Below, one piece after another: positions 1 to 43,536 of a stretch of DNA of 43,536 bases (its first letter is position 1; each line of letters opens with the position of its first letter). The DNA is from Paecilomyces variotii (lineage: Eukaryota), in NCBI GenBank assembly GCA_004022145.1, contig RCNU01000034.1; one strand, written 5' to 3'. Below the pieces are notes generated by a model, which did not search any database, was not told the DNA's origin, and saw only the letters and a list, made by a program, of their open reading frames with translations. The position numbers and the translations under genes were made by a program.

Positions 1-121
1 TAATAATTTAAGCTATTTTAGTAGTATAGTAAGTATTTAAATAATATTAATTTTAATATAGCAGAAAAAGCTAATAGAATAGCCAGCTTAATCGAGTAGC
101 TAAGTTAACCGAGAAATACGT
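1..121. mobile_element. Terminus (TIR ~78-121) of a pogo/Fot1-type Tc1-mariner DNA transposon; the element extends beyond the left window edge
   Basis: Ends ...CCGAGAAATACGT (118-121 = ACGT), followed by TA and a (TA)n tract. The reverse complement ACGTATTTCTCGGTTAACTTAGCTACTCGATTAAGCTGGC has the ACGTA start and internally repeated layout typical of fungal pogo-like TIRs. The partner TIR is not in the window. Confidence 0.55.
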
Positions 122-329
122 TATATATATATATATATTTCTATAGCTATTATTCTATATATATATATATATATATTTAATAATATCTTAAAAGACTTTT
201 TTTATATTTTTAGATTAATATAATAATATTATATTTAAGCTATTTCTTAGCTATAGATTTAAAGGTCTATAACTTTAATAATAATATAAAATAATATAGA
301 GTATTAATACCTATAATATTATAGACTAT

Positions 330-545
330 ATAAATATTATAAACTATATAAACTATTTAAACTAAACTATTTAAGTAAAATCTAACTTAAGTTAGTTTAG
401 CGCTTAATCTTAGCAAATATTTTAGTTTTTTTAATTTTAAACTAAACTACTAGGGTATAGTTTAGTTTAAGTATAGTTTTTTTATCTTAAACTAAAAACT
501 GCTATAGGCAGTTTAACTTCTCCTTAAATTAAACTAAATCGCCTA
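330..545. mobile_element. Possible DNA-transposon (hAT-like) end with subterminal repeats
   Basis: Cluster of AAACTAAACT / TAGTTTAGTTT motifs in both orientations (plausibly RIPed AACCG/CGGTT). Ends in ...ATCGCCTA at 545, where the Gypsy integrase relic starts abruptly. No partner end or TSD is visible. Confidence 0.3.
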
Positions 546-1335
546 TATAATTACTCTACATATAAGAAGTAAAATTAAATAATATCCCTTAGTTAATACT
601 TATACTATATTAATTAGAAAAATCTTTATTAATTATAGAATAGCTATAAACTATAATAAAACTAAATAATATAAACTAGAGAATAAAGCTACAGTTAATA
701 TATTAGTATAGAAGTATAAGATTAACTATATTAAAGTCTTATTATATAACCTATAAGTAAATAAAGCAGTTAAAGTTATATATAAGTTCTTTATATATAG
801 TATTAAGAAACTTATAAAAAGAATAAGAGTAAATTAAATAAATTACCTGCTAGTAATAATCTAGGTAAATAAGAATATAGTTAAGATCTTTATTAATTTA
901 ATACTATTTAAAGTAATTATAAGATATAATATAGTATTACTAATTAAACTAAAAGTACTTATTTAAAAGATATTAATATAAGATAAAATTAAAACTATAG
1001 AAGACTTTCTATTTCTTTATATAAAATAAATAGAGCTTAGAGATTAAGATATAGAAAAGGTATAGCTTTATATCTAGTATATAAGAGAAGTTAATAAGAA
1101 AGTCTTTAATAATAGAAAGTAATTTTATAAGAAATAGCTAATTAAAAAATAACTTATTCTATTTTATAATATAAAGCTTAAGATATTTTATTCTATTAAA
1201 TTAATATATTACTAGCTTAAACTATACTAAATTAAGAAAGTTCTTTAAAAAGATTCTTATAAGCTTAAGAAGTTAAATAATATAGCTTTTTAAGATTTAA
1301 TCTATAGAAATTACTTAAAAGGCTATTATTTACAA
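546..1335 (+). pseudogene. RIP-degraded Ty3/Gypsy integrase of a second family (element D)
   Basis: De-RIPed motifs: GPENK (~670-690), SSYNPQANGAVE (~738-775), NWxxxLPAVMWAD..TV..STG.TPF...G.DAVLPIEL (~830-955), KL..RWLGPYRI (~1198-1236), SYKLEELDG...IHGNRLK (~1255-1320). Numerous TAA/TAG stops. Confidence 0.75.
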
Positions 1336-4300
1336 GATAATTAAAAAGATATATTAGTAATAAATAATAATATAGAATTTAAGCAAGAAAATTAGTAAAT
1401 AAATAATAATAAAAATAATATAGATTAAATATTATTTAAATTAATATATATAGTTATAGTTCTAGTATTCCTCTTTTAAAAATATTAGCTTAAAAAGAGA
1501 AAAAGCAGAAGGCTAATAATAAAGTAAGCTTAATATTAAATAAAGGTTTAGCTTAAGATAAAAGAGAGCAGATAAATAAAAAATAAAGATATTTAAATTT
1601 TTTTAAGGAGAAAAAAAACTTAAAAATAAGTAAAATAAAAGAATATATATATATTATTAGAAGAGTAAGATTAAACTTTTCTAATTATTAAAAAAAGAAA
1701 ATATTAAATAAAGAATATAAAATAATAATAAAGAAATCTTATTTTATATTAAAAACCTTACTTCTTTATCTATAAATATTATTTAAAAACTTAAGTCTAA
1801 TTATTTTATATTCTCTTTCTATACTAAATATTATTAAAATTAAAATTATTATATACTCTTACTAAATTAAAATAAAAGAAAATATTCTTTAAGTTTAAAA
1901 TATTATTCTATAAGAATAATTACTAAAGTTTAATATAAATATTTATATAATTATAAGTAAGATTTATAATTTTATAAAAAAGGCAATTATTATAATAAAA
2001 GATAAATTAAAAAAGGTTAAGTTTATAATAGAAGTAGTAGCTATTATTATAAAATTTTAAATTAAATAAGATAAAACTATAATAAATTATTATAAGTTTT
2101 TATTATAATAAAAGCTTTTAAAAGAAATAAAAATAAAAGAAAAAAAAGTAATTAAAGAATTAAAAGAATTAATAAAAAGAGTTAGAAAGAATAAAAACTA
2201 TATAAATAAAGGCTATTTACTTATAATAAAAATATAAGGGGAATAAATAATTAGCTAATTAATAATATTAGCTAAGAGATTTTATTAAACCTTAATAGTA
2301 TTAAGAGAAATTATAAAATAAATTAAAGAGTAAAAAATAATAGCTATTTATTTAATATAAGCTTAAGTAAATAAATTATTAAATATTAAAAAGCCTAATA
2401 TATAGCTAGATAAAAGCCTATTATTAATAAATATTAAAAGAGTAAGAAATTTATTAAAAAGAATAATAAATAAGAATAAATAGTTTTCATTTAAAAAAAT
2501 AAAAATAAAGCTTTAATTAATTAATATATAGATTAAGGAGGACTTTTTTTTAAAAAAAATTTAAAATATAAAATAAAGAGAATAATTAAAGACCTAGGAA
2601 AAAGTTTATTAATTAACCTTATTATTAATAATAAGGAAGATAATAAGATAAAAAAAAGAAGAAGAATAAAAAAAGAATAAAAAGCCTTAAAAAGCTTAAA
2701 GGCAAGAAAAAGATTAAAATATAAGAAAAAAAGAAATAGGCTAAAAAAAGTTGCAGTTATAAGACTAAAATAATAAAATTATTTAAAAAAGCTCTTCTTA
2801 ATTAAAAAGATAGGAAAATTATAAATAGCTTTTAATAAAAAGAAATTAAAATTAATAAACTCTATTATAAGTATATTAATAAGATTTAAATAATATTAAG
2901 TATATATATAGTAAAAAAAAAGTTATTAAAAAAAAGATTAAAGATATTTATTAAAAGTAATAAAGATTTCTATAACTTAATAATATATAATAAATATTAG
3001 AGGTAGTTCTAGTATAGCTACTATCTAAATTTATCTTTTAAGGACTATAACTATAGTAATAAAGAAGAATTATTAAAATAAAGCTAAATTAGCGGCTAAT
3101 TAATATTAGAAAAAAAATAGAGAAAGTATTATATTAATTAATATTAAAGAGGCTTTAGAAGATCTATAACCCTTATATATACCTTTTAATAGGTATAATA
3201 GAAGTAAGAAAAGAAATATTAGTTAAAAATACTTAAGAGATCTTAAAAATAATAAATAAAATAATATTAATAATAATAAAAAAGCAGCTAAAGACTTTAT
3301 TTAGAAGTATATATTATTTATTAAGTATATTATTAAAAGAGTAGCTATATTACTTTTCTAATAATACTAAATTTAAATAAATACTTTTAGCCTTTTAGCT
3401 TAAAAAAATAGAAGAGAAGAGAAATCTTAGCTATACCTTGCCTAACTCTACTAAAATAAAAAAAGATACTAATATTATAAAAATAGAGAAGTCTTTAATT
3501 AATATAAATTTTTAAAATAATAATAGATAAATAAAAAAATCTTTTAATAAGATAAATAGTAATATATTTAAAAAAGCCGCAGAGTTTTTTATAAAAAAAG
3601 AAAAATATTTAATCTTTTATTTAGAACTTATTATAAACTTTTATCTAAGGCCTAAGTATTTTATTTAATTATACCTATAAAAAAAATATATAATACTTAA
3701 ATTGGTCTTTAATAAAAATTTTATATAATAAAAGCTTATAAGGTAATTTTATTCTTTTATATTTTAAGATAAAGAAAGACTTAACTTATAATATCTTATA
3801 TAAGAAATAGAGGTTATATTATATTATAAAAAGAAAATAAGTAATAAGGCTATAAAGATAAAGAATATATCTTAAAATATTTTATAAAAGATTATTAAAT
3901 AAAATATAATATATTATCTTATTTAGCTAGCTCTCTTTAGAGAAAAAAATTATTATTTATAAGTTTACTATAAAAGAGAATATATAAAAAAAATAAAAAA
4001 AAGTAAGATTATAATCTTAAAAAATATATAAAAATAAAGTTTTATATCTTTATATAGTAAAACTATTATAGGGAAGCCTTTTAAAGAGAGTAATATTACT
4101 TTAAAATATAGATAAATATTAATATCTAATAATTAAAGAATAATAATATTAAAGAGAAGAAGCTTTAATATAATTACTATTTACTCTTTTAATTATAAAA
4201 AAATTAGCAAGATATATAAAGACTAAAGAGAGAAAAGCTTATTTAATCTTCTTATTTATAGAATAATTATTATTAAAAAAACTCTTTTTAAATAAGCTTT

Positions 4301-4873
4301 ATAAGACTTTATAAAGATATAAGTAAAGTTATATTTTATTCTTACTTAAAATAAATAATTTATTAAGCTTTTTTTATAAGATTAATAATAATAGCTTATA
4401 AATCTAATAGTTACTAAATATAAAGTATATAAGATATTAAAATATTCTTATTTTAGGAAGAACTTATAATATAAGCAGAAGAAAATTAAATAAATTATAG
4501 TATTAAAAAGAAGCAGATAAAGGCATTTATATATAAAGAAGGGGAAGCTATATAATAAGAAGAATTAGTTAGAAAAATATAATTAGCTAAGTAGTTATAT
4601 ATTATTATTAGAAGAAATAGTTTAAATATTTCTAATAAAGTAGTAAGAGAGAGAGATAAATAAATAAAAATAAAATAAAAAATTTCCCCTTTTTTAGCTA
4701 TTATCTAATATTAGTTTAATATAAGAAAAGAATTAGTTTATTATATTATTTTATTATTAGAGCTTTTTCTCTAGTTTTACTTTAAACTCTAAGATTAAGC
4801 GCCTTTCTTTCTCTTCTCTATATCCTTATACTTAAAGGCTCTATACTAAGTCTTAATACCTTATCTTATAATA
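546..4873 (+). mobile_element. 3' part of Gypsy element D (integrase, ~3.3 kb unexplained 3' region, putative LTR end at 4873), apparently inserted in Copia copy 1
   Basis: Copia-homologous sequence starts abruptly at ~4874 right after ...CTTATAATA (RIPed ..ACA-type LTR end). No second LTR is in the window to confirm, so linking 1335-4873 to the integrase is inference. Confidence 0.4.
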
Positions 4874-4891
4874 CTATAAGAAAGTTTTAGT

Positions 4892-5038
4892 TTTTCCTTA
4901 AAAGAGAAAAGAAGTATTTTACTAAAAAAAATTAAAATATTTTCTTAAAAGAAAAAAGAAGCTTTTTATTAAAAAAAAATAAAATATTTTTTTAAAAGGA
5001 AAAAGAAGCTTTTTACTAAAAAAAAATTAAGATATTTT
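4892..5038 (+). repeat. ~47-bp tandem repeat x3 in the Copia INT-RT linker
   Basis: GAAG anchor recurs at 4911, 4958 and 5005. The homologous site has about one unit in copy 2 (~24710-24760) and about 1.5 units at ~39700-39785. Confidence 0.7.
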
Positions 5039-5478
5039 ATTATAGTAAAATTATAGAATAAAAGAAAATATCTAACTATTTTTACTTTAATAATTTAAAT
5101 AATTATAAGGACTTATAAATAAATCCCCTATTTTTACTAAATAAGTAAATTATATCTTATATAAAGATTCTCTATATAGTAAAATATAAAAGAGAGAAAA
5201 TTAAATTATTAGATAATAAATAAAATATTAAAAAATTATATTAAGTAATACTTATATTAAATCTCCTATCTCTAGATATTAATATAGATTAAAAAGAATA
5301 TATAAAATAAGTATTAAATATTATAATAGCAGTATATATAATAAAAAAATATATTTTAATCTTAAACTTATATTATACTATAATTAATAACCTTACTTAA
5401 GATAAATTATAGTAGAATATATTTAAAGCTAAAATAAATATACTTTAAGTAAATAAAAATTTTAAAGTAATTATATTA

Positions 5479-6246
5479 TAAGCCCTTAGGTTACGCTACG
5501 CGTATCTTAGACTTACTTATAGATTTTATAGCTAGCTAGTTAATATAGATTTAAAGGCTATTGCTTTAGATTTTAATTAGTATATAAATTATTAGCGCTT
5601 TATACTTAGTTTTAAATAGAGAATTTAAAGGTATTAGATATAAAACAATTTAAGTTTAAGGCTTCTAGAGGCTCTAAACTTAAATTCTATAAGTAAATTA
5701 AGTAGTTATATAATTAAAAGAATTCCTTTATTCTATACTTTAAAGCAATTAGCCTTAAGACCTATATAATACTTATAGTTTTAGTATTTATTATAGTAAT
5801 AATATGCCTTAAAATTTACTTTAAGCTTTAGAATTTAATATTTATACTTATAGTTATTATATATATTTATACTAGCTTAATATATATATTTAGCTAATAA
5901 GATAAGCTAGAGATTAGCGGGTCTAAGATATTTTAATATTTGTATTTATAGTTAGTATATATAACTATATTAGCTTAGTATTTATCTTAAGCTAATAAGA
6001 GAATTTAAAAGTTAATAAGTCTAAAAAGTTTTAATATTTTTATAGATAGTTATTCTATATAATTATATTAACTTAGTATTTTCTCTTAGCTAATAAGAGG
6101 CCCTAAGTCCCTATAGGCTTCTATACTTTTAGTCTCTATATACTAGTATTTTTCGCATTTAAGAAGATTTAATTAGCCTAAGAAACTTAAGAGAATTTAA
6201 TTAGCTTAATGCGCTTTACGCTAAAGTTTTATATTATTTACTTAGA
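5479..6246 (-). mobile_element. Non-autonomous Helitron-like element 1 (768 bp)
   Basis: Absent from the other Copia copies; its removal restores the host exactly (AATTATATTA|TTATTAAAAGC) with no TSD, at an A|T site. Minus-strand 5' end is TC and 3' end is CTTA (non-canonical, possibly RIPed CTTG). Hairpin TACGC-TAC-GCGTA (5492-5504, extendable to 5486-5510) lies near the 3' end. Confidence 0.6.
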
Positions 6247-7737
6247 TTATTAAAAGCTAATATTATAATTAACTATTAAGTATTAATTATAAAATATAAT
6301 CTAGATAATTCTCTTTAAAAGCTTAAGGTATACCTTATTATTTAAAGATTTACTTAAAAATATAGTATTAATTTTAAGTATATCTTTATTCTTATCTTAT
6401 AATATAATATATTATAAATATTTCTAGCTATTATTATAATAAAGGATTATAAATATTATATTATAAATATTAATAATATCTTTATAAAATTAATATTAAA
6501 GAAAGAAATTTATATAATACCTTTATTAAAAATAAATATATTATTAAAAATAATATTAAAAGTTTTTTAATCTTTATATAGTTTAAAATAAGCTCTAAAA
6601 GATTAAAATTAAACCTATATAAAAATATTCTAAAAAATAGGTTTTATATAGACTAATATTAATCTATACTTATTATAATATTTAGAGAAAAAGATCTTAT
6701 TCTTAATATATATTAATAATATCCTAATTAATATAAAATAAATAGAGAATATTTACTAGTTTAAATAAGAGTTTATAAATTAATATATAAGATAAAGAAT
6801 CTAAGAGAAATAAAAAAGATCCTTAGTATTTAAGTTATTTAAAATAAAAAAGACTAAATATTAATAATAGACTAATCTTATTATATTAAAGAACTCTTAT
6901 TATAATATAAAATAAGTAAAGAAAAGATATATTTAGTTAATATCTTATTAAATAGATATAATTCTCTAAAACTATTTAGCCTTTAAAATAAAAAAGTAAA
7001 TTAAAGAAAGTATTAAAAGATTATTAATAGCTTAATTTATTTAATAATTTTAATAAGACTAAATATTATATTTATAATAAGTAGATTAAATTAATATTTA
7101 TTAAATCTATTTAAAAAATATTTTAAAATATTAAAATCCCTTATAAAATACTTATAATTAATTATATACTTTAGTCTTAAGTTTAATATAAACTAAGACT
7201 AATAATTTATTAAGTATTTAAACTTAGATTATATAATAAATAAGACTAATTAAATATTAATCTTAAAGAATATTTTTATTTTAATTAATAGCTTAATAAG
7301 CTAATTAAATAAGAAGTAAAAGTTTATTATAACTTTAACTATAGAGGCTAAATATATAGCTATATATTAAGCTATAAAATAGTCTTAATAATTAGCCCTT
7401 TTTTTAAAAGATATAAAATATAGGTATTATATTAGTTTAAATAAATTTAAGCTAATAATAAAAAAAGAATAAGCTTTTATTATTAGTTCTCTAATTAAAG
7501 TTTATAGAGATAATTAAGTATTACTATTACTAATTAGAAATACTTATACCTATAAAAAGTTAAAGTATATTAATATTATATATTATTATATATATAATCT
7601 ATACTAAAGAAATAGAATTAGTATTAAGTTTATTAAAATAGCAGATAATTTTACTAAATTACTGCTAAAGGCAGACTTTTTAAAATTTCTAGGTTAATTA
7701 AAATTAACTAACTTAGTAAGTTTAAACTAAGAAAAAA

Positions 7738-8010
7738 TATTATAAAATAATAGTTAAAACTAGTAAGTTTTAATATAATAAAGATTTTACTTTAAAAAAA
7801 TCTTTAAAAATAATTTTACTTTAGTAAAATTAAGCGGCTTAGAGAAATTATTTCTTAAGCTTTATTTAAAATCTATTACTCTAACTAAAAATATATAAAT
7901 ATACTTTATATTTACTATATATACTAATACTCTTTTTCCTTAAATATTATTAGCCCTTTAAGTTAGTTAAATAGTCTAGGGAATTTTATTTAAACTTATT
8001 CTTTTTAACT
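7738..8010 (+). repeat. Copia 3' LTR (273 bp), ending ..TTAACT
   Basis: Preceded by a purine tract (~7729-7737). Reverse complement of the LTRs at 22497-22769, 29663-29935, 37757-38032 and 42570-42842. Confidence 0.9.
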
Positions 8011-8155
8011 AAAAGAGTAATATAAATTTAATAATAAAATAATTAAGTAAAACTTAAAAATCTAATAGAAAAAAAGGAAAATCTTATTAATTCTATTAAT
8101 TCCTTTTTTTAAAGCTTTTTAAAGCCCTTTTTAAAGAAATCTTATTAATAGCTTA

Positions 8156-8845
8156 TATAAGGCGCAGGCTTTAGCAGTACCCCGTAAACCCCCGGGAACC
8201 CCGACTACTAGGCTATATAGTTTAGTGCTAGCTTAACTACGCTTAGGCGTAGTTATTATAGTCTTTTTAGCTGAGTAGTTAAAGAATTCAGTTCACATAA
8301 CCTAGAGCTAGCTAGGTCCTTAACAGAATAATTACGCCTCCCGGTTAAAGCCCTAAGTTTAAATTCGCCTGAGGCTGTAAGCTTTTTAAGCTAGGTTCGC
8401 GGTTGCTTAGCTAAGCTGCTTAGGCAGGCTACTTAGCTAAGCACGGGCGGGTGCGGGCGATATTCGCGCTCGGCGCAGGGGCGGAGTTAACCGGCAAAAT
8501 CCTAGTAATTTTGGGGCCTAACAAGCTTATAGCAGGAGGTAAGGCCTCTTAGCTTAACTATTAGTCGGGGCGAAGAAGTCCTAGCTAGGGGGAGCTAGGC
8601 AGGATCCTAAGCGTGCGCTGCGGCGGCGTGCTAGCTGAACGGCTCGAGGGCGAGCCTAATTTAGGGGAGAGATACTGTAAGGCGCAGGCCTTAGCAGTGC
8701 CCCGTGAACCCCCGGGAACCCTAACTATTAGGCTATATAGTTCGGTGCTAGCTTAACTACGCTTAGGCGTAGTTATTGTAGTCTTTTTAGCTAAGTGGTT
8801 AAAGGATCTAGTTTACGTGACCTAGAGCCAGCTAAGTCCTTAATA
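8156..8845 (+). mobile_element. TRIM (terminal-repeat retrotransposon in miniature), 690 bp, non-coding
   Basis: 170-bp LTRs at 8156-8325 (TATAAGG..TTAACA) and 8676-8845 (TGTAAGG..TTAATA), giving consensus TG..CA. PPT GGGGAGAGA(TAC) at 8664-8675. 4-bp TSD CTTA (8152-8155, 8846-8849), confirmed against the uninterrupted host in copy B. 350-bp GC-rich internal region with no ORF in the supplied track. Confidence 0.93.
8327..8339 (+). promoter_or_regulatory. TRIM primer-binding site complementary to its own LTR (self-priming type)
   Basis: AATAATTACGCCT pairs 12/13 with LTR 8245-8257 AGGCGTAGTTATT (the mismatch is a C>T/G:U). The target lies ~26 nt downstream of TATATA (8214-8219). Confidence 0.7.
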
Positions 8846-10008
8846 CTTATATTATTACCTTAAATTTAGCTAATATATTTTAAATATATTTAAGGTTCTT
8901 TTTAAGCTATTATAAATTTTTATAATCTAAATAGCTTTTTTATTTAATTAAATATTATTTTTTTATATTATTTATTTATTTAGAATAGCTTTAATCTCTT
9001 ATTCTAGTTTATTATCTACTAAGATTAAGTTTAAATACTTAAGTTTAGCCCTAAGTCTCTAATAATAAGGCTTTAATAAAGAGATATAAAAGATTAAATA
9101 TATTTTACCTAGACTCTTTAAGAGCTTAAGCTAATAGGCTTAAGTTTTAATTCTCTCTATAACTTTATAAGGTCTTAAATATTTTATATCTAGTTTTTTA
9201 ATTAATTAATCTATTTTTAAATTCTTTATTAAAAAGCAGACTTAATCTCTTATTATATAGAATCTAGGCTTATATTTCTTATTATAATATTTCTATTATA
9301 TAATAATAGCCTTTTAAAGGAATTTTTTTAATTAAATATAGATTTTAATAAGTTCTTTTAATTAATTATTAATTACTAGTATATTTATTTACTTCTTAAA
9401 GTTATATTTATCTTAACTCTTAAAATTAAATTTATAGATAATATAGAAGAAACTTATATTTATAAAAATATAGATTAAATTATTATATATAAACTCTGCT
9501 ATAGTTAATAAAAATACCTAATTATTTTATTTATAGTTTAAGTAAACTTAAAGATAATACTTTAGTATTTAATTTTACCTTTTAGTCTAGCTATTAATCT
9601 AAGGATAAAATATAATATTTAAAAGTCTAGTAATTTAAATATAGTAATAAAGTTCTATTTAATATTTATTAATAAATAATATACCTCTATTTAATATAAT
9701 TAACTATAAAGGTTTAAAGTAGTTATAGATATAATCTATAATAAGATTAGTTATTTTATCTACCTTTAATATTTTATAAGTAAAGATATAAAGTATTATC
9801 TTTAAGTAATAATTTATAATTACTAATATTAAATTATAAGTAATTCTTTATTTCTTTAATAATAGTAGTCTTATTATAAAATCTATTAAAATATTTTATT
9901 ATAGCTATATTAAGATTAATAAAAACTTTAACTTTTTATATAGTTTATATTATAAAGTTTAATTTCTCTAGTAGATATTATATATAGATATATATTCTTA
10001 TATATCTT

Positions 10009-10440
10009 TGTCATGCCCCTAGCTCCCCGCTAGGGCATAAGCTCGCAGAACTGCAGCAAAGCCCCGAATCTAAATATAATACCGAGGTAATTAGTTAAAC
10101 CTCGCTCTCCCCACTTTTAGGATTTATATAAGATAAAGCTGGGAAGTGCTTGAGATTTAGAATATAAATAGGCTCTAGATTGCTGTCTTACTAGAAGCTA
10201 GCAATCTGTTTTAATATAATATATATTTTACTATTTCCTTACTTATATAAACTCTTTATTATTAGAATCTTCTAGCATAGACTCTTCTCCTTGCTGGTTA
10301 GACCCTTTATTATAATAGTTAACCCTTTATCTTGCTAATAAACCCTTCTTTAAGCTAGATATATAAAGCTGCTACCCCTCTCGCTATAATTGCTGGCGAA
10401 GTAATTTACTAACAACTTCTAGGAACTCCTATTCTTTATA
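10009..10440 (+). repeat. Copy B 5' LTR (432 bp)
   Basis: Direct repeat of 17098-17529. TATAAATA at 10163-10170. Confidence 0.95.
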
Positions 10441-10459
10441 ATTTAGATCACTTTACCTA

Positions 10460-13400
10460 GCAATATAAATAGCTGTATTAATATACCCTATAACTTAGGA
10501 GATAAGGGTCCTAGCTCTTAGCCTGTAGTATATACTCTAAAGAGTTTAGAGATTATTAAATCTAGCATATAGTAACTAATTGTTAAAGCTAGCTTATAAA
10601 TTCTAAGAGATACTCTAACAGGCCCAGGGATAAAGTAAGCTTAAATAGAAGATAAATTATTAATAAAGAGAGACCTTCTATAGCTCCTTGCTGCTAATCA
10701 TATTAATAAATAGCTAAGGCTTAAACTGCCGGAACTATAGAGATATAAAGCTATTATATTTAATACCTATTATTAATAGTGCTAGTATATAAATAAATAC
10801 TTGGCTTATAATACTTTATTATTTAAAGATAAAGCTGAGAAGATTACTTATACTATAGTATTGCTAGATAAAGAACTGGCTTAATCTTAGATCTATTAGT
10901 AAGAGGATCCTAACTTCCAGATACTAACTTAGGAAGGATTTAAAGATTAGTTGCTAAATTTGCTTAATAATCTATATTATTAAGGATAGAATATAATAAA
11001 CCGCTTTTATACCTTAATCTAATATTTTAATTAAACTATCTAAGCCTTCCTATACTATTTTAAGCAGGCTTAAATAGAGTTAAATTAGGGTAAAGGGTTT
11101 AACTATAATAGAATTATCTAGTCTTATATCTTCTATATAAAACTATAACCTGAGGTTTAGATAGGATTGCTGAATTATTAAGATCTTCTAATAAACCTTA
11201 ACTAATTAGCATCTTTAGCTACTAATTAGAAGATAAACTAAAAAAAGAATAAGACTATAAATTAACTTACTCTGCTAAATATAAATAGATTAATATAGAA
11301 TATATTAAAGGACTCCCCCTTAGAATAAAAGAAGAAGGAGATTAGTAACTAGTGTGCAAAGTTAACTAAACCTTAAAAAAAGAAGAAGTTTAAATTGCCA
11401 GCAGAATAAGATTAGCTTAAAAAAAAAGGCCGCTGCTTTAACTATAATAAAATAGGCTATATATAAGGATCTAAATTATATCTAAAAAGGAAAGACCTTT
11501 TTAAAAAAGGAAAACCTAAGATTATTGCAGCCCTTTACGATAAAGAGTCTAAGCTAAAGGAAGAATTTTTATATATCCTAATATAATTATATCTTCCTAA
11601 CAATATATTTAAAGATAAGGCCTTTATTAATTCTAGATTAGCCCGCTATTATATTAGCCTAGATATAGCTATATATTATAGAATTCCTTTAAACTTCTAA
11701 TAGTATATAAACTTTAAATCTATTAATGGGTATAAAATTTAGAAATATAAATTATTTAAAGCAGAGATCTATATTACTAACTCTAAAGGAATAATAGAGA
11801 AGGTAAAAATATATTTTTATATTATCCTAATACCTAGATTAAGTATTATCCTTAAGAAATTATAGCTATATATTATAAATCCTATTATAGATTAAGAGTT
11901 AATAACTTAAAGATATTATATTCTATATTAGCTATAAGTAAAAATTAAAAGTATTTAATAATTCTCTAAGATAGTAAGAGGAGAGATAATCTATATATTT
12001 TATAGGGACTAAATTGACCTTATTATTCCTAAAGACTTATCTCTAGAATATAAAAAATATGCTGAGGTCTTCTTAGAGAAGGATATAAGTATATTACCCG
12101 CTAAAATAGGTAAATATAAGATTAAACTCCTAAATAGCAAGGCGCCTCTATAAGATAGACTTTATAACCTCTTTATTAAAGAATTAGATATTCTGTATAA
12201 ATATCTTAAAGATATATAATAAAAGGATTAAATATAACTATTAACTAGTCCCGCAGGGGCGCTTGTTTTATTTATTCTAAAGGCAAATAATATACTAAGG
12301 CTCTATATTAACTATAGAGCTTTAAATAGTATTATTATAAAAAACAGATATTTTTTACCCAGGGTAGATAAAATGCTTAACCGATTAGTTAGCTCTAAAA
12401 TCTTTATTAAGCTCAATCTTAAGGATGCCTATTATTAGATTTAAATCTGCTAAAGAGATAAATAGAAGATAGCCTTCTAAACCTATTATAGATACTTTAA
12501 ATATTTAATAATATTATTTGGCCTATATAATACGCCTGCTATTTTTTAAGCCTATATTAATTAAGCATTATAGGGGTTATTAGATATTTATTATATTATA
12601 TATTTAGATAATATCTTAATCTTCTCTAACTCTATTAAAAAGTATAAGAGATATATAGCGCAGGTCCTAGAGAGGCTGCAAAAGTATAAATTATATATAA
12701 AATTATCTAAATATAAATTCTATAAGAAGAGAGTTAAATTTCTTAATTTTTTTATAAGAAAAGATAGAATAGAAATAGATCTTAGTAAAATAGAAACTAT
12801 TAGAGACTGGCTAGAGCCTAAATCTTTTAAGGAAATCTAAGTCTTCCTAGGATTTGTTAGTTTTTTTAGAAGATTTATCTATAACTACTTTATAAAGATA
12901 GCTCCTCTAACTAATCTATTAAAAAAAAGCATCTAAAAGAAAAAAATTAGGATATTTATTTAAATTAAAGAAGCCGCGAAGGCATTTAATAAGCTAAAAT
13001 TAGCTTTTATAACTCCGCCAGTGCTAAGGTATTTTAATCTGGAGAAGCCAATAATATTAGCAACTAATATTTTAAGATTTGCCCTTATTGCTATATTCCT
13101 TTAAGGAGATAGTAATAAGATAGCTTTAGATATTGGGTTAAAGATAAGTCTAAGAATTAGAACCTAGATAGACTAATAAACTATATTTAAGAACTAGCAC
13201 CCTATAGCATATTATATCTAGAAGTTTATTAAAATAAAGGTATACTATAAGGTCTATAACTAAGAACTCCTGGCTATTGTTAATATTTTTAAATATTAGC
13301 ATTATTATCTAGAAGATAATAGACACCCTATATAGATATAGAGCAATTATATAAACTTACGCTATTTCTTTATTATAAAGATATTAAATAATAGATAAGC

Positions 13401-15216
13401 TTAGTAAATAAAACTATTGGCAGTGTATAACTTTTAAATTAAATATAAGCTGGGATAGCTTAATATTATAAATACCCTATTTAGAAGGATAGATTTCAAA
13501 CTATCTAAATCTAAATCCTAAATAAGATTACTTCTAATCCTCTAGAAAAAGCTCTGGTATAAAATTTAGGATAAGTATATATAAGAAAGCAATCTAGAGT
13601 ATAAACCTATTAAAGCAGGCGGTATAAGTAGTCTAGAATATTTAGTATAAAGAATACTAGTTATCAGGGTAATTAGGGAAGAGTTTATTTAAAATATTAT
13701 AACTCTTAGCCTGCTCTTTATATTAAAACAGCTTTAAGCAAAGGACGCCTTTATCTTAAAAAAAACTAGGGAATTAAAAGTATATACTCCTAGAGATAGC
13801 TTAGAAACAGTATAGAGAATAAATAGCAAAAGACTATTATAGAAGAATAGTGCTATATTTATACTAGATATACTCACTATAAAGTAAAAGCTCCTTTAAA
13901 TATATTATAATAACCTTTATATAGGGTATTAAGATATTAAGAAGATTAAAGAGCTGCTTTAAAGAAGATTTAACTAGCCTAAGATAGTATAAGATATATA
14001 GGAATATATATCTATATATAATATCTGCCAAAGGAACTAAATTCTATAATATAGGCTATATAAAGAGCTAAAATCTTTACTAATCCTAATATAGCTATAA
14101 TAGAGTATCTTAATAGATTTTATAGTAGGACTGCCGCTGTTAAAGAAATAGGGAGTTATTTATAATTTAATATTAGTAATTATAAACTGCTATTTAAAGA
14201 TAGTGCTCTATATCTCTATCTATAAAATATTAAAGGCAAATAAGATAGCTAACCTTATTATAGATTATATCTATAACCGCTTTAAACCTTTATAGTTAAT
14301 TATATTAAATAGGGGGGCGCTGTTTATTAATAAATACTAGATAGAATTTTATTATTATATTTAAATTATTAGACTTTTAAGCACTATATTCTACCCCTAG
14401 ATTAATAGCCAGACTAAAAGGCAGAACTAGATGCTAGAGTATTATCTCTAGGTTTATTTAAATTACAAGTAAGATAATTGGGCATTCTTATTAACTATAG
14501 CGGAGTTTATATATAATAATTTAATCTATATCTTTATAGGTATAACTCCCTTCTATATTATCTATAAATTTAACCCTAAGAATTAGGATAAATATAATTC
14601 TAGGAAGCAAATAGATATACTAGCAATTAATAATTAATTAAAGGAACTTACTAAAATACGCGCTTAATTAGAAAAATCTCTTTAAAAGGCTATTACTGTG
14701 TAATAAAAGCATTATAATAAAAAGTATAAGCCTAGATCCTATATAGTAGGAGACTGAGTCTGCCTTTTAATAAAGAATTTAAAGACAGATTAATTAATTA
14801 AGAAACTAGATATAAAATACTCAGGATCTTATAAAATCATAGAGAGAATTAGAACTTAAGCCTATTAGTTTAAGCTCTTAAAGAGCCTAGGCAGAATATA
14901 TTTAATCTTTTATATCTCCCTATTAGAGCCCTACTGTCAGAGACTAGGAGCTAAACCTAAATATTTAGACCCGATCTTAATAGATGATAAACTAAAATAA
15001 GAGATTAAAGCCATTCTAGATAAATAGATAATATAGGGGAAGAAGCAATATTTAATTAAATAAAAGGGCTATCTAGATTATAAAAATTTATAATAGCCTA
15101 AGGAGGACCTTAAGTATGCCTAAAATATACTAGCTAAATTTAAGGCGATAGTATAAGCTATTAATAAGACCTCTTTAAGAAGGGCTCTAAGAAGCTCTAG
15201 AAAAAGGAGTCGATAA
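10460..15216 (+). pseudogene. gag-pol polyprotein relic with C-terminal chromodomain (start approximate)
   Basis: Zinc knuckle GRCFNC..GH (11428-), protease A(L)IDSG (11620-11637), RT SPAGAxVLF (12247-), YLDD relic TATTTAGATAAT (12601-12612), RNase H (~13060-13320), integrase HHCC (~13900-14030), ISMDF.VGLP (14107-), HPQTDGQTERQN (~14392-14427), GPY (~14824), chromodomain EIEAILD..YL.KWKGY (15001-15075). Knuckle, PR, RT and chromodomain are all in one frame. Many RIP stops. Confidence 0.93.
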
Positions 15217-17097
15217 AATTAATAAAATTTCCCTTTTTTTTTACTAAGTTTATAGGTTTTATTTAACTATTTTATTATTAAATTTATATTACTCTTTCTC
15301 TATTTACCTATTTATAGAGGTTTAGGAGTTTTAATAAGGATATAAGAAGCTAGTCTACCTGGAAATAAATTTATTTTGATTAGGCTACCCCTAGCAGGAA
15401 TTAAAAATATAGGCCTAAGATTAATTTCCCTTATTTATCTATTTTATTATTATAGAACCCTATTAGCATAGATTTATTCTTCTCCTTATTAGAGAAAGGA
15501 GGAATATTATAAATAATATATATAATTTCTTGCATATACTACAGATCTAATATTATTAAATAAAGCAATCTAAGTAATTCTTGCTAAAGCTATATTATAG
15601 ACTACTTATATAAAGATAAGGTTAATAGGACAATAGATATAAGCTTATCTATATCTGCTTTAATAGGCGCTTTATATAAATATACCTCTATAGAGGATTT
15701 ATACTTATTATAGGCCTCCTTAAAAGACCTATAATTATTTAAAAGATGGGCCTTTTAGCTAAAGCTCTATAGATAAGTAAGCTTATCCTTATAAACTAAT
15801 AGGACTAGAATATAGGGCTTATGCTTATAATTATAATAGTTATACTTAATATTAGTATTAGTATAGGTATACTAAAGTATTAGATTCTTAATCAGCCCCT
15901 TTAAATAATAAAGATATATCTTTTAAGGTATTAGAGGAAACTTCTTACCCGGCTAAGAGATAATAAGGCTATTTTTTATTATTATATTAGTAATAGCAAT
16001 AATAATAATCTTAACTAGTATCTTAATAACAACTAGTTTAGTCTAGGTCCCTATATTAATAACTTCCTTATGCCCTATATTCTATCTTTAGGATCTTTTT
16101 ATAGTATAAGCAGGAGTTATTCTTAGCTTAGCTATAGTAGCTAACTTAATAATAAGATAAGTTCTCTTCTTTTTTAGTAGGCTTTTTAGCGCTGTTATTA
16201 AATTAGATAGACCTATTTATATAATAGCTAGGATTATAAAAAAAGGCTAATCTAATAAAGATATAAACCTTCTATACCTTAATTTTAGCGTGATATTTAT
16301 CTTAGCCAATAAATTCTTTATAGGACTTAAGGTAAATAGAGATACTGACCTATTAATAGCTATAAAAGGGGTAATATTTATTTAAGGAGGCAGTCTTTCT
16401 AGTATTATAACAGCAGCTAGAGTCTTTAATATCTTAATAATAGTTAGGGGATTATTTTCTAATATTATAATAGCAATTAGATTTAGTTATATTATAATAG
16501 CAGCAGCTATATTCTCTATTTTAGAGATAAGAGGAGGGGATAGCTCCCTAAAGGGGGAGGTAATATTTTTAGGCTATTAATACTATAGAAATTAGTATAT
16601 AATATATAAAATCTTATACTAGAACACTTACTTAAAGAATCTTCTTATATTGCTTAAATATAAAATAAATTTGGGGCAGCATTATCTAAATTAAATTAGC
16701 TTATATTAATATAATTAATTAAGATAATTTACCCTTAAAGCAGGAAGCTCTAAAAACTAATAAAAAAATAACTAATTTTTTAAGCTTAATAAACTACTAT
16801 ATTATTAGCACTATTATAACCTTAAAAACATATTTAGATCTTTATTTAAATATATTTAGGATTAGGAGCTATATATAATAGGAAGTAGGAAAATAATTAC
16901 TAGGGGTTAGAATTCTAACCTTATAATATTATATAAATAATACTCCTAGCTTATATAATTTTTTAACCTTTTACCGCAAAAGCGGTAAGAAGCTCTTTTA
17001 TTTACTATATTATAAACCTCTATAAAGCTATACTCTACATTTAATATAATAACTTTATAACGGCTTAAGGATGAGCCTTTAAAAAAAGGGGGGATAC

Positions 17098-17529
17098 TAT
17101 TATACCCCTAGCTTCCTGCTAGAATATAAGCTTACAGAACTATAATAAAGCCCCAAATCTAAATATAATACTAAGATAATTAGTTAAACCTCGCTTTTCC
17201 CGCTTTTAGGATTTATATAAAATAAAGTTAGGAAGTATTTAAGATTTAGAATATAAATAGGCTTTAGATTACTATCTTATTAGAAGCTAGCAATTTGTTC
17301 TAATATAATATATACCCTACTATTTCTTTACTTATATAGACTCTTTATTACTAGAACCCTTTAACATAGACCCTTTTCTTTACTAGTTAGACCCTTTATT
17401 ATAATAGTTAACCCTTTATCTCACCAATAGACCCTTCTCTGAGCTAAATACGCGAAGCTGCTACCCCTCTCGCTATAATCGCTGGCGGAGTAATTCGCCA
17501 GCAACCTCTAGGAACCCCCGTTCCTTACA
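17098..17529 (+). repeat. Copy B 3' LTR (432 bp)
   Basis: Direct repeat of 10009-10440, preceded by the PPT. Confidence 0.95.
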
Positions 17530-20500
17530 ATCTTATACTATTTTAAGCTAATTAAATCTTTTTTAAAGTAGCTCTTTAATCTTTTTAATACTTTAATACC
17601 TTATATAAAGATTATTATAATATATTTAAAGAAGCTCTTATTTTATAGTAAATATATTTAATATAAATTTAATATTATTCTTTTATAATAATTCTTTATT
17701 ATTTATTTTTTATATTATCTTTAAGCTATCTTTAAGAGTATATACTTTTAATTCCCTAGTTTTCTCTAAGATAAAGGTATTTCTTACTTAAAACTACTTA
17801 ATATAAAGAATAAGCTAAGAATTATAGTATTTTAAATAAACTTTTCCTTAATTATTTTAATAATTAGTATTTTTTATACTAGCTTATATTATAGTGCGCC
17901 CGCGCTAAACTATAAGAAAGATATTAAGCGCTTATTCTTAAGTAAGCTAAAAGTATATAACTTAATATTAAATTTAGAGATTTAATATATATAGAATAAT
18001 AAACTATAGGAATATTACCTTTAATTCTCTTAGCTAAGCGCGTTATATATATAATAATAAGGTAAAACTTATTATATAATAATCTAAACTAGTAGTCTAG
18101 TATTATAATTAGCGGCTATAAGCTTTATACTCTTAAAAGAGATATATTTAAACAGAGGCTAAATTCTCTAATATTAATTATACCTTTTTAAATTTAAATC
18201 TATAACTAATAAGTAAAGTAATAGAAAAAAGAGATATACTAAGAGAATATCTTAAATAAAGCTAATATAAAATCGCGAAATAGGAGTTATTTTAATATAC
18301 TAAAAAGAAAAGCGATAAAAAGATTATATTATATTAGTTTATATAAGCCTAAAAAAGAATTAATTAAAGAGAAGCTTAGTAAAGAATTATAAAAAGAAGT
18401 ACTTTAATTTATTACTTTATTAGCGCTTAGCGATTAAATATTTTAAACTACTTATACTACTTATTTTAATAGGTTTATGCTTTAAATTATCTTCTTATAT
18501 ATATTTATTTTAAGCTTTATATTAAAGCTTTTTTTAAAGGGTTAAAAATAATTCTATTTAAGATTTAGATTTAAATAGTTTAAAATTTACTCTTTTAAAT
18601 AAAGTATTTATAGTATTAAGCTATTTTAGCTTATATTTAATTTAAAAGTTATATACTGCTAATAATTTTACTTACTAAGCTTACTTATTATTTAATATTT
18701 TTATAATAAAGAAATAGTATAGGTTTATATAGTTACTTTATATTTATATAAAGTATTTACTATCTTCTAGATAATAATATTAATATTTAAAAATATTAAT
18801 AATAGCTAAGAGTTTTTAGTTATAAACCTTATAATATATCTTTATCTTAATAAACTTCTAGGTATAATATATTATAGAGTATTAATTCTTAAATATAATA
18901 TTATAATTTATCTTAGTTTTAATTCTTAAAGTTATCTTTAAATTAGTATTTAAACTTATCTTATTATTATTTTTTTAAAGAAATATAGTAATAAGAGTAA
19001 ATTCTAAAATATTAATTACTAGTTTTATTAACTTCTTTAAATTAAAGTACTTTAGTATTAATAGAGTTATAAATACTAACTTTAACTTATTAAATATCTT
19101 TATAATCTTTTTAAATCTAGATAAATACTTTAATCTTCTTTTTTTAAATACTTTTTTTAATAAACTAATTAAAAGAGCTATTTTTATAGAATAATTATAA
19201 ATAAATCTTTTAAAAAATCTAATAAATCTTAAGAAGACTTAAATTTTTTTAAAGAATTTAAGCTTTAGCTAATCTTTAATAATTTTTATTCTATTAAGAT
19301 CTATTTCTATTTTATCTTTTTCTATAAGAAAGTTAAAGAATTTAACCTTTTTTTTATAGAATTTATATTTAGATAATTTTATATATAATTTATACTCTTA
19401 TAATTTTTTTAAGACTTATATTATATATTTCTTATACTTCTTAATAGAGTTAGAGAAAATTAAGATATTATCTAAATATATAATATAATAAATATTTAAT
19501 AACCTCTATAATACTTAATTAATATAGGCTTAAAAAATAGTAAAAGTATTATATAGGCTAAATAATATAATTAAGTATTTAAAATACTTATAATAAGTTT
19601 AAAAGGCTATCTTTTATTTATTCTCTTAATAGATTCTAATTTAATAATAAATATTCTTAAGATTAAGCTTAATAAAGATCTTAAAGCTAATTAATTAATT
19701 AAGCATTTTATTTATTTTAAATAAAGGATATTTATTCTTTATAATAATATTATTTAAGGCTTTATAGTTAATATAAAGTCTTAGTATATTATTAGCCTTA
19801 AAGATAAATAGAATAAATACTTCTATAAGATTAATTAATAATTATATCTATTTTTTTATTATATATCTATAAGATATTTATATAAAATATTAAGTTTTTT
19901 AATAGAGAGATTATAAAGTCTTTCTTATAAAAGTACTATATTATTTAAAAATTTAATTTTATATTTACTTATTTTAATAAGTAATATATTTACTCTCTCT
20001 TCTAAGAAGACTTTTATATATTTTTTATATTCTAGAAATAAGTTTTTTAAGATAATAGGATTAATTTAATCCTTATAAAATATATAAATTATCTCTTCTT
20101 TTATTATCTTAAAGAATTATTAAATATTTTTAATTTTTACCTATAACTATTATAGAATATAATATCTTTAAATTATTAATTCTTAATTTATAATAAGATT
20201 AATAACTTATAATTATAGTTTCTTAAAGATAATAAATAATTTAAGTATTAAGATAATATAAAAATATATATTTACTTTCTCTATAATTTTTTTAAAATTA
20301 ATAATATAAATCTCTATTTTAAAGAATTTATACTTTTAAATCTTATACTTATTAATAGATTTAAAGTTTATATATTATTAAAAGTCTAAGGGAATTTTAT
20401 ATTATATAGCTATATTTAAGCTAATATAATATTAAGCTAAACTTAAATTAATAAAAGCCTTATTTTTAAATATATTATTAGGTAAATAGAGTTATATTAA

Positions 20501-22064
20501 AATATATAAAGATTTTTTATTTATCTTAAACCTTTTATTATAAAAAGCTATAATAATTTTAAGCTTTTTCTTTTTAAAAGAATCTTTTTTTTAAGCATAA
20601 TTTAAATCTTTATATATAATTTTTTTTATTATAGTTAAAGCAGTAGCTTTCTTTTTTAAACTAATCTTATTTTATTAGTAATTTAAACTTCTTTTTTTAA
20701 GATTTATTTATCTTTTTATATTAGTTATTAGTCTCTTTTTTCTTTTACCTTAAGAAAGAGTCTTTTAATATATTTTAAGTTAGTTTATTTATATTTAATA
20801 TAGTAGAGAGATTTAAAGGTTTATTTTTCTTTTAATTTATTTCTTAATTAATAGTTAAAGATACTAATTAATTAAAATTAATTAGGAGATTTTAATAATT
20901 TAATAAGTCTATTTAAACTTTAAGTTATAGTTTTATATAGAAAATATAAGATTAAATAATCTTATTATTATTAAATTCTTTATCTTAATTTAGCTTTATA
21001 TAAGCTTATTTAAAATAGTATAGAAAAGCTTTAGTAATTTAGTTTAAATATTAAGTTAAGGTATAAAAGTAATTTATTATATTCTATTCTTAATAATATA
21101 AATTATTAAGTAAGTCTAGTAATTAATCTTTAAATCTATTTTAAGTTAATATTTAGAAGTTAAGATTCTCTTATTAATAAATTTAAGATTAAGCTAATTC
21201 TTTATTTAATAAAGCTATAATATAAATAATTTTTTTATCTTCTATTTTAAATAATAAAGTATTATAGGCTAAATATTTATTTATATATTAATATTACTAA
21301 TAATAGGTATTAAATATAATAGCTCTATATCTCTATAATTTAAGTAGTTTAAGTTTTAATTACTTATTAATATAGATAGTAATAAGAAGTTATAGAAAGT
21401 CTCTCTTTATTAATAAAATATTTTTTATTTAAGGTTAATCTCTTTTTAAGCTTATTAAAATATTTCTTAAAGTTTATAAGCTAGCTTTAATAATTAGTTA
21501 TTATAAGCTAAGTTTAATAATCTCTAAATCCTTTAAAGTATATACTATAGGCTAAGAGTTAAGACCTTTATCTTTTAAATTATAGAGTATATTAGTATAG
21601 CTACTTATATTACTAGATTAAATAATTTAAACTATAAGAAATAAGGATTCTTAAAAATTATTAATAAATTACTTTATTAATAATTATAATAAGAGAGGTA
21701 ATAGCTTTATATACTTAGCTTAAAGAAAGGTTTATTAGTAAGATAAAGAGTTAACTATTAAAATAAAGGGTTTAATTAATATAGAGAAGAATTTATATTA
21801 AAAAGATCTAATAATAAAGAATTTATATAAGTAAAAAAATAGTAGAATATATATTATATTAAAATAAATTACTAGCTTTTAATAAAATAATAATCTAGAG
21901 CCTATTTATATTTTAAACCTTAAATACTTCTTAGCTTTATCTTATATAAATCTTAAAAATAAAGAGAGTAAGGTTTAATTAATTACCTTAATATTATATT
22001 TAGATTTAAGGTTTTACTATAGTCTTATAATTTTATATCTTAGTAAGAAGCTAAGAGTATAATA
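17530..22064 (-). mobile_element. Chromovirus Gypsy copy A, proximal segment (5' LTR 21633-22064, gag, PR, RT, RNase H, start of integrase), interrupted by Helitron-like element 2
   Basis: Reverse complement of 10009-~13995. YLDD relic at 19467-19478. Joins 8011-10008 seamlessly once copy B and one ATCTT are removed. Confidence 0.93.
17879..18433 (-). mobile_element. Non-autonomous Helitron-like element 2 (555 bp)
   Basis: Absent from Gypsy copies B and C. Inserted at A|T with no TSD (host TTTATA|TTAAATATT). Minus-strand 5' TC (18433-18432) and 3' CTAG (17879-17882). 16-nt GC hairpin TAGTGC-GCCC-GCGCTA (17892-17907) lies 13 nt from the 3' end. Confidence 0.8.
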
Positions 22065-22215
22065 TTAATATAGCTTTATCTTATATAAATCTTAAAAATA
22101 AAGAGAGTAAGGTTTAATTAATTACCTTAATATTATATTTAAATTTAAGGTTTTACTATAGTCTTATAATTTTATATATTAGTAAGAAGCTAAGAGTATA
22201 ATATTAATATAGCTT
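21932..22215. repeat. 139-bp tandem duplication spanning the outer end of the copy A 5' LTR and its flank
   Basis: Units 21932-22070 and 22071-22209. TAGCTT microhomology at 21932, 22071 and 22210. Confidence 0.9.
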
Positions 22216-22496
22216 ATTAATAACTTAAATATACTTTACCTTCTATTAAACTAAGTAAACTAAGTAAATTAAATAAGATTAAAGATTTAAAGTATAAAGA
22301 TAATAAAAGATTATAGGTAAAGAAGTTTTAAATACTATTAAATATATTTTATTTTAATAACTATAATTATAATAAGATATTTAATAATAATAATAGCAAT
22401 AATAATAGTACTCGCTATATATTAATACTAGGTATTAATATTAAGCCTATTATTAAAGGTATAATAATTTATACTTAAATTAATAATTATAAGATA

Positions 22497-25400
22497 AGTT
22501 AAAAAGAATAAGTTTAGATAAAATTCCCTAGATTATTTAACTAACTTAAAGGGCTAATAATATTTAAAGAGAAAGAGTATTAGTATATATAGTAAATATA
22601 AAATATATTTATATATTTTTAGTTAAAGTAATAGATTTTAAATAAAGTTTAAGAAGTAATTTCTTTAAGCTATTTAATTTTATTAAAGTAAAATTATTCT
22701 TAAAGATTTTTTTAAAATAAAATATTTATTATATTAAAACCTATTAGTTCTAACTGTTATTTTATAATACTTCTCCTTAGTTTAAATTTATTAAGTTAGT
22801 TAATCTTAATTAATTTAAAAATCTTAGAAAGTTTACCTTTAGTAATAGTTTAATAAAATTATTTATTATTATATCTTATATTCTAATAAATTTAATACTA
22901 ATCTTATTCTTTTAGTATAAGTTATATATAGTAGTATATAATATTAATATACTTTAACTTCTTATAGATATAAGTATCTCTAATTAATAATAATAATATT
23001 TAATTATTTTTATAAACCTTAATTAAAGAACTAATAATAAAAGCTTACTCTTCTCTTATTATTAGCTTAAGTTTATTTAAATTAATATAATATCTATATT
23101 CTATATCTTTTAAAAAAAGGGCTAATTATTAAGACTATTTTATAGCTTAATATATAGCTATATATTTAATCTCTATAGTTAAAGTTATAATAGATTTTTA
23201 TTTTTTATTTAACTAGCTTATTAAATTATTAGCTAAAATAAAAATATTCTCTAAGATTAATATCTAATTAGTCTTATTTATTATATAATTTAAGTTTAAG
23301 TATTTAATAAGTTACTAGTCTTAGTTTATATTAAACTTAAGATTAAAATATATAATTAATTATAAGTATCTTATAAGAGATTTTAATATCTTAAAATATT
23401 TTTTAAATAAATTTAATAGATATTAATTTAATCTGCCTATTATAAATATAATATTTAATCTTATTAAAATTATTAAATAGATTAGGCTATTAATAATTCT
23501 TTAATATTTTTTTAATCTATTTTTTTATCTTAAGAGCTAAATAATTTTAGAGAGTTATATCTATTTAATAAGATATTAACTAAATATATCTTTTTTTTAT
23601 TTATTTTATATTATAATAAGAATTCCTTAATATAATAAGATTAGTTTATTATTAATATTTAGTCTTTCTTATTTTAAATAATTTAAATATTAAGAATTTT
23701 CTTTATTTCTCTTAAATTCTTTATCTTATATATTAATTTAAACTCTTATTTAAATTAGTAGATATTCTCTATTTATTTTATATTAATTAAAATATTATTA
23801 ATATATATTAAGAATAAGATCTCTTTCTTTAAATATTATAATAAGCATAGATTAATATTAGTTTATATAAAACCTATTTTTTAAAGTATTTCTATATAGG
23901 TTTAATTCTAATCTTTTATAGCTTATTTTAAATTATATAAAGATTAAAAAACTTTTAGTATTATTTTTAATAATATATTTATTTTTAATAAAAATATTAT
24001 ATAGATTTTCTTCTTTAATATTAACTTTATAAAGATATTATTAATATTTATAATATAATATTTATAATTTTCTATTATAATAATAGCTAAGAATATTTAT
24101 AATATATTATATTATAAGATAAGAGTAAAGATATACTTAAAATTAATATTATATTTCTAAATAAATCTTTAAATAATAAAATATATCTTAAGCTTTTAAA
24201 GAGAACTATTTAAACTATATTTTATAGCTAATATTTAATAATTAGTTATAATATTAGCTTTTAATAATAATATAATTATTTTAAAAGTTTTATTTATTTA
24301 GAGTATATTTATTTTAGCTTTAAATATACTCTATTATAATTTACCTTAAATAAAGTTATTAATTATAATATAATATAAGTTTAAGATTAAGATATACTCT
24401 TTTATTATATATACTGCTATTATAATATTTAATATTTATTTTATATACTTTTTTTAGTCTATATTAATACCTAGAAATAGGAGATTTAATATAAGTATTA
24501 TTTAATATAATCTTTTAGTATCTTATTTATTATTTAATAACTTAATTTTCTCTCTCTTATATTTTATTATATAGGGGATCTTTATATAAGATATAACTTG
24601 CCTATTTAATAGAGATAAAGAGTTTATTTATAAATTCTTATAATTATTTAAATTATTAGAGTAAGAATAGTTAAATATTTTTTTTATTCTATAATTTTAT
24701 AATAGTAAAATATTTTAATTTTTTTTTAATAAAAAGCTTCTTTTTTTTTAAGAAAAAACTAAAATTTCTTTATAGCTTTTCTCTTAATTATTAATATTAT
24801 TCTTCTTTTTACTTAAGAATATATATATATTTAAGATAATAGGCTAAATTACTAGTTAATTTTTTAAATTTTTTATTAATATTATATTTAGTAATAATCT
24901 TTAAAAAATCTTAAGGTCTAGATTTTCTTTTAGTTTATTTTTAAAGAATTTAGCTTAATAAGTCTTAATAATCTTTTTTATATTTAAAGCTTAAACTTTT
25001 TATTATTTATTTATTCTCTTAATATATTTTATAAAAATATAGATTTTATTTTAATTTATTAATTTATCTTTCTATATATCTTATAATAGAGATTTTAGAT
25101 TTATATATAATATTACTTAATATTTTTATACTTTTAAATAATTAATTAATAATTTAATTTTAATAAAGGCTTTTTTAGAGATATTAAAACTCTATTAATT
25201 ATTAGTCTATTTAATACTTTATTTCTAATATATATATTAGTTTAAGCTATCTCTATTTATAATTTAACTAAAAGATTTAAATTTTCAAATATAGCTTTTA
25301 TTTCTTTCTTAATAATTTAATATACTTATTTTATAGCTTTATTCTATATTAATATATATAGAACTATTAGTTTATAATAAATATTAAATTATTTTCTCTA

Positions 25401-25722
25401 GGTCTTAAAAAGATTCTTAAGTTTTAATATATTATTTAATTATATATTAAGAATTTAAAGACCTATTACTATTTTAATCTCTCTTTTCTATTTATTTAAA
25501 ATAGAGGCAGTATTAGATTTAATTCTTATTAAAAATATTTATATTTTTCTTAAAAAATTATCTATAATTATTAAGAAATAAATATATTTATCCTTAGACT
25601 CTAGTACTTAACTATATATATTTATATAAATAAATTTAAGGATATTAGCCTTTTATATATTAGTAATCTCTTTCTTATTTTTAATATTAGCTATAGTATA
25701 TATTATATACTAATAGTTTATT
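22497..25722 (-). mobile_element. Ty1/Copia copy 2 (3' LTR 22497-22769, RNase H, RT, integrase), interrupted by Gypsy copy C
   Basis: Reverse complement of copy 1. PPT complement CTTCTCCT at 22770-22777. Colinear with ~38460-40744 up to TAATAGTTTATT, where the Gypsy LTR starts. Confidence 0.9.
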
Positions 25723-28700
25723 TATTATACCCTTAGCTTTTTACTAGAGTATAAGCTTATAGAATTATAGTAAAGCTCTAAATCTAAATATAATACTAAG
25801 GTAATTAATTAAACTTTACTCTCCCTGCTTTTAGGATTTATATAAGATAAAGCTAAGAAGTATTTAAGATTTAAAATATAAATAGGCTTTAAATTATTAT
25901 TTTACTAAAAGCTAATAATCTATTTTAATATAATATATACCTTATTATTTCTTTACTTATATAGACTTTTTATTATTAAAATCTTTTAATATAGACTTTT
26001 TTTTATATTAATTAAACCTTTTATTATAATAGTTAATCCTTTATCTTATTAATAAACCTTTCTTTAAGCTAAATATATAAAGCTATTATTTCTCTTATTA
26101 TAATTATTAATAAAATAATTTATTAATAATTTTTAAGAATCTCTATTTCTTATAGTTTAAATTACTTAATTTAGTAATATAAATAGCTATACTAATATAT
26201 CTTATAACTTAGAGAATAAGGGTTTTAACTCTTAGCCTATAATATATATTTTAAAGAGTTTAGAAATTATTAAACTTAGCTTATAGTAATTAATTATTAA
26301 AGCTAGCTTATAAATCTTAAGAAATATTTTAATAGGCTTAAAGAGAGATTAATCTTAAATAGAAGATAATCTATTAATAAAGAGAAACTTTTTATAGCTT
26401 CTTACTGCTATTTATATTAATAAATAATTAAGGCTTAAGCTACTTAAACTGCAGAGATATAGAGCTATTATACTTAATATCTATTATTAGTAATATTAGT
26501 ATATAGATAAATATTTAGCTTATAATACTTTATTATTTAAAATAGAAGATAAGAAAGTTATTTATATTATAATTTTACTAGATAAAGAATTAACTTAATC
26601 TTAAATTTACTAGTAAGAGAATCTTAACTTCTAGATATTAACTTAAAATAGATTTAAAAATTAGTTATTAGACTTACTTAATAATTTATATTACTAAGAA
26701 TAAAATGTAATAAATTACTTTTATACTTTAACTTAATATTTAAATTAAATTATTAAAGCTTTTTTATATTATTTTAAATAAGCTTATATAAAATTAAACT
26801 AAGATAAAGGATTTAATAATAATAAGATTATTTAATCTTATATTTTTTATATAAAACTATAACTTAAAGTTTAAATAGACTTATTAAATTATTAAAACCT
26901 CTTAATTAATCTTAATTAATTAATATTTTTAGCTATTAATTAGAAAATAAACTAAAAGAAAAATAAACCCTTAAATCTTTTTACTATATTAAATATAAAT
27001 AGACTAATATAAAATATATTAAAAGATTTTATCTTAAGGCAGAAAAGAAAGAAGACTAATAACTAATATAAAAGAATAAATAAACTTTAAAAGAAGAAGT
27101 TTAAATTACTAATAAAATAAGATTAGCTTAAAAAAGAAAGCTATTACTTTAATTATAGTAAAAAAAATTATATATAAAGGTTTAAATTATATTTAAAAAA
27201 GAAAGATTTTTTTAAAAAAAAAGCCTAAGATTATTATAGCCCTTTATAATAAAGAGTTTAAAATAAATAAAGAGTTTTTATATACTTTAATATAACCTTA
27301 TTTATTTAATAATATATTTAAAGATAAGATTTTTATTAATTTAAGTTTAGCTTAATACTATATTAGCTTAAATATAGCTATATAATATAAAATTCTCTTA
27401 GATTTCTAATAGTATATAAATTTTAAATTTATTAATAGATATAAGATTTAAAAGTATAGATTTTTTAAAATAGAGATTTATATTATTAACTCTAAAAAAA
27501 TTATAAAAAAAGCAGATATATACTTTTATATTATCTTAATACTTAAATTATCTATTATTTTTAAAAAACTATAGTTATAAGCTATTAATTTTATTATAAA
27601 TTAAGAGTTAATAATTTAAAGATATTATATTTTATAATAGCTATAGATAAAGATTAAAAATATTTAATAATTCTCTAAGATAGTAAAAAAAGAGATAATC
27701 TATATATTTTATAGGGATTAAATTAATTTTATTACTTTAAAAAACTTGCCTTTAAAATATAAGAAATATATAGAAGTCTTTTTTTAAAAAAAAATAAGTA
27801 TATTACTTATTAAAATAAATAAATATAAGATTAAACTTTTAAATAATATAATGCCTTTATAAGGAAGATTTTATAACCTCTTTATTAAAGAACTTAATAT
27901 TTTATATAAATATTTTAAAAATATATAATAAAAAGAGTAAATATAATTATTAACTAGTCTTATAAAAGTACTTATTTTATTTATTCTTAAGGTAAATAAT
28001 ATACTAAGGTTTTATATTAATTATTAAGCTTTAAATAATATTACTATAAAGAATAAATATTCTTTATTTAAAGTAAATAAAATGCTTAATTAATTAATTA
28101 GCTTTAAGATCTTTATTAAGCTTAATCTTAAGAATATTTATTATTAGATTAGAATCTACTATAGAAATAAATAGAAGATAGCTTTTTAAACTTATTATAA
28201 GTATTTTAAATATTTAGTTATATTATTTAGCCTATATAATACTCCCGCTATTTTTTAAGCTTATATTAATTAAGTATTATAGAGGTTATTAAATATCTAT
28301 TATATTATATATTTAGATAATATCTTAATTTTTTCTAATTCTATTAAAGAGTATAAGAGATATATAATATAAGTTTTAAAGAGACTATAAAAATATAAAT
28401 TATATATAAAATTATTTAAATATAAATTTTATAAGAAAAGAGTTAAATTCTTTAGCTTCCTTATAGAGAAAAATAAAATAAAGATAAATTCTAATAGAAT
28501 AAAAACTATTAAAGATCAGTTAAAGCTTAAATTCTTTAAAAAAGTTTAAGTCTTTTTAAGATTTACTAGATTTTTTAGAAGATTTATCTATAATTACTTT
28601 ATAAAAACAGCTTCTTTAATTAGTCTATTAAAAAAAAGTATTTAGAGAAAGAAAACTAAAATATTTATCTAGACTAAAAAGGCTATAAAAATATTTAATA

Positions 28701-29662
28701 AATTAAAGTTAGTATTTATAACTTTATTAATACTAAAATACTTTAATTTAAAAAAGCTAATATAATTTATAATTAATATTTTAAGATTTACTCTTATTAT
28801 TATACTTTTTTAAAGAAATAATAATAAGATAAGTCTAAATATTAGTTTAAAAATAGCTTTAAGAATTAAAATTAAAATAAGTTATAATATTATATTTAAG
28901 AACTAGTATTTTATAATATATTATGCCTAAAAGTTTATTAAAATAGAGGTATACTATAAGATCTATAACTAAAAACTTCTAGCTATTATTAATATTTTTA
29001 AATATTAGTATTATTATTTAAAAGGTAATAAATACCTTATATAAGTATAAAGTAACTATATAAACTTATACTATTTCTTTATTATAAAGATATTAAATAA
29101 TAAATAAGCTTAGTAAGTAAAACTACTAGTAGCATATAACTTTTAAATTAAATATAAGCTAAAATAGCTTAATACTATAAATACTTTATTTAAAAGAGTA
29201 AATTTTAAACTATTTAAATTTAAATCTTAGATAAAATTACTTTTAACTCTCTAGAAAAAGCTTTAATATAAAGCTTAAAATAAGTATATATAAAAAAGTA
29301 ATTTAGAGTATAAACTTATTAAAGCAGGTAATATAAATAGTTTAAAATATTTAATATAAAAAATACTAATTATTAAGATAATTAAAGAAAAGTTTATTTA
29401 AAATATTATAATTCTTAGCTTATTTTTTATATTAAAATAGCTTTAAATAAAAGATACTTTTATCTTAAAGAAAACTAAAAAATTAAAAATATATACTCTT
29501 AAAAATAGCTTAAAAATAATATAGAGAATAAATAATAAAAGATTATTATAAAAAAATAGTACTATATTTATATTAAATATACTTACTATAAAGTAAGAAC
29601 TCCTTTAAATATATTATAATAACCTTTATATAAAGTATTAAAATATTAAAAAGATTAAAAAG
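25723..29662 (+). mobile_element. Chromovirus Gypsy copy C, 5' segment (5' LTR 25723-26154, gag, PR, RT, RNase H, integrase zinc finger)
   Basis: Colinear with 10009-13953 of copy B with more RIP. YLDD relic at 28310-28321. Resumes at 42843. Confidence 0.93.
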
Positions 29663-30749
29663 AGTTAAAAAGAATAAGTTTAAATAAAATTCCCTAGATT
29701 AATTTAATAGCTTAAAAGGCTAATAATACTTAAAGAGAAAGAGTATTAGTATATATAGTAAATATAAAGTATATTTATATATTTTTAATTAAGGTAATAG
29801 ATTTTATATAAAGCTTAAGAAGTAATTTCTTTAAATTACTTAATTTTATTAAAGTAAAATTATTCTTAAAGATTTTTTTAAAGTAAAATCTTTATTATAT
29901 TAAAATTTATTAGTCTTAACTACTATTTTATAATACTTCTCCTTAATTTAAATTTATTAAATTAGTTAATTCTAGTTAATTTAAAAATCTTAAGAAGTTT
30001 ATCTTTAATAATAGTTTAATAAAACTATTTACTATTATATCTTATATTTTAATAAATTTAATATTAATCTTATTTCTTTAATATAAGTTATATATATAGT
30101 AATATATAATATTAATATGCTTTAATTTCTTATAAATATAAGTATTTCTAATTAATAATAATAATACTTAATTATTTCTATAAACTTTAACTAAAGAACT
30201 AATAATAAAAGCTTATTTTTCTCTTATTATTAGCTTAAATTTATTTAAATTAATATAATATCTATATCTTATATCTCTTAAAAAAAGGGCTAATTATTAG
30301 AATTACTTTATAGCTTAATATATAGCTATATATTTAGCCTCTATAATTAAAGTTATAATAGACTTTTATTTCTTATTTAATTAATTTATTAAGCTATTAA
30401 TTAAAATAAAAATATTCTTTAAAATTAGGTATATACCTTGGCTTAGCCGGGGCTAAGCTCAGCCTACCCTAGGAGCTCAGCCTACTCTAGAGCTTATCTT
30501 TAGCTAGGTTAAGCTTAACCTACCTTATATATAGATTAAGTATAAGCTCGGTATAAGCTAATTGCATAATTAATATAAGGTTAGCCTATTTAAGGATTAA
30601 TAATAATATTTATATAATAAAACTCTTTAAAATTTATAATATATATATATAATAGCTAATATAAAGCTAAGTACTATTACTTTTTCCCTAAATACTTAAA
30701 AATAGCTAAGAATTAAGTAACTATAACTAATAGCTAAATCGATAGCATT

Positions 30750-33700
30750 TTTAATTAATAGCTATATAATATTTTTATTTAAGTATATTAATATAATTCC
30801 TATAAAGGCCTAATAGATACTAAATATATATTTAGTATTTATTATATTTAGACTAGATATTAACTTATTATAGAGTAAACTTATATAAAACTATAACTTT
30901 TATAAAGTATACTTAAACTAGTTTAAGGATATAATAAGTAATTAAAGTAGTATTTATTCTTATATAAAAAGCAAAGATAAAAAATTTAAGATATATCTTA
31001 AATTTCCTCTTTATATAAGACTTAATTAAATATATTCTTTTTATATAAGTTTTAGCAGAGTATATATTAAATATATTTAGGAGGCTATTTTTTTTATAAG
31101 TATTATTATTAGCTATAGTAATATTTCTGCAATTATAATTAATAGTATTTAGGATAAGTTATTTATTCTTAAATATTTAATAACTTATTTTAATAATATC
31201 TTATATTTTATTTATTAAAAGAATTCTTTGCCTTATAATTATTCTAGTATAAATATTTATTAAATATTTTAATAACTTTTATTAAAGATATATTTATACC
31301 TTATTTTAAGCAGATATTTAATATATTATAAGTATATGCTAAGTATAGCTTAGATCTAGTTTAGGCTTTATACTTAAGGTAATTATAAGATTTTATCTCT
31401 CCTACTTTTTTAAAAAGATAAAAAGGATAAAATTTAAAATAAGGTATATTATTAGGCATATAAATGCAGTAGTATTAAATATTGCAAATATATGCTAGAA
31501 TATATGCTTAGATAATACTATAAATATAGCTATATTAAACTAAATATCTTTAAAACACTTTATAAAGAAGCAGGCTATATATCTAATATTATTTTTACTA
31601 GTAAATTTCTTAAAAGAGAAATTAAAAATTAATATAATAAATTTTTTTATTTTTAGAATTAATAATTAGCAGGGCATTATTTTTATCTAGAAAATAAAAT
31701 ATAGGTATATTTAAATTAAATTCTAGTAATCTTTAAATAATATAAAGTAAGTTTAACTCTATATTTAATCTCAGTATATACTAAATATATTCTTAGCTAT
31801 TAGTTATCTTTATCAGTTGCCTATTAGTAAATAATTTTAAATTATAGTATATTATATAAGCTATCTCTATATATATAGCTTAAATTTATATATCTTATCT
31901 ATATACTTTAATAGCTTATAGGATATATAGTATTAATACTCCTATTTAATCTACTTATACTTATATTAACTATATTATTTTAAGGCGCATAATTTGCAGT
32001 AAGTATTTGCTCTATATATATTAGGCATATGCTAATTATAGGTCTAAAATTCGACTATCCTTAAGGTATATTTAAAGTCTTATATAAAGAATATAATACT
32101 TTAATTAATATTTTTATTCCTTATAATTAGAATTATTTTCTTTTTATTCTTCTTATTTATTAAAAAGATTATATATATTTTCTTCTATTATTAACTAAGT
32201 TAAGTTAAGATTTTATTTAAGAACTTATAGATTTAATTAATTAAGGAGATATTCTTACTATAACTATATATATATTATATATATCTTAAGCCTATATTCT
32301 ATATATGCTGACTAGATACTTATAGACAAATTCTTAATATTTTTTAAAGTATATATGTTTAAGTAAAAATATTAAGGTTAAGCTTTAAATTTAATTAGAG
32401 CTTCTTTAAATATTAAGGATAAAATTGCTTATTTAATTTAAAAATAAAAACTTTTATAATATCTATTTAGTTTAGATATTACTAGTTAAAATCTATTCTT
32501 ATTATATATTTTATATATATTAATATTATATAGGGGTTATATAAGAGTATAAGTTTAACTAATATAGAGAAAGTAATAAATAATAAATTTATATAGTTAA
32601 TATTAGTAAAACTAGAGAATATATTATTATTTATTATATAAATACTTAAGTAAAAGTATTTATAAAAGCTAAATATCTTAAAATAAATTTAGCTTATAAA
32701 ATAATATTTAGAAATATAAATATCTTTTTAATCTTAAGCTAGAATTCTAAAGCTAGATATATATTTAACTTCTCTTTATTATATATTTAGTATATGCTAA
32801 CTTTATATTAGGGATTAATACCTATTACTATGCTTTTATCTCTTTATAAACTTATTATATATATTTTTAAATATTTAAATTATTATTTTAAATATTATTA
32901 TAAGCTATATATTAATATATTTAATAGGCATATATTTTAAATAGAGAAGGGATACAGACTATTACTATAGATATATATAAGAAATAAGCACTTAATTAGT
33001 ATTATCTTAATAGATATAAAGTATATGCTAAGTATATTTAGGTTTTAGTAACTATTTATATTCTATTTATCCTTCTCTTAACTAGTAAAAATATCTTAAG
33101 CATATATTTATCTTTTATTAAATATATATTAAATACAATTTCTATAAGAAGTTTAAAAGATCTTATCCTCTTATTTATTAACTAAAATATTTATAGGATT
33201 TATATTTTTACTAAGAAATCCTTTAAACTATATACTAATAGGGTAAGGAATATCTAGATATTAAAAAATAGCTTTAAAGCAAAATAAAACTATAGATTCT
33301 TACTATATTATTATAGAAAATATTAAAAATCCCTTTTAAATAGTAGAGTTATACTTAAAAGTATATTAGATTATTTAAAAGTAGTTACTTTTAAGATAAT
33401 TATAATATAAGGAGAAACTTATCTTTACTAGGGGCTATTTAATAATATATCTATATTTAGTATATGCTTAGTATCTGTTTAGTATAGATTAAATACTAAT
33501 AAGGCTAATTTATATTTAGTCTATAATAATATATAGAAGATATTATTAAATAATAAGAGCTTTTTAGCTATAGTATTAATAATATATAGCGAAATTATAA
33601 TAATATTATATAGATCTCTTAATAGATATAGAGAAATAGTAAGATAAAAGTTTAATATACCTTTAAATATATGCTGAATATATCTTTTAAACTAATAGAA

Positions 33701-34900
33701 TTAAAGAGCTATTAATTATTAAATAAATTAATCTTATTTACTATTTAATCTTAATAATCCTTATAATATATCTTTAAATAATAGTAATAATTAATCTTTT
33801 AATAAAGATATTAATTTTAAGATTATTTTAATATCTTTATCTAAACCTTTTGCTAAATATATATTAGCTAGAGATAAAATATCTATAGAGTATATATTAA
33901 GCAAAGGTTAAAAAAGAAATTAATCTAGAGGTTTTAATTATTATTAGAGCTAGATTTAATTTAAGATTAAGCAGACTAAGCTAAGTTTTAAAAAATTAGA
34001 CTTAGATTATTATTCTTAATATAGATTAAGTATAGAGTATATATTAAATAGAGGTTAAGGAAAGGGTTAATTTAGAGATTTTAGTTATTATTAAAGCTAG
34101 GTTTAATCTAGGATTAAGTAAACTAAGCTAAGCTCTAAATAATTAGACTTAGATTATTATTCTTAATATAGATTAAATATAGAGTATATACTAAATAGAG
34201 GTTAAGGAAGAGATTAAAAAAGAAATTAACCTAGAGGTTTTAATTATTATTAGAGCTAGATTTAATTTAGGACTAAGCAGATTAAGCTAAGCTCTAAAGA
34301 ATTAAACTCGGATTATATTTCTTAATATAGATTAAATATAAAGTATATATTAAATAAAGGTTAAGAAAGGGGTTAATTTAGAGGTTCTAGTTATTATTAG
34401 AGCTAGGTTTAATTTAAGATTAAGCAGATTAAGCTAAGCTCTAAAAAATTAGACTTAGATTATTATTCTTAATATAGATTAAATGCAGAATATATATTAA
34501 ATAAAGGTTAAAAAAGGGGTTAATCTAAAGGTTCTAGTTATTATTAGAGTTAGGTTTAATCTAGGACTAAGTAAATTAAGCTAAGCTCTAAAAAATTAAA
34601 CTTAAATTATTATTCTTAATATAGATTAAGTAAAGAGTATATATTAAATAGAGGTTAAAGAAGAGGTAGACCTAAAGGTTTTAATTATATTTAAGGCTAA
34701 GTTTAATTTAATATTATTTTAATATCTAAAAGGGTTTAAATCCCTTTATTAAATTTAAATAGCTCTACTAGTTTTAATCTAGAATATATATTAACTCTAT
34801 ATTTAATATATATTATCTAGGAGTTAAGTATAGATTCTAAATAGAATAGAGCTTATATATACTATAATAGAGGACCCTTATTAAAAGAAATAGTAGAGAC
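30750..34900 (+). pseudogene. Intron-containing MULE-type DDE transposase relic (limits approximate)
   Basis: De-RIPed LEMDLAYKMVFG (32677-32712), ITVDMCKKQA (32961-32990), then G-FGDYL across an intron acceptor at 33041, IFCQVH CxxH motif (~33110-33127), and ESSH....N..GRNLSLLGAI (33377-33439). Example intron GTAAGT..GCTAAT..TAG at 31999-32041. Confidence 0.65.
33884..34710 (+). repeat. 147-bp tandem repeat, ~5.5 units, within the MULE
   Basis: Unit starts at 33884, 34031, 34178, 34337, 34484 and 34631 (spacings 147,147,159,147,147, all multiples of 3). Confidence 0.93.
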
Positions 34901-35119
34901 TAATTTTATTATTTAATTAAGAGAAATAATAGAGTAAAGATAATAAGAATTTAAGTAAGAAAGAGAAAGATTATTATAATAGTTTATATAATAAATATAT
35001 ATATTTATATAGCTATAGTTATATAATAAATATATATATATATTTCTTTTTCCCCTATAATAAGAATAAATAAAAAAATAAAGAATATTATATTATAATT
35101 ATTTAAAGATATAGAAAAA

Positions 35120-36900
35120 TAGTTTTTAAGTATAAGAATTTAGTATTAAATTAAAGTTCGGTATTAATAATTTTTAAGTATAAAAGCTTAATATTAAACT
35201 GAAGTTCGGCATTAAATATATGCTTAGGAGAGAGCTAGGCTTAAATATCTATATATTTAAGGCCTCTAAAAACTTATCTTTAAAAGAAAAGATTATAACT
35301 TATAAATATAAACTTAATATATACTTTATATATAGAAGAGAAGAACTTATTAATAAACTTAATACTGCGGCTATTAATATTATAAAGATATTTATAACTA
35401 TAATTATAAGTATAGCTATGCTTTAATTTAATTAATATTTTTTTATTAGTAGTATATTTACTTATATATTTATTATAAGATATAGATTATCTGCGCTTTA
35501 ATAAAGTTAAGATAAAACCTATATTATAATTTAGTTTAATATATATATAAAATAAATTAGAAGGCTACTTATTATTACTTCTATTATTATTATTTTATAG
35601 TAATAAGATATTTTTAGTTTATATAAGGTTAATATATATATAATATAGGTAAGAGTATATTTACTACGCGCTTATAAGATAGAGTTAATAAAGGTATAAG
35701 ATACTAGAATAAAGGCCGAGATTAATTAAAGTTAATATTAGATATATATTAAATATATTTAAAAAGCCTGCTAAGAGTTATAAGTTATATATAAATAATA
35801 ATATAAATAGCAATATAAATAGCAAAGAAGATAGTATATAAATTCTATTTATATATTAATATATACTAAATTTATTTTTTAATAAAATTAACTCCTGTAG
35901 CTGTTTTTAAACTTATTATTAGTATAAGCTATTTTTTTATAAAATATAATAATATCCTTAATTAGTATATTTCTTATACTAGAAGAAATATTAGCTTAAT
36001 ATAAGCTTTATATATGCCTAAGACTTACTATAGTTTATAAATAAAATTAGTATTTTATTATTTACTAAGCAAAATATATTTAATTAGTATATTATATATT
36101 ATTAGTATAGCTTTAATATATATAGAATAGATCTTAAATTTATTATAGCCTAATTATTTTTTTATCTATAATTATATTATTAGTCTCTATACTACAGTTT
36201 AATACTATAGCAGATTAATATATATCTAGTATATATTAAGGATAATAATATATTCGCCTCTAAGTATGCGGTCCTTATATAGTATTATAACTTTAACTAT
36301 TAGTATATTATATATATATAAAACTTATATCAGACTTATAATAGGCTATAAATTAATAACTTTACTATATATAAGCGGGCTATTTATATTTATTTATATT
36401 TAATAACTATAGAAGCTTAGTATATACTTAGTTAATTTTAAAGAAAGGACTTATATATTCTTATTTATGCTTAAGATAGAAGATCTAGAGATTAGCGTAT
36501 AAGTATTTTTTTTAGCAATAATTATAGGCACTATTTATATTTAGCGCGCTTCTAATATATATATAATATCTGCTTATTAAATTTTTTATTTTCCTGCTTA
36601 GCTATAATATATAAATCTAAGATCTATATTAAATTTAAGTTAGGAACTAGGCCTATTTTTATTTAATATATGCTTAATATTAAGCAGAGATATATTTATT
36701 ATAATAATATCTATAGTTTATTAAATTATCTGCTAATAAAATTATATTATAAATAAGGAGTTTCTTTAAATATAGTAGTATTTTTATAGTTATATAGCAG
36801 TAATATAAAAGAATAGACTATAGTATTATAAAGGCAGGGTAAAGATATTATTAGAGAGGTTAAAAATAATATAAATAATATAAACTTCTATATAATAGGA
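35120..36900 (-). pseudogene. Probable second, convergent spliced gene relic in the MULE; product unknown, limits approximate
   Basis: Minus-strand intron GTAAGT..GCTAAT..CTAG at 36028-35979. Further branch/acceptor signals at ~36407-36454 and ~36484-36495. No recognisable domain. Confidence 0.4.
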
Positions 36901-38291
36901 TTTTAATATTGCTTTAGTATATACTTAATAACTGCCTTTATATATACCGCCTTAATAAACTGTATAGAATAATATTAGTTCTAGCTCCCTATATATCCTA
37001 GTATTACTCTAACTTATACTTAGCATATACTATAATATAGTATAAAATATATATTATATATAGTTTCTAATAAATATAGTTTACTATAATATAATATAAA
37101 AACTTTATTATAAGTTATATAAGCTATATATATGCTAAGCCTACTTAAATGCTATATTAAAACTAACTTAGTATTTAAGCTAAACCTAGATTTTTCTTAA
37201 GTAGGCTGAGCTTTTTAGGTGGGCTAAGCTTAGCCCCGGCTAGGCTAAGCTATATCTCGCTTAAAATTAATATTTAATTAGTCTTATCTATTATATAATT
37301 TAAGTCTAAATACTTAATAAGTTACTAGTCTTAGTTTATATTAAACTTAAGATTAAAATATATAATTAATTATAAGTATCTTATAAAGAACTTTAATATC
37401 TTAAAGTATTTTTTAAATAAATCTAATAGATATTAACTTAATCTACTTATTATAAATATAATATTTAGTCTTATTAAAATTATTAAGTAAATTAAGCTAT
37501 TAATAATTTTTTAATACTTTTTTTAATTTATTCTTTTATTTTAAGAGCTAAATAATTTTAAAAAATTATATCTATTTAATCAGATACTAATTAAGTATAT
37601 TTTTTCCTTACTTATTCTATATTATAATAAGAATTCCTTAATATAGTAAGATTAGTCTATTATTAATATTTAGTCCTTTTTATTTTAAATAACTTAAATA
37701 TTAAAGATTTTCTTTATTTCTTTTAAATTCTTTATTTTATATATTAATTTAAACTTAGTTAAAAAGAATAAGTTTATATAAGATTCCTTAGACTATTTAA
37801 CTATCTTAGAGGGCTAATAATACTTAGAGAAAAAGAGTATTAGCATATATAGTAAATATAAAAAATATATATATATTTCTTTAGTTAAGGTAATAGATTT
37901 TTATATAGAGCTTAGAAAATAATTTTTTTAAACTGCTTAATTTTACTAAAATAAAATTATTACTAAAAACTTCTTTAAAATAAAATCTTTATTATATTAA
38001 AAACTACTAGTCTTAACTGCTATTTTATAATATTTCTTCTTAATCTAAACTTATTAGATTAATTAATCTTAATTAATTTAAGAATTTTAAGAAATTTACC
38101 TTTAATAATAGTTTAATAAAACTATCTGCTATTATATTCTATATTCTAATAAATTTAATACTAATCTTATTCTTTTAATATAAGTTATATATATAATAGT
38201 ATATAATATTAATATACTTTAATCTTTTATAAGTATAAATATCTTTAATTAATAATAGTAATATTTAATTATCTTTATAGACCTTAATTAG

Positions 38292-38462
38292 TGTTAAGGA
38301 CTTAGCTAGCTCTAGGTTACGTAAACTAGATCCTTTAACTACTTAGCTAAAAAGACTACAATAACTACGCCTAAGCATAGTTAAGCTAGCACCGAACTAT
38401 ATAGCCTAGTAGTTAAGGGTTCCCGGGGGTTCGCGGGGCACTACTAAGGCTAGCGCCTTATA
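38292..38462 (-). mobile_element. Solo LTR of the TRIM family (171 bp)
   Basis: Reverse complement of 8156-8325 / 8676-8845. Flanks do not form a TSD. Confidence 0.93.
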
Positions 38463-40844
38463 TTATAAATATCTTATAAGAGACTTTAATACTTTAAAAT
38501 ACCTTTTAAATAAATCTAATAAATATTAACTTAATCTATCTATTATAAATATAATATCTAGTTTTATTAAAATTATTAAGTAAATTAAGCTATTAATAAT
38601 TCTCTAATATTTTTTTTAATTTACTCTTTTATTTTAAAGGTTAAATAGTTTTAAAGAGTTATATTTATTTAATAAGATACTAATTAAATATACTTTCTTT
38701 TTACTTATTCTATATTATAATAAGAGTTTCTTAATATAATAAAATTAATTTATTATTAATATTTAATCCTGCCTATTTTAAATAATTTAAATATTAAAAA
38801 TCTTTTTTATTTCTCTTAAGTCCTTTATCTTATATATTAATTTAAACTCTTATTTAAACTAATAAATATTCTCTATTTACTTTATACTAATTAGAATATT
38901 ATTAATATATACTAAAAGTAAGATTTCTTTTTTAAGTACTATAATAAGTATAGATTAATATTAGTTTAATTTAATCTATATAAAACCTATTTTCTAGAGT
39001 ATTTCTATATAGGTTTTATTTTAATCCCTTATAGCTTACTTTAAACTATATAGAGATTAAAGAATTTTTAATATTATTTTTAATAGTATATTTATTTCTA
39101 GTAAAGATACTATATAAATTTTCTCCTTTAATATTAACTTTATAAAGGTATTATTAATATCTATAATATAGTACTTATAATCCTTTATTATAATAATAAC
39201 TAAGAATATTTATAATATATTATATTATAAGATAAGAGTAAAGGTATACTTAAAATTAATACTATATTTTTAAATAAATCTTTAAATAATAAAGTATACT
39301 TTAAGCTTTTAAAGGGAATTATTTAAATTATATTTTATAGTTAATATTTAATAGCTAATTATAATATTAACTTTTAGTAATAATATAATTACTTTAAAAG
39401 TTTTATTTACTTAGAGTATATTTATTTTAACTTTAAATATATCTTCTCTTAATCTATATTAATGCCTAGAAATAGGAGATTTAATATAAGTATTACTTAA
39501 TATAATTTTTTAATATCTTATTTATTATCTAGTAACTTAATCTCTTTTTTTTTATACTTTATTATATAGAGAATTTCTATATAAGATATAACTTATCTGC
39601 TTAATAAGAATAAGGAATTTATTTATAAACTCTTATAATTATTTAGATTATTAAAGTAAGAATAATTAAATATTTTCTTTTATTCTATAATTTTACTATA
39701 GTAAAAAGTTTCTTTTTTTTTTAAAGAAATATTTTAATTTCTTTTTAGTAAAATACTTCTTTTTCTTTTTTAAAAAAAATTAAAACTTCTTTATATTTCT
39801 CTTTCTAATTATTAATACTATTCTTCTTTTTATTTAAAAATATATATATATTTAAGATAATAGGCTAGGTTATTAATTAATCTCTTAAATTCTTTATTAA
39901 TATTATATTTAATAATAATTTTTAAAGAATCTTAAGGTTTAAATCTTCTCTTAGTTTATTCTTAAAGAACTTAGCTTAATAGGTTTTAATAGTCTTTCTT
40001 ATATTTAAAGCTTAAATTTTTTATTATTTATTTATTCTCTTAATATATCTTATAAAAATATAGATTCTGCCTTAATCTATTTATTTATCCCTTTATATAT
40101 TTTATAATAAAGATTCTAGGTTTATATATAATACTACTTAATATCTTTATACTTTTAAATAATTAATTAATAGCTTAACTCTAATAAAGGCTTTCTCTAA
40201 AAATATTTAAACCCTATTAACTATTAGTTTATTTAATACTTTATTTCTAATATATATATTAGTTTAAGCTATTTCTACCTATAATTTAATTAGAAGGTTT
40301 AAATTTTTAAATATAACTCTTATTTCTTTTTTAATAGTTTAATATACTTATTCTATAGCTTTATTTTATATTAATATATATAGAACTATTAGTTTATAAT
40401 AAATACTAAACTATTTCCTTTAAATCTTAAAAAAAATTTTAAATTCTAATATATTATCTAATTATATACTAAGAATTTAGAGACTTATTATTATCTTAAC
40501 TTCTTTCTTCTATTTATTTAAAATAGAGGCAGTATTAGATTTAGCTCTTATTAAAAATATCTATATTTTTCTTAAAAAGTTATTTATAATTATTAAGAAG
40601 TAAATATATTTATTTTTAAATTTTAATATTTAATTATATATATTTATATAAATAAGTTTAAGAATATTAACCTTTTATATATTAGTAATCTCTTTTTTAT
40701 TTCTAATATTAGCTATAATATATATTATATACTAATAGTTTATTATTACTTTAATAGGCTTTTTTAATATAATTAAGTTATATAAGTTTCTAATCTTTTT
40801 AAGTTTAAGATAGTTAATTCTCCTATACTATAATTAATACTTTT

Positions 40845-40943
40845 CCTTAATTTTATTTTAATAAAATTCTTCTTTCTTCTTAATTTTATTTTAATAAAAT
40901 TTTTCTTTTTCCTTAATTTTATTTTAATAAAATCCTTCTTTTT
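40845..40943 (-). repeat. 33-bp tandem repeat x3 (in frame, 11 codons) between Copia protease and GAG-pre-integrase domain
   Basis: Units start at 40845, 40878 and 40911. Confidence 0.85.
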
Positions 40944-42557
40944 AATCTATAATTATAGTATTAAGAGTATCTTTAATAGAGAGTAATATAATAAGTATAT
41001 ACTATAACTTAAGTATTTAATTTAAGAAGACTCTTTTAATAATATAAACTCTATATTTAATAATATCTTAAATTATAACTTTATCTAATTTATTTAATAT
41101 AGATATTATTCTTTTATTAAAGTATTTATATATATTTAACTATTAGTAGAATATCTTAGTTAATAAGAGATTTACCCTAAGGTTTAATATAAGTAATATA
41201 TTTTTTAAGTTTAATACTTTCTTATTCTTATTTTTTAAAATAACTATTTCTATATATTTTAAATATAAGATTTCTCCGCCTATATAAATATATCTCTATT
41301 AAATCTAAATTAATAGTTCTTTAAAATAATAGTTTTTATTAATTATATATAAACTAATATTATTATCTATATATTATTAAAATAAATTCTTATTAATAAT
41401 ATCTTTTAAAAAATAAATAATTTTATATAAAACTTAGTTATTAAAAATAATTAAGGCTAAAAATTTTAATTAAGATTAGCTTTTTTTAGTATTTAAGATT
41501 TTTTCTATATTATATATTCTCTACTTTTTATTTTTTAATTTTTTATTCTTTAAGAATTAAATCTTTTTATAGATTTTATTAATTATCTTTATTATTATCT
41601 TATTTTAAATAATAAGATTATTAAATATTTATTTAAAAGACTTCTTTTTTATCTTTAGCTATTTCTTATACTTTTTTAAGCAGTAAATAAAAATAAGTAA
41701 TCTTTAATATAATAATCTTTCTTATAGATATAGTATTTAATAAGGGTTTATCTATTTTTTATTAAGAATATAGTAATTAGTTTTATTTAAAATTAAGTCT
41801 TTATTTCTTCTAGAATAGCTAAAATATTATCTGTCTTTAAATTTTTATATATATTAATTATTGCCTTAATTATAATATATTCTTTAAGTAATATTAAAAA
41901 TAATTATTATATTTTAGCCTTAAGCTTAATTAAAAAAAATATTATACTATTAAATATTATAATTCTCTTTTCTATTTATTATAACTAATTTTAAATATTT
42001 AAAATTATTTATTTAGGAGTTATTTAAAAATATATAAATAATTAAATAAATTAATATTTTTAATTAAAGAGAGTTTTTATATATTTTACTTATAGAGCCT
42101 TTTATAATATATATATATTATTAGAGTTAATAAATTTATTTTAATTATCTTTAGATAAATATTTAGTAATTTAATATTAAATAGCTATATTAACCTTATT
42201 AAATTAATTATTATATAGTCTTTTAATAAACTTAATAGCTCTTTAATAATCTTTATTAATAAGCTATCTTTTTATATAAATAAACTATTTCTTATAATTC
42301 TCCTTTAAAAAGGTAAAAATAGGTTTTTTATTTTTATTTTTTATATTATTTATTAAAGATATAATAATAGTAAATTAATACTTTAACCTTTAATAAGATT
42401 TAACCTCTATTAAATTTAATATCTAATATAGTATTAAAATAATCTTATTATAAATTCTCTTATATAAAGATAGCTTATTATTACTAATTTAAACTTAAAT
42501 ATTTAAGATAAAATAGTTTTTACTATATAGCTATTTCTCTTAAATTATTATAAACTT

Positions 42558-42569
42558 AGGCTTATAATT
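42558..42569 (-). promoter_or_regulatory. Copia PBS of half-tRNA(iMet) type (Ty5/Drosophila copia-like)
   Basis: Minus strand AATTATAAGCCT directly abuts the 5' LTR and is derivable from GGTTATGAGCCC by RIP-type transitions only. Confidence 0.7.
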
Positions 42570-42842
42570 AGTTAAAAAGAATAAGTTTAAATAAAATTCC
42601 CTAGATTAATCTAATAGCTTAAAAAGCTAATAATATTTAAAGAAAAAGAGTATTAGTATATATAGTAAATATAAAGTATATTTATATATTTTTAGTTAAG
42701 GTAATAGATTTTATATAAAGCTTAAGAAATAGTTTTTTTAAGCTACTTAATTTTACTAAAGTAAAATTATTCTTAAAGATTTCCTTAAAGTAAAATCTTT
42801 ATTATACTAGAATTTACTAGTCTTAATTATTATTTCGTAATA

Positions 42843-43378
42843 AAAAGCTATTTTAAAGAAGATTTAACTAGCTTAAAATAGTATAAAATATATAGAAATA
42901 ATATCTATATATAATATTTACTAAAAAAATTAAACTCTATAATATAAGCTATATAAAAAGCTAAAATCTCTATTAATTCTAATATAACTATAATAAAATA
43001 TTTTAATAATTTTATAATAAGACTATTATTATCTAAGAAATAAAAAATTATTTATAATTTAATATTAATAATTATAAATTACTACTTAAAAATAATATTT
43101 TATATTTTTACTTATAAAATATTAAAGGTAAATAAAATAGCTAATCTTATTATAAATTATATCTATAATTACTTTAAACCTCTATAATTAATTATATTAA
43201 ATAAAGAAGTATTATTTATTAATAAATAATAGATAAAACTTTATTACTATATTTAAATTATTAAATTTTTAAGTATTATATTTTACTTTTAGATTAATAG
43301 TTAAATTAAAAAATAGAACTAAATATTAAAATATTATCTCTAGGTTTATTTAAATTATAAGTAAGATAATTAAGCATT
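42843..43378 (+). mobile_element. Chromovirus Gypsy copy C, continuation (integrase core)
   Basis: Colinear with 13949-14486 of copy B. Confidence 0.9.
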
Positions 43379-43536
43379 AGTTAAAAAGAATAAGTTTAAA
43401 AAAAATTCCCTAGACTAATCTAATAGCTTAAAAGACTAATAATACTTAAAGAGAAAGAGTATTAGTATATATAGTAAATATAAAGTATATTTATATATTC
43501 TTACTTAGGGTAATAGATTTTATATAAAACTTAAGA
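43379..43536 (-). mobile_element. Partial Copia LTR (another insertion into Gypsy copy C), truncated by the window edge
   Basis: Begins AGTTAAAAAGAATAAG like all other minus-strand Copia LTRs, at the point where the Gypsy host alignment breaks. Confidence 0.9.

What the first reader, a model, noticed from the sequence alone, without database searches (positions are those of the whole stretch)
8156..8845. Miniature non-coding LTR element (TRIM) that appears to self-prime like Tf1 rather than use a tRNA
Seen: complete 690-bp element with 170-bp LTRs, PPT and CTTA TSD. The 13 nt after the 5' LTR (8327-8339) are complementary to LTR 8245-8257, ~26 nt downstream of a TATATA box, where a transcript would start. 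That LTR segment is also the 3' arm of a perfect 9-bp hairpin (8234-8255). Known: Tf1/sushi-group Gypsy elements prime from their own RNA 5' end, whereas most described TRIMs have tRNA PBSs. Inference: a self-priming parasite of a chromovirus. Its PPT ends in GATAC like the resident Gypsy, but the 4-bp TSD (versus 5 bp) points to a different helper family. It is also the least RIPed sequence here.
Basis: partly seen in the sequence, partly recalled or inferred. Interest (0 to 1): 0.75.

Follow-up and report, generated by a model that had tools for sequence, protein, structure and literature searches.

The report
Self-priming miniature LTR retrotransposon in fungus
This is a real 690-base non-coding LTR retrotransposon whose primer-binding site matches its own repeat instead of a tRNA, so it probably starts its own copying the way the yeast element Tf1 does, which is a neat but incremental addition to known transposon biology.

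Summary
Window 8156-8845 is a complete 690-bp non-coding LTR element. It has 170-bp LTRs, TG..CA ends, a purine tract and a 4-bp CTTA target duplication. An uninterrupted paralogous site in the same window and contigs that join across the element fix these limits.

The 13 nt at 8327-8339 pair with LTR 8245-8257, with 12 Watson-Crick pairs and 1 G:U. None of 5000 LTR shuffles reaches this. Most other copies in public runs carry C, not T, at 8332, which makes the match 13 of 13. Copies in two further runs have changes at 8340/8341 that would extend it to 15. No TGG follows the LTR.

An RNA starting at 8245 folds with its first 13 nt on this site. An RNA starting 20 nt upstream instead locks them in the LTR hairpin. 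Tf1-like self-priming is therefore the best reading, at about 0.65.

The transcript start, the RNase H cut and the helper element were not tested. The genome's tRNAs could not be checked because no genome is held. Fungal TRIMs and self-priming fungal Gypsy elements are both known; only their combination appears undescribed in the searched literature.

The parts
8152..8155 (+). Left copy of the 4-bp target-site duplication (CTTA)
   Evidence: The paralogous empty site has a single CTTA. Contig joints skip 694 = 690 + 4 bases.
8156..8325 (+). 5' LTR, 170 bp (TATAAGG..CCTTAACA; the TG start is mutated to TA)
   Evidence: 149 of 170 positions identical to the 3' LTR, and all 21 differences are transitions.
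8214..8219 (+). TATATA box in the LTR, 26 nt before 8245 (inferred promoter element)
   Evidence: It is present in all three LTR copies in the window. Its function is inferred, not tested.
8234..8255 (+). LTR hairpin or palindrome: 9-bp stem TAACTACGC / GCGTAGTTA with loop TTAG
   Evidence: (I10). It forms in the minimum-energy fold and the centroid when the RNA starts at 8225.
8245..8257 (+). Putative self-primer (AGGCGTAGTTATT), the inferred 5' end of the element's RNA
   Evidence: Complementary to 8327-8339. Identical in the 5' LTR, 3' LTR and solo LTR. The transcript start is not mapped.
8327..8339 (+). Primer-binding site (AATAATTACGCCT), 1 nt after the LTR; T8332 is C in most other copies
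   Evidence: 8332 T>C in 1 of 2 depth classes in X1, the majority of depth in X2, 2 of 2 contigs in X10, and 129.5 of 148.8 depth in X17. No TGG in the 25 nt after the LTR.
8326..8675 (+). Non-coding internal domain, 350 bp, 54% G+C, with a 26-nt-spaced internal duplication (8401-8416 / 8427-8442)
   Evidence: No ATG ORF of 30 aa or more. No Rfam family: the only hit, E = 8.2, lies in the flank. Repeat family D2.
8663..8675 (+). Polypurine tract AGGGGAGAGA plus TAC, abutting the 3' LTR
8676..8845 (+). 3' LTR, 170 bp (TGTAAGG..CCTTAATA; the CA end is mutated to TA)
8846..8849 (+). Right copy of the target-site duplication (CTTA)
38292..38462 (-). Solo LTR of the same family, 171 bp, with no target duplication. 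It sits where the host repeat lacks about 333 bp.
   Evidence: (93% identical to the 3' LTR).
15154..15157 (-). Paralogous empty site: the matching point in the resident Gypsy copy, with a single CTTA
   Evidence: the flanks 8040-8155 and 8850-8960 align without a gap to the reverse complement of 15000-15400.

Best explanation
The element is a non-autonomous, non-coding LTR retrotransposon of TRIM size. It inserted into a reverse-oriented, heavily RIP-mutated fragment of the resident Gypsy family.

Its first-strand primer is most likely its own RNA. The steps below are inferred unless marked as shown.

1. Transcription starts about 26-31 nt downstream of the LTR TATATA box, near 8245 (inferred).
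2. The first 13 nt, AGGCGUAGUUAUU, fold back onto the site one base after the 5' LTR. The complementarity is shown; the fold is predicted.
3. A helper element's RNase H cuts after the duplex, as between nt 11 and 12 in Tf1 (inferred).
4. The freed 3'-OH primes minus-strand synthesis through U5 (inferred).
5. The purine tract at 8663-8672 primes the plus strand (inferred).
6. A helper integrase inserts the cDNA with a 4-bp stagger. The duplication itself is shown.

Because each cycle recopies the PBS from the primer, new copies carry a perfect match. T8332 in this copy is then a C-to-T mutation acquired after insertion.

The LTR hairpin would sequester the same 13 nt wherever they are preceded by U3. 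That applies to the 3' LTR and to read-through RNAs. Only RNA started at the LTR's own start site would then be competent.

Gag, RT/RNase H and integrase must all be supplied in trans, presumably by a Tf1/sushi-type chromovirus that has not been identified.
For: Structure and limits
- Complete LTR-element anatomy.
- A precise empty site in the window.
- Contigs that skip exactly 694 bases: 3 in X1, 2 in X2, 2 in X10 and 1 in X17.

Complementarity between the PBS and the LTR
- 13-nt duplex reached by 0 of 5000 LTR shuffles and 2 of 5000 PBS shuffles.
- Other copies read C at 8332, giving 13 of 13 Watson-Crick pairs. Depth with C: X1 59.5 of 110.6, X2 2328.2 of 2749.2, X10 25.7 of 25.7, X17 129.5 of 148.8.
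- 8340 and 8341 read A in X10 (32.3 of 32.3 and 17.9 of 32.3) and in X17 (129.5 of 148.8 each). These are transversions that would pair with T8244 and T8243 and extend the duplex to 15 nt.
- Among the 40 best-supported differences listed, the 13-mer itself shows only the 8332 change, while 8322, 8340 and 8341 beside it vary.
- No TGG in the 25 nt after the LTR.

Folding
- RNA 8245-8365 and RNA 8245-8420 both fold with nt 1-13 on 8327-8339, in the minimum-energy structure and the centroid.
- RNA starting at 8225 folds the LTR hairpin instead.

Family and literature
- Contigs in X10 and X17 tile the same short internal domain, so this is a family (table 8).
- The Tf1 PBS starts with ATAAC (PMC11042837 passage). 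That motif also stands at 8328-8332 once 8332 is C.
- Weak hint of transcription: in the RNA library X17 the element's summed depth is 149-352 against 30-87 for the flanks. In the DNA run X1 the ratio is reversed, 57-212 against 958-2848. The tool itself warns that contig depth is a poor measure of expression and that DNA may be present in such a library.
Against: - No transcript start is mapped. The contigs cannot show one.
- No tRNA set of this genome could be compared, so priming by an internal tRNA fragment is not excluded.
- A G-to-A change at 8246, the second base of the putative primer, is frequent among the LTR copies laid: X1 186.7 of 295, X2 4607.5 of 5028.5. Whether 8338 compensates is unknown, because 139 of 179 differences were not shown.
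- The two extra duplexes of the Tf1 'pretzel' (PMC10085805 passage) do not appear in the predicted folds. U5 forms two local hairpins instead.
- The longer fold is not unusually stable: z = -0.69, and 47 of 200 shuffles fold as well.
- Another internal stretch, 8427-8441, also pairs with the LTR, 15 nt with 4 G:U.
- One X17 contig has a 5' LTR-to-internal junction whose PBS region is too diverged to align (joint 8845 to 8371).
- X1 and X2 may be the window's own source, so they are not independent support.
- No helper element was found.
Confidence: 0.65

Rival explanations
1. The element is a TRIM primed by a host tRNA or tRNA fragment, as in classical TRIMs or copia/Ty5-type half-tRNA priming. 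The match to its own LTR would then be incidental, or serve only as RNA structure.
For: - Classical TRIMs have tRNA primer sites (PMC6934838 passage).
- The reverse complement of 8333-8344 (CCGGGAGGCGTA) looks loosely like a tRNA T-stem plus acceptor strand. This is my own reading, not a database match.
- The genome's tRNAs could not be checked.
Against: - No TGG follows the LTR.
- Reading 8329-8331 TAA as a RIP-mutated TGG needs a G-to-A change in the disfavoured GpG context, fixed in every copy. No A-to-G at 8330 or 8331 is among the best-supported differences, while T-to-C at 8332 is.
- The LTR carries TT opposite these two A's in 3 of 3 LTR copies in the window.
- The LTR match itself is far beyond chance.
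Confidence: 0.1
2. The LTR-PBS complementarity is a structural RNA element, a U5-leader stem of the kind retroviruses use around the primer site, or a packaging or dimerisation signal. The true primer would be something else and remains unknown.
For: - The stem closes a compact predicted domain with two U5 hairpins.
- Tf1 itself needs a structure likened to the retroviral U5-IR stem-loop. I saw only the title of Lin and Levin 1998, in the reference lists.
- Some fungal elements are said to have novel priming modes (Tcn2-5; PMC7175516 passage).
Against: - The paired site lies exactly where a PBS must be, 1 nt after the LTR.
- The partner lies at TATA-box distance, where an RNA 5' end is expected.
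- No other candidate primer site is visible.
Confidence: 0.15
3. The element is a dead relic. Its self-primer architecture was inherited from an autonomous ancestor by internal deletion, and these short copies were never mobilised as such.
For: - Few copies: roughly 3-5 single-copy-depth variants in X1.
- All copies show RIP-type changes.
- No helper was found in the window.
Against: - The same short internal domain is tiled by contigs in a second organism (X10) and in a metatranscriptome (X17) (table 8).
- A solo LTR exists.
- This copy has its own target duplication, at a site that is empty in paralogues. The short form therefore transposed.
Confidence: 0.07

Closest known systems
[quoted passage not shown]
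   Same: - The PBS just after the 5' LTR is complementary to a short stretch inside the LTR, where the RNA is expected to begin: 11 nt in Tf1 and 13 nt here (PMC7175516; PMC4600332).
- There is no tRNA-type TGG site.
- The Tf1 PBS begins with ATAAC (PMC11042837), as does 8328-8332 in the majority form.
- The host is a fungus.
   Different: - This element encodes nothing, so it cannot be placed in that clade by RT or integrase.
- The predicted fold shows the central duplex but not the two side duplexes of the 'pretzel' (against PMC10085805).
- The target duplication is 4 bp. The resident Gypsy here has 5 bp. That Tf1 also has 5 bp is recalled, not checked.
- The primer is half of an LTR hairpin.
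TRIMs (terminal-repeat retrotransposons in miniature), including fungal ones such as RLX_TRIM_Sinope of Parastagonospora nodorum
   Same: - Under 1 kb, with terminal repeats of 100-250 bp, a PPT, no coding capacity, and several copies (definition in PMC6934838).
- Fungal TRIMs keep a high G+C content in RIP-active genomes, attributed to their short length (PMC8549362).
   Different: - The definition includes a PBS complementary to a tRNA. Here the site matches the element's own LTR.
- I found no paper that describes a self-priming TRIM. The supplements of those papers were not read.
biv-TRIM of bivalves and GalEa-type elements without a conventional PBS
   Same: A miniature LTR element that lacks a tRNA-type PBS and has conserved inverted segments (PMC6934838 passage).
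   Different: The authors could propose no priming mechanism there. Here the complementary partner, its position and the predicted fold all point to one specific mechanism.

Membership tests
LTR retrotransposon (structural definition) | Two direct long terminal repeats ending in TG..CA | tested here: met
   170-bp LTRs, 149 of 170 positions identical. TG is kept in the 3' LTR and CA in the 5' LTR; the other ends carry transition mutations to TA.
LTR retrotransposon (structural definition) | Target-site duplication, and an empty site without the element | tested here: met
   CTTA on both sides. The in-window paralogue has a single CTTA. Eight contigs in 4 runs skip 694 bases.
LTR retrotransposon (structural definition) | Polypurine tract abutting the 3' LTR | tested here: met
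   AGGGGAGAGA at 8663-8672, 3 nt before the LTR.
TRIM | Total length under 1000 bp, with terminal repeats of 100-250 bp | tested here: met
   690 bp and 170 bp. Definition from the PMC6934838 passage.
TRIM | No coding capacity (non-autonomous) | tested here: met
   0 ATG ORFs of 30 aa or more on either strand.
TRIM | PBS complementary to a tRNA | tested here: not met
   No TGG in the 25 nt after the LTR, and the site matches the element's own LTR instead. The genome's tRNAs could not be compared, so internal-fragment priming stays formally open.
TRIM | A family of several copies sharing the short architecture | tested here: met
   Contigs in X10 and X17 tile 8199-8845 with no large insertion. 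There are several single-copy-depth variants in X1 and a solo LTR in the window.
Tf1-type self-priming | PBS complementary to a stretch of the element's own LTR | tested here: met
   12 Watson-Crick pairs plus 1 G:U here, 13 of 13 in the majority of other copies, and possibly 15 in X10 and X17.
Tf1-type self-priming | That stretch is the exact 5' end of the element's RNA | not testable with these tools
   Only the TATATA box 26 nt upstream supports it. The contigs laid cannot show RNA ends.
Tf1-type self-priming | Three-duplex 'pretzel' RNA structure around the primer-PBS duplex | tested here: inconclusive
   The central duplex is in the minimum-energy fold and the centroid. The two side duplexes were not predicted. 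There are too few full sequences of other copies to test covariation.
Tf1-type self-priming | RNase H cleavage of the RNA duplex releases the primer | not testable with these tools
   This needs biochemistry. The mechanism is cited from the PMC7175516 passage.
Tf1/sushi chromovirus clade | Placement by RT and integrase, with a chromodomain | not testable with these tools
   The element has no genes. The resident Gypsy has RVT_1, RNase H, Integrase_H2C2 and SH3_Tf2-1 hits but shows no sequence relation to the element.

The most novel reading that the evidence does not exclude
This would be the first described non-autonomous retroelement that primes its own reverse transcription. It would show that the primer-PBS fold alone is a sufficient cis signal for a helper's RT/RNase H.

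It would also carry a built-in switch. The LTR hairpin masks the 13-nt primer wherever U3 precedes it, that is, in the 3' LTR and in read-through RNA. Only transcripts begun at the LTR's own start site could then be copied.

Its 4-bp duplication would mark a helper chromovirus lineage different from the resident 5-bp Gypsy.
Probability: 0.3. Interest if true: 0.55.

Novelty: new variant of a known kind. Interest (0 to 1): 0.4.

Why it matters
Self-priming has been studied in autonomous elements, where the RNA structure and the enzymes that read it evolve together. A 690-bp passenger carrying only the cis signals would be a minimal natural substrate. It would help define what RT/RNase H recognises in a self-primer, and would show that the mechanism can act in trans.

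It also bears on TE annotation in fungi. Pipelines that require a tRNA-type PBS would miss or misclassify such elements. Short elements of this kind are among the transposons that stay active in RIP-proficient genomes (PMC8549362).

The gain is modest, because both ingredients are already known.

Tried and rejected
- Whole genome. None is held, so there is no copy census, no tRNA set and no search for a helper.
- tRNAs in the window: 0 found.
- Earlier findings of this scan: nothing relevant.
- JGI metagenome scans.
  - LTR-hairpin pattern: 0 matches.
  - LTR-end plus PBS pattern: 4 loci, L001-L004. All share only 15-27 nt with the element and are unrelated chance hits.
- Rfam on 8100-8900: 1 hit, E = 8.2, in the flank. 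I treat it as chance.
- Does the resident Gypsy self-prime? The best duplex is 8 nt, ATTTAGAT against 10068-10075. It lies directly after the LTR and about 30 nt past a CATAAG. But 232 of 2000 shuffles reach it, so the test is inconclusive.
- Is the element derived from the resident Gypsy? Transition-tolerant local alignments of the LTR and the internal domain against the G1 LTRs, leader and 3' end stay within or just above the shuffled scores. The best alignment is mostly transition 'matches' and is rejected.
- Further heavily RIP-mutated copies of the internal domain in the window. The best RIP-directional score is 61, against a null maximum of 56 in only 20 shuffles. No convincing copy.
- Six-frame Pfam scan of the whole window.
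- Primary Tf1 papers (PMC1369541, PMC230564, PMC109269). Not held. Tf1 details come from passages in later papers.
- Reading 8329-8331 TAA as a RIP-mutated TGG. Considered and rejected; see the first rival.
- Low RIP as a sign of youth. Rejected as a necessary inference, because shortness and low copy number are enough to explain it (PMC8549362 passage).

Full report
**Observation**

The stretch 8156-8845 is a complete miniature LTR element.
- The repeat finder and BLAST give two 170-bp direct repeats, 8156-8325 and 8676-8845. They differ at 21 of 170 positions, and all 21 are transitions.
- The repeats read TGTAAGG..CCTTAACA. The TG of the 5' copy and the CA of the 3' copy are mutated to TA, which is the RIP direction.
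- CTTA flanks both ends. AGGGGAGAGATAC abuts the 3' LTR.
- There is no ATG ORF of 30 aa or more, and no Rfam family matches the element.
- G+C is 49.3%, against 14% in both flanks and 26% in the resident Gypsy.

**Limits and mobility**

The flanks belong to a reverse-oriented, heavily mutated fragment of the resident Gypsy family. Flanks 8040-8155 and 8850-8960 align without a gap to the reverse complement of 15000-15400, where a single CTTA stands at 15154-15157.

Public-run contigs agree. Contigs join 8151 to 8846, skipping 694 = 690 + 4 bases: 3 in X1, 2 in X2, 2 in X10 and 1 in X17. The 4-bp duplication is therefore real for this insertion. The resident Gypsy (10009-17529) has a 5-bp duplication, ATCTT.

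A 171-bp solo LTR of the same family lies at 38292-38462 on the minus strand. It has no duplication and sits at a point where the host repeat lacks about 333 bp.

**It is a family, not a one-off deletion**

Contigs from a second organism (X10) and from a food-fermentation metatranscriptome (X17) tile the element. Pieces cover 8199-8495, 8231-8402, 8333-8565, 8373-8779 and 8426-8758, at 80-95% likeness and with no large insertion. X1 holds several variants at single-copy depth (table 8). X1 and X2 may be the window's own source and are not independent.

**The priming site**

- The 13 nt at 8327-8339 (AATAATTACGCCT), one base after the LTR, pair with 8245-8257 (AGGCGTAGTTATT), with 12 Watson-Crick pairs and one G:U. 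This is reached by 0 of 5000 dinucleotide shuffles of the LTR and 2 of 5000 shuffles of the post-LTR 25-mer.
- The wobble position 8332 is C in most other copies: X1 59.5 of 110.6 depth, X2 2328.2 of 2749.2, X10 25.7 of 25.7, X17 129.5 of 148.8. The family's PBS is therefore a perfect 13-mer complement, and T8332 is a later C-to-T change.
- In X10 and X17, 8340 and 8341 read A. These are transversions, so they are not RIP. They would pair with T8244 and T8243 and lengthen the duplex to 15 nt.
- Among the 40 differences shown out of 179, the 13-mer carries only the 8332 change, while 8322, 8340 and 8341 next to it vary.
- There is no TGG in the 25 nt after the LTR.
- The LTR partner is identical in all 3 LTR copies in the window. 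It begins 26 nt after the last base of a TATATA box.

**Folding**

- RNA 8245-8365 folds with its first 13 nt on the PBS, in both the minimum-energy structure and the centroid: -28.9 kcal/mol, z = -2.87, and 1 of 200 shuffles folds as well.
- The same duplex persists in the fold of 8245-8420, although that longer fold is not unusually stable overall: z = -0.69, 47 of 200.
- If the RNA starts at 8225, the 9-bp LTR hairpin (8234-8255) forms instead and the PBS duplex is lost.

This suggests, by inference only, that the hairpin masks the primer wherever U3 precedes it.

**Comparison with what is known**

- The structure is a three-duplex 'pretzel' shared by Tf2, Tj1, Tosmo1-3 and Tcry1 (PMC10085805 passages; PMC4600332 passages).
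- The Tf1 PBS begins with ATAAC (PMC11042837 passage). The majority form here reads A-ATAAC-TACGCCT. From memory only, the Tf1 primer also ends in AGTTAT as this one does; no call verified that.
- The side duplexes of the pretzel were not predicted here.
- TRIMs are defined with a tRNA-complementary PBS (PMC6934838 passage).
- Fungal TRIMs are known, and their high G+C is attributed to shortness, below the RIP length threshold (PMC8549362 passages).
- Full-text searches for TRIM or non-autonomous elements together with self-priming returned no paper that describes such an element.

**What remains open or counts against**

- The transcript start is unmapped.
- The genome's tRNAs are unavailable.
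- G-to-A at 8246 is common among the LTR copies laid: X1 186.7 of 295, X2 4607.5 of 5028.5. I could not see whether 8338 compensates.
- One X17 junction has a diverged PBS region.
- The resident Gypsy shows no sequence relation to the element. Its own possible self-primer is not significant: 232 of 2000 shuffles reach it.
- The 'GATAC' end of the purine tract reads GATGC in other copies: 8674 A-to-G in X17 at 251.9 of 282.3. The resemblance to the Gypsy tract may be a product of RIP.
- The LTR 3' ends are alike (TCCTTAACA against TCCTTACA), which hints at related integrases, but the duplication lengths differ.
- The RNA-library depth pattern, with the element above the flanks in X17 and the reverse in X1, is only a weak hint of transcription.

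**Verdict**

The element is best read as a TRIM-sized, non-autonomous LTR retrotransposon with a Tf1-type self-primer, at about 0.65. It is a new variant of known kinds and of moderate interest.

Noticed in passing
window 8245-8344 (seen in contigs of runs X1 and X2, table 5): One RIP-mutated paralogue (1 contig in X1, 1 in X2) joins 8245 to 8344 on opposite strands. The U5 segment between the putative primer and the PBS appears inverted in that copy. The breakpoints coincide with the two complementary 13-mers, which suggests recombination or template switching between them. The contig sequence itself could not be read.
   Followed up: partly
window 10009-17529: A RIP-mutated, full-length Gypsy element.
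- LTRs of about 432 bp, TGTCATG..CCTTACA.
- 5-bp duplication ATCTT.
- Purine tract AAAAAAAGGGGGGATAC.
- Pfam hits RVT_1, RNase H, Integrase_H2C2 and SH3_Tf2-1, read with stops as X.
- Its first 8 nt after the LTR (ATTTAGAT) pair with 10068-10075, about 30 nt past a CATAAG, but this is not significant: 232 of 2000 shuffles reach it.
   Followed up: partly
window 38292-38462 (minus strand): A solo LTR of the TRIM family with no target duplication. It replaces about 333 bp of the host repeat: compare 6223-7158 plus 7491-8091 with 39403-38462 plus 38291-37659. This fits recombination between two elements inserted at different points.
   Followed up: partly
window 8401-8442: The internal domain holds a 16-nt motif repeated 26 nt apart (8401-8416 and 8427-8442). 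Other copies differ here: a loose end at 8422 in X2 and skips 8403 to 8472 and 8403 to 8485. Some copies also carry a 7-nt insertion after 8507. The internal domain is therefore structurally variable while the PBS is not.
   Followed up: no
window 33869-34716: A block of tandem repeats with a period of about 150 bp (self-matches offset by about 150, 300, 450 and 600 bases at 82-85% identity), in the only part of the right half with G+C above 20%.
   Followed up: no
whole window: Apart from the TRIM and the Gypsy copy at 10-17.5 kb, the window is 12-19% G+C. It is built from nested, mutually inverted fragments of the same few repeat families, the pattern of a RIP-degraded, centromere-like or heterochromatic AT isochore.
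   Followed up: no
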